Positions 1 to 64,000 of a stretch of 64,000 bases of DNA are shown here, one piece after another. The stretch's first letter is position 1; every line of letters begins with the position of its first letter. Made by a program: the position numbers and the translations under genes. The notes under the pieces were generated by a model, which was not told the DNA's origin, ran no database searches, and worked only from the letters and a program-made list of their open reading frames with translations. The stretch is taken from assembly GCF_006345805.1 (NCBI RefSeq), contig NC_042999.1:77066001-77130000 (forward strand). Reading direction: 5' to 3'. This stretch comes from Octopus sinensis. Lineage: Eukaryota.

Positions 1-360
<360 letters not shown>

Positions 361-1162
361 GCTTTCTACAAATATATAGTTTTTTGTTTTCTTATATTGT
401 TTTTTTTTGTATAATTTTAATGTTATCTTCACTATTTTGTGAATATCTCTTCACACATACACACATACACACACACGTTATATCTATCCGTCCATCTGAC
501 CCCAACCAGATTGTATTGTCCCTTAATTATGTTGTCCCCTTGTGGGAAATTAAAAAATCACACATATATATCACACACGCACATACACATACGCATATAC
601 ACAGAGACGCACACACTCACACGCACACACACACGCACACACGCGCACATACACACACGCACACACGCACACACACACGCATATATCACATACGCACACA
701 CATACACACACACATATATATCACACACGCACACACACACAGACGCACACACTCACACGCACATACACACACACATAACGCGCGCACACACACACACACA
801 CACACATACACACACGCAGATATATGAAAGCGCATGGCCTAATGGCTAGGGCGTTGCACGCAAGATCGTGGTTTCAATTACCAAACCAGCTGTGAGTTGT
901 GTTCATGAGTAACATCACCACCACCACCACTACCGCCGCCGCCGCCGCAGTCATGACCCCATACGAATAACAAGAACAACAACAAGGCTTCGATGAAGGG
1001 AAAATGAGCAGTATAGCTGCAATTTGGTTGATTTCCCCCCTTGTTTATCAAGTAGCTTGGCTACTTCTGTCACCGCCATGAACATCGCCAAAAGTAATGG
1101 CTTCACCTTTGGCTTCGACAAATACGAACAACGACAGAAACAGCAGCAGCGGCAGTAGCAGC

Positions 1163-1202
<40 letters not shown>

Positions 1203-1239
1203 TGCGCAAACATGTGCAGTCCCGAACAGGTCTATTCGC

Positions 1240-2350
1240 AACAACACCCACCTTATGCGATACATCATAGAGAGAAACGGTTTCGATAGGGCTCTGATCA
1301 ATTTGGATCAAACCAAAGCAATCTTTAGGTTCAACCATCGCTACTTGGAAACCGTCCCGAAAGTGGTTGGTTTCGGCTCCGTTTTCCGCGGTTGGACCGC
1401 TGCAATGCACAGTGGCACCTACTCGGTGGTCAGAGTAAACAGCCATCTGTCAGAATCGTTTCGTATCGCATGCTCGGTCCTTCAGTGCAGCCTACTGTCG
1501 CCTCTTCTATACGTAGTGGTTCTCAAACCACTGCTGCGGAAATTAGAACAGTTGAAGGGTATCCCTTTCGAACTGGGACACGAGGGGGCAGTGTCAGACA
1601 ATGCCACCGGCATGGCATCGGACGCCTCTAAAGGAATATGAGTCGGTTGCAAGAGCTAATGCCAACACTGACAAGTCGGTGGGCTTGCGGCTGGGCACTT
1701 GGAGGGGCAGGTTGATGCCATCAGACGGCGTCGTCGGACACTGGACTGACGGCCCAGTGAAACTGCTCGGGGTTTGGTTTCGTTCCGACTTCCAGGTAGA
1801 TAAGAACTGGGACGAGGTGACGAACAGACTAACCACTCTTACCCAGAAATAGGATAAAAGGAAGCTATTCCTGAAAGGTGGGACATAGGTAGCAAATACC
1901 TATATTGCATCCGTCATCAACTATCGCCTGACCGTCGTGCTCTGCCTTGGTTACTCTTTCATCAGGTTGGAGCATCTCTTATTTAATTTCTTGTGGAAGG
2001 ATCTACTACAATGGTCAGACGGTCAGTCTGCTGCCAGCACCCTCTGAGTAGCGGCTTAAGCATGCCGTGACTTCTGATGCGCAGACACGCGCTCAGGTTG
2101 TGCTACCTGCAATAATTTCTGGACGGTGAGTATGTTTGGGCTATGTTTGAGAGAACGTCTTTCTGCAGCTCGTCTCCTTGATGGAGCTGCAGTCCTAGGA
2201 GAAGAAAAGACCGGTACTGGGTGCCTGGTACCTAGAATGTCGTCAGGTGTTCACAGCCCTCTTCCTGTCAGGCAATGGGATCGGTGAACATTCCGCTTTC
2301 ATAATCTGTAGAGGATTAGTTGCGGGAAATTGTGTCGATGTTCTAGGGTT
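1240..2350 (+). mobile_element. Degraded Tx1-like non-LTR retrotransposon RT fragment
   Basis: Peptides LDQTKAIFR, SLLSPLLYVVVLKPLLRKL and DKSVGLRLGTWRG..VVGHWTDGPVKLLGVWF are closely similar to the element at 12185-14224; multiple stops and frameshifts. Confidence 0.8.
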
Positions 2351-2524
2351 CGCTATTTAGACATTTATATACCTATATATATGTGTATGTCATTATTCAG
2401 TTTTATTTCAAGATTTCTTGCTAATAGAGAAAAAGACCTGTTTCTAACCTAGATCCAAGGCTCCTTCATTGGAATTTCAACATCAACAACAGGCTATTTT
2501 TGTATGTATGTAAGTATGTTATGT

Positions 2525-3095
2525 CAGGTCACTTTCGAGTGCTACTGGTAGCATGTAACCTAGTACAACCTGTTACATGGTCGGGTCGTTGGCGACTAAA
2601 CCGGCAACCCCACCAAGCTTGCTTGGTGAGGAGGGTTTTTATTGGACACCCTGCGGGATGAAAAACAAAACCCGTCAAAGGGCGGAGGAACTCTTGAGAG
2701 TCAACGGCCATCCAATAAATGTCTTAAGGCTGTATCATGCGCGGGGACATAGAAATAATCGGACTGAATATTCGATCGCGCGGTTAAACCATTGGGAGTG
2801 AAGGACTCCTAGCCTTTGTTAGGGCATCCTTTTAGGAGAAGGTAACTCAGGTAACTGGGATAACTCCGACATAAAACCTGCGGCTCAGTGGTTACCGATG
2901 ATGTTAACTTGTTCTTTTCGGATTATGGCTGCTGTTGCTTAGTGAGTGGGATTGACTCAGTGCACAGCCTTTCCCCACTTTAAAAAAATCTTGCACAGGC
3001 ATTGCACGATAACAACATTGATTAAGCTTTGCGCAATGGCCATACTCGATAACGAGGGAGCAGCCACCATGTATGTATGTATGTATGTATGTATG
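2525..3095 (+). mobile_element. Non-autonomous RTE-like retroelement/SINE ending in (ATGT)n
   Basis: GC-rich structured 5' part with hairpin caccaagcttgcttggtg, no ORF, tetranucleotide tail; flanked by ~115-bp imperfect direct repeats (2385-2500, 3095-3200). Confidence 0.45.
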
Positions 3096-3274
3096 TATGT
3101 CATTATTCAGTTTTATTTCAAGATTGCTTGGCAATAGAGAAAGAGCCAGTTTCTAACCTAGATCCAAGGCTCCTTCACTAGAATTTTAACATCAATAACA
3201 TATGTATGTATGTATATGTATGTATGTGTGTGTGCATATATATACATATATATATATATGTGTGTGTGTATATG

Positions 3275-3306
<32 letters not shown>

Positions 3307-3320
3307 ATATAATATATATA

Positions 3321-3386
<66 letters not shown>

Positions 3387-4607
3387 AGGGAGAGAGCTAA
3401 CGAACTACTCTGATACAAAGTAATCCATTTCGACTTATAGCAATCATTTATTTATTAGCCAGCCAATTGAGAGTTAAATATTTTGATTATGAACACAAGA
3501 CACCAAATCTTATGATACGTCCATCGCTCCTTCCGCTGCCAGCTGAGCATCTTCGATAACTAAAGCTCACTTCTATTTTGCATATATTTTTACAAACATT
3601 TTCCTTGGTACTGAAGCGAGTCAGGAAAGATCTATTTTGTCGTCGTGGCATAGTTCAGTTGTGCGGTGGCAGACTCCGGCCAATCAGGGTTGGAGGCGTA
3701 TGAATTCAAACGGCAGTGATCTGCATTAGCAGTGAAGCTGCAGTTCAAGTCAATTCAAGATGAATAGACAGCCTTCAAGTAACATCTCTTTCTTTGACAT
3801 GCCAACTCATTTGAATGATAACAGCTACAACTTTGCCTCAAAATGAGTGGTACTTCTTGTTTTTATTAGCTTACAACGGCTTCCACATAATCCATTTGTG
3901 TAAAAAGTAAGTTATGAGATTTTCCGTCTCGCATACACATGCAGATTAGTCGTTGTTACTACTTGCCAGCACTCGCTTTATTTAAATAAAGTCTACAATG
4001 TTTCGTTGTAAATGAACTGCCTTCTGATATTCTTTATACACGCTTATCAAAAGCACACTGAAATGAACTCTCTCGTGACTGCTTTTCATACATTAAATCA
4101 CAGAACACTCACGCTAAATTAGTGACCACACAACATTGATTAAACTATTATATTTTCAGGCATATAAGTCGACGTAGCATATAGCGTAAACATGTTGTGT
4201 AAACGTTCAACATCGTTACCATCTATCCAATTCTTGCTGCATTTAACATGGAATTTTTAGTCTTCCCTCCCTTCTGTGGTTGTAAATTTTAGTTTGAAAG
4301 ATTCAATTTGTACACCGGGAAATACGGTACATTTTTTAAAATTCTATTTTAGATTTTTGCATTCAATAAATTAATCTGCACTGAATTATTCGCATAAACA
4401 CTATATATATCACAAAAAAGATGGTCCCTATATCTCAACAGGAGTATGTAATCCTGAGAATTCTACTGGCATGTTTTCACATCACTAAATGTTCAGAAAT
4501 TTTGTTTCGTAAACCTTGTTTTAAAATACGTTTTTAATTCCATGAGAATCATTGTCATACTGTATTTTACCTCTTACAGATATCCTTTGCACCAAAACAG
4601 ATCGACG

Positions 4608-5687
4608 ATGAATAAATCAGATTCTGAACGTTTGACTGCTTTTAACCAACAGGAAGTCGAAAAGCACCTAGCTATTATTACTCTTTTATCCATTTTTATG
4701 ATAATGGGTATTATTGGTAATAGTTTAATAGTCTACATTCATATTTGCAAATTAAATCGAACAGCATCCACTTTGCTTATTATTTTCTTTGGCTGGAGTC
4801 AAATTTTTACCAGCGCGATATGTATACCAATGGATATTGTTTTCCTTCTTTATTCATATATTTTCACAAATAGCTTTCTTTGTCGTATTATGCAGTCTAC
4901 CATTTTTATGTCAGCTTTTGTATCAGGATTGATAATATTCACAATTGCTATAGATCGGTTTAAAAGAGTATGCCGGCCGTTTGCAACACAATTTAATCGT
5001 AAGGATGTCAAGAAGCTCATCTGGTTAAACATTGTAATAACGACTATACCGATGACTGTCAACTTTTATGTTTGTGGAATTAAAAAAATTCCCTTGTATA
5101 ATAACTTAATCGGTCACATGTGCTCAATGTCAGATAAAGCAAATCCACGTGTGGTATACAGTTTCTTCATTTTTATGCTAGTACTATGCGTGGTGTTAGT
5201 GCTGACGTTCATCATAATTTATTCTACAATATTTATGAAGCTGAGGGAATACAGTAAACGTAAGAGATTGTTGGCCTCCCTTCAACCGTCAATTTCAAAA
5301 GTTAGTGAAATAACCTCGTCGAGAGAGGAACATTTAGAACCAACGATAAGTAAAGATTCATTATTCCAACCCATGCAACGCAGAAGATATTATATTGCCA
5401 CAACCCGAATCACATTCAATATGTTTTGTATAACTCTTTCATGGTGTCTTACCTACATTCCTTATTTCACAGTAACTTTCTTAACTACAAAAATAAATGT
5501 CAGAAGAGTCGGTTGGAAACCTACTGAGGACATATTTTATGAAATAGCTGATCATTCTTACTATATAAACGCTGTCATCATTCCAATAATTTACGTAATC
5601 TTCAACCCACCTTTCAGGAGAGAAGTTATTACCCTCTTCAAACGATATATTTTGTGCACCATAAGTAATAAACCAGACGAAAATTAG
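4608..5687 (+). CDS. Intronless class A (rhodopsin-like) GPCR, peptide-receptor-like (CCK/orexin-receptor-like), ~359 aa
   Basis: Seven hydrophobic segments; TM1 GN (GIIGNSLIV), Cys at top of TM3 (FLCRI), AIDRF, ECL2 Cys, TM6 TYIPYF, TM7 IPIIY, helix 8 FRREV. The ORF opens at 4542, but a splice acceptor (ttttacctcttacag, ends 4579) precedes ATG 4608, which is followed by an N-K-S sequon. Confidence 0.9.
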   Translation: MNKSDSERLTAFNQQEVEKHLAIITLLSIFMIMGIIGNSLIVYIHICKLNRTASTLLIIFFGWSQIFTSAICIPMDIVFLLYSYIFTNSFLCRIMQSTIFMSAFVSGLIIFTIAIDRFKRVCRPFATQFNRKDVKKLIWLNIVITTIPMTVNFYVCGIKKIPLYNNLIGHMCSMSDKANPRVVYSFFIFMLVLCVVLVLTFIIIYSTIFMKLREYSKRKRLLASLQPSISKVSEITSSREEHLEPTISKDSLFQPMQRRRYYIATTRITFNMFCITLSWCLTYIPYFTVTFLTTKINVRRVGWKPTEDIFYEIADHSYYINAVIIPIIYVIFNPPFRREVITLFKRYILCTISNKPDEN

Positions 5688-6272
5688 TGTATGCATTGTT
5701 GTTGTTTTGTAACCCCAGGTCAGTATAGACCGAGTGAAACCTATAGAAATTAATCGAAGAACTCAATGGGATCCACGGGTCAGTTGTCTAGTAGAAGATA
5801 TTGTCTGTTCATTCATAAAATGCTTTATCCTTTAGGGTGCTATCAAATTACCCGGGGTGTAGCGTTCACCTTTTATCTGTTTTCTTTTACTTGTTTCAGT
5901 CATTTAGGCGAATGAATTGAGCCTAGTATTTTTTCCGTAAGCCTGGCACTTATTCCGAACCGCTAGATATGGGGACACACCAACACCAGTTATCAAGCGG
6001 CAGTGGAGGATAAGCACAGACGCAAACACACACACATACACACACATATTTGTATATATATATATATATATATATATTGGCCTGCTCGCTTAGCCAGCGG
6101 GGTAGCATCATTTGAAGCGCATTGTGACCAGCGATGTGTAGCAACATCTGATAGCCTGATCGATCACGGTGATCACAGTGATATATATATATACATACAT
6201 ATACATAGAAATATCATTATTTCTAAATTTCTAATTCTCTCTAAAGGAGACTACGGCAGCGGTACTGAATAT

Positions 6273-6600
6273 TAATAGTTACCGCTAAGTGGTAGTCCAG
6301 AAAAACAGGACGAATGATGAGGTTGATTAGCTCCAAGAGGCCATCACCTCTAGCTAGCTGTGTGACACACAAACTGAGTCCATTATAACCTTATAGCAGG
6401 GGAGGTTAGCAGGTTCCCCTTGCTGGTCTGGCAACCACAGACTAGTTTCGAGGTGGTTGCCTCTTATCAATGTGGAGTAGCCGAACCCAACAGGCGTCGC
6501 TGCAGACCGACAAACTAGAGGCGATGGCCTCTTCGAGCTAATCAACGGCAGCATTCGTTTATTTTTCTGAACTGCCATGTTAGCTTAGCGATAACTATTA
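6273..6600 (-). mobile_element. Fold-back Penelope-pLTR/retrozyme-like repeat, diverged relative of the 355-bp unit at 11371-14875
   Basis: Imperfect inverted arms ~6273-6353 / ~6516-6600 (gttgattagctccaagaggccatcacctctag vs ctagaggcgatggcctcttcgagctaatcaac); colinear similarity to 11371-11610. Confidence 0.7.
6435..6475 (-). ncRNA. Minimal type-I hammerhead ribozyme motif (U3-A8 core variant)
   Basis: Minus strand: ccaca TTGATAA gagg caacca cctc GAAA ctag TC tgtgg. Confidence 0.7.
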
Positions 6601-6819
6601 ACATATATATATATTATGCACGTACGCTGCGAAATATATAATAAACCTTTACGTAAATAAATAACGTGATATACACGAAGGGACGAACAAAAAGACAAAC
6701 GGGTTATTCAAAGCCTTCATTCTTCAGTCAGAAACTGATCCCTCATCGCAGATTTCGGCTGTTTAATTCTGAGATCCGCTCTGAATCAGCCAGCCACTAT
6801 CCAACATTGGTGTCTCTGG

Positions 6820-8013
6820 AAAGTTACTGAAATGGATCAAGTGTTTCCTGACAGACAGATCTCAACATGTTGTAGTTGAAGGGATAAAATCAAGCCCAGC
6901 CAAAGTCAGTAGTGGCGTTCCGCAAGGCACTGTGCTGGGCCCACTTCTTTTCATCATCTACATTAATGACATTAATGACATCATCAAGCACAGCAACATA
7001 AAAATCTTTGCAGATGATTCCAAGCTCCAGAAGGTCATAAATGAGGCGAGTGACCGGACATGCCTTCAGTCAGATCTACTGGCTGTTATCCAATGGGCAG
7101 AAAAAAACAATATGCTGCTGAACGAGGATAAATTTGAGTTAATCCACTTTGGAAAAGAGGATGCCCTGAAACTCCCATACTCCCTTCCTTCAGGTGAAAC
7201 TCTCGTGGCATCCAACAACATCAGAGACTTGGGAGTAATTGTGGACAACATAAGCTGGGCCACTCATATAAAAACCAAAGTTGACATGGCCCGCAGAATG
7301 TGTTCCTGGATTCTCAGAACTTTCCAGTCGAGAGATATCCACACCATTATCTTTCTCTTCTCCACTTTTGCCCGACACCACCTTGAATACTGTTGTCCAC
7401 TGTGGTCTCCCCACACAAAACAAAGTATCATAAAAGTTGAAGCACCTCAAAGGGCAATCACAAAAAAGATAGATGGCATGACAGGCCTCGACTATTGGGG
7501 TCGACTAGAAAAGCTAAAACTTTATTCTCTCCAACGTCGCCGTGAGCGCTGCATCATCTGCATGATGTGGAAAATATTCCATCAGCATTGCCCAAATGAT
7601 GTTGGCATCACCTTTAAGGTACATCCAAGGCTTGGGCCCCGTGCCATCCGCCCAAAACAAAAATCGCACTCTCATCTCATAACAACAATACGACACAATT
7701 ATTTCACCTCAATTGGCCCCGCTCTCTTTAACATTACACCAAAACACATTAAAACAGAAACAGACCCAATAGGGTTCAAGAAGTCTTTGGACAGATTCCT
7801 TCAAGAAATCCCGGATAAATCCCCTACACCCGGATATGTCTCTGTAAACAATAACTCTCTACTTGAGTGGGCCATAGTGCCCAAATTCTGACTTGAAAGA
7901 CTTCACCAGGTGGTGCTATTAAGTTAGACATGGCCTGGGCCAATAATGGCCAAAACCTTTCTAAGTTATTCTAAGTTATACTGGCCAAAACCTTTCTAAG
8001 TTATTCTAAGTTA
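6820..8013 (+). mobile_element. 5'-truncated CR1/L2-group LINE (RT C-terminal half, ORF 6932-7891)
   Basis: GVPQGTVLGPLLFIIYIND, FADDSKL, RDLGVIVD, HLEYCCPLWSP, LYSLQRRRER; 3' tail tggccaaaacctttctaagttattctaagttata tandemly duplicated at 7948-8014. Confidence 0.9.
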
Positions 8014-8021
8014 TATATATA

Positions 8022-8420
8022 CTAGCAGTATCGCCCGGCGTTGCTCGGGTTTGTAAGGGAAATAACTATATAAGCATTTTTAGAGAGTTATAGCCAAAAA
8101 ATAGCAAAAAAATGCATTAAAAATGGAAAAGAAATTAAAGTAAATTTTTTTTTAAATCGTTGACACATCGTAGATATTTTTAGAGAGTTACTTCCCTTAT
8201 ATAATAGCGAAAAAAAATGCATTAAAATGGAAAAATATGATGGTAAATTTTTTTTAAATCGTAGACTAATCGTAGATGCACGCTAATACCCAGAAGGGCT
8301 CGATATGAATCACGACTATAAGATACCCGGTTTTGGTTACACTGCACCGCAAAATGTGGGAATAGTTAGGAATCTAAATCGTAGGAGACAGACACACAAC
8401 TTCACTTTTATATATAAAGA
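8022..8420 (-). mobile_element. Non-autonomous Helitron-like element
   Basis: Minus strand starts TCtttatatataaaa..gtgtgtctgtc and ends cccgagcaacgccggg hairpin + actgCTAG; inserted between A and T. Confidence 0.7.
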
Positions 8421-9605
8421 TATAAGCCACGTAGTTATATACACATACTTTGTTATATACACATTCTTAAAAGAAAATGTTATTTTGAACACAACATTTA
8501 TAAAGAATAAAATATTTTTTGGTTTTTCTTTTAAACGGATGCATACATTTATTAATAACTATATATAAGTGTCGTCTGTTTATACATAAACACTGTTTCA
8601 TACTGCAAGCTCGGCTCGCCAATTAATACTACCAAAATTTAACGACAGAAAGTAAAATAAAAACCAATTTACCTTTTCTGTATTGTTATAGCAATTCGAC
8701 CGTCCGTGTGTCTTTGCAAATGTGTTGGAATGAGAAGTGAGTTGTGTTTTGGCGCCTTTTTTACTAATAACAAACACACACGTGTTTGTATGTAGTTGTT
8801 TGAAACGTTTGTGTTTGTCACTGTCATATATGTATGTGTATGCGTGTGTGTGAGGAATGACACACACACACTCACGCACGCACACATGTACATCAATGCT
8901 TTCGGAGTGAAATGTTAAAATATTGAGTTTTCTCGAATTTTGTCTTAATTGGGGGTAAAATTGAAAGAAATTTTGTATGGCATGACCCAATGGAAGTACT
9001 TTGAAAAATCATGGGTAAACTCTAATTGAAGAAATTGTGTGAGGAGTAAATCGTTATGTATTTATTTGTTTCTGTTTGCTGTGTTTTTTTTTTTTTTTAG
9101 TAGTGGTTTAAGGTACACTTCTCTCGTTTTATCGAAATAGTTTCACTTTAATCGTTGCAAACTTGCAAAGAGAAAGTCGTAGAAATTAGAGTGATAGCGT
9201 GAGTGAATCAGATCGCTCCCTTTTTGTGTGTGTGTGTGTGCGTGTGCTATAGCCCACACTAAGAAAAGCACTTGACTCACACACCACAATGTGAGTTTTC
9301 TCTAAATTTTGCTTAATTGGGGTTGAAATTTTAAAAACTGGACCTGGCAGGACCCGATGCATTCTACTCTTAAAAATGCTAGGTAAATTGTAATTGAAGA
9401 AATCCTATATTGTAGATTTCTATAAGAGACAAAGGGAGGCAGATAAAATCTGCCTTTTATAATAAGAGATTTATATATATACATATATATATGTATATAT
9501 TCATTTACATATATATATATATATAATAAAATATTAGGGAATAAATCCAAACTTACAGGGAAAAATCAGATTTAGGACTGAATCCAATTTTATAGTAAAA
9601 TATTA

Positions 9606-9890
9606 TATTATATTAAATTAGTGATAAAACCACTATTAGGCAAATCATACAATGAAAAACTTAAGCCAATACATAAGATTAATTAATTTATCACCTGAAG
9701 ATTGACTGTAACTCGAATTTTTACGAATTGGACAGCTATGAAACGATCGTAGTGTTATACTCATTATCTTTTTTTAATAATTATGATATATATTTAAAAT
9801 AATATAAATTGATTAATCTTATGTATTGGCTTAAGTTTTTCATTGTATGATTTGCCTAATAGTGGTTTTATCTCTAATTTAATATAATAT
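9606..9890 (+). mobile_element. Fold-back repeat (arms ~9606-9691 / ~9804-9890) enclosing a hammerhead-like motif; Penelope-like pLTR remnant
   Basis: Near-perfect ~85-bp inverted arms; between them cac CTGAAGA ...ctgt/acag... GAAA cgatcg TA gtg at 9692-9754. Confidence 0.6.
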
Positions 9891-9891
9891 A

Positions 9892-9948
<57 letters not shown>

Positions 9949-10008
9949 ATGTGTGTATATATATATATATATATGTATAATATATATATATTACATATAT
10001 AATATATT

Positions 10009-10066
<58 letters not shown>

Positions 10067-10142
10067 CATATATATATATATATTTACATATATATATATA
10101 TATATTATATATATTATATATATATATATATATATATTACAT

Positions 10143-10211
<69 letters not shown>

Positions 10212-10293
10212 CATATATATATATTTACATATATATATATATATTATATTTATATTATATATATATTACATATATATATATATATATATATAT

Positions 10294-10343
<50 letters not shown>

Positions 10344-10406
10344 CATATATATATATAATATATTATATATATATATATATATTTACATATATATATTATA
10401 TATATT

Positions 10407-10440
<34 letters not shown>

Positions 10441-10441
10441 C

Positions 10442-10499
<58 letters not shown>

Positions 10500-10640
10500 C
10501 ATATATATATATATTAACATATATATATATATATTATATATATATTTAAATATATAATATATATATTTACATATATATATATTTACATATATTTACATAT
10601 ATATATATATATTATATATATATATATATTTATTTATATA
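9880..10640. repeat. Long imperfect (TA)n microsatellite; similar tracts at 11100-11370, 16020-16335, 17510-18133, 36790-37010, 37490-37690
   Basis: Direct inspection. Confidence 0.95.
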
Positions 10641-10649
10641 TATTTTTTT

Positions 10650-11098
10650 TCCTAGTTTCAGCTCAGAGCTGCGGCCATACTGATGCACCGCCGTCTTGTG
10701 CTACACTGTTATTACGACGAACCTCGTCTAATATGTGGCACTTGGTGAAGAATGGAGTTTGATATAGCTACTCTCATTTGCACCTCCTGCCGTGAGGTAG
10801 GTTCATCTGGGACTCTTGACAGGAAGATGTCCAGCTTTGATTTAAAAACCGCTACATCCACTTTGTGCAAGTTCCTCAGACTCTTTGAGAGAATATTAAA
10901 AAGCTGTGGGCCCTTGAAACCCAGGCTGTTGCAGAAGCTGGTCCTGAAGCGTGATGGCATTGCTAGGATCTTTGGTACTATGCAGTGTCGTCCCTTCTAG
11001 CATTGGTGTAGCTTACAATGCCAACATTTGGCACAATTCCTTCCAGGATCTTCCAGACATATATTACTGCATACCTCTCCCGTCTTCTCTCCAGCCTT
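10650..11098 (-). mobile_element. 3' fragment of CR1-group LINE
   Basis: SLERRRERY, GFKGPQLFNIL, FKSKLDIFLSRVPDEP and the 3' tail gctctgagctgaaactag; same family as 14925-15680. Confidence 0.85.
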
Positions 11099-11370
11099 AC
11101 ATATATATATATATATAATATATATATATATAATATATATTATTTTTATTTATTATTTATATTTATTTAATTATATATATATATATATTTATTTAATTAT
11201 ATATATATATATATATAATATATATATATATTTAATTATATATATATATTTATTTAATTAATTATATATAATATATATATATTTATTTAATTAATATATA
11301 TATATATATAATTAATTTATTTATTTAATTATATATATATATATTTATTTATTTATTATATATATATATA

Positions 11371-12184
11371 ATAGTTATCGCCATACTAATATGGCATTCT
11401 TATAAAAATAAGAATAAAGCTGTCCGCTTATTAGCTCCATGAGGCCATCGCCTTAAGTTAGCTATTTGATACACAAACTGTATCCATATAACCTTTGAAC
11501 AAGGGAGGTCAGTCGCTCCACACTACTTGGCCGGCAGCTACAGACGCGTTTCGGGGTATTGCCCCTTTTCAATGCAGCGTAGCCATACCAGTAGGTGTCG
11601 CTTCTGACGATCTCTGTTCAAAGGTTTTATTTACCTAGCTTCGGTGGAATACATCCACTTGTTTTCAATAATAGAAATATTAAAATTACTAAAAAGGGGC
11701 AATACCCCGAAACGCGTCTGTAGCTGCCGGCCAAGTAGTGTGGAGCGACTGACCTCCCTTGTTCAAAGGTTATATGGATACAGTTTGTGTATCAAATAGC
11801 TAACTTAAGGCGATGGCCTCATGGAGCTAATAAGCGGACAGCTTTATTCTTATTTTTATAAGAATGCCATACCCCGAAACGCGTCTGTAGCTGCCGGCCA
11901 AGTAGTAGTGTTCAAAGGTTATATGGATACAGTTTGTGTATCAAATAGCTAACTTAAGGCGATGGCCTCATGGAGCTAATAAGCGGACAGCTTTATTCTT
12001 ATTTTTATAAGAATGCCATATTAGTATGGCGATAACTATTATTTTCCGGGAACGCTGCCGTTGTTCTCTTTTAGAGAGACTTAGTAATTTTAATATTTCT
12101 ATTATTGAAAACAAGTGGATGTATTCCACCGAAGCTAGGTAAATAAAACCTTTGAACAGAGATCGTCAGAAGCGACACCTACTG
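11371..12184. repeat. Inverted plus direct copies of a ~355-bp hammerhead-containing unit (Penelope pLTR/retrozyme-like)
   Basis: 11371-11690 is an inverted copy (hammerhead motif on the minus strand at 11537-11578), followed by forward partial copies from 11691 and 11870 running to 12184. Confidence 0.85.
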
Positions 12185-14224
12185 TGTTAGCAGAAAGGTT
12201 GAAGGTCGTCATGGAAAAACTTGTCGGAAAGGCACAGACATGTGCAATCCCAGGCAGGTCGATCGAAGATAATCTTCACCTTCTACGCTACACTATAGAC
12301 AGGGTTGGGCAATTAGCCGGCAAAGGAGGGGCATTGGTCCATTTAGACCAAAGTAAAGCATTTGATAGGGTAGATCATCAGTACTTGGCGACGGTTCTCG
12401 AAGCGGCTGGGCTAGGTCCTGACTTTCGCGGGTGGATATCAGCTATGTACAGCGGTATCAAGTCCACAGTCCAGATAAACGGTTACTTAACGGAACCGTT
12501 TTCGATTAAGCGTTCAGTTCGTCAAGGATGTCCCTTGTCCCCTCTCCTGTACGTTTTGGCTCTTGAGCCATTGCTGCGAAGTTGGAGACGGTGAGATGCA
12601 ATCCTAATGAAATCGGATGCGGTAAGTCTGTTTCTGCGTATGCGGATGACGTCACCTTCATCGTGTCCAACGAAGCACAACTAACTCGTGTAGAAGGTGC
12701 TCTCCGAAGATACGAAGCGGTGGCTGGGGCAAAAGTTAACAAGGACAAGTCCACTGGTTTGCGCCTCGGCACCTGGAGGAACAAGCCGATATCGTCCAGT
12801 GTTGTTGGACACTGGACAGATGGTCCTGTTAAATTGCTTGGAGTTTGGTTTGGTTCAGACTCCCAGACGGAGAAAAATTGGAGCGAGGTAGTGACCAAGG
12901 TAGAAGCCATAGCTCGGGAGTGGTCCGGAAGGCATCTTTCCTTGAAAGGGAGGGCGGAGGTGGTACAGGTGTTTATAGCATCTGTAATCACCTATCGCCT
13001 GACTGTCGTGCCTTGCCCCGATTTGTGGCTAAGCAAGTTGGATCGACTCCTTTTCCGCTTTTTGTGGAAGGGAGGAAAGCCACTTGTAAGGCGCTCCGTG
13101 TGTTGCCAGGAACCACTAAAGGGTGGGCTGGGGATGCCTTGGTTAATGATGCGCAGGCATGCGCTGAGACTGAGACATCTCTGGTTTCACCTGGAAGGTG
13201 ATAAGGTGTGGAGTCCGCTGGCAGATAATTTCTTCCCGCAACCGGACTCTATGGAGAGATTTAAACCCGGTTTCATTAAAAGACGGAACCTGACTTTATG
13301 GCAGAAAGAGTGCCGACAGGCACTCTGGCTGATCCACAAGATAGGCAAAGCCGGTTGCGGGAATACCACCTCGACATTTTATAGAAGGATGGTAGAGGCA
13401 AAAAATGACGACGTCCTAAGGGGCTCTGGGGTTCGATGAGGATCAACTATCCGACCTGTTTAAGAAGACTTTCAAGCGGGGTATTTGGACAATTACCAAA
13501 AATCCCTGACTTGGCAGTGCTATAGGAATGCTCTACCTGTTCGCGATAAGTTATATAGGCATGGAATGTCAGTGCCACCGACATGTCCAAGATGTGGGTT
13601 GGACGATGAAACCGTCCAGCACGCTTTTGTACATTGTCAGGAGCTGTCAGGCTTAATAAGTTACGTAGAACACGTGTTGTCGCATCTGGGACGAGTACAG
13701 CTATCGGCTGGTTCTATAATAAAGATGATACCGCCAGCTGGACTCTCAAAGGAAGGTGAGGCTTGTTTTCACTGTACGGTGGCAGTACTGAAAGAGTGTG
13801 TGTGGAGAACTAGATTGGAAGGTTTGGTGTCAGGAACCTTTGTCTCTGGATATGGTATGTTAAAATACTTCAGATACCATCTAAAGAGCAAGATGGATTT
13901 AGAGTAGAGGACCTGACACAGAAAAAGTATGTGAATCGATGGAAGGATGTGATAAAAAAGGTGGGTGTGAGTAACCCTGCTTGGTCATCATGAAGGGAGA
14001 AAATAGTCTCTGGGCTCTTAGGCTGTCGGGTAAGAATCCTGACTGTGATATACCTAGCTGGCCAAAATCATTTTTAATTTTTTAAAAAAAAAGGAGAAAG
14101 TAAAGTCTAGTATCATAATCAATAATCAACATGTAAATATCAAACGAACAACGTAAACTTTTTGTAATTATGTTTTGTATTGTAATGTACTATTTCTGTA
14201 AATTTTTATAATCATAATTATTTT
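12185..14224 (+). mobile_element. 5'-truncated Tx1-like (L1-group) LINE with 17-bp target-site duplication
   Basis: RT motifs AIPGRSIEDNL, LDQSKAFDRVDH, SVRQGCPLSPLLY, AYADD; C-terminal CPRC..ETVQHAFVHC knuckle; frameshifts near 12590 and 13430; TSD agaagcgacacctactg at 12168-12184 and 14225-14241. Confidence 0.9.
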
Positions 14225-14251
14225 AGAAGCGACACCTACTGGTCTGGCTAC

Positions 14252-14293
14252 GCTGCATTGAAAAGGGGCAATACCCCGAAACGCGTCTGTAGC
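14252..14293 (+). ncRNA. Minimal type-I hammerhead ribozyme motif (U3-A8 variant), predicted cleavage after 14287
   Basis: gctgca TTGAAAA gggg caata cccc GAAA cgcg TC tgtagc. Confidence 0.7.
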
Positions 14294-14606
14294 TGCCGGC
14301 CAAGTAGTGTGGAGCGACTGACCTCCCTTTTCAAGGTTATATGGATACAGTTTGTGTATCAAATAGCTAACTTAAGGCGATGGCCTCATGGAGCTAATAG
14401 CGGACAGCTTTATTCTTATTTTTATAAGAATGCCATATTAGTATGGCGATAACTATATTTTCCGGGAACGCTGCCGTGTTCTCTTTAAGAGACTTAGTAA
14501 TTTTAATATTTCTATTATTGAAAACAAGTGGATGTATTCCACCGACGCTAGGTAATAAAACCTTTGAACAGAGATCGTCAGAAGCGACACCTACTGGTCT
14601 GGCTAC

Positions 14607-14648
14607 GCTGCATTGAAAAGGGGCAATACCCCGAAACGCGTCTGTAGC
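14607..14648 (+). ncRNA. Minimal type-I hammerhead ribozyme motif (U3-A8 variant), predicted cleavage after 14642
   Basis: Identical motif to 14252-14293. Confidence 0.7.
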
Positions 14649-14924
14649 TGCCGGCCAAGTAGTGTGGAGCGACTGACCTCCCTTGTTCAAAGATTATATG
14701 GATACAGTTTGTGTATCAAATAGCTAACTTAAGGCGATGGCCTCATGGAGCTATAAGCGGACAGCTTTATTCTTATTTTTATAAGAATGCCATATTAGTA
14801 TGGCGATAACTATTTTTCCGGGAACGCTGCCGTTGTCTCTTTTAGAGAGACTTAGTAATTTTAATATTTCTATTATATATATATATATTTATAATATATT
14901 TATTATATATATATATACATATAT

Positions 14925-15680
14925 GTTGATGATTGATTGATTCTAGTTTCAGCTCATGAGCTGTGGCCATGTTGGGGCCGCCATTTGGTGTTGCTACATG
15001 GTTTTACTTCACGAAGCTTTTAGCAACTGCCATTTGGTGCATGAGAGAGTTCGATGCAGCTGCCCTCATCTGCACCTCCTGCCGTGAAGTTGGTTCATCT
15101 GGGATACCTGACAGGAAGAGATCCAGTTTCATTTTAAAGACATCTGCATCCACCCCATGCAGGTCTCTTAAGTTCTTCGGGAGGATATTGAAGAGCTGTG
15201 GGCCTCGGAAGCCCAGGCTATCACAGTATCTTGTCCTACATCTTGATCGCAAATTTGGAGTCCTAGGCACCACGCAGTGGCGCCCAGTTCTGGCATTTGT
15301 GTAACTCTCGATGCCAAAGTTTGGGACAAGTCCCTCCAGGATCTTCCAGATGTATATTATGGCATATCTTTCCCGCCTACGCTACAAGGAATATAGTTTT
15401 AATCTCTTGAGTCTTTCCCAGTAGCTTATATTCTGCATAGAGGCTATCTTCTTCGTGTAGCTACGTTGGATCGCCTCAAGTTCTGTGATCAACTTGACAC
15501 TGGATGGTGACCATAACTGAGAGCAATAGTCAAAGTGGCTTAGGATAAGTGTCCTCCAGAGGACCATCATGGTTTCTTGTTCTCTTGTTCTAAAGGTTCT
15601 GAGAATCCATCCGGCCAGTCGTCTACATTTCATTGCCAATTTAGCAACATGTACACGAAAGGTACCTCTCAGGTAGAACC
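14925..15680 (-). mobile_element. 3' part of CR1-group LINE
   Basis: GWILRTF, HFDYCSQLWSP, SYWERLKRLKLYSL, GFRGPQLFNILP; tail gagctgaaactagaatcaatcaatc. Confidence 0.85.
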
Positions 15681-16025
15681 TACAATCGTGTGCGCTGTTT
15701 GTTTCCATCCTTTTTGGTATATGGATAGTCAGTTTTACTTCTATTCTTGGCTGTTTCATTTTTTGGTTTTGTTTGAGTTTCTCTTTTAGTTTTTCCTCCT
15801 TTTATTTCTTCTTTGGGTTCTTCATCTCCATGGCTTTTGGTGCTGGTAGGAGCACTTGCACTTGGGTTTACTTCCCGGGCAGGTTTCTCACTTGAAACCT
15901 CTTCCCGGGTGTCTACTAGGTGTGGGTGACTTCTTTCATCAGCACCCATGTCTCCATCCTTGCCATCTTTACTTTGTTCATTCTCAAAGATGGCATCAAG
16001 CGTGCCAATGTGAGATCTGTATATA

Positions 16026-16093
<68 letters not shown>

Positions 16094-16268
16094 AATATAT
16101 ATGTATATATATAAATAAATAAATAAATAAATATAAATATTATGTATATATATAAATAAATAAATAAATATATATATATGTATATATATATAAATAAATA
16201 TATATATATATATATAAATAAATAAATATATATATATATCAATAAAAAATATATATATATATCAATAA

Positions 16269-16316
<48 letters not shown>

Positions 16317-16339
16317 ATATATATATATATATATACTGT

Positions 16340-17510
16340 AGGATAGGGCCACTCCTTGAAAAGGATGCACACTCACAGGAAAACCAATGAGGGTAAGTGA
16401 AATACTGAATGAGCAATTCAGAGTGTTTTCACTCCACCCCTTGGGCATTTCCAAATCACCAATCCAACTGACTTCTTTACCACTGCAGATATAAAATCAG
16501 AGGCGGCGACGATAGATTACATCGATATAAAGGAAGACGATGTAATAAAGGCTATAGATGAAATGAAACAGACTCAGCTACTGGCCCCGATGGATTCCCG
16601 GCAATCCTCCTAAAAGTATGTAAGAGAGTCCTAGCAAGACCACTGCAGTTCCTCTTTCAGAGCTTCCTTGCAGCTGGCAAACTTCAAGAAAACTGAAGGA
16701 AGGTAAAAATGCCCTATTCATAAAGGAGGTAGCAGAGCGGAGGCCAAGAACTACAGACTTATCTCTCTGACCTCACACATCAGCAAGGTCATGAAACGAA
16801 TAGTCAGAAGGAAACTGATCACCTTCCTTGAAGAAAATGACTTGCTGCCTGACACCCAACATGGTTTCCGACCAGGAAGAAGCTGCTTAACTGAGCTCCT
16901 ACAACACTATGACTGGGTGCTGAAACGACTGCTCAACCACTCAAATGTGGAAGTGATATATCTCGACTTTGCAAAGGCCTTTGATTAAGTCGATCATGGA
17001 ATGATATGTCACAAACTGCGTGATCTCAGCATAGTTGGAAAACTGGGAGAATGGCTTCATGACTTTCTGAAAGATAGAAGTCAGGTGGTAGTAGCCAATG
17101 GGGCCACTTCCATTAACACGCAAATAGTGAGCGGTGTTCCGCAAGGCACTGTTTTGGGACCACTACTGTTCATAATGGCCCTCTCAGATATGCCCTCATC
17201 CACGCAGAGAGCCACGATCACAAGTTATGCAGATGATACAAAAGTTTCACGGGCAATACAGAACCCTGAGGACACTAAACGCCTGCAATGTGAGCTGGAC
17301 AAAATATACAAGTGGGCTGAAAAGAATAGCATGCAGTTCAATGCTGAAAAGTTTCAGACGATTGCAGCTGCATCGAACTCTCTCATGCAGCAAATGGCAG
17401 TTGCTAAAAAGCATTCGTGAAGTAAAACCATGTAGCAACACCGAATGGCGGTGCCCCAGCATGGCCACAGCTCGTGAGCTGAAACTAGAATCAATCAATC
17501 AATCAATCAA
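16340..17510 (+). mobile_element. CR1-group LINE RT fragment with internal deletion joined to the 3' tail
   Basis: GPDGFPA, NYRLISLTSH, QHGFRPGRSCL, YLDFAKAFD, GVPQGTVLGPLLF, SYADDTK; jumps at ~17362 to the tail ending (aatc)n. Confidence 0.85.
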
Positions 17511-17832
17511 TATATATTTTTTTATTTATATATATATATTTATATTATATATATTATATATATATTATTATATATATAATATATATATATATATATAATA
17601 TATATATATCTATATTTATATTATATATATTTATATATATATATATATATTATTATTTTTTTATTTTTATATACATATATATATATATTTTTTTATTTAT
17701 ATATATATATTTTTATATATTTATATATATATATATATTTTTTTATTTATATATACATATATATATTTTTATATATAATATATATATATATATATTTATA
17801 TATTTATTATATATATATATATATTTAATTAT

Positions 17833-17874
<42 letters not shown>

Positions 17875-17936
17875 TAAATATATATATATATTATATATAT
17901 TAGATATATATATCTTTATTTATATATATATATATC

Positions 17937-18040
<104 letters not shown>

Positions 18041-18066
18041 TATATATATATATATATATATATATC

Positions 18067-18123
<57 letters not shown>

Positions 18124-18203
18124 TATATATATATGGATTTCGTAGACAGGAACTGAAACAAATTGATCGTAATATATGTATGTATATATGTAAGTGTATG
18201 TGT

Positions 18204-20918
18204 TTTGCTATTGGCAATATGAATGACAATGGCCAGAGACTACTTGAATTTTGCACATACCATAACCTGTGCATCACTAACACATTATTTGCCAACAAGA
18301 CATCCCACAAGGCATCTTGGAGACATCCAAGATCTCACCACTGTCAGCTGGATCTCATCATTATACGAAGACCCTTTCTGAATTCTTTTCAACTGACTCG
18401 TAGTTACCACAGCGCGGATTGTGACACAGATCATTCACTAATAAGAAGCAGGGTGAGGATTCTGCCTAAAAAGTTCATCACTCCAAGAAAATGGGCCGAC
18501 CACACATTAACACTGCCAGAACCTCCGACCCTACACTGCGACAATGTTTTGCTGTTTCTATCAAAGTTGCCCTCAGTAGCTGCCCAACCACCTCTGCTGA
18601 AAGTAGGTGGAATTATATCGGGAAAGCTTTGTATACCACATCAATAGATACTTTCGGCATGAGAGAAAGGCAAAACCCAGATTTTGTTCAGTGCTGGGCT
18701 CTCAAAGCTGGAAACAGTCATCGAAGCAAAGCGTGCATCTCTGATGTAATACAAGAGTGATTCTTCTATAAAGTCACTCGAAGAACTCAGAAAGGCAAGA
18801 AATAAAACCCAACTGACTGCCAGACGCTGTGCAAATAGGTATTGGCAGGAAATCTGTCAGAATATCCAATCAGCTGCTGACAGTGGCGACACCCGTGGGA
18901 TGTATGCCGGTTTGAAGAAGGCTCTCGGTCCATCCGCAACTAAGTCAGCCCCTCTGAAATCAACTACTGGGGATCTCATCAAGGACCAAAGCAAGCAAAT
19001 GGATAGATGAGTGGAGTACTACCAGGATCTCTACTCACGAGAGACCACGGTAGCTGAGGCTGCAATCGAGGGTGTCAAGATCTTGCCAGTCATGTGTGAA
19101 CTTGACAGTCTGCCATCTATAACAGAGCTCACCAAGGCTATTGACTCCCTAGCAAGTAACAAAGCTCCGGGAAAAGACGGCATCCCTTTAGAGATCATCA
19201 AAACCGGCAAAAACACCATCCTGCTTCGGCACATTCATGAGCTTCTGTGTCAGTGTTGGGAAGAGGGTACAGTCCCTCAGGATATGCGGGATGCTAACAT
19301 CATTACGCTTTACAAAAACAAAGGTGACCGTGGTGATTGTAACAATTACCGTGGAATATCTCTTCTAAGCACTGTTGGAAAGGCCTCTGCTCGCATTATC
19401 CTGTCCAGGTTGCAACTGCTTGCTTCTCGAATTTATCCAGAATCACAGTGTGGCTTTAGAAGAAGCAGATAAACTATTGACATGATATTCTCCATACGCC
19501 AACTTCAGGAGAAGTCCAGAGAGCAGAAAATACCATTGGCCTTCATTGATCTGACAAAGGCCTTTGACTTGGTAAGTAGAAAAGGCCTCTTCATCCTGCT
19601 CCAAAAATCGGAAGTCCACCAAAGCTGCTGAGGATCATCACATCTTTCCATGATGATATGCAAGGCACCATACAGCACAATGGTTCAACATCAGCCGCCT
19701 TCCAAATAAAAAATGGGGTAAAGCAAGGTTGCGTCCTTGCTCCTACATTATCTGGCATCTTCTTCTCGCTGCTGCTGTCACATGCATTTGTAACATCAGA
19801 TGATGGAGTGTTTCTGCACAGTAGAAGTGATGGGAAACTGTTCAATCTCTCGCGTCTGCGTGCCAAGACCAAAATCAGAAGCGTCCTGATCAAGGAGATG
19901 CTATTTGCTGATGATGCCGCTCTGGTATCACACTCAGAAGAAGGCTCATCAACTGTTTTGAGCAAGTATGTGACAACTTTGGCTTATTTATCAGCCTCAA
20001 GTAGACCAACATCATAGGTCAGGCTACATCGACCATCCCAAACATACATATTGGAGACCACAGACTACAGGAGGTGGAGAAGTTTACCTATCTTGGCTCT
20101 ACTGTCACCTACAACCTATCCCTTGATACTGAGCTCAATATACGCATTGGCAAGGCAGCTGCTGTGATGGCCCAACTCTCCAAACGGGCATGGGACAACA
20201 ATAAGCTGACCAAGACCACGAAAATGAAGATTTACCAGGCATGTGTACTTAGCACTCTACTGTATGGAAGTGAGACTTGGACGCCATACACACGCCATAC
20301 GACGCCATACGTCGCCTAAATATTTTTCACCAGCGCTGCCTTCGGAAAATCCTTCGCATCAAATGGCAGAATCATGTCCCCAACAAAGATGTCCTCAAGC
20401 AAGCAGGAATACCAAGCATGTTTACACTCCTCACACAAAGACGTATGAGATGGCTTCGACATGTTAGCCGTATGGAAGATGGCAGAATCCCCAATGACAT
20501 ACTCAACGGAGAGCTTGTTAGGGTCACTAGGTCTGTGGGAAGACCGTTCTTACGATACAAGGATGTTTACAAAAGGGACATGAATGCCTGCAACATCAAT
20601 ATTACCAACTGGGAAGCAGTTGCCATCAACCGTGGAGATTGGCGACGTACCGTAAAAAAAGGGAACACAAAGGAGTGACATAGAGGGAGAGGAGAAATGG
20701 AAAGACAAGAAAAGACGTCAACAAGAAAGTATGACATTACAACCAGCCAGGCAAAGTCTTCGCTACATTTGTGGCACCTGCCAGAGGGAGTGCTTGTCCA
20801 GGTTAGGACTACACAGCCACAGCAGGAGATGTATTAGGACATGAAATGTAAAAGCCGGACTAGATTATTTTATGCGCAACTCCATTGTCTCCCGAGACAA
20901 AAAGGATGCCACCAACAA
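18204..20918 (+). mobile_element. 5'-truncated RTE-clade LINE with ~70-bp target-site duplication
   Basis: APE C-terminus ([18 protein letters not shown]), RT (KAPGKDGIP, NYRGISLL, GVKQGCVLAPTL, LFADDAAL), RTE-type 3' end ccattgtctcccgagacaaaaaggatgcc; flanking duplicate 18133-18203 / 20924-20991. Confidence 0.9.
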
Positions 20919-21180
20919 TATATATGGATTTCGTAGACAGGAACTGAAACAAATCAATCGTATATATATGTATATATGTAAGTGTATGTGTGTGTCTTTG
21001 TGTCTGTTTCCCCCTCATCACTGCTTCACAACTACTGTTCATTTATTTACATCCACAAAACTTACTGGTTTCACAAAAACAAACTAATAGAATAAGTACT
21101 AGGCTTATCAACATAAAAAAGCACTAGGCTGTGTCTCATATTTTTGTTTGTTCACTCAGTTGTATCTATCAATTTATCTT

Positions 21181-21254
<74 letters not shown>

Positions 21255-21257
<3 letters not shown>

Positions 21258-22305
21258 CACCCTAATGGGAGCCTTAACTCCCAAATTTTAGTCATTTCTT
21301 TTATGATCCAAAACTAGGTCAAAAGTACTGAATGGATCTTTATGAAATTTGGAAATTATATTCTAAGCATAAGGGCCATAACCTCCATGACAATTCATAT
21401 ATTTTTGCTGTTGATGATATTTTAACCATAGATATTAGACACAAATGAAGTAATATTTATAAAATTTCATCTTCTTATAAAGTTAGAAAGACCCCTCTAT
21501 GGGGACTTAAAACCCACAATTTTGTCATTTTATCTAAGCAAAAACGAATACAGTTGTGCTCTTGGAAGCTGTAGGGTTACCCGAGCATAAAAGTTGGGCA
21601 TTATTTCTAATTCAAATGGACAACAGTGTAACAGTTTGCTTTGACATACACTTACATTGGGATTTCTGCAATGTGGTGCATAAATTGTTAAGTAAATGAG
21701 AGGCATCTTTGTCTCCACTGATTCAGTTGCAAAGTGTTGAGTAAAGTTATTTGATTGCAGACCTCCTTTCAGTCTTTTTATTATCACTCGGTCACACACA
21801 GTCCCCAGATGGTAACATTGATTACAAGGCCTTCCCAGATGAGTGACTGGTTATTCAAAGACATTTATAGATTTTAAATTCATTCTGTCCAGTTACGTAT
21901 CAGTATAGTGGTCATTTGCAAACTCCAGAGGTGACACTTTAATTTCTCCTAAGCCCTCACGTCACACAGTTGTTAATGTTGATTTCAGTTGGGTCACGCC
22001 CTTCCAATTGCTATAGATTCGTAATGCATCTTACGGCTGTGCCTGTCACCTGGATGGTGAGGACTCCTACGGTGGGAGTGGTAACGACTAGGGTAGGGTA
22101 ACTGACTGCTTATTGTGATCATTCGTCTTTTGGCTTCCATGTGGCACGATTACAATTTTTTTAGGATGTGTAAAGAGGGAAATAACCCTCATCTGCAATT
22201 TTGATGAAATTCGAAACATAGATATTCCAGTTCATTCAGAAAATATAACAGAAAAGTCTAATTCTTCAATTGAATGTAACCGGGCAACGCCGGGTATCTC
22301 TGCTA

Positions 22306-22306
<1 letters not shown>
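21255..22306 (+). mobile_element. Non-autonomous Helitron-like element (5' end uncertain)
   Basis: 3' end accgggcaacgccgggtatctctgCTAG followed by T, the same terminus type as 8022; embedded in (TA)n. Confidence 0.5.
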
Positions 22307-22380
<74 letters not shown>

Positions 22381-22629
22381 TGTTGTATTTCGGGATGGTC
22401 ATTTTTTTGCCAAATCAATACACGCACTATATATGTTTTCTTCATTCGTTTATTATGCTAACCGTGAGCGATACGAAAATAATTTTTGAACTTATCAAAC
22501 TTCGAGATGGGAAAGGCCTACAAATTATTATTGTTCCTGAACGTTGCCTTTTATACCTATGAATGTGTGTGTCACTTCCCGAGCGTTAAACTAATACATT
22601 TGTTTGTTGTTTACACACCTGTCTTCGTC

Positions 22630-22862
22630 TTCAATTATTACTCAGTAATCTAATTACAAATTTGTACATTGAATTTACATTTATGTGACATGAGTATAAT
22701 TTTATCAGAGAGAAAAAAAAGATGTATCTTTGGATGTTATATGTGGACCTATCAATTCATTTCAGAAGACTCTTTTTTTCTCTCTGAATAAATTATACTC
22801 ATGTCACATAAATGTAAATTTAATGTACAAATTTTTAATTGAATTATTGAGTATTAATTGAA
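22630..22862. repeat. Fold-back inverted repeat (~100-bp arms)
   Basis: aatttacatttatgtgacatgagtataattt vs aaattatactcatgtcacataaatgtaaattt, with further flanking complementarity. Confidence 0.85.
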
Positions 22863-23117
22863 ACGGCTGTAAGAAGCGAAGATTCCAATTTGTTAATTAT
22901 AAGCAAATATTAACTTTCCTATCTCCATTTTCTTTTCTTGTTTTAAATGGATATAAACTATATGCTTCATATATACCTCTTGTTTTAAGGGAATTTCGTT
23001 CCCCCCAAAATACTAGGTATTGAACCAGTATTTCCTTGGATGCAACCATCCCTTCACGAGGTTAACATATCCTCCAATTAAATTATATATATATATATAT
23101 ATATATAAATTTATATA

Positions 23118-23150
<33 letters not shown>

Positions 23151-23847
23151 GTGTGCGCGCGCGTGTGTGTGTGTGCGCGCGCGTGTGTGTGTGTGCGTGT
23201 GTGTGTATTAGAAAATGTGTGATATCCTTGGTACAGTTGGGTATATTTGAAGAAAGAAAAGGATTGACTTCACCGGTAGTTATAATCAATTTAATTCACT
23301 TTTTTCAATTTTTATGTACAGTATCTGTTTCAACACAGATTTCACATCAGGAATCTTGCAATATAAATTTATATATATATATATGACTATACACCACCAT
23401 ACCACACAACATCACATCACATCACACCACCACGCACACACTAGCACTAACCATTTCCCAGCCCCATACCATCGTCCACACACCTACACAAGCACACACG
23501 CACACGTCAAGGTAACCAGCCCTCTTCCAAACGCACATACAAGCTCTCTTATACACACGCACGTGCATCTTCATTTTGGGATCACCACTACTCTATTATC
23601 TCCCCTTTCTTCCTAGCTCTCCTGTGTGACACCTCTGTCTGGCATTCGCCATGATAGATCGCTAGCCACTACACATTCTTTATTTTCTCTCCTTGTTTCT
23701 TTCTGTGTTCCTTTCTGTGGAAGAGCGTAGGTTCGAAACATTAAAGACTTTTTCACCTCCCAAGCATTAAACTAATACAGCTGTTTGTTGTTTACACCAC
23801 CTTTCTTCGTCTTTTATTTTCCTTTTTTGTGAATTCTCCCTATATAC

Positions 23848-25212
<1,365 letters not shown>

Positions 25213-25214
25213 AT

Positions 25215-25864
25215 ATATAACTCAACTTGTCTGTCTGTCTGTGTGTCTGTGTGTTTAACTTCTCGGCACATCTCCTCCAAGCCAACAAATCGTAGAACCA
25301 CCAAAAATGGGTCACTTAAAGTTTAGGCGAATGAAAATTGAACTACGCTATTTCTGTTCCGAAATTCATCTCGCAAGTGCAAAAATCGATAATGTGTTTG
25401 TTTAAGGCTTTATAGATTATAGATTAAAGTTTGAGCATTGAAGGAGGTAACTCTAGAAAAACTATCAAAGTTAGGGAGTAGCCTCCCTTGGAAGAAATAA
25501 TGGCTGAGTGATAGAATGACATAAGATAGCGAGGGGAATGAGAGTGGTGTGAGGGGATAGGGGAAAGTAAGATATAAAAATGTTTAGTGAAAGGGAAACA
25601 AGCAACGAGAAACCATGGAGAATATGAGAAATACTGATCTAAAAGAATAATTCAACAATGCAATTATTTGATCAACAAAAATTTATGAAACGCTTCTACG
25701 TACTTCCTATTGAGGAAATGGAACACATAAGCGCAAAAATAGAGGGCATTAAATGCTTGATTTTAAAACCAAAATAATTGAATTTTTATTGAACTTCATC
25801 CAAGTTTAGCTTAATCCGCGCGTGCATAGAACGCACAAGCGCACGAGCCGGGCAATACTGCTAG
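25215..25864 (+). mobile_element. Non-autonomous Helitron-like element
   Basis: (GTCT)n near the 5' end; 3' gccgggcaatactgCTAG then T; sits within (TA)n. Confidence 0.55.
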
Positions 25865-25884
25865 TATATATATATATTATATAT

Positions 25885-25984
<100 letters not shown>

Positions 25985-26450
25985 GTGTGTATACATATAT
26001 ATATATATAATATATATATATATATGTACATACATACATACATACATACATACATACATACATACATACATACATACATACATACTTATAAGAACCCAAA
26101 TTGAGGGAGTGGAGCAAGTAAAATTCAGGCTACATGTGTTTCCTAGCTAGCAGATCCTCAAATTATATCTTAGGTGTATTAATTTGGGATTCCTTATTAA
26201 CATATGTAGACTCAATTTTACCTGGCCCACTCCCACAATTTGGATTTTTAATCGGATTTATAGCAACTCTAGATGCTAACCGTAAGCGATATAAAAAAAT
26301 CGTTTGAATCTATCAAACTTCGATATAGGAAAGGTCTACTATCTACGCCACCAATAAATTATTATATTATTCCTGAACGTTGTATTTTATACCTATCACA
26401 GACTGCTCGAAGTGACTTCCTTCACTATGAACGTGTGTATATATATATAC

Positions 26451-26496
<46 letters not shown>

Positions 26497-26498
<2 letters not shown>

Positions 26499-28730
26499 TT
26501 TCAGGCAACTGCTTATGATGTGGGTGATATCTTCAGTTTCAACTCCACAATGTCTACATCAGTTGTCACATTTTACTGCTTTTCCTGCATCTCTGTCCCT
26601 TTTGTGCATCAGGTACTTGGTTGATATTTCCAGTTTCTGGATTGCAAACACATACCCTTCAAAGTGGAAGGTAGTAATCCGGCTATTGGTCCATGATAAT
26701 TGCTTTGATGATCGATGTTACTATCATCACGGAGCTTTCTACAAACATATCCATGCATAGTCTTCTGCTCATATAGGTTCATCCTTTCATCTGATGTCAC
26801 GTTGTGATAGAGTCGTACGACTTCTTTGGGCATGTATTCTAGATTATCAGACGAAGAGTGTTGCTCAAGGAGCTGCCTTCCAAGTCTTATGATATTATCA
26901 GCCTCATGTATGCAAACTTGGTCAAGGGATGCACTTCGACACTCGGTGGTTAAAAGATGTTGCCGAAGAGATATGCTGCGACATTCAAAGGCATTTTTGA
27001 TCGATGTTAAGCCTCTGCCGCCTTGCTTTCGTTTTAGGTAGGGCGGTCTACGCCACTGTTTATGTGGAAATTATGTGTGCTTGTTAGTATTTTTCGAGTT
27101 TTCACATCAATGGCTCCGATCTCATCAAGCAGCTCAAATGTTGGTATGAGTACTGGCACCCCAAACATATTGTGGGTCACTGTTTTATTGAATTCAGAGA
27201 GTTCTGTGGTCCAAATTTTCTTTATTTGACTGTAATATTCTTTAGTGACACGTGTTTCGTTACCGGTGCCATTGTAAGATATATTTCCATCCACCCCTAG
27301 ACAGCTGTAACATTCCTCGTTAGATACAGGGGAAGCAGTCAAATCATTGATAGAAATGTTACTAGTCTGGTTTATAGTTTTTCCCCTTTTCACAACCATA
27401 TAACAACATTTATCCTGATCAAACTCCAATCCTACATCCTTTGAGAATATTGTAACTAAGTCAAGGCTAAGTTATCCACAAAGAAACAGTGTGTAATTTT
27501 GGTATTTCTGTTTCCTTGTGAACCAGTGAGATATCCTTCAGACTTCCTTAACATGAACGACAAGGGGTTTAGAGAAAGTATAAACACCATCACAGAGAGG
27601 CTGTCTCCTTGGAATATGCCTTTGTGAGACTGTATTCTATCGGTGATAATACAGTCTCACTATGTTTCAATGAAGTCAGGTCAGCTATGGCTTTGACTGT
27701 TCTCTAGAACTTTAGCGAGTTAAAGGGCTTCTAGCATCGATGAGTCAAAGGCTTTCTTGTAGTCTGGCCACATTGAAACTAAGTTCCGCCTATGTTTTCG
27801 CCCGTCTGACATCACAGTTTCCCTTCTTTCAAGCTGCTTGTTCTGTGATATTTTTTTTGGTTTCACAATGGTCCTGGAGGAAGAGGTTTAAATATGCTGT
27901 ATATATCTTATTCATTAAGTTCTTGCATGCAAATGGCTGGTAGTTTTTTTGGCATGTGGGTGGTTCTGCATTTGGGGATCAAGTTTATCTTTGCCAGAGC
28001 TAACCAGTGTGGTATACTACTGTTCTCAATGAAAGCTTCCTCAAGCGGATTGATAAGAATATTAACTCCTTGTACCAATATCCAGGAATCAAGTCTGTTC
28101 CAGGTGCTTTTCCATCCTGGAGTTTCTGGATCACAGTTGCAAGAGTTTCACCATCAATGTTGTATATCTTGGATGTAACGCAAAAGCAATAACGTTTTCT
28201 AATTTCTTCTAACCACTGAGCATCTTCGTTAAATTCTTTCTCTTCACTCTAGATTTTCCTCCGGACGGAGTCTATCTCTTCTCATGAAGGAGCTTCGGTG
28301 ATGTTTACTGCTCCTCCTCTCATGTCTCTATATACTTCTGCCCGGTTGCGGTTAAATTTTATGTTTATTGTTCTTCTCTCGGTTATTTTCTTCGAAGTTT
28401 TTCACTAACAGCTTTTAGCTCCTGCTTGAGAGTAATCAGTTTGCAAGTGAATGTCCTCTTTTTGCTGTCTCCAAACATTATTTCTATCTCCTTCTTAGCT
28501 TTCTATAGGTGGGGCGTAGAGTGATTTGCTTGTCTGCATGCAATAAGCATCATTGTATGACTGATGGTCTTCAGTAAACCAGTTATCTTTTTCTCTGTCT
28601 TCATAACGCATGTTAGTACTTTCTTTGTTATTTCGGTTTTGTTTACTTTTTTAATATCATTCATATACTATTTTACAGTTGTAGTAAATACTCATCACCA
28701 ATTTCGTTAACAGCTTTTAATACTGTATCT
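26497..28730 (-). mobile_element. Degraded R4/Dong-like (restriction-like endonuclease clade) non-LTR retrotransposon
   Basis: Minus-strand peptides IFQGDSLS, LNPLSF, ITHCFFVDNL, FSKDVGLEFDQDKC, MHGYV, FEGYVFAIQ..EISTKYL and CRHCGVETEDITHIISSC; upstream boundary approximate. Confidence 0.7.
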
Positions 28731-29696
28731 AATGGAGTTTTTTTTTTTTTTTTTACTTACTTAGGTAGCGAATACTCTCTCCTCGAGAGAGTACTTCAAA
28801 GCCAAAGTTATTTTTTCTCGGAAAATTTCAGCAAGGGCACATTTCACAGGAATATAATCCTGACTACCACAACTACAATAATCGTTACGGCTGTACCTAC
28901 TAGTATGTATGTATGTTTGTATGTATGTATGTATGTATGTATGTATGTATGTATGTATGTATGTATGTATGTACGTACATATGTATGTATGTATGCATGT
29001 ATGTATGTATGTATGTATGTATGTATGTATGTATGTATGTATGTATGTGTGTGTATGCATGCATGTATGTATGTGTGTGTATATATGTATGCATGTATGT
29101 ATGTATGTATGTGTGTGTATGCATGCATGTATGTATGTATGTATGTATGTATGTATGTATGTATGTATGTATGTATTGACGCAGCCAAAGTTATGCCATC
29201 TGTCAGACTGGGAGAGGTGTGTTAATGGTCACGCATTTTCTCAGTTTTCCGTATGCTAAGTATTGTTTGACACTTTACTCCGTATTTATATTTCAACTGA
29301 CATACAATTGACATTCGCTTGATTCAGCACAGAAAAAGAAAATGATGAAACATTTGTTGTGACATTTGTGTTTAATGTCGCTTACTCTCTGATCCTTAAT
29401 TTTTGTTATTCACCTATTATCCTGCCACCCTCCCAGCGTCAGAACATGATAGTACTGCACATGCCAGATAACTATTAGGATGTGCAGTACAATCTCAGAA
29501 CAATTTGTCATAACAGGCGACAGAAAAATTAATTTCCTGTTACGATCCATCATTATATTACTGAGTAGGCCTCATCTTAATGATGAATTTATTATTTGTG
29601 GGTATACACAGCTCACCTAGCATACTTATAATTATACGTCCTTGGTTATATCCCCTCCATCTATTAGTATGAAATTCAGAATTGTTCCGATTGCTC

Positions 29697-30760
29697 TTAG
29701 AACAATGATGACCATAGTTTGGGAATTTTACTTGAATAGATAATTAACCAATAAAATCTGTTGGGGGCAAGGATGTCACCTTGCTTGACACCATTCTCTA
29801 CAGGAATGTGTCCTGCCATGCTACCACTAACAATGACCCAAGTTTCCATCCCATCATGAAATGATTTAATTATTGATACAAAGTGATCCGGACATCCAAG
29901 TTTGCCAAGTATTTTCCATAACAAAGCCCTATTCACAGTATCAAAGGCCTTGGTTATATCAATGAATACCTGGTCAAGATCCATATTCTGCTCATAGTAC
30001 TTCTCCTGCATCTGTCTTGCTGTGAAAATCATATCCATTGTCCCTCTATCAGATCGGAAACCACATTGAGATTCAGATAGAACAACTACAAGACACCCAT
30101 TCAGGCGGGTAAGAATATTTGCCAGAACTTTGCCAGCAGCTGATAGTAGAGCAATACCTCTGTAATTATCACACATTTTCTGGTTCCTTCTCCTTTATAG
30201 AGAGGAAGAATAATTGTATCCTTCTAGTCCTTAGGCATTGCACCATCCCTCCATATTATACTAATAAGTTCATGAAGGGACATGTATGATGTAATCATCA
30301 CCAAATTGCGAGACATCAACATAAATTCCATCCCTTCTAGGTGCCCTACCATGGTCCAATTTACTTATTCCTGTCATTACCTCATCCATTGAGGGTGTGG
30401 AATTTAAGGAGCCAATGGTAGGTTTTTATTGCATAGTATCATTCACTGTTTCATTAACAACTGACTCATGGTTCAGGAATTCAGAGAAGTGTTCAATCCA
30501 GCGACCTGTGATTTCTGTTGATTTAGTAAATAGAATAGAAGACTCCTTAGAAAGCAAAGGAGCCAATGCAGAGCTCATAGGTCTACAAACTTGCTTCATA
30601 AGATGGTAAAGCTTCTTGCTGTCATTTTCCTCAGCAGCAGCCTGAACATCACGAACAAGATCCTCCCACCAAGTGTTCTGCATCTTCCTGAGAGATCGCT
30701 GCAGCAGTGATTTTACACTGCTATAGTGGGCAAGTGCTAGATTTTGCTGCAACAACAATC
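29697..30760 (-). mobile_element. Degraded RTE-clade LINE RT fragment
   Basis: NYRGIALLSAAGK, SQCGFR..RGTMDMIFTARQMQEK, FIDITKAFD, GVKQGDILAP. Confidence 0.85.
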
Positions 30761-30849
30761 CAGTAATTCAGCAACTAACAGTTCAACAATAACAACACCA
30801 CATGGAGCACACACACTTTCAACGATTAGCCGGAGATTATTTTTTAAAT

Positions 30850-31110
30850 GAGAATATCTGAAATAAACTCAACTGGTCTCACAAACCAGAATACTAAAAA
30901 TGAACCCGACCACTCTCAGAGATTAAGTAAGAAAACTGGAAAAATAATCCAGAATCTTTGTCCGGTACCGGATCGATCCAAAAATCTAACCAGTTCGTGC
31001 CAGTCACGAGGCCAAACATCCCTGAAAGTTTCATCCGAATCCATCCGGCGGTTCTTGAGATATCTTGTCCACAGACAAACAAACAAACACGACTGAAAAC
31101 AATAATAAGG
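30850..31110. mobile_element. Helentron/DINE-like non-autonomous element fragment
   Basis: aagtttcatccgaatccatccggcggttcttgagatatcttgtccacagacaaacaaacaaac resembles this class of element; recognised by pattern only. Confidence 0.4.
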
Positions 31111-31711
31111 TACATAATAAGGTACATAATAATGACAGATACAACTATTCACATAATAATGACAGATACAACTTGTACACGCACACACATACAGACATAT
31201 ATTCACACAGAGTTGAAACGCTGTTTGATTTTTCTTTTCAGCGTTGAATGTTCACCATTCCACTTCCATTGCACACACAGACACACACACACACAAACAA
31301 ACATTCGCATACCTCATTTTTACGTACACACACATATACTCACACAGAGTTGAAACGCTGTTTGACTTTTTCTTTTACCGTACAATTTCCATCATCCCAC
31401 TACCGAGTTTGCCATCACTCCTTCCTTCTTTACTCATTCTGTCACCCCTTCCTTCCTTATTCATCTATCATCCCTTCCTTTCTCATACATATGTTGCGAC
31501 GGCGAAAAACACAAGAGTATTATTATAGTAGATGTTTAAAATTTCCCTCTGCTACGCACTCTCTCCCTCACGCTCGCTCGCTCACTCGCTCTCTCTACCT
31601 CTTTTTCTCTAACTGCAACAAACTTTTTAACCATGGCATTCCTCCCCTTCACGTCATCATCAATTCTCTCTTTGTCTTTCTCTTATCCTTTCACTTCCAC
31701 TAACGACATGA

Positions 31712-31750
<39 letters not shown>

Positions 31751-32419
31751 ATACTCACTCATACTCTTTTTCTCTCTCTCACTCTCTCTTTTCTCTCTCT
31801 CTCACTCACTCTCACTCATTCTCTCTTTTCTCCCTCTCTCTCTCACTCACTCTCCGTCTCTCTCTCTCCCTTTCTCTCTCCCTTTCTCTCTCCCTTTCTC
31901 TCTCCCTTTCTCTCTCCCTCTCTCTCTCACTCACTCTCCTTCTCTCTCTCTCCCTTTCTCTCTCTCCCTCTCTCTCTCTCTCTGTCCCTCTCTCCGTCCC
32001 TCTCTCTCTCTCTATCTGTCTCTCTCTCTCTCTCTCTCTTTTCCACTGCCTTTCTTTAACCACACCACCAGGACATCAGCCCTTTGCTAAACATTGTATT
32101 TCTCCTCACCACCTCTCTCTCTCTCCCTCTCTCTCTCTCTCTCTCCCTCCCTGTATCACTTCCTTCAGCTAATTTTTAACCACGTAACAAATATTACGTT
32201 CCTCTTACCTCACGTCGTTGACACTTCTCTCTCCCTCTTCCTCTCACGCTATTTGCCTTTCCCTTCAACTAATCACGTGACAGCGTAACGCATTTCGGCT
32301 TAGCAAAAGTGCCACGTGAGGTGATGGTTTAATTGCTGACGACCTAACCATGCAAAAGATTGCTTTGGATTACATGTTAACAGTAGCGCTCACTGAGCGA
32401 ACTGACACACACGTACATT

Positions 32420-32486
<67 letters not shown>

Positions 32487-33155
32487 CAGCTTGTACTGGA
32501 AAGCTACCAGTACAATGTACTTCATTACAATCTGTTACCTGTTCAGGTTGACAGTAATTAAACAGACACTTACACGCGATTAAAGTAGTGGTGAGATTTA
32601 TCGGATGAACACAGTATATTGTCAACAGCTGTCTGGCAATAGCGCGGAGGCCTAAATTCCATGATGGTGCCTCGTGTAGTGTAAGGCCATTAGGAATGCA
32701 GTACTCTTCAGCTTTCTCTAAGCATGCCTCTAGCAGAAACTTATTCCAGTATAAAGCCCTTCTTCACGATACTGTGCAAGCTGTTCTGGGTTGAAATTTT
32801 GCATTAGTATTAATGACATATAGCCATAAAATAGTTTCTTCATCAAATGAGGCAATAATGAGTTTCTATTACTTCAAAGATGTTTGAGATATCTTTTTCA
32901 GCGATAGTGCTATCCACTAAATTACTGGAAATAGTCTGATGGACACAGACGCCCTACAAATAGTCCCTATCAATTATGAGTGACCAGTTTGGTACAAGTA
33001 GTTGATGCATTCAAATTTGCAGAAATAATACACATGGACTACAATACTCAAAAATTTAATGCGATGGTTCAAAACACAGTAGGAGCCTCACTACGAGAAA
33101 CCTTTTGCGGTGAGTTTGTTATAACATAAATAAAACGAAAACACTTTTACAGATA

Positions 33156-34446
33156 CGAGGGGCGTTCAATAAGTAATGTCCCTGACCCACTTCCCATTGC
33201 AGTAGAGCAACGAAACTTAGCACAGTTATTAGTATTTTTCTACATAGGAATCACCCAGAGTTACGCATTTCTCCCATTGTTTGATGCAGCTCTGGAGACC
33301 GTTTTTGTAGAAGACCCCAGCTTGGTCCTCCAACCACGACGTGACTTCAGAAATCAAGGCTGCATCATCTGTGAAACGCTTTCCCTTCAGAAACAACTTC
33401 ATGGCTGGGAAGAGGTGAAAATCAGAGGGTTCAAGGTCAGGAGAGTAGGGGAGATGGGGAGGAGTTCATAGCCGCACGCCTGTGCTTCTGATCTGGCGAT
33501 ACGCGAGTTGTGGACCGGAGCGTTGTCCTGCAGGAGGAGGATGCCTTTGCTGATCTTGCCCCGCCTCTTGATTTTGATAGCTTCTCTTAATTTCCTCAAA
33601 AGTGAAGCATAATAGGCTCCTGTAATTGTGGTACCCTTTGCCGGGAAATCTGCCATCACTACTCCGTCCTGGTCCCAGAAGACTGTGAGCATGTCCTTGC
33701 CAGCGAAGGGCTGCACCCTTGCCTTCTTTGGAGGAGGTGAGTCACGGTGCTTCCACTGCATTGACTGGGCTTTGGTCTCTGGATCATAGTGATGGACCCA
33801 GGTTTCATCCTGTGTAATCAGTCTTTTGAAAAATTTTGACTCATCTTCTTGGCACATCTCCAAATTCATCCTCGAGCACTCGACGCGTTCTTGCTTCTGG
33901 AAAGGTGTGAGCAACCTGGGAATCCATCTGGCAGACACCTTTTGCATATGCAAATGGTCATGAATGATAGTTTCCACAGACCCGGTACTAATCTTGACCT
34001 GATGGGCTATTTGGCGAATTGTTATGCGTCGATCTTCCAAAATGGCAGCCTCAACTTGACGGACAGATGCCTCATCAATGGCAGAAGAGGGCGACCAGAT
34101 CTGGGAGCTGTTTCCACAGAGTTCCGACCATGTTTGAATTCACGATGCCAGCGTTTTACAAAGTCATATGATGGGGCATCATCACCATAAGTTACTTTCA
34201 TTTCATCAAATGTCTCCCGTGGTGTGCGTCCTTTCAAATACAAAAACCGGATCACTGCTCGACACTCAACAGGCTCCATTTCACACTTGACTCAGTTCAA
34301 ACACCTGTAAATCAGAAACCACAATTATTTCAGAGCTGTAATTTGCCACGTAATCTATAGAGATATAAATAATTGCACAGACAAAATTTCAGCTAGATCA
34401 AACAACTGCAAGTGGGTCAGAGGCATTACTTATTGAACGTCCCTCG
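33156..34446 (-). mobile_element. Full-length mariner DNA transposon (irritans-subfamily-like), 1291 bp
   Basis: ~37-bp TIRs cgaggggcgttcaataagtaatgtccctgacccactt / aagtgggtcagaggcattacttattgaacgtccctcg; TA TSD at 33154-33155 and 34447-34448. Confidence 0.95.
33229..34279 (-). pseudogene. Mariner DD34D transposase, two frameshifts (~34070, ~33460)
   Basis: MEPVECRAVIRFLYL..RSGRP, WIPRLL, ITQDETW, LLQDNAPVH, YSPDLEPSDFHLF, ends CVTLGDSYVEKY*. Confidence 0.9.
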
Positions 34447-35999
34447 TAGTAAAACGATTAGCAATTAAAGCAAAAAGAAATAAATATATTACATTACATT
34501 ACACTGCATAAACCATAAGAGCAAAAAGTGCACCGTGTATTCAGCGTTCAAAATAGTCCAATATGCAACGATAAAAATTTGTTGTAATCGCATACTGTAG
34601 GATGTGAAAGATGAACAATGCATAAAGTTTTAAGAAAGTATTTATTTACCGTTACGTTACAAATACATTGCCTCGACGAGCAGATTATGATAAATCCAAA
34701 AGCATACGAAGTAAAGTTTGTGTTTGTGTCCTCTTTATTGTTTAGTAGTAAATACAGAGAGAGATAGTATGATGTTGTAAGAGAACGGAATTAGAACTAC
34801 TGAGAGTTGTAGGGTGTGGGACGTTGTTTCACAGTTGCTGACAGTAAATTTCATTTCTCCCTCTGACCAAGGTTGGTCAGCCAGACTTTGTTGAGTCGTC
34901 ACCGACTGTGACTAACTGATTTTTGCTTGGGGTATGCTTGTTTATATAACTACCCAGAAGGATAGATATATCATTGAGAACAATTGATTTAGTTGGTGGT
35001 CTTGTTATCTCTATTCTAGCTTTTGGTGAAGTAGAAGAGGTTAGAAAGGGTCAAGTGGTGAAGACATTATTTCGGCCTAGCTAAAGGCATCTGGAAAATG
35101 TAAAACTGCTGTCAGAGAAGAACCATTGTTCCACCGTGGGAAAAGTTCTGTTGCAGTGTTAATTTAAATTTGGCTATGGTGGATCGAATCCACTTCATGC
35201 ATGCAAGATCCACTACAAATATATAACAATTTATATGCACTAAATAAATGAGAGGAAAACATTTTAGTTGGTATGGCCTTTATTTTATCATTACAATGTT
35301 AGTTACAACTTCTTCGAGTTGTTGAACACAGATTGTTTGCAGTTCTATTATCCATTCTGTAAGTAGTTAAGTTCATTTGTAAATGACTACTAGATGGAAG
35401 GAGAGAGAAAAAATAACAAAAGTTACCTCTCTGTGTTGACAAGTAGAGAGGGTGAAAGTTGTATAGTCCCGCGGTGACAAGCCATAAGTGAAGGGAGGAA
35501 AATAGAGATGTGCTCTTCTGGAGAGGAGTCGAGTGAAAGAGGTAGGATTGAATTTAAGTTCTGCATTTATATTTTTCTTACTAAATTGGGTTGGATTAAA
35601 CAAAGGATTTTTTGTCTGCTATCATGTATAAATATTTGGTAACCACGAATAGCTAGTTAAAGAATAGAGCTTATCTATATGTGGCAGTTGACCATAAATA
35701 TCTAAGTGCTAATGTCGATACCAATAGAAAAGAACTCATAGTAAAATCTAGGCTAAGAATCCAAGAAACAATTCGCTGCAAATATGTGTATAAATTGCAA
35801 TGGCACAAAAAGCGAGGTAGTATACATAATATGTGTTCATATTTGACAGGCCAATGCACATTCCAGCCACTTCTAGTTATAATGTCTTTCTTAGAAAAAA
35901 GATATTAGCTTTGTGTGCTGAGGGTGTCTGTGTGTGTATAGATGATTTTGATGCTGCGAGTAAAGATATGGTTGTGTTAGGTGTATTTGCATCAATGTA

Positions 36000-36790
36000 A
36001 ACAGTTCTGAATTCTGTCGATGCTGACTGTCTCTTTTAGGCGTGCCTATAAAACACCATAAGGGTCAGTGTATGGTGTTCCGGACAAAAAGCATACGACC
36101 ATGTAGTAATGTCATTTGGAACATAAGTTATAATCGTTCGTTGACTGGATAGGAATTTCGGTAACTCGAACATACATTGCTGCAGTTAATGTTCATAATT
36201 GGACAGATTGTGTCACGTGTTGGCATCTCCAACTAACATCTGTCCAGAAAGATGTTAATGTATAGCACAAGGCAGCTCTGCTAGAGCGGAATGTAGGTTT
36301 ACCTTAATTGACTCTCTGATACCTTGTGGCATATTGGACAGATATTTCAACCATCCCTCTATGTTACCGTATGTTTTAAATGTTTTAACTTGTTGGTGGA
36401 AACGTTCTATCAGATGATTTACCGCAGGATGGTGAGCCATAGTACGACAACCCAGCAATTGAATTAATTCAGTGAACAAATTAGATTCAAATTGCCGGCC
36501 TTTGTTGGTCGTTATAGCCGCTGGAGTTCCTAAACGCGAAATCTTGTTGAAAAACAATGTTTTCGCTACCATTATGGAATATCTCAAATAGGAATGGCTT
36601 CAGACCACCTAGAGGAACGACAAATACAGGTCAACGGACAGGTATTGTCCTGAACAGAAAATAATGGCCAACAATATCTATGTGTTTGTGTTAAAAACGA
36701 GCGTCCAGTGATGAGAAGGTTCCTATGAGAGCTCTAATAAGGCAATGAACTTTTGCTTTTTCGGCAAAATATACAACTCCTGGCTCATTG
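36000..36790 (-). mobile_element. Gypsy/Ty3 LTR retrotransposon integrase remnant
   Basis: HIDIVG, RWSEAIP, RLGTPAAITTNKGRQFESNLF, HHPAVNHLIERFHQQVK. Confidence 0.75.
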
Positions 36791-36826
36791 ATATATATAT
36801 ATATATATATATAGATATATATATAT

Positions 36827-36925
<99 letters not shown>

Positions 36926-36933
36926 CACGTATG

Positions 36934-36970
<37 letters not shown>

Positions 36971-36975
36971 GTTTG

Positions 36976-37007
<32 letters not shown>

Positions 37008-37116
37008 CATACGAATAAGCAGACAAACAAAAGAAGGGCATTCAACACATTTATTGGGAGTTACATGAATGGATCAAAACAGTTTGATTCAAATTCCTTG
37101 GAACTGTTTAATCCAA

Positions 37117-37171
<55 letters not shown>

Positions 37172-37189
37172 GGTGTGTGAAGGTGTGTG

Positions 37190-37470
37190 AAGGTGTGTGG
37201 CCTAGCAGTTAGGTGTGTTGTACTCAATTTCACTCTTGTGTTTTCAATCCCTAGACTGGTTGCATGTTGTGTACTTGAACAAAATATTTCATTTCACGTT
37301 GCTCCTGTCCACTCAGCTGTAAATGGGTAACCCTGTGACAGACTAGCTTTCCGATCAGGAGGAATGTTTCCCTGCTCGCCTACCAGCGGGTTGGCATAAT
37401 TTGAAAACTTAAATGATGCAAAGCACATCATGACCAATGATGTGCAACAAGTCTGGTTGATCAAGCGATA
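37190..37470 (+). mobile_element. Degraded tRNA-derived SINE
   Basis: A-box-like tggcctagcagttagg; 3' part matches the fragment at 6077-6180. Confidence 0.55.
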
Positions 37471-37489
37471 TACATATTATATACATACT

Positions 37490-37659
<170 letters not shown>

Positions 37660-37790
37660 TTGTATGTATGTATATATATATATATATTTATAATAAGATT
37701 AGCTCGTATACGAGTGGGTATATATTTGTAAAAAATGAAGTTTGAAAATGCTGCTATATTAGACAAATTTTAATTTTTATATATACATTA

Positions 37791-37840
37791 TTTATTTAAC
37801 ATGTTTCGGTTCTTGAAATGACGAACCTTATCAAAAAAAA
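37791..37840 (-). ncRNA. Candidate minimal hammerhead ribozyme motif (U3-A8 variant)
   Basis: Minus strand: tttttt TTGATAA ggttc gtcatttcaa gaacc GAAA catg TT aaataaa; stem I is weak. Confidence 0.45.
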
Positions 37841-38309
37841 TTATATATAAAAAAGATAGTTCATGCTATCAAATATAAAAAATTTATATATAATATTCAA
37901 TTATATAGTAAAGCGAGTCCATGCTATATGTTTAAAGAGTATGATGTAGTAGTTCATAGTGGTGATATGCATTCAATATAAAAAATTCATGTTCTTGAAA
38001 AAGCGAGGAATTCATTTTAGATTTTACCTTGTGTTCCAATGGGAGCAACTGTAATGACTTTTGGTTGGTGTCTGTTCGTATAGTTTTGGTGAATCTTGTG
38101 AATTGTTTGGGTTTTATATCAGTTCAGCTTAGCTGTCTCACTTGCATTTTTCACTGACGTCATATAGTTCCCAACCAATCAAAACTCAGTCTCAACGAAT
38201 ATAACCTGTTAGGAAACCAACCAAGCAGAACGACAGTTTGGCCACGGAAGAAATATGTCATCCTTGTTTTTGACGGATTGAAATTAGATCTGATCCATGA
38301 CTGTATCCT

Positions 38310-38417
38310 GTTAGGTGGCTAGTCCAGCGGAACGAGACGTCATCAATGTTTTGAATAATCATCTCGTTAGGTGGCTAGTCCAGCAGAACGGGACGTCATC
38401 AATGTTTTAACCAATCA

Positions 38418-38421
<4 letters not shown>
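38310..38421. repeat. Two-copy ~56-bp tandem repeat
   Basis: gttaggtggctagtccagc(g/a)gaacg(a/g)gacgtcatcaatgtttt..aatcatctc x2. Confidence 0.8.
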
Positions 38422-38450
<29 letters not shown>

Positions 38451-38457
38451 GCAATAT

Positions 38458-38828
38458 GGAGGCGCAATGGCCCAGTGGTTAGGGCAGCGGACTCGCGGTC
38501 ATAGGATCGCGGTTTCGATTCCCAGACCGGGCGTTGTGAGTGTTTATTGAGCGAAAACACCTAAAGCTCCACGAGGCTCCGGCAGGGGATGGTGGTGATC
38601 CCTGCTGTACTCTTTCACCACAACTTTCTCTCACTCTTACTTCCTGTTTCTATTGTACCTGTATTTCAAAGGGCCGGCCTTGTCACTCTCTGTGTCACGC
38701 TGAATATCCCCGAGATCTACGTTAAGGGTACACGTGTCTGTGGAGTGCTCAGCCACTTACACGTTAATTTCACGAGCAGGCTGTTCCGTTGATTCGGATC
38801 AACCGGAACCCTCGTCGTCGTAACCGAT
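38458..38828 (+). mobile_element. Well-preserved tRNA-derived SINE (octopus OR/OK-type)
   Basis: A box tggcccagtgg and B box ggtttcgattcc in a tRNA-like head ggaggcgcaatggcccagtggttagggcagcggactcgcgg. Confidence 0.8.
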
Positions 38829-39910
38829 AAAGCAATTAAGGATATGAAGACAAGGAAATTACCTGGCCCATCAGGTATCACCGCTGAGATGCTTAAAATA
38901 TTGGGCGGTGTGTTTTATGGTCTTGTCTCCCGCATCGTAAATCAGGTAGTTCATGAAGGAGTCATACCCAATGACTGTTGCAGTAGCACAATAGTCAACT
39001 GCTACAAAGGTAACGGTGATGCTTTAGATAGAAATAACTACAGGGGTATTACATTATTGGATCAGGTGATGAAAGTTACAGAGAGGGTCATAGCCCAACT
39101 AATTAGGGAGAGAGTTAGTCTAGATGAGATGCAGTCTGGTTTCGTGCCAGGCAGAAGCACCACTGATGTCATATTTCTGGTACGGCAACTGCAGGAGAAA
39201 TATCTAGCCAAAGATAAACCTCTGTACGTGGCTTTTGTTGATTTGGAGAAAGCCTTTGACAGGGTCCTCCGATCCTTTATCTGGTGGTCAGTTCGGAAAC
39301 TGGTGATAGACGAGTTGTTGGTAAGAGCTGTAGAAGCCCTGTACAGAGATGCTGTCAGTAAAGTGAGGATTGGCAACGAGTATAGTGAAGAATTACGGGT
39401 TCACCAAGGATAAGTCCTCAGCCCCATCTTATTCATTATAGTCCTCCAGGCAATAACGGAGGAATTCAAGACAGGCTGCTCTTGGAGCGCCTCTATGCTG
39501 ATGACCTTACTCTAAAGGACGAGTCACTGCCAGAACTAGAAACGAAGTTTAGAGTGTGGAAGCAAGGTCTAGAATCGAAGGGTCTTAGGGTTAACCTAGC
39601 AAAAACCAAAGTCTTAATAAGTAAGAAGGCTGTCAAATCACAACCTCCTTCAGGTAGATGACCCTGCTCGATCTGTAGAAAAGGCGTAAGTAGAAACTCC
39701 ATACGAATACCAGGTGTAAGCTATGGACACATAAAAGGCGCAGCAATATCAAAAGAATGTTAACCAGGAAGATAGGAAGATAGTTTTTGTGTGTGGCAGA
39801 TGCACAGGGGTAATAAACACTGAAGATGTACAGAAAACAGATTCCATCATATGCCAGGGAGAAAAACTACAAGTAGTTAATAGCTTCTACTACCTAGGCA
39901 ACCAAGACAG
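38829..39910 (+). mobile_element. RTE-clade LINE RT fragment, truncated by a CR1/L2 insertion
   Basis: PGPSGITAEMLK, NYRGITLL, GFVPGRSTTD, FVDLEKAFDRV, LYADDL. Confidence 0.85.
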
Positions 39911-41430
39911 TGGTTAAGGATGGTCATTCAGAGGATTTAAAAGGAATTATTTTTCACCAGCTCTCTATTTTCTTCCAGTACTGTCTCAACAATGGTGCTA
40001 CTCCGGAACAGTGGAAAACTGCCAGTGTCATTCCTCTGTTCAAAAAGGGCGACCGCACATCACCTGTCAACTATCGCCCAGTCAGTCTCACTAGCTGTAT
40101 TGCAAAACTGATGGAATCGTGTGTCAGAGAAACACTTTGGAACTTCTGGAGCTCACACAGTCTCATCCGACCCTCACAATATGGATTTGTCCCTAACTCC
40201 AACTGCAGTGATCAGCTTGTCGAGTTCCTTGAGGACATTACTCAGATCACTGACAGTGGCTCATGGGTGGATGTTGTCTACCTTGACTTTGCTAAGGCTT
40301 TCAACTCTGTGCCACACAAAAGGCTTATGGTGAAACTCTCTGCAATGGGTGTGAGGGATGACCTTTTTAACTGGTTGAAATCCTTCATTCTCAACCGAAA
40401 GGAAGTAGTCACAGTTCTAGGACAGCATTCTACACCATATGAGATGTCATCGGGTGTACCACAGGGATCTGTCCTTGGTCCCCTCTTGTTTGTGGCATAC
40501 ATTAATGACATAGATGCAAATTTAAAGAATGCCACAGTATTAAAATATGCAGACGACATCAAGCTGTACCTTGAAATCAAGAGGACAGATCCTGTTGTCT
40601 ACAGCTCTTTCCTGCAATCAGACCTGGACACAATGCAGCAATGGATCACAGACTGGCAACTGAAACTGGCTGTGGACAAGTGTACCACCATGCATTTTGG
40701 GAGAAAAAACCCTGCGTCCACATACTCCCTCCACAACACTGATATCAAGAAATCCTTATGCGAGCGTGACCTAGGCATCACTGTCAGCAGTGATTAGCGC
40801 TGGACAAAGCATATCTCTAAAATTGTCAAGAAGTCGAGGGTGTCTTGGCATCAATCAGCAAGACTTTTGTTAGCCGCTCTCCAGCCATCTATTTAAAACT
40901 GTATACAGCTATGGTACGACCACACTTGGAATTCGCATCATCAGTTTGGAACCCCTATCTTGCTCAGAACATTGACCTCCTGGAATCGGTTCAGAGACGT
41001 GCAACCAAACGCATACCCTCCATCAGACACCTACCATATTCTGAGCGCCTTGTTTCCCTGGGCATGGATTCACTGAAGCTCCGGCGTCTGGCGACGGACT
41101 TGGTAAACGCCCACAAAGTTGTCAACCACCTCACCAATAACAACACTGAACACCTTTTTGATCTCCATGTGTCTAACACACGTGGACATGCCTACAAAGT
41201 CAGAAAACAACACAGCTCCCATGACTTTCGGAAACATTTCTTCACGCTCAGAGTTGCTGAAGCATGGAATAAACTGCCTGCATCAGTTGTTGACTGCCAT
41301 GACACTGCATCCTTTAAGGCCCTCATGCTTTCCGAAATCCGTCGAAACTACACCTGATTATATATGCACTTTAGATGAGTTGTAGTGCACCTGAGCACTG
41401 TACACAATGTTTATTATTATTATTATTATT
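39911..41430 (+). mobile_element. 5'-truncated CR1/L2-group LINE with (TTA)n tail
   Basis: WKTASVIPLFKKG, NYRPVSLTS, YLDFAKAF, GVPQGSVLGPLLF, KYADDIKL, VRPHLEFASSVWNP, FFTLRVAEAWNKLP. Confidence 0.9.
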
Positions 41431-41540
41431 TGCTTTGTGTGTGTGTTATTTTTGTTCTCTGGAAATATTTTGTATATCGTGGTGGGTGTGTATATGTGTG
41501 TGTGTGTGTGTATGTTTGGTTTTGGTGGGGATGTTTTGTT

Positions 41541-41697
41541 TGTGTGTGTGATAGACCCTTATTTATTTATTAATAGTGGGTGTTTAAATATTTAGCTGTG
41601 GTTTAAATTTGTTAGCAAATTTAACAAATTTAAATCACAACTAAATATCTAAACACCCACTATTAATCAATAATTAAGGATCTATCACACACACACA
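41541..41697. repeat. Near-perfect palindrome/fold-back (~75-bp arms, ~7-nt loop)
   Basis: gtgtgatagacc..taatagtgggtgttta..tttaaatttgtta / taacaaatttaaa..taaacacccactatta..tctatcacac. Confidence 0.9.
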
Positions 41698-42657
41698 TTG
41701 TCATCAACAATTTGTCAAACCTCATTTCCAGGAGCCAAAGGACCTTAACTGATACAAAAGGAGAACATATTTATATCAGTTCCCCTCTCTCCGCTTACTT
41801 TCTTTTTCACGTTCTACTTGTCGCTGCGTACGATCACGTACGTGTGTATGTGTGCGCGCGCGTGCATTAAAAAGATAGAGAAGAGTGAGAGAAAGAGAAA
41901 GGCGAAAAAAGGGAGGGAGAAGAAGAAATAGATGAGGAAGGAAGAAAAGGGGAAAGTCCGAATGTGGAAATTAGTCTTCGTGCGTTACTTGTGTACCTAA
42001 GAAACGAAAAAGAACGGTGACAGGATGACGGAGAGGAAGAAAGAAATAATGAGTCAAATTTTAACGTAACAGAACAAGAACAAAAATTAAGAGTTCAAAC
42101 ACATAGATAAAAAGAGAGATATGAGTATGCGAGAAATAATAACATATTCTTGGATGGTCTTCTTTCGCTACATTTTCCCATTTAATATTATTTATTAAAA
42201 ATTATTTTTATAAGGCACAAAGAGAAAATGACTCTCTCCAGACACAACAGAATATACTTCAACACACGAACTCGTATAAAGAATCTTGCAGACCAAATCC
42301 AAAAACGAAATATTTTTTTTAACTTGCTACGAATCTAGTTAAATTTCTTTCAATCACTTCTAGTATTTCAAATTTTCACCAATTTTTTTTTTTTTTTTGC
42401 AAGTTTTCTACAATGATGTAATTCCTAGAAAAAATTATGCAAGCAATTTTTATCATCAGCGCGCAAAAATTGCATTTTTTTTTTTTTTTTTTTTCCTAAG
42501 TAATCTGGTAAAAATCTGAAATACTTGGTTGGTAGAAATTTAACAAGGTCCCTAGCTACTAAGTCAACAACGTTAGGATTAAACTAGCTGTAGCAAGTAT
42601 TCATTCCAGGGACGCAACTTGGACAGTAAAGTGTTATGTGTCACTTCTGTGAGTTCT

Positions 42658-42665
42658 CCACGTCA
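42658..42665 (-). promoter_or_regulatory. UPRE (XBP1s/ATF6-type element TGACGTGG)
   Basis: CCACGTCA on the + strand ~200 bp upstream of the PDIA6 ATG. Confidence 0.6.
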
Positions 42666-42679
42666 GATTAAGAAAACAG

Positions 42680-42698
42680 CCAATGGCAGGCAACCACG
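42680..42698 (+). promoter_or_regulatory. ER stress response element ERSE-I (CCAAT-N9-CCACG)
   Basis: CCAAT ggcaggcaa CCACG, exact consensus; second CCAAT box at 42711-42715. Confidence 0.75.
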
Positions 42699-42865
42699 TG
42701 AGTCTGGTAGCCAATACATACACACGGTTGTAAACACACATTCATGAGAAGAGCATTTCCACCCGGCTGAAGAAAAAAAAAATCCCGTCATTCTTATCAA
42801 GACCAGTACTACAACTGTTTGCGAATTTTTGTTTTTCTTTTCTTCCCTGTTAAATTCTTAAAATT

Positions 42866-42887
42866 ATGGAGGCTTTGCCTCTTTCCT
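42866..42887 (+). CDS. PDIA6: PDIA6 coding exon 1 (MEALPLS)
   Basis: ATG..TCCT|gtaagt; phase 1 joins exon 2 to give the signal peptide [20 protein letters not shown]. Confidence 0.7.
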
Positions 42888-45800
42888 GTAAGTAGTAATT
42901 TTCTTAAACCATTCACTTGATTATTCCTTATCTATATTTCAATGTCTCTACATTCTTTACCTCTCTGTGATATGTATGTGTATATCTATGTATGCATGCT
43001 TATATATATTGTATATAGTGAGCGGCAAGTTTTCGGCGAACCGTATCATCTTTCAAATTCTGATACTTTGGGAGTCGTTTCTGTCATACATATCTGTTTG
43101 ATTCTTGTGCGAAATGTATGAGTGCTGTAGTTCCTTCTTAACTCTTTCCTTACTCCTTTAATAAGCTGAAGATTGATGAATGACCAATGGGCTTTGAAAT
43201 TCAGCGAAATGTACATTTTATTTCTAGTTGTAAATATTATACCGATCATAACAGACATTTTTTTCATTCTTACTGACATATATACTTCCGATCTTTATAT
43301 TTATGCATTGTGTAATTAATTACATCTAATTCAACTTTCGCCCTTTATCATAGTCGTTTCTATTAAGCGATTTAGTCGCTTAACTTTTAATTAAGACGAA
43401 TGATTACTGCTAACTATAGGATAGTTCTAAAAACATGTTAGGATGTATCTAGGCATACAAACTTTGTGTGAATTTAGTTAACTATTTGGTAACCCTATTC
43501 TCTTGGGTTTTGACCATTTTCTAAGTGAAAACGCTGTCATTCAAACATCTGCTAACCAATTTGTTCGACGCTACGCTGTTTATTGTCTTTCTTAAAACAT
43601 TGTGATACTTTCTTTCTCCAAAATCCATGTTATCACTCTTTACTGTTTAATTTATTGTTATGAAATAAATTTAAATATTCTGGGGTTCGCTAAACTTCTT
43701 GTTTCTTCTTCGTATATAAGATATCAAAAGTTTTACTTTTTGAAATTATTTTGCCACTGATTTTTTTACTATGTCAAATCTAATTTTAAATATTTCAGTT
43801 ATATATCAGTTGATGACAGAAGTTTTCTTTTTAACTTTTTATAATTTATTTGAAATTATATTTCGATTCACCTTTCTGAGTTTAAAACCTTTCAGTTTGA
43901 TGTACTTGTTATATACTGATTTAAAAACAAGTTTCTACGCCTCCCTACAGAAGCCCATCGTAAATTATAAGTAACCTTACCACATACCGACTTTTCGACT
44001 GGGTTTCGATTTCCGGTTATTTCCATTACACCTATCTTGTTCACGTCCTCTAGAAAACATGAACACCATACAGTCTCATATTTTGCCTTTCAAATCTGAA
44101 GTATCTAGCTCCTGCAAGAATTGTTGTAGTATTTGCGGACTTCATGTGTTTAGCAATGTTGATGATCGTTATATATCATTACCTTTTTTTGTGAAACTGT
44201 CAAACCAGCGAAGGATCGTCTAGAGTAAGTCACCCAGGTAGAAATAGTAACCAAATCCCAAATCTTCCTCGAACTTCACACTACCATCTTAAAAAGAAAA
44301 ATTTGTGTCATGCAGTCCGAGATGCACTGTTTGACAAAAAAAGGTCTTAGGGTTAGAATGCTTTCTGTATTAGGTTTGCTTGATCAGGACTGGCGTGGCT
44401 AAACTACTTTTGTCATAAACCTTTTTTCTTTTCTTGGATCCACGTTATATGAATACTTTTCTCAAATGCAAGAATGTACCAGCACATTTTCTCATTACTA
44501 TATATCTAAGCATGCCTTTTTGTTAGTGGGGTCCGCGAGAATTATAAGTATAATCTTTATAGTTTGAAGTATGGGACCTAAGCTAAATATTAAAATATTC
44601 GCAGTGAGAAAAATATGTTTTGTGTTTAATATTTATATATGATCAAATCGAGAGCATGACGGTAATTTATCAAATGAATAATCCAGTTTCGGTTATCTAA
44701 TTTTATTTGTGCCACTCATTACCATTGGTCAGAATTCTTGCCATTCATATTTATTCTGAAGATATTCCCGACAGATGTATGATCCAAAGTCATTACCATA
44801 CTGTTTTCTTCTATAAAAGTATACCCTAAATCTGTGCTACTCAAAGTGGTGGTCTGCGGACCGGAACCGGTACGTGAGCCATCAGCTGCTAGTATGTGGT
44901 GAGTTTCCAGAAAAGAAAGAAACATTATAAAATACTTATGTAATATTGTATTATTTGTTTACAAAATAAATACAAGATAAAAAAAATTGTCAACTTTTAT
45001 ATATATTGTTTCCAGTATAAATTAATATTACTGAAAATATTACCGGTCCCTGGCGCATTGGAAAAAAACTGCTGGTACACCACATCAGATAGTTTGAGAA
45101 GCACTGCTCTAAACCACATTATATAATGTGTCCATTATGTTGTTTAATGGAGATTTAGCTGCTATTTATTGCAGGTTGAGTGAACATGGACATATTCTAT
45201 CTAGTATAGGGTTGAGTCTAGTATTGTGGCTAATAAATTCTTGTACCTGTGAAGTTGCATCACTCCCAGAAGTAAAATGACATCACCAAGAACTATAAGC
45301 CACAGAGGTTGGACAAACCAATGTTACTTTCACCAAATTGATCAGCCAAGTTATTAACCTCTTTTCAGATCAGTTGAACCAATTAGATGCCAAATCATTT
45401 TCCTTTTATCCCTAGCACTTGTTGGTAAGCTTTCACATAACTTTACAAGTTCCATTACTTTTTGGTAAAATGATTAGTAGCAGGAAAGGCGTTTAGCTGT
45501 GAAAACAACTACTTTAGATCCATTCTATCCATACTAAGTGAACAACCTTAATGTATATTATAAATCTTCATCTTCATTTTTAACATCCATTTTTCCGTGT
45601 TTGCATGATCACAGTATGTTAGGACAGATTTTCTGCAACTAGTTGTCCTTTCCCATCACCTAGCCTTACCTGTTTCCAACCACATATTTTTTCTTGGCCA
45701 GACCTGTTTTTTAGTGAGATTAAATCAATACTGCTTGTATGATGGTGACACTGGTTGATAACCATAATGTGATGACAAGACAGGCTACACACAAGGTGGT

Positions 45801-48800
45801 GATCTGGCAGAAACGTTAGCACGGAGGGCGAAGTGCTTAGCGATATTTTGTCTGCTGTTACGTTCTGAGTTCAAATTCTGCCAGGGTCGACTTTGCCTTT
45901 CATCTTTTCTGGTTGATAAATTAAGTACCAGTTATGCACTGGGGGTCGATGTAATTGACTTAAACTCTTTGTCTGTCCTTGTTTGCCCCCTCTATGTTTA
46001 GCCCCTTGTAGGCAATAAAGAAATAAGACAGGGTACACACATACATCAAGCTTCTTGCAGTTTCTATTCTATCACATTCACTCACAAGCCTTTGGTCAGC
46101 CAAGTGCTATTGACAAAGATATTTCACCAAGTTGCCATGCAGTGGGACTAAACTTGAAACCATGTGGTTGGAAAGCAAGTTTCTTAAGCACGCTTTATTT
46201 CATTTAACTGTTATGAACAGATACCCAATAATCTAGATGTATTATATGCTCTAGACTTGTGCCCTGTCACAAAGAAGCATTTGTTTTATCTGTTTAGCCT
46301 TTCATGGCCAAGTCAACAACTTATTTCCTGGAGAGGTCGTTAAGGCGTATGGAAATTATCTACGTCACCTTGTTAGAAATTCTTACCACTTTCAAAAAAA
46401 CTTACATTCAAGGAACCTTCACTCTAAGTAGTTTTTAAGTTCTAGTTGCATGATTCATCTGGTGTGTTAGTGAGAATACTGGTAAATTATTTTATCTTTT
46501 ACACAGCCTTTATTTTTCTGACATATTTTCTGGGGCTAAACAATGGACAGTAATAATATGGAGAATTTGGAATTCCCTTATAATTGTCTTTGACTCTAAG
46601 CAAGGATGCAGTCCTGTTAGCCTTGTTGATCTCATTGTTTATACTGACCATTCTTATTTCTCAGTTGAGATTAATCCCCTTTAAGAAAAACTTTTTAATT
46701 CCTACAAATATGCTGTTCTCAGAAATCCTTCCAGCAACATACATGTTAGAGAAGAGTACTTTTATTCAGTATGTATGAAATTATTAAATCCTTTTTAGAT
46801 TCATTGTCAAGTGGTCATAGCTGCTTAGAACTGGATTGAAGTAAGATGATAACCAGCTATGCTCCAACACTCACTAAACTGGGGATACTTTCTCCTTTAA
46901 ACTCTTCACTTGGTATGACATTAGTTAAACATTATTTGTTATAAAGAGAAACTAGAATACAAGAAAAACAAAATGAAAATTTGTTGTTAATAAGTATCCT
47001 TAACTTAGTGCTTATGTGATTTACTGGAACATCTTACTCATTAGACTTTATTTATAATAATTACTTTAATCTGAAACAAAAACTATTCAGTATCATTGAT
47101 CAACTATACAAATGCCATTGATCAAAGTATAAACCAGAGAGTAATCAAATTTACAAAAAATTGACTTTGTAAGATATATGATTCATGTTGTTACAAATAC
47201 AATTATAATTAAAAGTACTTGGAAAAGACAGTTAATTTAAGTACTGCAGATAAACCCTTTCATATAATACATTGTGTCTATCGGCACTCATGCTACAGTG
47301 TATTTGTGTGCCAAGTAATGGTTGTCTGGCTACACATTCAATCAACAGTTAACTTATCAAGATATTTGGCTAGTAAACACCAATGTAATTCTTCCTGGAA
47401 GAAGTAATGAAGTGGAATTCAAGTGGTTGGGACATAACTAGTGTCCCAATACAGTTTTGGTTCAATAGAGCCAAGATTATTCTTAGTGTATCTGTATAGT
47501 CAATGGGGAAAAAAGAAAATTTGTGGAACTTTGTGCAAAACAGGCAGGTTTATAATGAGGTAGGACTCACAAGAGGTTATTCTCTGAACAGTACAATGAT
47601 GGTGAGTTTCATTCATAATTATTGTTGATGAATCAAGGATACTCAACAAGGTTGATTCTTTCACCCTCCTTCTCTCTCAATGAATGAAATGGTTTTGCTT
47701 TTTTTTTATTTTAGGTTTCCTACTGCTGTTCTTTGGAGCTGCTGTTTATTCCAACCCTGTAGAACTTACACCGGACACTTTTCAATCAAAAGTAGTAAAC
47801 AGTGATTCGCTTTGGATTGTTATGTTCTATGCACCATGGTATGATCACTTTATTTCATTCACTTATAAGTTTTCTCACATTTAAAACATCAGACAAAAGC
47901 ATACAGCATTTATTACATTCTACTTCATTACAGTTCAGGCTTTGTAGAAGTTTTTGCCAAAATCACCATCCTTTACACTCATAGAAATTATGTCAGTGTG
48001 TAACTCATAAATCAAATGGAAATTCTTACCCAAAATGTCAGTTTCTACTTCATCTCACAACTCTTTATTTTTGATGGAGATGATACTAGTACAGATCATC
48101 ACTAACTTACAATTATTGTGACTGTCCTCATTTATTTCACAACTCTCAGTTGGGTTTCGGTTCATAGAAATAGACTAAATCAACTTTGGAAGAAGCATTT
48201 AGGTCTGTAATCCTCACAAATAACATGACTCAAGTAATCTAATCATGTAGACAAACTAAAAAATGTTATTACAGACTCATTCATCTCATAAAATATATTA
48301 AAGATTGAATTATTTCAAGGGCATTTATTTCTGTAATCAAAATGTTGCATCAATTTTATCCATGATCTGGGCATGGTGTCTAATACTGATTTCAATTTTT
48401 GGCAAAAGGCCAGCAATTTCAGGGGAGAGGGTTTGTTCATTTACATCAGCCCCAATGCTCAACTGGTATTTTATCAACCCTGAAAGGATGAAAGGCAAAG
48501 TCAACCCCAACAGCATTCTATTCCATTCTGCTTCATTCAGTTTTAAGACCACTTAAAGTAGTAATGGCTTTGTCTAGTGCTGTTATCATGCTAGACCCAA
48601 TCCGAACAATCACGCTAGAAATGCCCCCAAGAACTTGTGTAGTAAACACCTGTGGCACAGGCAGCAATATACTCCTATAAAAGTTGGTACAGTGAAAGCT
48701 TGTTTGTGCAGCAAGCTGTACATAAGAATGTGTTTATTTATTGGACAAGATATAATGTAGTTTTAATTATATACTTTAACAAAATACAACTAAACTCTTG

Positions 48801-51800
48801 TATTTTACTTTTTTATTTCATTGCTAATAACTTGGCTTTTAACATCTCAACTGTCAGATATATAATAGTAAAATATTGATTTTTTTTTTTTTACTATTAT
48901 AAATATTTTGTTTTACTGTAGTTACATTTGCAGCTGTTCAAAATTCTATTTTTCATGTCATTTGGTATGAGATTATAGCATTAGTTTTTAGTCTTTTCCC
49001 TCATTTAGCATAAACTAAATGAGATTTGTGAAGTATATTTGCCATCTAAATATGGCTAACCACTAAGGGTGGATGTTACTGTAGCTTGTAGCCCCAGGAG
49101 AACATCTCCAGCTGGCTATTGACAAACTTTCTGTGCCCTATTGGTATTTGCAAAGGGAAGCCACCCTTCCCATCGTCAACCTACATGATATGCACAGACC
49201 CGGGTTTCTGGTTATTGACCTGTCATCAGCGCACAACAATCACTGGTCTTCAATGCGAAAGGGGTCCCAATGCAAATACATATATCCTTTTTCCAATGAC
49301 TTTTCGTCACTGATCTTTAAAAAGTGTAAACAAGCAATAATAAATCTCTGAACAAGGTATAGACAGTAGGTCACATAGGTCGACGATGGGAAGGGGGGGC
49401 TTCCCTTTGCAAATACTGATAGGGCACAGAAAGTGTGTCAATAGCCAGCTGGAGATGTTCTCCTGGGGCTACAGTAACATCCACCCTTAATGGTTAGCCA
49501 TATTTAGATGGCAAATATACTTCACACTGTCGCGCAGTTACTGTCTATACCTCGTTCAGAGATTTATTATTAGATGAGATTTCATTTTCATTTAAACCTA
49601 GTTTTCTTGACATCAACAATGTTTCTTTAACCCATTGCATTTTGGGAGGCATTGCAAACCTTGTAGTGATTCATAGAAATATACTTCTGTGGTTTCCTGC
49701 ACCCAGCTCATCGAAGGGTTTGAAACATTGCTATTAAAGTATCTCATAAACTTAATGCACATTTCATATATTAGCTAAGAGATCTTCTACATAGCCATTT
49801 GACCAGCTAAATGTAACAGCCATATCTCCCCAATTACACTCTGTCTTAAAACAGTGGAGTGTAATTTGACAATTCTTAAGATTCCACTATCTTCAAAACA
49901 GAAAAGATACATCTGGATAGTCATAACAGGAATATCTCTGACTGTATGACTGCTCAGACAATTCTACTATAATAATCTTTTCTACTATAAGCACAAGGCT
50001 CTGAAAGAATGAATGGCAAAGTCAACCTCAGCAGAATTTGAACTCAGAACATAAAGACGGGTGAAATGCCGCTAAGCATTTTGTGTGGAGTGCTAACAAT
50101 TCTGCCAGCTTGCTTACCTTCAAAAGCTACCTTCTCAAGTAATGCAGACTCATAAGGGCTGATTTCTATGGTGTATAAATTCGCCACCTGAATGGGACAT
50201 CAGTCCGTCAAAGGATTACCCATTTTTGCCAGCTGAGTGAACTGAAGCAACATGAAATGAAATGTTTTGCTCAAGAACATAATACGTCGCCTGGTCCAGA
50301 ATTCAAAATCATAATCTTTTAATCATGAGTCCAACACCTTAACCACTAAGCCATACATCTCCGCACAATTCTACTATAATAATAATATGTTTGTTTTTGG
50401 TTAATCTTTTTTTAGGTGTGGACATTGCCAATCCTTTAAACCTGAATTCACTAAAGCTGCTGAAATTTTAAAGGTAAGCACATTTGGCATTAGGGAAGGT
50501 ATCCAGCCATAGAAACTTTACCAAATCAGACTGGAATTTGGTGCAGCTCTCCAGCTTACCTATTCTACTATAACCCATGGGACAGCAGACGTTAAATGAT
50601 GATGATATGTAATGAAAACTAAATTCTTTTTTCAGTTCCCCCTTTTTTACTTAAGTAAAGTTACTGTTTCCCAATATTAACTGCTTTCTATGCCAGTGTA
50701 AATAAGAGATTTGCCACTTGAGCATCATCATCATCATCATCATCTAAAGCCCATCTTCTATGCTGGCATGAGTGTTTTTGTTAGGATTCATGGGTCTGAG
50801 GACTGCATTCTATTCCAATGTCTGCTTTGGCATAGTTTCTACAGCTGGATGTCCTTCCTAATGCTGACCACTTACATCTACTGCATGCTTTTTTGATGAC
50901 ACCAACACCAGTGAGGTTACCATACAGTTCATAAGGCTATGGTCTCCTTCAACTGAGTGGGACTAGAGTAGAATAAAGTAGCTTTAGCTTGAAGAAAATG
51001 GGTTAAAATATGAAAAAAAAAGTGGCGTCGGGATAGAACAGGTTTCTTGCTGTAGAGGAGATACATAGCTACTCACATAAGAGAAGAGTGGATAGAAGTA
51101 ACTGGAATGGAGTTGGAAAGAGATAAAATACAGGTGATGAATAGGCCTCGAGGCATGTGGTGAGTGGAGACAGAAGAAGGAGTGTGTATGGGTAGAAGCT
51201 GTAAAAGTATATGGTGTGAGTGGTTAGAGATGGGGGATGGATGAGGTGGTGAATATAATGAAGAACAGGAGTTGAGTGATTGATGGTAAATACATGGAGG
51301 GAAGGTAGAGAAGAGTAAGTGATGACTAAAGATTTGATAAGGTCCAGGGTTGGAAGTAGTGAATGGTGGACAAGATTGGAGAGGTGATCAATGATCATAT
51401 ATGATGTGGACAAAGTAGGGAAGATGAGCTAACTTACAGTACAGAAGTGGGTGAAGAGTAGCAGAATAGTAATAATAATACAGTAGACAGTAAGGATGAG
51501 AGAGATGATGTGTATGGATAGGTTGCATGCATGGAGAGAATTAGAGATGTATAGTGATTGAAGAGGAGAGATAATCTAGTAGCACAGAAGAGTGATCAGT
51601 GTAAAATGTGTGTGGTGAGAGGCAATCATTATCATCATCAAACATCCGTTCTCCATGCTGGCATGGGTTGGACAGTTTGACAGAGACTGTTCAGACTCCA
51701 ACTGTCTGTTGTGGCATGGTTTCTACAGCTGGATGCTCTTCCTAAAACCAACTACTTTAGAGTGTGCTGGGTATTATATACCACCAGCAATATTAAGACT

Positions 51801-52005
51801 TAAGGATGGATGACAAGTAAAGTGGCTCCAGGAAGAAAGAGAGATGACTGGTATTACATAGCAAGGTGATGAAATGTTCAGTTCTGTTCTCATTTAAATA
51901 CAGCAGCTGAATACTAAAGTTATGAAGGAAATAGAAAGAACAGTAATAGTGATGGTACTAAATGGGGAAAGATTGAGAAGGAAATTGTGTAAGGTTATAA
52001 GTCTA

Positions 52006-52068
<63 letters not shown>

Positions 52069-55000
52069 CAACAAAAATATATATAAAGCAGCAAAAATAT
52101 CACAAAAACTGTTACTCGGTTTCACATTCCCATTCGTCGGACAGTTTTGTTTGGAATGGAGCAAGATAAAGTTATATATGCAGAAATACAATTGCTTTGA
52201 TACACATTTGAAAAGGGTTTTGTTTCATTGGTCCTTTCAACTAATGGTCTTTTCAATAACCGGTTGCATGAAGTAACAAATTGCGGTTTGAAATCATATA
52301 TAAATCGAATAAAATCTTAATTCAAAAATAGCTTATAAAAAAGGAAAATACCTGAAACCCAGGGTAAATAGCTGTAAGATATTAGTAAATTAATAAAAGA
52401 TATATCCGTTTGAAAAAAATTTCATGCTAGATTAAATATACATTTAGCAATATATATGCATACCACACAATCTATAATATATGTGTGTACACTAAACATA
52501 CGGACACAGGTACATGGCTACATGCATATACAGACATATATAGGCATGACAAAAATATATGTATGCATGCACACACATGCACAAAATCTGGTGTGTGCTT
52601 GTACACGTTATTACAGGTGAAAGAAAGAAAAGGAAAAAATCAGAATAGGTTGTGGGGAGAAGAAAAAGAAATATCAGGTCATCCCATAAGTTCTGTCCGA
52701 ATTTCGAATATAAGGATAAAATTTTTCAAAAATATTCTATCAGTGGTATGCATATTAAAATACGTTTCAAGGTGAAAATATAAGCAATTATAAATAAGGG
52801 CAAAAGAAAAATTTTCCTATGCTGAAAAATAGACTTTAAACCTTGTAACCACATACAATATTTTACACAGCATGCTGAATCGAGGAAAGCAAGCTAACAG
52901 AAATTTCATCATCATCATGCTGCCTAGATTTTTACATATAGAATAAGTGTTGAAAAAAATATCTTGGCATCATGTGCTAATTTTAAACCTATGTCACTGT
53001 CGAAAAAAATTGACTGGACTAAAGTGAAATATTCTCTTGCTCAGAAAGAGTCCCTAGCTGTAGATCTACCTCAATGAAATTTATCTGACCCATGTACATA
53101 TAAAAAAAAAAGAGAGATATTAAAAAAGATGATGTTGATTTAAGGTAGTGTACTATCATAGGAAAATGTTACCAATATTTTAGCAATTCAAAATCATTAA
53201 TGAATTTTGCTCAATGACACATGTAAATAACTTGCTTTGCCTTTTCTTCAAAATTAGTTACATCAGTTATTTTGGTCAATATATGTAACTGAGAAGATGA
53301 TTAACATTTAGTTTTCTCATATAATGCACACACCTAATTTTTGGGTTTAGGAGTTCTGGAAAAAGTTCATATTATATACAAATGAATAACAGAAAATTTA
53401 GAAAATAAGTAACATAAGGTATTCCTTAATTGCGATAAAAGCTTGTTCATGTTAGCATGCTCTATCATTGTTAAAACAGCTGTCATTATGTCTCTTATTT
53501 TGATGTATTGAATCTCTTCAATCTGTGTTTTGTTTGTATACTCCTCTACATACCCCCCCCCCTCCGCATAAGTTTCTTAGTTGTAGAACCTGTTTTTTTT
53601 TTCCTTATTGTCAGGCAAATTTGAGAAAAGCAACAGTCTTTTCTCAAGGATGTGTATAGATAGCTCTATTTGTCTTATTTGATATTAACATATTTTGAGC
53701 AAAAGTTGTGTTTACAATATGACTCATGTGATCATTGCCTGATTCATCAGAAATGTGTTCTGGAGGTAAAGGTTGCAATAATAGTAGCCAAAGTCCATCA
53801 GTACTGTAATGTTTTGATATCACTGAGATTTTTCTCTCCTCAAGTTGAGCTCCATATTACAATTTAATTAAATATTCATCAGTTACACAATGCATCTGCA
53901 GCCTATAGGACTAAAATTGTAGCTGCACATAATATCCATTTATAGCAAAATGTACTGGGCCATTATAGGAAGTTGGGTGGTTTATATTATAAGTATATGA
54001 ATCTCTAAGGTTTATTCTTTACAAGTCAAGTAGTCAAAATCAAATGGAAATTGTAGTTAAGACACTTGTGCCGGTGACACGTAAAAAGCACTGTCCAAAC
54101 GTGGCAGATGCCAGATAAAAATCAAATGGAAATTGTAGTTAAGACACCCATGGCAGATGCCAGCGCCGCCTGACTGGCATTGGTGACATGTAAAAGCACC
54201 AACCGATCATGGCCGTTTGCCAGCCTGCTCTGTGCTGGTGGCACGTAAAAAACACCCACTACACTCACGAAGTGGTTGGCGTTAGGAAGGGCGTCCAGCT
54301 GTAGAAACACTGCCAAATCAGACTAGAGTCTGCTTCAGCCTCCATGGCTTCCCAGACCCCGGTCGAACCGTCCAACCCATGCTAGCATGGAAAACAGACG
54401 TTAAATGATGATGATGATCTGTCTGAAAATAAATTTTAATGCTGTGTGTTTTTTTTTGTTTTCTATTTAGGGCATTGTGAAGCTTGGGCAACTTGATGCT
54501 GATGCTCACCGAGGAATAGCTGGACAATATGGTATCCAAGGTTTCCCCACTGTCAAAGTGTTTGGACAGGATAAATCTAAGCCAGAAGATTATCAAGGTT
54601 TGTGTTTTTAAGAAGCATTTCTTTTATATTATTTAAACTGCAGATGTACTCTGTTCAGTTACACCTACCTCTAGTAGCATTTTTGAAATCCACCTGCCAC
54701 CAGAAACCCATCTTTCCCTCTCTAGTTCAAAACTTTCGGTCTACCAATGATGATGTTGACACAGGGACAGGTAGAGTAGGTGAAATTGACTTGGTGACAA
54801 GTAGATGTAAGCACAAGCATTTAAACTGGCCATATCTCGCCCAAATATTCTACTTGTTATATGTTCAAGCTGGCTGGATCCAACCTTTCACACCTACCAT
54901 ACAATGTCATTCTGAATATGAATAATTACATCAGTGAAATGTTGAAGACATGAGATAATGCATTACATTTGACAGATTTGAATGCTGAAAGAATTAACAG

Positions 55001-58000
55001 CTGAATCTGTACATGATTTTTAGAAATTCCAGATGTGGAGGTAAAACCTAAAAGTAAATTTATCAAAGACTAAAATTGTGTTAAGCTTGAAAGAAAAGTC
55101 TCTTGACTGAAGGCAAATCTCTTAAATCAAGTAAATGTATTCAATGTGAACTATAGATGCACAACACAAAGCATAGTGGGATGATAAGCAGTTTGATAAA
55201 AAAGGGAGACTTCATATGTGACAGATGCATAGTAGCAGTCAGTTATAAGACTACTTGTGAAATGGATTCTTTCATATGCTTGGAAACATCTCTAGAAGTA
55301 GTCAATAGTCTTTGTTACCAAAATGATGTAATCAGTAGTGGAGATGGCTCTTCTGAAAGCATAGTAATCTGAATAAGAACAGCTGGAAAAAAGGATAGAT
55401 TGTTTGATGCTTATATACAAAGTGCAATACTGCTGCATAGAAGCACTGTGGACATTCAATACAGTAGATTTGCAAAGGCTAGAAAGAAATGAGCCAGGCA
55501 CTTGCTGCTGAGTGTGTAATGTTCATGTGCTCAAAGAACTGAGAGAAAAAAAAACTCAGTATATGAGGAAACAAATGGGTACAAGAGAGAAGATTACTCT
55601 GGTACAGCATGTGATTGACATGAAAGATGTCGGCTGTATAAAGAAGTGCCAAGTGCCCCAAATTGGTGGAATCCATGGTAGAGGTAGACAAAGTAGTGAC
55701 GACTAATCTCATGAAGGAGTTGACTAAGGATCAGGGCAAGTGGTGATATGTCATGCTGGAAAAGATGCACCTATCTGCATAAACGTTGCCAAACGGATGT
55801 TAAAAATGTTGAGGATGGTGAAAAAGAGGTAAAGGAAGAGCAGTAGAAGAAAGGCTATAGGGTGCCATAGAGATGAAGGATGGGTGAGAGAGAGGTTTGA
55901 AAGAGAGGGTCTGTAGAGATGGGAGAAGAGCACACAAAGAAAATTATATCTTAAATATGTGCAAATATTGTTTTTTTATTTAGTTTAGTATATTTATATG
56001 CACAGTATTTTAGTCATGTCAGAAGGTCCAATGAAAGGTAACCTAGATGGTCATGTAAAGAGAGCCAATGTAAAAATGGCATTTGAAGTGTTATGTGACG
56101 TCATAATAAGGGGGGGGGGGCATCCCTTTAAGAACAGCAATGCATGTATCTGAGAAATAATTTAAACTACCCATAATTTTAGATTTTATTCTGTAATTAG
56201 TTGTCACATGAGTAGGCCACTTGTTTGCGTAATAGTTCATTTATAAACTTGATAATGTGCATATGATATCAGAAAATATTTATGGTTTGTCTTTGAAGGT
56301 GGTCGAACTGCAAATAGTGTTGTAGAAGCTGCCAAGAAATATGTGTCTAATATGATTTCTCAACGAACACGTGGCGGCGGCGGTGGTGGCAGTAGCAGTG
56401 GTGGCGGCGGCGGTGGTGGACATAAGGTTTGTATTTATTGTTGGTTTTGGTTTGATTTTTTTTTTTTTTTTTTTTTTTACAGTATTTAAATTTTAAATTA
56501 GAAGTAATCTATTTCTGGAACTTTCATACAGTGTTTCAAAATAAACTAAATTCTAAAATGTTTGAAATACAATCTTTTCAATTTTTTAACTGTAATTAGA
56601 AAGCAATTTTGGTATTTACTGTTTTTGTAACCAAAAACTGTCCTTGAATTTCTTGTGCTACATTCCTAACAATTTCTCTCTCTGGACCTTGCTTTAATTG
56701 CAACCAGATTTTGCAGGGTAAAAAGATATAAACAGAAAGTGAGATATCAACTGTCTCACACAGCCTCTGCCTCTGATTAAAACAAAATAAGTATTTTCAT
56801 AAGACACACAACCACATATTTATAGGAGAGAAATGAGGTTGTTAAAACATCTCTGAAAAGTACTCTCATAATGAATATTTATATAGAGATCAAATATCAA
56901 AATAATTTCTCTGAATAGACTTTAATCATTTAAGCTATTTAGATTTTGTGGTTACATGAAAATCTCATGTATAGTCTAATTATCATATTTAAAATTTATC
57001 TTTTGTGTTTTATATACTTAAAAACTAAAATGTTTCGGTCATATAGTTAAGTGTAACTTGAAGTAGCTGTTAATTAATGAAGCAAATTTATAATCATGTA
57101 AACTGCAATACATAACTAATTGTTCAGATTTCATAATTCAATGATTAAAACTGAAGCTAATTTTTTTGTTACCGGGTGCTCGATTACGTTTTTTACATAT
57201 CTTGCATTAAATGTTTGCTATTTGACTTTATATAACTATTATCCATCAAAGTGTGATTATCATTTGGTTAATGAAGCAGAAGATGTCCATTACGATTAAT
57301 TTTCATGCTTTTCCAATTGCAAATAACTGAGTGAATAGAAATGATAGCAGCTGCAAATCAAAACCAGGTTATCGACTCTGTATTCCAAAACTTTACATCT
57401 TTATGCTATCCATAATATTACTTTCCTCATATTAAAGGTTTCAATTGCTTGCAAATTCTTCATTGCATTAAGAAATATTGTTTCAAATTGAAGTTTTTTG
57501 TAAAAACAATTCAGTTTACATTGAACTGAGTTATTGTTCTCCTTAGATAAGTGTATCTAACTGAAATCTGTGTGCTCTTTATTCTTATCAATTATTCTAG
57601 TATAAATAGTATCACCTTTGTTGGAGATGTTATATTATTACAATAAACATCATAAACTATCACTTATGTCCACTCTTAACCCAAGCAGTATTTCACTGGT
57701 TACTTACATAAGTTTCACTTCATATTCAAAAGGCGGCGAGCTGGCAGAAACGCTAGCACACCGAGCAAAATGCTTAGCGGTATTTCGTCTACCGTTATGT
57801 TCTGAGTTCAAATTCCGCCGAGGTCAACTTTGTCTGTCCTTGTTTGTCCCCTCTATGTTTAGCCCCTTGTGGGTAATAAAAAGAAAAAAAAAGTTTCACT
57901 TCACATCCAAAATCTAACACACATGATCAGATCACTTACTTTAATCAATATTTTTGTCAGTTCTGTATGGCTGGGAGCAGCCTGACAATGAATAAGGAAC

Positions 58001-61000
58001 TATATGAACAGCAGAGCAAGTAATTTAATAACATTTTTGGCCTTTTATGTTCAAGCCTCAGTGGAATTTGAACTTTGCCCTCAAGATAGAGAAGTACCAT
58101 AACACAATGAAGACAGTACAATTCATTGTGAAAATTAGTTTATTTAAGTAAAAGGATATATCTTTACTTGATCTTGTATAAACAGTTTATTTATTTCTCT
58201 CATTTCAGGCAGGCAGTGCTGATGATGTTATTGAGCTTACAGATTCCAACTTTGAAGAGATGGTATTGAAGAGTGATGATATGTGGCTGGTTGAGTTCTT
58301 TGCTCCTTGGTGTGGCCATTGCAAGAATCTTGCACCTCACTGGCAAAGTGCAGCTACTGAATTGAAAGGCAAAGTTAAGTTAGGTGCTCTCGATGCTACT
58401 GTCCACACATTAACTTCTGAGAAATATGGTGTAAGTGTTTAATTTTTATATGCTCTATTCATCTTCTGTTGCAGCAAGGGATAGTCAAATGATGAACATC
58501 TGAGAAACCAGCTTTCCACACGCTAATCTATTAAAACCTTTTAACTATGAGATCATTTGTGCTTAGTATTGCTAGTTAATGGGACATTACCATTTAGTCT
58601 TTCAATGCTTATACTACAGTAAACTTTATTTCCTCATGCTACTTGTAAACAATTCAGTGTCTAGAATTGCATTGTTTTTGTCATTAAGAAACATATTTTC
58701 TCATTACTCAGCTTCTTATCAAGTAATTGACTAATTTATGTTGCTTTTGGTTTATATGAAGTGTATGTTTTTTTCAGAATATAGTGATTATGTAATTGTA
58801 TTGTGATAATGACTATAGTGCACCTGACCTAGGTACATTACTGTTACTCTAGTTTGTCAGAATTTGAACAAATCTGTCTCTAATCATAGATATGTGTTTC
58901 TTTTTCCTTTCAGATCCGTGGTTTCCCAACAATTAAGTTATTCCCAGCTGGTGTGAAAGATGGTGCTGCTCAAGAATTTGATGGTGGCCGGACATCTAGT
59001 GATATAGTTGCTTGGGCATTGGAAAAAGTAGCTGAGAATGTCCCTGCACCACCAGTCAATGAGGTAAGCTACCCTAAACAAGCTCACTTTATTTTCTAGC
59101 ATATATTGAATGATTTATGTTTGCAACTTGGAAGTAAGGAATGCATGATAAAGTATCTAACTACTAACAGCTGACAATGACTTTATCTAAAAACCTGCTG
59201 ATTTAGGCATGTTGTTTATTTGAAACATGCTGCAAGAAAATCAGTTTATAAATACTTCAAATTTGTTTTTGTCAATCAGGTTCACTGTATTGAACTTACA
59301 AACTTTATAGTTCGATTTTTTAAAAATCTTCTAAGTTTATATTTTCTTTAGTAGAAACTTGCTGTGAGGTTTAAATAACTTATTTTTCTTAATACAAGCT
59401 TTATTCAAAAAAAGACCGTTCTTTATTAAATAATTAAGAGTGGCTTGGGTATCTAATATTTTTTAATACTAATGTTATGTCTTGTCTTCAGGTAATTACT
59501 GCCAGTGTGCTCAAAGATGCTTGTGAGAAAAGCCAGCTGTGTGTAATTTCCATCTTACCAGTCATCTATGATTGCCAGTCAGATTGTAGAAACAATTTTA
59601 TTTCCATAGTGCAAAAAATGTCAGAAAAATACAAGCGAAATCTTTGGGGGTAATTTTTTTTCTTTTTTTTCTCTTTAACTTTGATATGTGTAATGTCTCT
59701 AATCTCTCTAACCTTCCTTGTTATATTAGTTTCTTTATTGCATAACATCTATGGGGAGGAAAAGACTGAGCTTGCACAAACGAAACATTCCTTTTGATCA
59801 GTGGTGCATAATTCAAAATTTCATTTCCCTGTCTTGAATTAAAATAGACTGGATTTGTTGCCTTTTATTTTCACCTATTAGTTGGAAGTTTTATGTGGTT
59901 TTACACTCTTGAGAAAATATTTTAAGTTTTGAGATTTTATATAAATGTAGCTTCTTGAGAAAATTTTGCAGTATGTTTTGTCAAAACATTATTAATTACA
60001 ATCATTGTTATAGTGTTAATGATTTAGGATGACCGACAAAATACTTTGTACTTAAAACTTCATCGCTATTTTCTGAGCTCAAATCCTGCTGGGCTTGACA
60101 TGCTTTCATTCTTCTAGAATTGATAAAATAACTATCATTCTGATATTATTGATATAATGAATTATACCCTCTCCCCAAATTCAAACGCTCTACCTCTTAA
60201 CAGGACATTTTACATATCTAAAAAAAAATGCAATAATCTCTGTGAATCTTTTCAATGTATGCTGGCGTAGAAAGCTTATACTTCAAATTAATCTTGCTTT
60301 TCTAATTATAATTTTTTACTTATTTAACATCTGAAATTTCCAGTAATTTTGAACTATATTTCTCTGCTTCACTTCTCTTAATTTTAATCCTCTTTTATTT
60401 TCTCTTTCAGATGGGTATGGGCTGAAGCTGGATCCCAACCCCAGTTAGAAGAAGCATTTGGTATTGGAGGGTTTGGCTACCCTGTGAGTAATTTGACCTA
60501 TTATTTCAACATCAACCTTTGATTAAAATCTGTTTCAAAACTCTTGTATGGAAAAATATACATTAACGCATTATACCACCAACAAATTTGTAGACTTATC
60601 AATTGCATTCAAGATGTCATCAGCCTACTTTTGATAAATGAAATCTTTGTATAAAATATAATGAATAAAATAGAGTACATGCAAGATAAACACTGCTAAG
60701 CATCAGCTGCTTGTGATGAGAGTGGAAGATAACCATGTTTAAGGAAGATCATGAATGCAGATCTGGGAATGTTTCCCTTATTCAATGAGATGATTAGTGT
60801 CAAAAAAAGTGGTCATGTGCCATGTTGATGATTTTAAACCAGCATGAAATTGATACATTAAAACAATAATTATAATTAAATATATTTCTAAATATCAATT
60901 CATTACATTTTTTTTACCAATGTCAACCATTAAACTCTCCTGAAATCTTTATGAAAATTTAACTTTTGAAAGAAATGTCTAACTTATGAAATTTATCAAA

Positions 61001-62497
61001 GAAATTTGAAGAAACCAAGATACTAATTCTAACAAGTTGATATGCCATACATTTTTAAAAATAGTTTTTTGCTAAAATGTTTGACTTTGTTTAAGCACAA
61101 TCCATTATAAAATGCTCAAAAGTCTGCTTTGAAGTGAAAGAACAGATTAGGATAATTTGTTTATAAAAAATAAAAATGTAAATATTTTAGTATAATGTTT
61201 GAAATTCAACTTACTCAGAGATAAATTGCAGCCTCTTTGTGATTATATTCTGACTTTAGCCTTTCTTCCATATAGTTTGCATATTATATGTCATAAATAC
61301 TGTTTGCAGATGCATTTAAGATGAGGGGAATGAATTTATCAGAAATGTCAGTTATCTTTAATATTGTCTTGGGTCATAGCAATGTGTTTCTATGATCTAT
61401 GTCTAGAACATTGATTAACTGGTGCATTGAAATTATTATTCCTGATTGACAATATAGATGTGTGTGTCTTCGTGCTTTGACATCGATTATTGTAAATGAT
61501 TGTCATACAAACAGTCATTCATTTCCAATACTCTGTGAGAACATGTCTGGCCATGGAGGAATATTACATTTCTTGAAATAGGTGAGGGTTGGCAACAGGA
61601 AGGGGATCTGGCTGTAGAAAATCTGCCTCAGTAAACTCCATGCAACCATGGAAAAATGAATGCTAAAATCATGATTTTATATGTATTTATGAGGCTGTAT
61701 TGAATCCTATTTATGTAATAGTTTTTATTTTTACATGTGCCCTTGTTGTAGTTATATGCTCTACATACTCAATTATTTGCCATTGTGTTTGGGTGTGTTA
61801 GTGCATGTTATCAAAATGATACAATTTGCATGTCAATTTAAAGAGTTAAGCAAAATTGTATTTGCTACAAGTTAATTTATCTAAAAGTAAAGTTATTGAG
61901 AAAACATTGTTGGGTAAAATTTATACATGATTAGAACTTTGTTTTCAGGCAATGGTTGCTTTGAACTACCGTAGTATGAAATATTCTCCACTTAAAGGAT
62001 CATTCTCAGCAACAGGGTTGAATGAATTTTTCAGGTAAGTTGAAACCAATTTATTTTGGGTGAGATGGATTTTGTTGATATAATTATACATTTTATCAGT
62101 GTGGAAATCTGAGCTTGTATGTTTTTAATTATCCAGATCAGCTAAAAAGTACATTGCTCATTTTCAGTAGAAATAAAGGAGAAATATAATAATAGTCAGT
62201 TATGGGTGGGGGTCTATTTTGTAATTTTGAAATTTATTTTGTGTTACTATGTGAACAAGTTAATGTCATGCCAAGTGTAATAAAAACTGATTTGGATATT
62301 TACACTACACTAGTTACAGTCGGACTCGTGTCTTAACTTCACATTCCTTAAGCCTTTTTCTTCTTTTTTCACCCCCCTGATGTATAATGATGTTTTACAG
62401 AGACTTGCTGTATGGAAAGTCTTCAACTGTTCCACTTCGAAATGCCAAACTACCTGAAATTTTGAATATTGATGCATGGGATGGGCAAGACAAAGAA
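42866..62497 (+). CDS. PDIA6: Protein disulfide-isomerase A6 (P5), 11 coding exons in the window, 3' end incomplete
   Basis: Exons 42866-42887, 47715-47838, 50416-50473, 54471-54597, 56299-56426, 58209-58430, 58914-59063, 59492-59649, 60411-60483, 61949-62034, 62401-62497. All introns are GT-AG with matching phases. Protein: signal peptide, two WCGHC thioredoxin domains, Gly-rich linker, [19 protein letters not shown]. Confidence 0.95.
44832..45106. mobile_element. hAT/Charlie-like MITE
   Basis: TIRs ctgtgctactcaaa / tttgagaagcactg; imperfect 8-bp TSD ccctaaat / ctctaaac. Confidence 0.7.
45795..46028 (+). mobile_element. SINE with Nin/Deu-like central domain; related copies at ~57731-57890 (+), ~49990-50120 (-), ~62836-62963 (+)
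   Basis: ctggcagaaacgttagca..gagttcaaattc..gtcgactttgcctttcatc..gataaattaagtacc, A-rich tail. Confidence 0.7.
47715..47838 (+). CDS. PDIA6: PDIA6 exon 2
   Basis: [28 protein letters not shown]; ttttag acceptor, gtatga donor. Confidence 0.9.
49028..49571. mobile_element. Fold-back Penelope-pLTR-like insertion with hammerhead motif in PDIA6 intron 2
   Basis: ~155-bp inverted arms 49028-49183 / ~49376-49525; second short inversion ~49336-49368 / ~49539-49571; flanking direct repeat atgagattt. Confidence 0.75.
49191..49235 (-). ncRNA. Minimal type-I hammerhead ribozyme motif (canonical CUGAUGA core)
   Basis: Minus strand: tgtgcg CTGATGA ca ggt caata acc a GAAA cccggg TC tgtgca. Confidence 0.6.
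50416..50473 (+). CDS. PDIA6: PDIA6 exon 3 (first CGHC)
   Basis: [19 protein letters not shown]. Confidence 0.92.
52105..52148 (-). ncRNA. Candidate degenerate hammerhead motif (CCGACGA core)
   Basis: Minus strand: aaaactgt CCGACGA atgggaatgt GAAA ccgag TA acagtttt; perfect 8-bp stem I, weak stems II and III. Confidence 0.4.
54130..54418 (+). mobile_element. SINE-like repeat with (ATG)n tail; related copies at ~50485-50606 (+), ~50725-50910 (-), ~51630-51790 (-), ~61440-61670 (+)
   Basis: Shared ggaagggc.tccagctgtagaaac..ccaacccatgc.agcatggaaaacagacgttaaatgatgatg. Confidence 0.7.
54471..54597 (+). CDS. PDIA6: PDIA6 exon 4
   Basis: [42 protein letters not shown]. Confidence 0.92.
55020..55800 (+). 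mobile_element. Highly degraded RTE-like LINE remnant in intron 4
   Basis: Similar to 39540-39900 ([18 protein letters not shown]). Confidence 0.5.
56299..56426 (+). CDS. PDIA6: PDIA6 exon 5 (Gly/Ser linker)
   Basis: [42 protein letters not shown]. Confidence 0.9.
58209..58430 (+). CDS. PDIA6: PDIA6 exon 6 (second WCGHC)
   Basis: [60 protein letters not shown]. Confidence 0.95.
58914..59063 (+). CDS. PDIA6: PDIA6 exon 7
   Basis: [42 protein letters not shown]. Confidence 0.93.
59492..59649 (+). CDS. PDIA6: PDIA6 exon 8
   Basis: [38 protein letters not shown]. Confidence 0.92.
60411..60483 (+). CDS. PDIA6: PDIA6 exon 9
   Basis: [24 protein letters not shown]. Confidence 0.93.
60795..60964 (+). 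repeat. 170-bp near-identical direct repeat, copy 1 (copy 2 at 62964-63133)
   Basis: tagtgtcaaaaa..gtggtcatgtgccatg..gaaatctttatgaaaatttaact in both places. Confidence 0.9.
61949..62034 (+). CDS. PDIA6: PDIA6 exon 10
   Basis: [28 protein letters not shown]. Confidence 0.92.
62401..62497 (+). CDS. PDIA6: PDIA6 exon 11
   Basis: [32 protein letters not shown]|gtatgt. Confidence 0.92.
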
Positions 62498-64000
62498 GTA
62501 TGTATATCATTTCTGCTTTATTCCCTTATTAAATTGTTACCTCAAGTTTGAAATATTTTTAGATGAAATGTCCTAATTTAAATGCCAAACATTAGTTGGA
62601 AAATGAAGTAGATATTTAGAAATTTATACTTTGTGTTGCATTCTCACAGCAAATAAAAAGCAAGCTATGTGTAAAATTAAAAAGATCTTGTATATAGTGC
62701 AAATAAGTTACTGCCTAGCATCACCCTACCATTAATGAGTACTATAAGTATAAGGTAATAGATAGCAGTGTGTATAACATGTATGTATACGCAAACCTCG
62801 AAGAATGTTGGCTTGCATTTGTCTATTAATTATTGAGGCAGAGAGCTGGCAGGATCATTAGCAAACTAGATCAAATGCTTAGCGGCATATGTTCTGGTTT
62901 CAAATATTGCTGAGTTTGATTTTCATCCTCTTGGGGTCAATGGAATAAGTATTGGTTGAACACTAGTGTCAAAAATAGTGGTCATGTGCCATGTTGATAA
63001 TTTTAAACCAGCATGAAATTGATACATTAAAACAATAATTATAATTAAATATATTTCTAAATATCAATTCATTACATTTTTTTTACCAATGTCAACCATT
63101 AAACTCTCCTGAAATCTTTATGAAAATTTAACTGGAAAGCAAAAGTTAATAATTAATTTAGAGATAAGACTAAAAACTGTACAAATGCATCTGCTGCTCC
63201 CTTTGTCTCCAGTACCCATGTAAGATTTTCTAATGCTGAACTGGGTAAGGTGTTTAGCATAGAATATGGAAAGTGCACAGTAATATGCTCGAGTGAGCCA
63301 TGTGGCCTTGATCAGCTGGCTGGTTCAGAAAAGTGACCATTATTGTAGTGAAATGAGATGGATGTAAAGGTATATCTGTAGGCTAAAAATTAAGATTATC
63401 TTTTCTGTTGTGGCATGTCCATTTTTTTGAGAAGTGTTGAGATTATCTGTCCCTCATTTTGAAGCAGAGATAATTTCAAATCAATCAAAAATCTGTATTA
63501 TGCTATGTATTACTGTCTGTTTTGTCCATTATGCTTACACGAATGGAGGAAAGCTTTATATTCTGCATTTGTGTGTTGAAATCACAAGCACAGTCAAAAT
63601 GTTTAACATAGTGAAACAATATCATGAAGATTTATAAAATTGTGTTTTAAATTATGCTTTGGAATTTGTATTCATTGTCTAGATGTGGTCCTTCTATAAT
63701 TTCTCTTATCCTTTGATTTAACTTGCAATGAGCATTTCTTAATACAGTCATATATTGTGAAGTATACTTAAAAACATATTTTATAAGAAAATTTTTCTCT
63801 ATATATATAGAGAGAGACAATATACAGAAATGTTTTATTTTAATTCATCTTTTATTTCCTTAAACTATAAAGCACACATCTGTCAAACATTAAAAAAAGG
63901 GAAATAATTGGGACCTAAGTGTTCATCTTGATTATATTAGAGAGTACAGATTTGATAAAATGGCAGGATTTCAAAAGAATTTTTTGAAATTCCTTGTGTT

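Follow-up and report, generated by a model that had tools for sequence, protein, structure and literature searches.

Within the window, the 64,000-nt stretch of Octopus sinensis contig NC_042999.1 analyzed here (positions 77,066,001 to 77,130,000 of the forward strand), an old, two-armed insertion of a short repeat occupies about positions 6205 to 6600. It is antisense to a GPCR-type gene and lies ~520 bp past the stop of an open 318-aa 7tm_1 frame (4731 to 5687, plus strand); downstream follows a LINE reverse-transcriptase fragment (about 6785 to 7888, plus strand). With unit positions numbered from the predicted cleavage site of the repeat, the 5'-truncated sense arm (6205 to 6511, minus strand) finishes in (AT)n-type DNA at its tail (long) end, unit position ~236, and carries a ~63-nt tail (6205 to 6270, minus strand) that is confined to this arm, while the inverted arm (6515 to 6600, plus strand) finishes at the short end, unit position ~174, before (AT)n. 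The sense arm is 89% identical to the consensus of what we call subfamily A and has a 6-nt deletion within a conserved hairpin; the inverted arm shows 94% identity to that consensus and 80% to the sense arm. The copy amounts to less than one unit and has no tandem partner.

The sense arm contains a type I hammerhead motif, reading ccaca-TTGATAA-gagg caacca cctc-GAAA-ctag-TC-tgtgg from 6475 to 6435 on the minus strand, and re-reading the letters bore out both the sequence and the place given in the original prediction. With its outer stem (GGC/GCC), a TAC bulge, and helices I and II, the motif extends over 6430 to 6482 and is composed of the core at 6470 to 6464 (U3...A8), helix II at 6463 to 6450, the GAAA at 6449 to 6446, and a self-complementary helix III hexamer, ACTAGT (6441 to 6446), for which pairing between two ribozymes is predicted. 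Judging from hammerhead numbering, the predicted cut lies 3' of the GUC triplet, where 6440 adjoins 6439. Helix I has 6 bp in the family, of which the window copy retains five; at the sixth (6476/6434) it has U-U, with U where other copies read A. Rfam scans of the window returned AT-repeat noise alone and no hammerhead match, and the Rfam hammerhead model had no match in a 151-nt stretch with the motif even at E ≤ 10, a miss that may result from the variant core and the absent helix III.

A motif scan of the window identified four motifs in which positions 3 and 8 are complementary and helix III is short, at 6470 (minus), 11572 (minus), 14258 (plus), and 14613 (plus); a covariance model matches all four, largely by construction. 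The latter three read ctgca-TTGAAAA-gggg caata cccc-GAAA-cgcg-TC-tgtag. Across 180 to 290 nt the 6.2-kb copy is 70 to 74% identical to the other window copies and is, as had been claimed, a diverged homolog of the 14.2-kb unit. The differences in stem I, stem II, and the palindrome likewise read in both sequences as described, and the cores differ solely at position 7, with U3 and A8 unchanged. The unit length of 355 bp needs refinement: the true unit is 361 to 363 nt, and the 355-nt unit in the window reflects small deletions.

The 11572, 14258, and 14613 motifs belong to one young insertion of subfamily B. Its left part (11371 to 12184) comprises an inverted arm (short end, 11371), the hammerhead at 11572 on the minus strand, and rearranged sense pieces; its right part (14225 to 14876, plus strand) consists of tandem units with the hammerheads at 14258 and 14613 and has its tail end, at unit position 238, within (AT)n. 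The two parts are split by a young, 5'-truncated zf-RVT (L1/Tx1-like) LINE (12185 to 14224, plus strand) that is flanked by a 17-bp target duplication (12168 to 12184 and 14225 to 14241). In all 25 copies of this LINE that we examined (L218 to L242), the 3' end adjoins one particular position of the retrozyme, immediately before the hammerhead, although two of them run on into what is apparently another LINE copy; the element appears to be site specific for the retrozyme. At L029 and L152, a related LINE borders A-type copies at a point a few bases farther along. Elsewhere in the window, a distant member of family E, whose core is C3-G8 and whose helix III palindrome spans 6 nt, lies at 49171 to 49244 (minus strand; weak model match, E = 0.0097), within two partial units in tandem at 49020 to 49500 (minus strand); family E also occurs at L117 and L138.

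The 2.7-Gb genome, which is rich in (AT)n, contains 2,181 first-look candidates of subfamily A, the best at 78 to 89% identity, and 1,158 of subfamily B at 96 to 97% identity, the latter in tandem arrays of 362- to 363-nt units with at least eight in a row and with young units 96 to 98% identical. A core-anchored U3-A8 pattern had 2,726 exact genome matches (1,406 + 1,320) versus none in a reversed control, and these matches also revealed subfamily C. The corresponding C3-G8 pattern had 523 matches versus 5 in the control, part of which are families D and E, both homologous to A; D (C3-G8) is 62 to 64% identical to A over ~190 nt. The period is 361 nt in A and about 350 in D, and A, C, and D together span 346 to 365 nt. 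The TAC bulge and a loop 2 beginning with CAA are kept across A to D and may correspond to the tertiary contacts between loops 1 and 2 of Schistosoma hammerheads. Across 90 loci, no open reading frame of at least 200 aa lies inside an array, and RT and GIY-YIG domains are absent from the unit; one frame begins at the end of a unit and continues into low-complexity flank. Subfamilies A, B, C, D, and E are homologous repeats with a conserved core, covarying helices, and units in tandem. The retrozyme sequence is present in sequencing runs of 7 organisms; 14 runs presumed to be RNA contain 26 to 34% of its sequence words. Contigs from four of the organisms, compared with A and B, carry no information on strand, ends, or circles. 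Among the matches listed in a literature search on octopus hammerheads, nothing concerned this retrozyme family.

With subfamily groups defined on sequence downstream of the ribozyme, the A and B consensuses differ by 9 substitutions among 24 helix bases and yet preserve 12 of 12 pairs, whereas none of 12 core bases has changed against 20% divergence downstream. Retention of all pairs by chance has a simulated probability between 8.5e-5 and 4.7e-3, depending on the transition bias. Among 19 copies hand-picked to span the subfamilies, 93.8% of cells pair versus 77.1% in shuffles that ignore relatedness (0 of 500 reach the observed value), and the covariation score is 0.526 versus 0.216 in the shuffles and at most 0.10 in slid controls; pairs with a double change number 11 of 17 versus 8.7 in shuffles, a value that 27 of 500 shuffles reach and that is therefore not beyond chance. 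Compensatory change beyond chance is accordingly upheld, both between the A and B consensuses and among the 19 copies, but the "full" covariation of the original prediction overstates it, as the 12 pairs include 4 double changes and 1 wobble (A-U to G-U). Exceptions at the consensus level are a C-A at the helix II base in D and a G-A at helix I pair 6 in C2.

We also placed the pair changes on trees by parsimony, using 116 of 121 segments. Family E and three truncated segments were dropped, and E is excluded from the pair counts as well because the alignment slips at its 6-nt palindrome. On a tree built from downstream sequence alone, pairs were kept 26 times and broken 6 times on internal branches but kept 36 times and broken 41 times on terminal branches (P = 0.0013); on a whole-segment tree, which includes the helices, the corresponding counts were 23 and 6 versus 18 and 41. 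The 3-8 pair is UA in 13 and CG in 6 of the 19 copies, is never unpaired, and changes once on the tree, from C-G to U-A or back. Since an older family that is homologous carries the canonical C3-G8 core, covariation extends to the 3-8 pair. The subfamily consensuses thus covary and hold positions 3 and 8 paired, the two points that had been named as decisive against the prediction if they failed. The motif is of the type I hammerhead kind, its covariation is genuine, and catalysis by the family is a prediction; a literature search for activity data on the C3U/G8A change found nothing relevant.

Covariation in helices I and II bears out that much of the claim of changes in three helices, but the third case is different in kind. 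Between A and B the inner part of helix III changes from cg-cg to ct-ag. Because these inner bases form a 2-nt loop in the monomer, the change reports pairing between two ribozymes rather than a third helix in cis. Our U3-A8 pattern fixes the outer C and G of CNNG and leaves the inner NN free, and by manual count, with array units counted singly, the CNNG proved palindromic in 96 of the first 100 matches listed. All four such palindromes (CGCG, CATG, CTAG, and CCGG) were found, and the 4 nonpalindromic matches (CTGG once and CGTG three times) are still able to pair via G-U; CTAG and CATG were exchanged on two internal branches. A 1-bp helix III in cis is predicted to cost 4.5 to 5.6 kcal/mol, and a hexamer duplex to yield −4.8 to −7.5, so that by these predicted energies the palindrome would pair fully solely between two ribozymes. 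A dimer design with a palindromic helix III has already been published (PMC4209133; PMC6765202), as has the U3-A8 core, for motifs of Penelope-like elements (PLEs) of Schistosoma (PMC4209133).

The boundaries of the insertions follow a simple rule. They end at unit position ~174 (short) or ~237 (tail), ~63 nt apart and mostly before (AT)n, and never at the predicted cleavage site; the window copy, with ends at 236 and 174, conforms. A census of 124 loci, corresponding to 97 distinct places, comprised 62 two-armed and 32 one-armed insertions and 3 that run off the edge of the locus. The query favored two-armed copies in the A sample but not in the B sample. Among two-armed insertions, 50 of 62 combine a short with a tail end, none combines like with like, and 12 have one end elsewhere; 30 of the 32 one-armed insertions end at either fixed site. 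Insertions are 5' truncated, and the inverted part varies in length and junction. Both arms of one insertion carry the same variants: among the 60 units compared, those on opposite arms of one B insertion are 0.65 substitutions apart (17 pairs), compared with 7.04 between loci (1,691 pairs) and 2.85 between same-strand units within arrays. Some arrays show variant patterns with periods of 2 and 4 units; patterns of period 4, period 2, and period 1 were seen among arrays L055, L057, L058, and L048. By eye, some A copies that lie outside microsatellites have short direct repeats on either side. In an informal comparison, small hairpins immediately before both end sites (unit positions ~145 to 165 and ~195 to 235) persist from A through E and show paired changes (GCCA/TGGC versus GTCA/TGAC); they are candidates for recognition by a reverse transcriptase.

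Two-ended insertions with an inverted arm have been described as typical of PLEs, whose published tail is 30 to 40 bp (PMC8557442). In an in vitro study, AT-rich DNA was cut on both strands by a PLE protein, which initiated at two sites within the RNA, and these sites delimit the tail (PMC11167929). The octopus genome contains a young PLE family, encoding RT and GIY-YIG domains in 781 aa, that likewise has two ends, an inverted arm, and (AT)n flanks, with a tail of ~40 nt as opposed to ~63 nt in the retrozyme. A Penelope-like RT/endonuclease therefore likely copies the retrozyme in trans into (AT)n DNA.

The young PLE family (L136, L137, L143, L144, and L176 to L187) has a 479-aa open reading frame upstream of the 781-aa one, which includes a CX4CXXC linker, is Neptune/Nematis-like, and exists in several intact-frame copies at 98 to 99% identity; ~70 nt ahead of the family's short end there is a minimal U3-A8 hammerhead-like motif whose helix I is weak. 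Minimal hammerhead-like motifs with the palindromes GCGC, CCGG, and GTAC are also found at the GIY-YIG loci L103, L104, L105, L138, L141, L145, and L146, and as most of them are U3-A8, this variant is widespread in the genome. Several PLE families, several of them with U3-A8 minimal motifs and palindromes, were considered as the retrozyme's partner, and none is similar to the unit. In 41 GIY-YIG-anchored loci, a small sample of 5,029 candidates, no similarity of the B unit to PLE ends was found, the matches being separate retrozyme insertions or AT-rich noise, and the covariance model matched no retrozyme-like terminal repeat in 7 PLE loci.

The unit folds well as a predicted circle (z = −6.3 and −5.7, 60 shuffles), with strong predicted self-pairing that joins both sides of the predicted cleavage site, and in 20 of 28 natural one-period monomers the predicted probability of helix I is at least 0.9; taken by itself, the 91-nt motif stretch has a fold no more stable than that of shuffles (z = −0.72). 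In the predicted fold of the truncated window arm, a segment 85 to 115 nt downstream blocks the ribozyme. We rejected a conserved switch, as this block forms in the truncated arm and is mostly absent in natural full-period monomers.

Taken together, we read the stretch, with a probability of roughly 80%, as a decayed, two-armed insertion of a ~361-nt non-LTR retrozyme with a U3-A8 hammerhead motif, whose source elements were likely under selection and which was likely copied in trans by a Penelope-like enzyme. In the cycle that we propose, neighboring hammerheads in a multimeric transcript would pair with each other by way of the palindrome. Cleavage 3' of GUC would then free a monomer, which a host ligase would close. 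The predicted circle keeps helices I and II and lacks a stable helix III and so would not cut itself. A PLE protein would then nick both strands of an AT-rich target and begin reverse transcription within one RNA at two positions; by traveling around the circle, or by reading an uncut multimer, it would produce the tandem and inverted arms. After insertion, copies accumulate mutations that do not preserve the helix pairs. The divergence between units within arrays and the period-2 and period-4 patterns are not expected from a monomeric circle alone, and array periods of 4, 2, and 1 could reflect templates of that many units or blocks duplicated afterward. A bolder version, to which we give slightly less than even odds, is that a single lineage underwent a natural 3-8 swap (C-G to U-A) and repeated palindrome swaps, that a Penelope-type enzyme copies one RNA circle, whether monomeric, dimeric, or tetrameric, from a pair of fixed starts onto both strands of one AT-rich cut, recognizing structure and not a shared terminal sequence, and that a LINE homes to a site upstream of the ribozyme.

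The strongest competitor to circle copying, though in our judgment an unlikely one, keeps the same element and PLE machinery and takes an uncut linear multimer as the template, so that no circle is copied and the ribozyme serves to free read-through RNA or acts with the help of a protein. Insertion ends that avoid the cleavage site would suit such a template, heterogeneous units within an array could derive from a heterogeneous source array, and in the PLE assay uncut RNA was dominant and the hammerhead needed protein (PMC11167929). Hammerhead mutants in that assay still inserted, with uncut RNA as the main template (PMC11167929), so that a circle is not required. The exact period-2 and period-4 variant repeats, however, fit repeated reading of one closed template, as do homogeneous arrays of at least five units with a private variant on both arms (L048). 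The strong predicted self-pairing across the cleavage site also argues for circles, which are abundant for other metazoan retrozymes (PMC7229834).

A second alternative is that the host has kept the 6.2- to 6.6-kb copy as a working ribozyme, for example, for the neighboring GPCR gene. The short distance from the stop of the 7tm_1 frame would suit it, as would the core of the A copies in our first sample, which showed 1 private change versus 7.2 expected (P = 0.006). This deficit fades, however, in copies picked by downstream sequence (2 versus 5.9 expected, P = 0.067; 22 arms, 20 of 30 loci; for the 10 new A loci alone, 1 versus 2.0, P = 0.39), is absent from family D (5 versus 4.0), and does not extend to the helices of A copies, where private changes are as frequent as in the rest of the unit. 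The motif is intact in just 13 of 29 A copies, and the window copy is a lone ribozyme, antisense to the GPCR gene, with a broken helix I pair, the 6-nt deletion, and 11% divergence from the consensus. We therefore consider host maintenance improbable. The copy itself is ordinary decayed repeat DNA, and its single ribozyme motif is probably inert. Since copies mostly break pairs when they mutate and the window copy has decayed, we assign the covariation to the mobile sources, and selection for self-cleavage in those elements is the likely explanation of the paired changes that separate subfamilies. The claim of selection on RNA structure thus applies to source elements during amplification but, on this evidence, not to the copy that prompted it.

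Spread as DNA is a still poorer account. The window copy resembles a terminal inverted repeat element, and a preprint on Xenopus retrozymes invokes local tandem expansion by unequal crossover (bioRxiv 10.64898/2026.07.22.740005), so that the family might be a satellite or a foldback (MITE-like) repeat, its arrays the product of unequal crossover and its hammerhead a relic of a PLE end. The fixed rule of short and tail ends contradicts this reading and, in our view, largely refutes it: the two ends are different, copies are 5' truncated, the inverted part varies in length and junction, and both arms share variants. Pairs kept on internal and broken on terminal branches would also be unexpected of a relic. 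Chance resemblance to a hammerhead, for which one might cite the Rfam miss and the unremarkable fold of the 91-nt stretch, is negligible given the 2,726 pattern matches versus none in the control, the covariation, and the canonical C3-G8 core in homologous families.

The retrozyme class, the U3-A8 core, and the dimer palindrome are already known. The movement of animal retrozymes has so far been a proposal from co-occurrence with PLEs and terminal homology (PMC7229834; bioRxiv 10.64898/2026.07.22.740005), to which the octopus family adds evidence at the level of insertion junctions; the main texts that we had of the literature on retrozymes, Penelope, and hammerheads do not contain the insertion-end signature. 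The open question of mobilization becomes testable through the insertion-end evidence and the 3-8 swap inside one lineage, as one genome offers young units, two mapped start sites, and intact PLE reading frames as test substrates. The subfamily series further amounts to a natural mutagenesis of a dimer-dependent hammerhead, covering the 3-8 pair, four palindromes, and G-U intermediates, and the palindrome swaps, if true, would leave subfamilies unable to activate one another.

By the features tested, all of them read from sequence, the element is a metazoan non-LTR retrozyme. Like those described previously (PMC7229834), it consists of short, noncoding tandem units (350 to 390 bp in mussel, 330/350 bp in axolotl), each with one type I hammerhead whose weak palindromic helix III would act as a dimer, and its predicted circle is self-paired with the ribozyme helices free; PLEs were named there as candidate mobilizers. 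Those retrozymes are C3-G8 and their expression and cleavage have been demonstrated, whereas the octopus element is U3-A8 and known from sequence; neither U3-A8 nor the two-site ends, tail, and inverted arms appear in the available part of that paper (PMC7229834). With PLE hammerheads (about 1,300 matches in Schistosoma; PMC4209133), it shares the U3-A8 core, the small palindromic helix III, the dimer model, and pairs of motifs on opposite strands 100 to 700 bp apart. Those motifs, however, are minimal, with a long helix II and a short helix I, and lie in PLE terminal repeats, in contrast to the 6-bp helix I, 4-bp helix II, and tandem units without a reading frame of the octopus family, which also has C3-G8 and U3-A8 forms within one homologous lineage. 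With PLE anatomy (PMC8557442; PMC11167929), it has in common 5' truncation, partial tandems, an inverted 5' arm, a tail at one end, AT-rich or (TA)n targets, and two internal start sites, and non-autonomous multicopy derivatives such as MRC1 are known there too; it differs from PLEs in having no RT/GIY-YIG reading frame and in a tail of about 63 nt, not 30 to 40. That retrozymes are mobilized by or derived from PLEs is also the conclusion of the Xenopus preprint (bioRxiv 10.64898/2026.07.22.740005), in which 1 of 9 predicted retrozyme dimers cleaved in vitro. Its evidence is co-occurrence and pLTR homology, and it favors later tandem expansion; the words "tail" and "inversion" do not occur in its available text. 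In the octopus, where pLTR homology was not found in the PLE loci sampled, the evidence comes from the insertion ends.

What the first reader, a model, noticed from the sequence alone, without database searches (positions are those of the whole stretch)
11371..14875. 355-bp tandem repeat carrying hammerhead ribozymes with a compensatory U3-A8 core: candidate retrozyme/Penelope-pLTR circRNA system
Seen: gctgca-TTGAAAA-gggg caata cccc-GAAA-cgcg-TC-tgtagc occurs intact at 14252-14293 and 14607-14648 (+, period 355 bp) and at 11537-11578 (-), plus two 5'-truncated copies near 11691 and 11870. It folds as a minimal type-I hammerhead: 6-bp stem I extended by ctggc/gccgg, 4-bp stem II, palindromic ACGCGT stem III, GUC triplet. 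Established: the hammerhead core CUGANGA needs a tertiary Watson-Crick pair between positions 3 and 8. Here C3-G8 is replaced by U3-A8, a pair-preserving swap that CUGANGA pattern searches miss. Minimal hammerheads with palindromic stem III in Penelope-like pLTRs and metazoan non-LTR retrozymes cleave as dimers from tandem transcripts and can yield circular RNAs. Inference: read-through transcription would release a 355-nt monomer (14288-14642) able to circularise, i.e. a viroid-sized non-coding replicon family in this genome.
Basis: partly seen in the sequence, partly recalled or inferred. Interest (0 to 1): 0.8.

Follow-up and report, generated by a model that had tools for sequence, protein, structure and literature searches.

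The report
LINE targeting hammerhead repeats' start sites
The repeat carries a hammerhead ribozyme motif of a known variant, but inside it sits a LINE jumping gene whose copies insert at one fixed base just upstream of that motif, while its relatives sit at the first base of U1 snRNA genes and beside four other hammerhead repeats, so this lineage likely homes in on snRNA-type transcription start sites rather than on one DNA sequence.

Summary
The hammerhead is real: 1,148 exact cores genome-wide and covarying stems. It belongs to a ~363-bp retrozyme family with Penelope-style insertion ends. The U3-A8 core and retrozymes are already published (PMC4209133, PMC7229834).

It is site-specific: 32 of 37 exact LINE 3' ends in the genome abut this site. 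Older sisters sit at U1 snRNA +1. In a more diverged lineage, 23 of 34 loci abut four other hammerhead repeats whose target sequences do not resemble each other.

All these targets have an ATCAGTG-like box 57-67 nt upstream, the box found upstream of U1, U2 and U5 genes. Likely mechanism (inferred): the retrozymes use an snRNA-type promoter; the LINE inserts at the start site, borrows the promoter, and its target-derived RNA ends help it re-find the same target. Cleavage, start sites and tethering are untested.

The parts
11371..11692 (-). Inverted arm of the retrozyme array; outer end about 169 nt after the cut site (first Penelope-type end)
11537..11578 (-). Intact U3-A8 minimal hammerhead motif
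11644..11662 (-). PSE-like box of the inverted arm (with its palindromic twin)
11692..12184 (+). Two partial units (5'-truncated hammerheads near 11692 and 11866) running up to the LINE insertion site
12111..12124 (+). PSE-like box, 57 nt upstream of the LINE insertion site; predicted promoter element
   Evidence: top score in 300 nt with a matrix trained on U1/U2/U5 upstream boxes only
12168..12184 (+). 5' copy of the 17-bp target-site duplication; predicted transcription start within its first 1-3 nt
12185..14224 (+). 5'-truncated L1/Tx1-type LINE (from about nt 3,308 of 5,359): RT C-terminal half, zf-RVT, 3' UTR with AATAAA-type end and no poly(A); frameshifted
14225..14241 (+). 3' copy of the 17-bp target-site duplication
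14252..14293 (+). U3-A8 hammerhead motif; predicted cut after 14287
14288..14642 (+). Predicted 355-nt monomer between two cut sites; folds at -118 kcal/mol, z -5.6
14524..14537 (+). PSE-like box in front of the empty target site at 14580
14607..14648 (+). U3-A8 hammerhead motif; predicted cut after 14642
14643..14876 (+). Terminal partial unit ending about 231 nt after the cut site (second Penelope-type end), followed by (TA)n
11101..11370 (.). (TA)n tract into which the array is inserted (other half 14874-14924)
6225..6616 (-). Copy of the older related retrozyme family (71-79% identical), two-armed, hammerhead at 6434-6476 with covarying stems

Best explanation
This is a non-coding hammerhead repeat (retrozyme), likely spread by Penelope proteins, that holds a site-specifically inserted L1/Tx1-type LINE whose lineage likely targets snRNA-type transcription start sites. 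Shown: the repeat family, its two fixed ends in (TA)n, the fixed LINE insertion base with a 17-bp duplication, sister LINEs at U1 +1 and beside four other hammerhead repeats, and a U1/U2/U5-like box 57-67 nt upstream of each target. Inferred steps: (1) the box is a proximal sequence element that starts transcription about 60 nt before the hammerhead cut; (2) tandem transcripts self-cleave as dimers, may circularise, and are reverse-transcribed by a Penelope RT from two internal sites; (3) the LINE endonuclease is brought to, or finds open DNA at, such start sites and nicks 0-9 nt from +1; (4) the duplication leaves promoter plus a short target head in front of the LINE, so full-length copies are transcribed from the borrowed promoter and read through into the downstream duplication, where the hammerhead would trim the RNA 63 nt later; (5) these target-derived ends anneal to the nicked DNA, giving uniform junctions and fidelity to the donor's own target, with rare switches among promoter-bearing repeats.
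For: Site specificity: 32 of 37 exact 3' ends genome-wide; 40 of 41 resident copies in 31 independent loci; 0 of 88 sites filled in 25 loci chosen by the repeat. Independent insertions: window copy truncated yet with the full 17-bp duplication; a 69-bp copy with a ~10-bp duplication; two LINE-duplication-LINE tandems; several tail variants; LINE haplotypes shared across repeat subfamilies while the two flanks agree with each other. U1: Rfam U1 starts directly after a sister's 3' end; another sister copy in the cluster is preceded by a LINE-type tail plus the first 17 nt of U1; one full-length copy away from U1 carries those 17 nt as a 5' head. Second lineage: 23 of 34 distinct loci abut hammerhead repeats of four families, both halves of the target visible in 4. 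Close relatives hit different families; the window's family nests inside the U1-type clade, UFBoot 99-100. Target sites share 4-12 of 29 nt. Endonucleases of a U1-type and a retrozyme-type copy are nearly identical. ATCAGTG at -57 to -59 in 3 of 3 U1, 2 of 2 U2, 11 of 12 U5; the matrix's top hit lies at -57 to -67 in 5 of 5 families and 0 of 7 off-target sites, against 10-17 of 300 shuffles per family. Off-target copies mostly begin with their clade's target letters.
Against: No start site, cleavage or protein contact was measured. The box was first seen by eye; the matrix rests on three gene types; a 36-nt matrix recovers only 3 of 5 families and a U5-only 14-nt matrix 4 of 5; in the window's family 22 of 300 shuffles reach the score somewhere. 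The box is also the 5' arm of a hairpin in the repeats, so it may be kept for RNA structure. At least three of the five families share end motifs and are not independent. No LINE at 12 U5 or 12 U6 loci, nor at +1 of the 2 U2 genes seen. One array has 5 of 5 sites filled, with LINEs in both arms, and several older copies lack the upstream target half, which fits co-mobilisation. Haplotypes look mosaic, possibly from assembly polishing. No Penelope element with matching terminal repeats was found in 50 loci.
Confidence: 0.55

Rival explanations
1. Hammerhead-driven selection and hitch-hiking: LINEs insert with loose preference, and copies that land just 5' of a hammerhead are amplified because the ribozyme defines their RNA 3' end or because the Penelope machinery copies LINE plus repeat together. 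The upstream box is incidental.
For: All non-U1 targets have a hammerhead core 10-33 nt downstream, same strand. The 5-of-5 array and two 2-of-2 arrays. 36 of 41 copies full-length against 1 of 6 off-target. Older copies without upstream halves. Two unchecked earlier notes describe Tx1 at Penelope hammerhead ends in another genome.
Against: U1 has no hammerhead yet is hit at +1 with the same 17-bp duplication. Truncated copies carry their own duplications at the same base. Most arrays have LINE-free junctions upstream or in the inverted arm. Array arms in the sampled loci are mostly under 1.5 kb, so copying a 5.4-kb insert whole in 36 of 41 cases is unlikely.
Confidence: 0.25
2. Ordinary Tx1 sequence specificity: each subfamily's endonuclease recognises its own DNA target, and the targets were acquired one by one.
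For: Tx1 elements are known for sequence-specific targets, including other transposons, U2 and microsatellites (PMC4494074, passages and section 15). Off-target sites of the U1-type clade resemble the U1 start.
Against: Near-identical endonucleases use targets sharing 8 of 29 nt; relatives within about 10% hit three families; it does not explain the fixed spacing to the box.
Confidence: 0.15
3. The LINE-repeat junction is one ancient chimera (a hammerhead-bearing 3' UTR) or an assembly artefact.
For: The assembly has many indels; only 1 of 38 long copies keeps both frames nearly whole.
Against: Both halves of the target flank the LINE with duplications; 31 loci have distinct flanks; contigs of four public runs show the empty-site joint.
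Confidence: 0.05

Closest known systems
Metazoan non-LTR retrozymes (PMC7229834, passages read; bioRxiv 10.64898/2026.07.22.740005, part 1 of 5 read)
   Same: Tandem ~170-400-nt non-coding units with one type-I hammerhead each, low GC, dispersed multimers, proposed Penelope origin.
   Different: U3-A8 core throughout three related families; clear two-site ends with inverted arms; an snRNA-like box; a resident site-specific LINE. Circular RNA not shown here.
Penelope-like element min-HHRs and two-site 'tail' priming (PMC4209133, parts 1-2 of 4 read; PMC11167929, passages read)
   Same: U3-A8 covariation already reported; palindromic stem III; two adjacent reverse-transcription starts; AT-rich targets.
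   Different: No ORF; the two ends are about 62 nt apart; no cognate autonomous partner identified.
Target-specific Tx1 LINEs: Tx1L, Keno, Tx1-Mar, Kibi, Koshi (PMC4494074, passages and section 15; PMC4640811, passages)
   Same: Zinc-knuckle ORF1, APE-RT ORF2, 11-17-bp duplications, tandem copies sandwiching a duplication, multicopy repeat targets.
   Different: Targets are U1 +1 and hammerhead repeats; PMC4640811 (2015) lists only Keno and Utopia (U2), Dada-U1 and Dada-U6 as snRNA-targeting. Targets share a position relative to a promoter-like box, not a sequence.
Newt satellite 2 (cited in PMC2220036, passage read; the primary paper was not held)
   Same: Hammerhead tandem repeat with an snRNA-type Pol II promoter.
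   Different: No resident LINE known to me (recalled); promoter activity here is predicted only.
R2 in 28S rDNA (PMC3774820, abstract) and R1Bm/SART1 (PMC7265360, passages)
   Same: Transcription from the target's promoter; target-derived RNA ends anneal to the target and give uniform junctions.
   Different: The ribozyme belongs to the target, not the LINE, lies 3' of it, and is a hammerhead; the target is itself mobile.
Dictyostelium TRE5-A and yeast Ty3 (recalled; no paper read)
   Same: Position-specific insertion near small-RNA gene starts by tethering to transcription factors.
   Different: Those use Pol III factor TFIIIB; here the candidate is the Pol II snRNA promoter complex, untested.

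Membership tests
Hammerhead ribozyme, minimal type I | Core with 3-8 Watson-Crick pair, GAA, NUH triplet | tested here: met
   U3/A8, GAAA and GU invariant in 25 of 25 variants (the pattern used to collect them fixed most core letters); core 0.41% vs rest 1.55% mismatches in the young family
Hammerhead ribozyme, minimal type I | Covarying stems I and II, palindromic stem III | tested here: met
   double changes in 3 of 6, 2 of 4 and 1 of 3 pairs
Hammerhead ribozyme, minimal type I | Self-cleavage as dimer | not testable with these tools
   PMC4209133 reports low in vitro activity for minimal motifs
Non-LTR retrozyme | Tandem 170-400-bp non-coding units, one hammerhead each, dispersed | tested here: met
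Non-LTR retrozyme | Monomeric linear and circular RNA | tested here: inconclusive
   only contigs of runs guessed to be RNA; the joint across the cut site is also genomic
Penelope-mobilised element | Two fixed 3' ends, inverted arm, AT-rich target | tested here: met
   41 of 44 ends; 17 of 19 two-armed arrays have one end of each kind; 39 of 44 in TA runs
Penelope-mobilised element | Autonomous partner with matching terminal repeat | tested here: inconclusive
   RT+GIY-YIG elements with U3-A8 cores exist but none of 50 loci matches the unit as a terminal repeat; 150 of 5,029 candidates were scored
Tx1 clade LINE | CCHC ORF1 and APE-RT-zf-RVT ORF2 | tested here: met
   nearest solved relative is human L1 ORF2p
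Tx1 clade LINE | Target specificity (over 20% of flanks one repeat, PMC4494074) with duplications | tested here: met
   32 of 37
Tx1 clade LINE | RT phylogeny with named Tx1 and L1 references | not tested
   no named references returned; the best-E outside relative sits inside U2 like Keno, a hint only
snRNA-type promoter | Proximal element at the snRNA spacing | tested here: met
   with the caveats given in the Against line
snRNA-type promoter | Transcription start at that spacing; SNAPc binding | not testable with these tools
   no raw RNA reads offered

The most novel reading that the evidence does not exclude
A LINE lineage that finds its targets through the Pol II snRNA promoter machinery: it inserts at the start site of U1 genes and of hammerhead retrozymes that carry snRNA-type promoters, steals the promoter, uses the target's ribozyme to end its RNA, and keeps a heritable target memory in its RNA ends, so it can change target with almost no protein change.
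Probability: 0.4. Interest if true: 0.85.

Novelty: new variant of a known kind. Interest (0 to 1): 0.7.

Why it matters
Site-specific LINEs are sought as gene-insertion tools, and how they change target is an open question. Here target switches are caught within one genome, between sequences with no likeness and with a nearly unchanged endonuclease, which makes promoter tethering and RNA-end annealing directly testable. It also points to how animal retrozymes are transcribed, and shows a three-level dependence: LINE on retrozyme on Penelope. The hammerhead finding alone would be ordinary.

Tried and rejected
Rfam found no hammerhead in 9-17 kb or beside the second lineage. Penelope partner: not found among 50 GIY-YIG loci. 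A pattern for further truncated on-target copies gave 17 hits, 16 of them empty-unit variants and one the window. LINE-versus-flank congruence was not decisive; haplotypes are mosaic. Expression: no RNA holder listed; contigs of two runs guessed to be RNA cover the unit but cannot show start, cut or circle. Outside relatives: 80 metagenome loci, mostly 23-34% identical; 0 of 19 with a 3' flank had a hammerhead motif and 2 of 20 scanned held U2. The contig look-up for the 40%-identical relatives was closed, so their flanks are unknown. Phage search empty. Prior art: search for retrozyme + LINE + inserted + Tx1 gave 0 papers; searches listed none describing this target; a 2026 cephalopod repeat annotation (PMC13282606, word search; taxon chosen on a guess) has no 'hammerhead' or 'retrozyme'. 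Subscription papers, Repbase entries and supplements (for example the Tx1 target figures of PMC4494074) were not seen and may list such families.

Full report
Observation. The exact 30-nt core occurs 1,148 times in the 2.72-Gb animal genome G000, the reversed control 0 times. The window holds an older relative at 6225-6616. Across 25 distinct variants of three related families, 96.6% of cells pair and 44 change on both sides, including the stem III palindrome; 0 of 500 shuffles reach these two values, although two other measures are not exceptional. In the young family the core shows 7 mismatches in 1,698 positions, stems 36 in 3,413 and the rest 742 in 47,863. U3-A8 is published (PMC4209133, parts 1-2 read) and is also the core in several Penelope families of this genome.

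The repeat. Units are about 363 bp, 95-97% identical (40 of 1,130 candidates scored). In 25 non-overlapping loci, 41 of 44 outward ends fall at about 169 or 231 nt after the cut site, 17 of 19 two-armed arrays have one of each, and 39 of 44 ends meet a TA run. This matches two-site internal priming and AT-rich targets described for a Penelope element (PMC11167929, passages). The monomer folds stably (z -5.6). It is a non-LTR retrozyme of known kind (PMC7229834). No cognate autonomous element was found in 50 loci.

The LINE. Bases 12185-14224 encode the C-terminal part of an APE-RT-zf-RVT ORF2, flanked by a 17-bp duplication at 12168-12184 and 14225-14241. Full-length copies are 5.36 kb with a zinc-knuckle ORF1. 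Of the 30 best 3' matches, 29 end at the same base. The exact 3' end occurs 37 times; all 37 were inspected, 32 abut this site, one abuts U1 and four lie at AT-rich or U1-like words. Of 47 copies recovered, 41 are repeat-resident: 40 have the 3' junction at the site, 36 are full-length with one identical 5' junction, two are truncated with their own duplications, one has a deletion and two run into gaps. They lie in 32 loci, two of which share a flank. In loci chosen by the repeat, 0 of 88 sites are filled. One array has 5 of 5 sites filled, which independent insertion at uniform rate does not explain.

Other targets. The six other copies are older by diagnostic sites or identity. One ends directly before a full U1 gene; a second in that cluster follows a LINE-type tail plus the first 17 nt of U1, and a full-length copy elsewhere carries those 17 nt as a head. 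The endonuclease of that copy differs from the resident one at 13 of about 230 residues. A lineage 57-68% identical in ORF2 was found beside the older repeat family. A query ending before the flank gave 40 scored hits; 39 stretches were fetched, six are copies of one locus, leaving 34. Of these 23 abut hammerhead repeats of four families (6, 6, 9, 2): 15 by motif pattern and 8 by eye as decayed cores or duplication plus next LINE; a model built from the first two families finds 11. Ten have other flanks and one had no recognisable tail. Two of the four families have the canonical C3-G8 core. A tree of 43 3' ends (536 columns, midpoint root) mixes three targets within close clades and nests the window's family in the U1-type clade. 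Target sites share 4-12 of 29 nt.

The shared feature. ATCAGTG lies at -57 to -59 of 3 of 3 U1, 2 of 2 U2 and 11 of 12 U5 genes. A 14-nt matrix from these genes alone gives its top hit, within 150-363 nt upstream of the insertion base, at -57 (window family), -62 to -67 (5 of 5 copies), -58, -67 and -61/-63 (2 of 2), and not in that slot at 7 of 7 off-target sites. In shuffles the top hit falls there 10-17 times in 300 per family. Against: the box was first seen by eye, longer or U5-only matrices recover 3-4 of 5, the families are partly related, the box is also a hairpin arm, and 0 of 12 U5 and 0 of 12 U6 loci hold such a LINE. A hammerhead repeat with an snRNA promoter is known in newts (cited in PMC2220036).

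Mechanism. I read the box as a proximal sequence element, the insertion base as 0-9 nt from the start site, and the LINE as a promoter borrower whose target-derived RNA ends anneal to the nicked target, as proposed for R2 and R1/SART1 (PMC3774820 abstract; PMC7265360 passages). In this window the box at 12111 would drive the truncated LINE into the first hammerhead, and only that read-through could release the 14288-14642 monomer. These steps are inferred. The main rival is selection or co-mobilisation through the hammerhead; two unchecked earlier notes on another genome fit either reading and were not tested.

Verdict. Hammerhead and retrozyme: real, known kind. LINE targeting of U1 +1 and of several hammerhead repeats: shown in this genome and not found in the searches. 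Promoter-guided targeting: plausible, untested. Interest 0.7.

Noticed in passing
window 37798-37834 (-): 3' end of a Penelope element with its own U3-A8 minimal hammerhead motif, same type as in intact RT+GIY-YIG copies L218 and L229.
   Followed up: partly
L117:937-1130 and 7430-7623: A full-length LINE with a 17-nt U1 head lies between two inverted U2 genes, not at their start sites.
   Followed up: partly
L075-L077, L120 (G000:C3:72.50-72.53 Mb): Two-armed array in which five of five repeat sites hold a full-length LINE; either copying of a LINE-containing multimer or a local hot spot.
   Followed up: partly
L336:5815-5977 and L331:4675-4885: Distant relatives in metagenome contigs lie next to U2 sequence; L336 joins by poly(A) inside U2, as Keno does.
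   Followed up: partly
L220:1470-1550: Another short repeat upstream of a Penelope ORF shares a word with the first end of the unit and may hold a further hammerhead-like motif on the minus strand.
   Followed up: no
window 10736-11093 and 15028-15386: Two 72-79% identical fragments of another repeat flank the array on both sides.
   Followed up: no
window 1204-2142, 19095-19732, 38856-40467: Further decayed LINE RT fragments; the first is 38-56% identical to this ORF2.
   Followed up: no
L088 and L070/L119: Two assembly records share a 5' flank but hold one versus two tandem LINE copies; possible allelic difference or misassembly.
   Followed up: no
L325-L328 (G000:C1:141.9 Mb): Tandem U6 array with a TAAGTG-like box and TATA upstream rather than ATCAGTG.
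   Followed up: no
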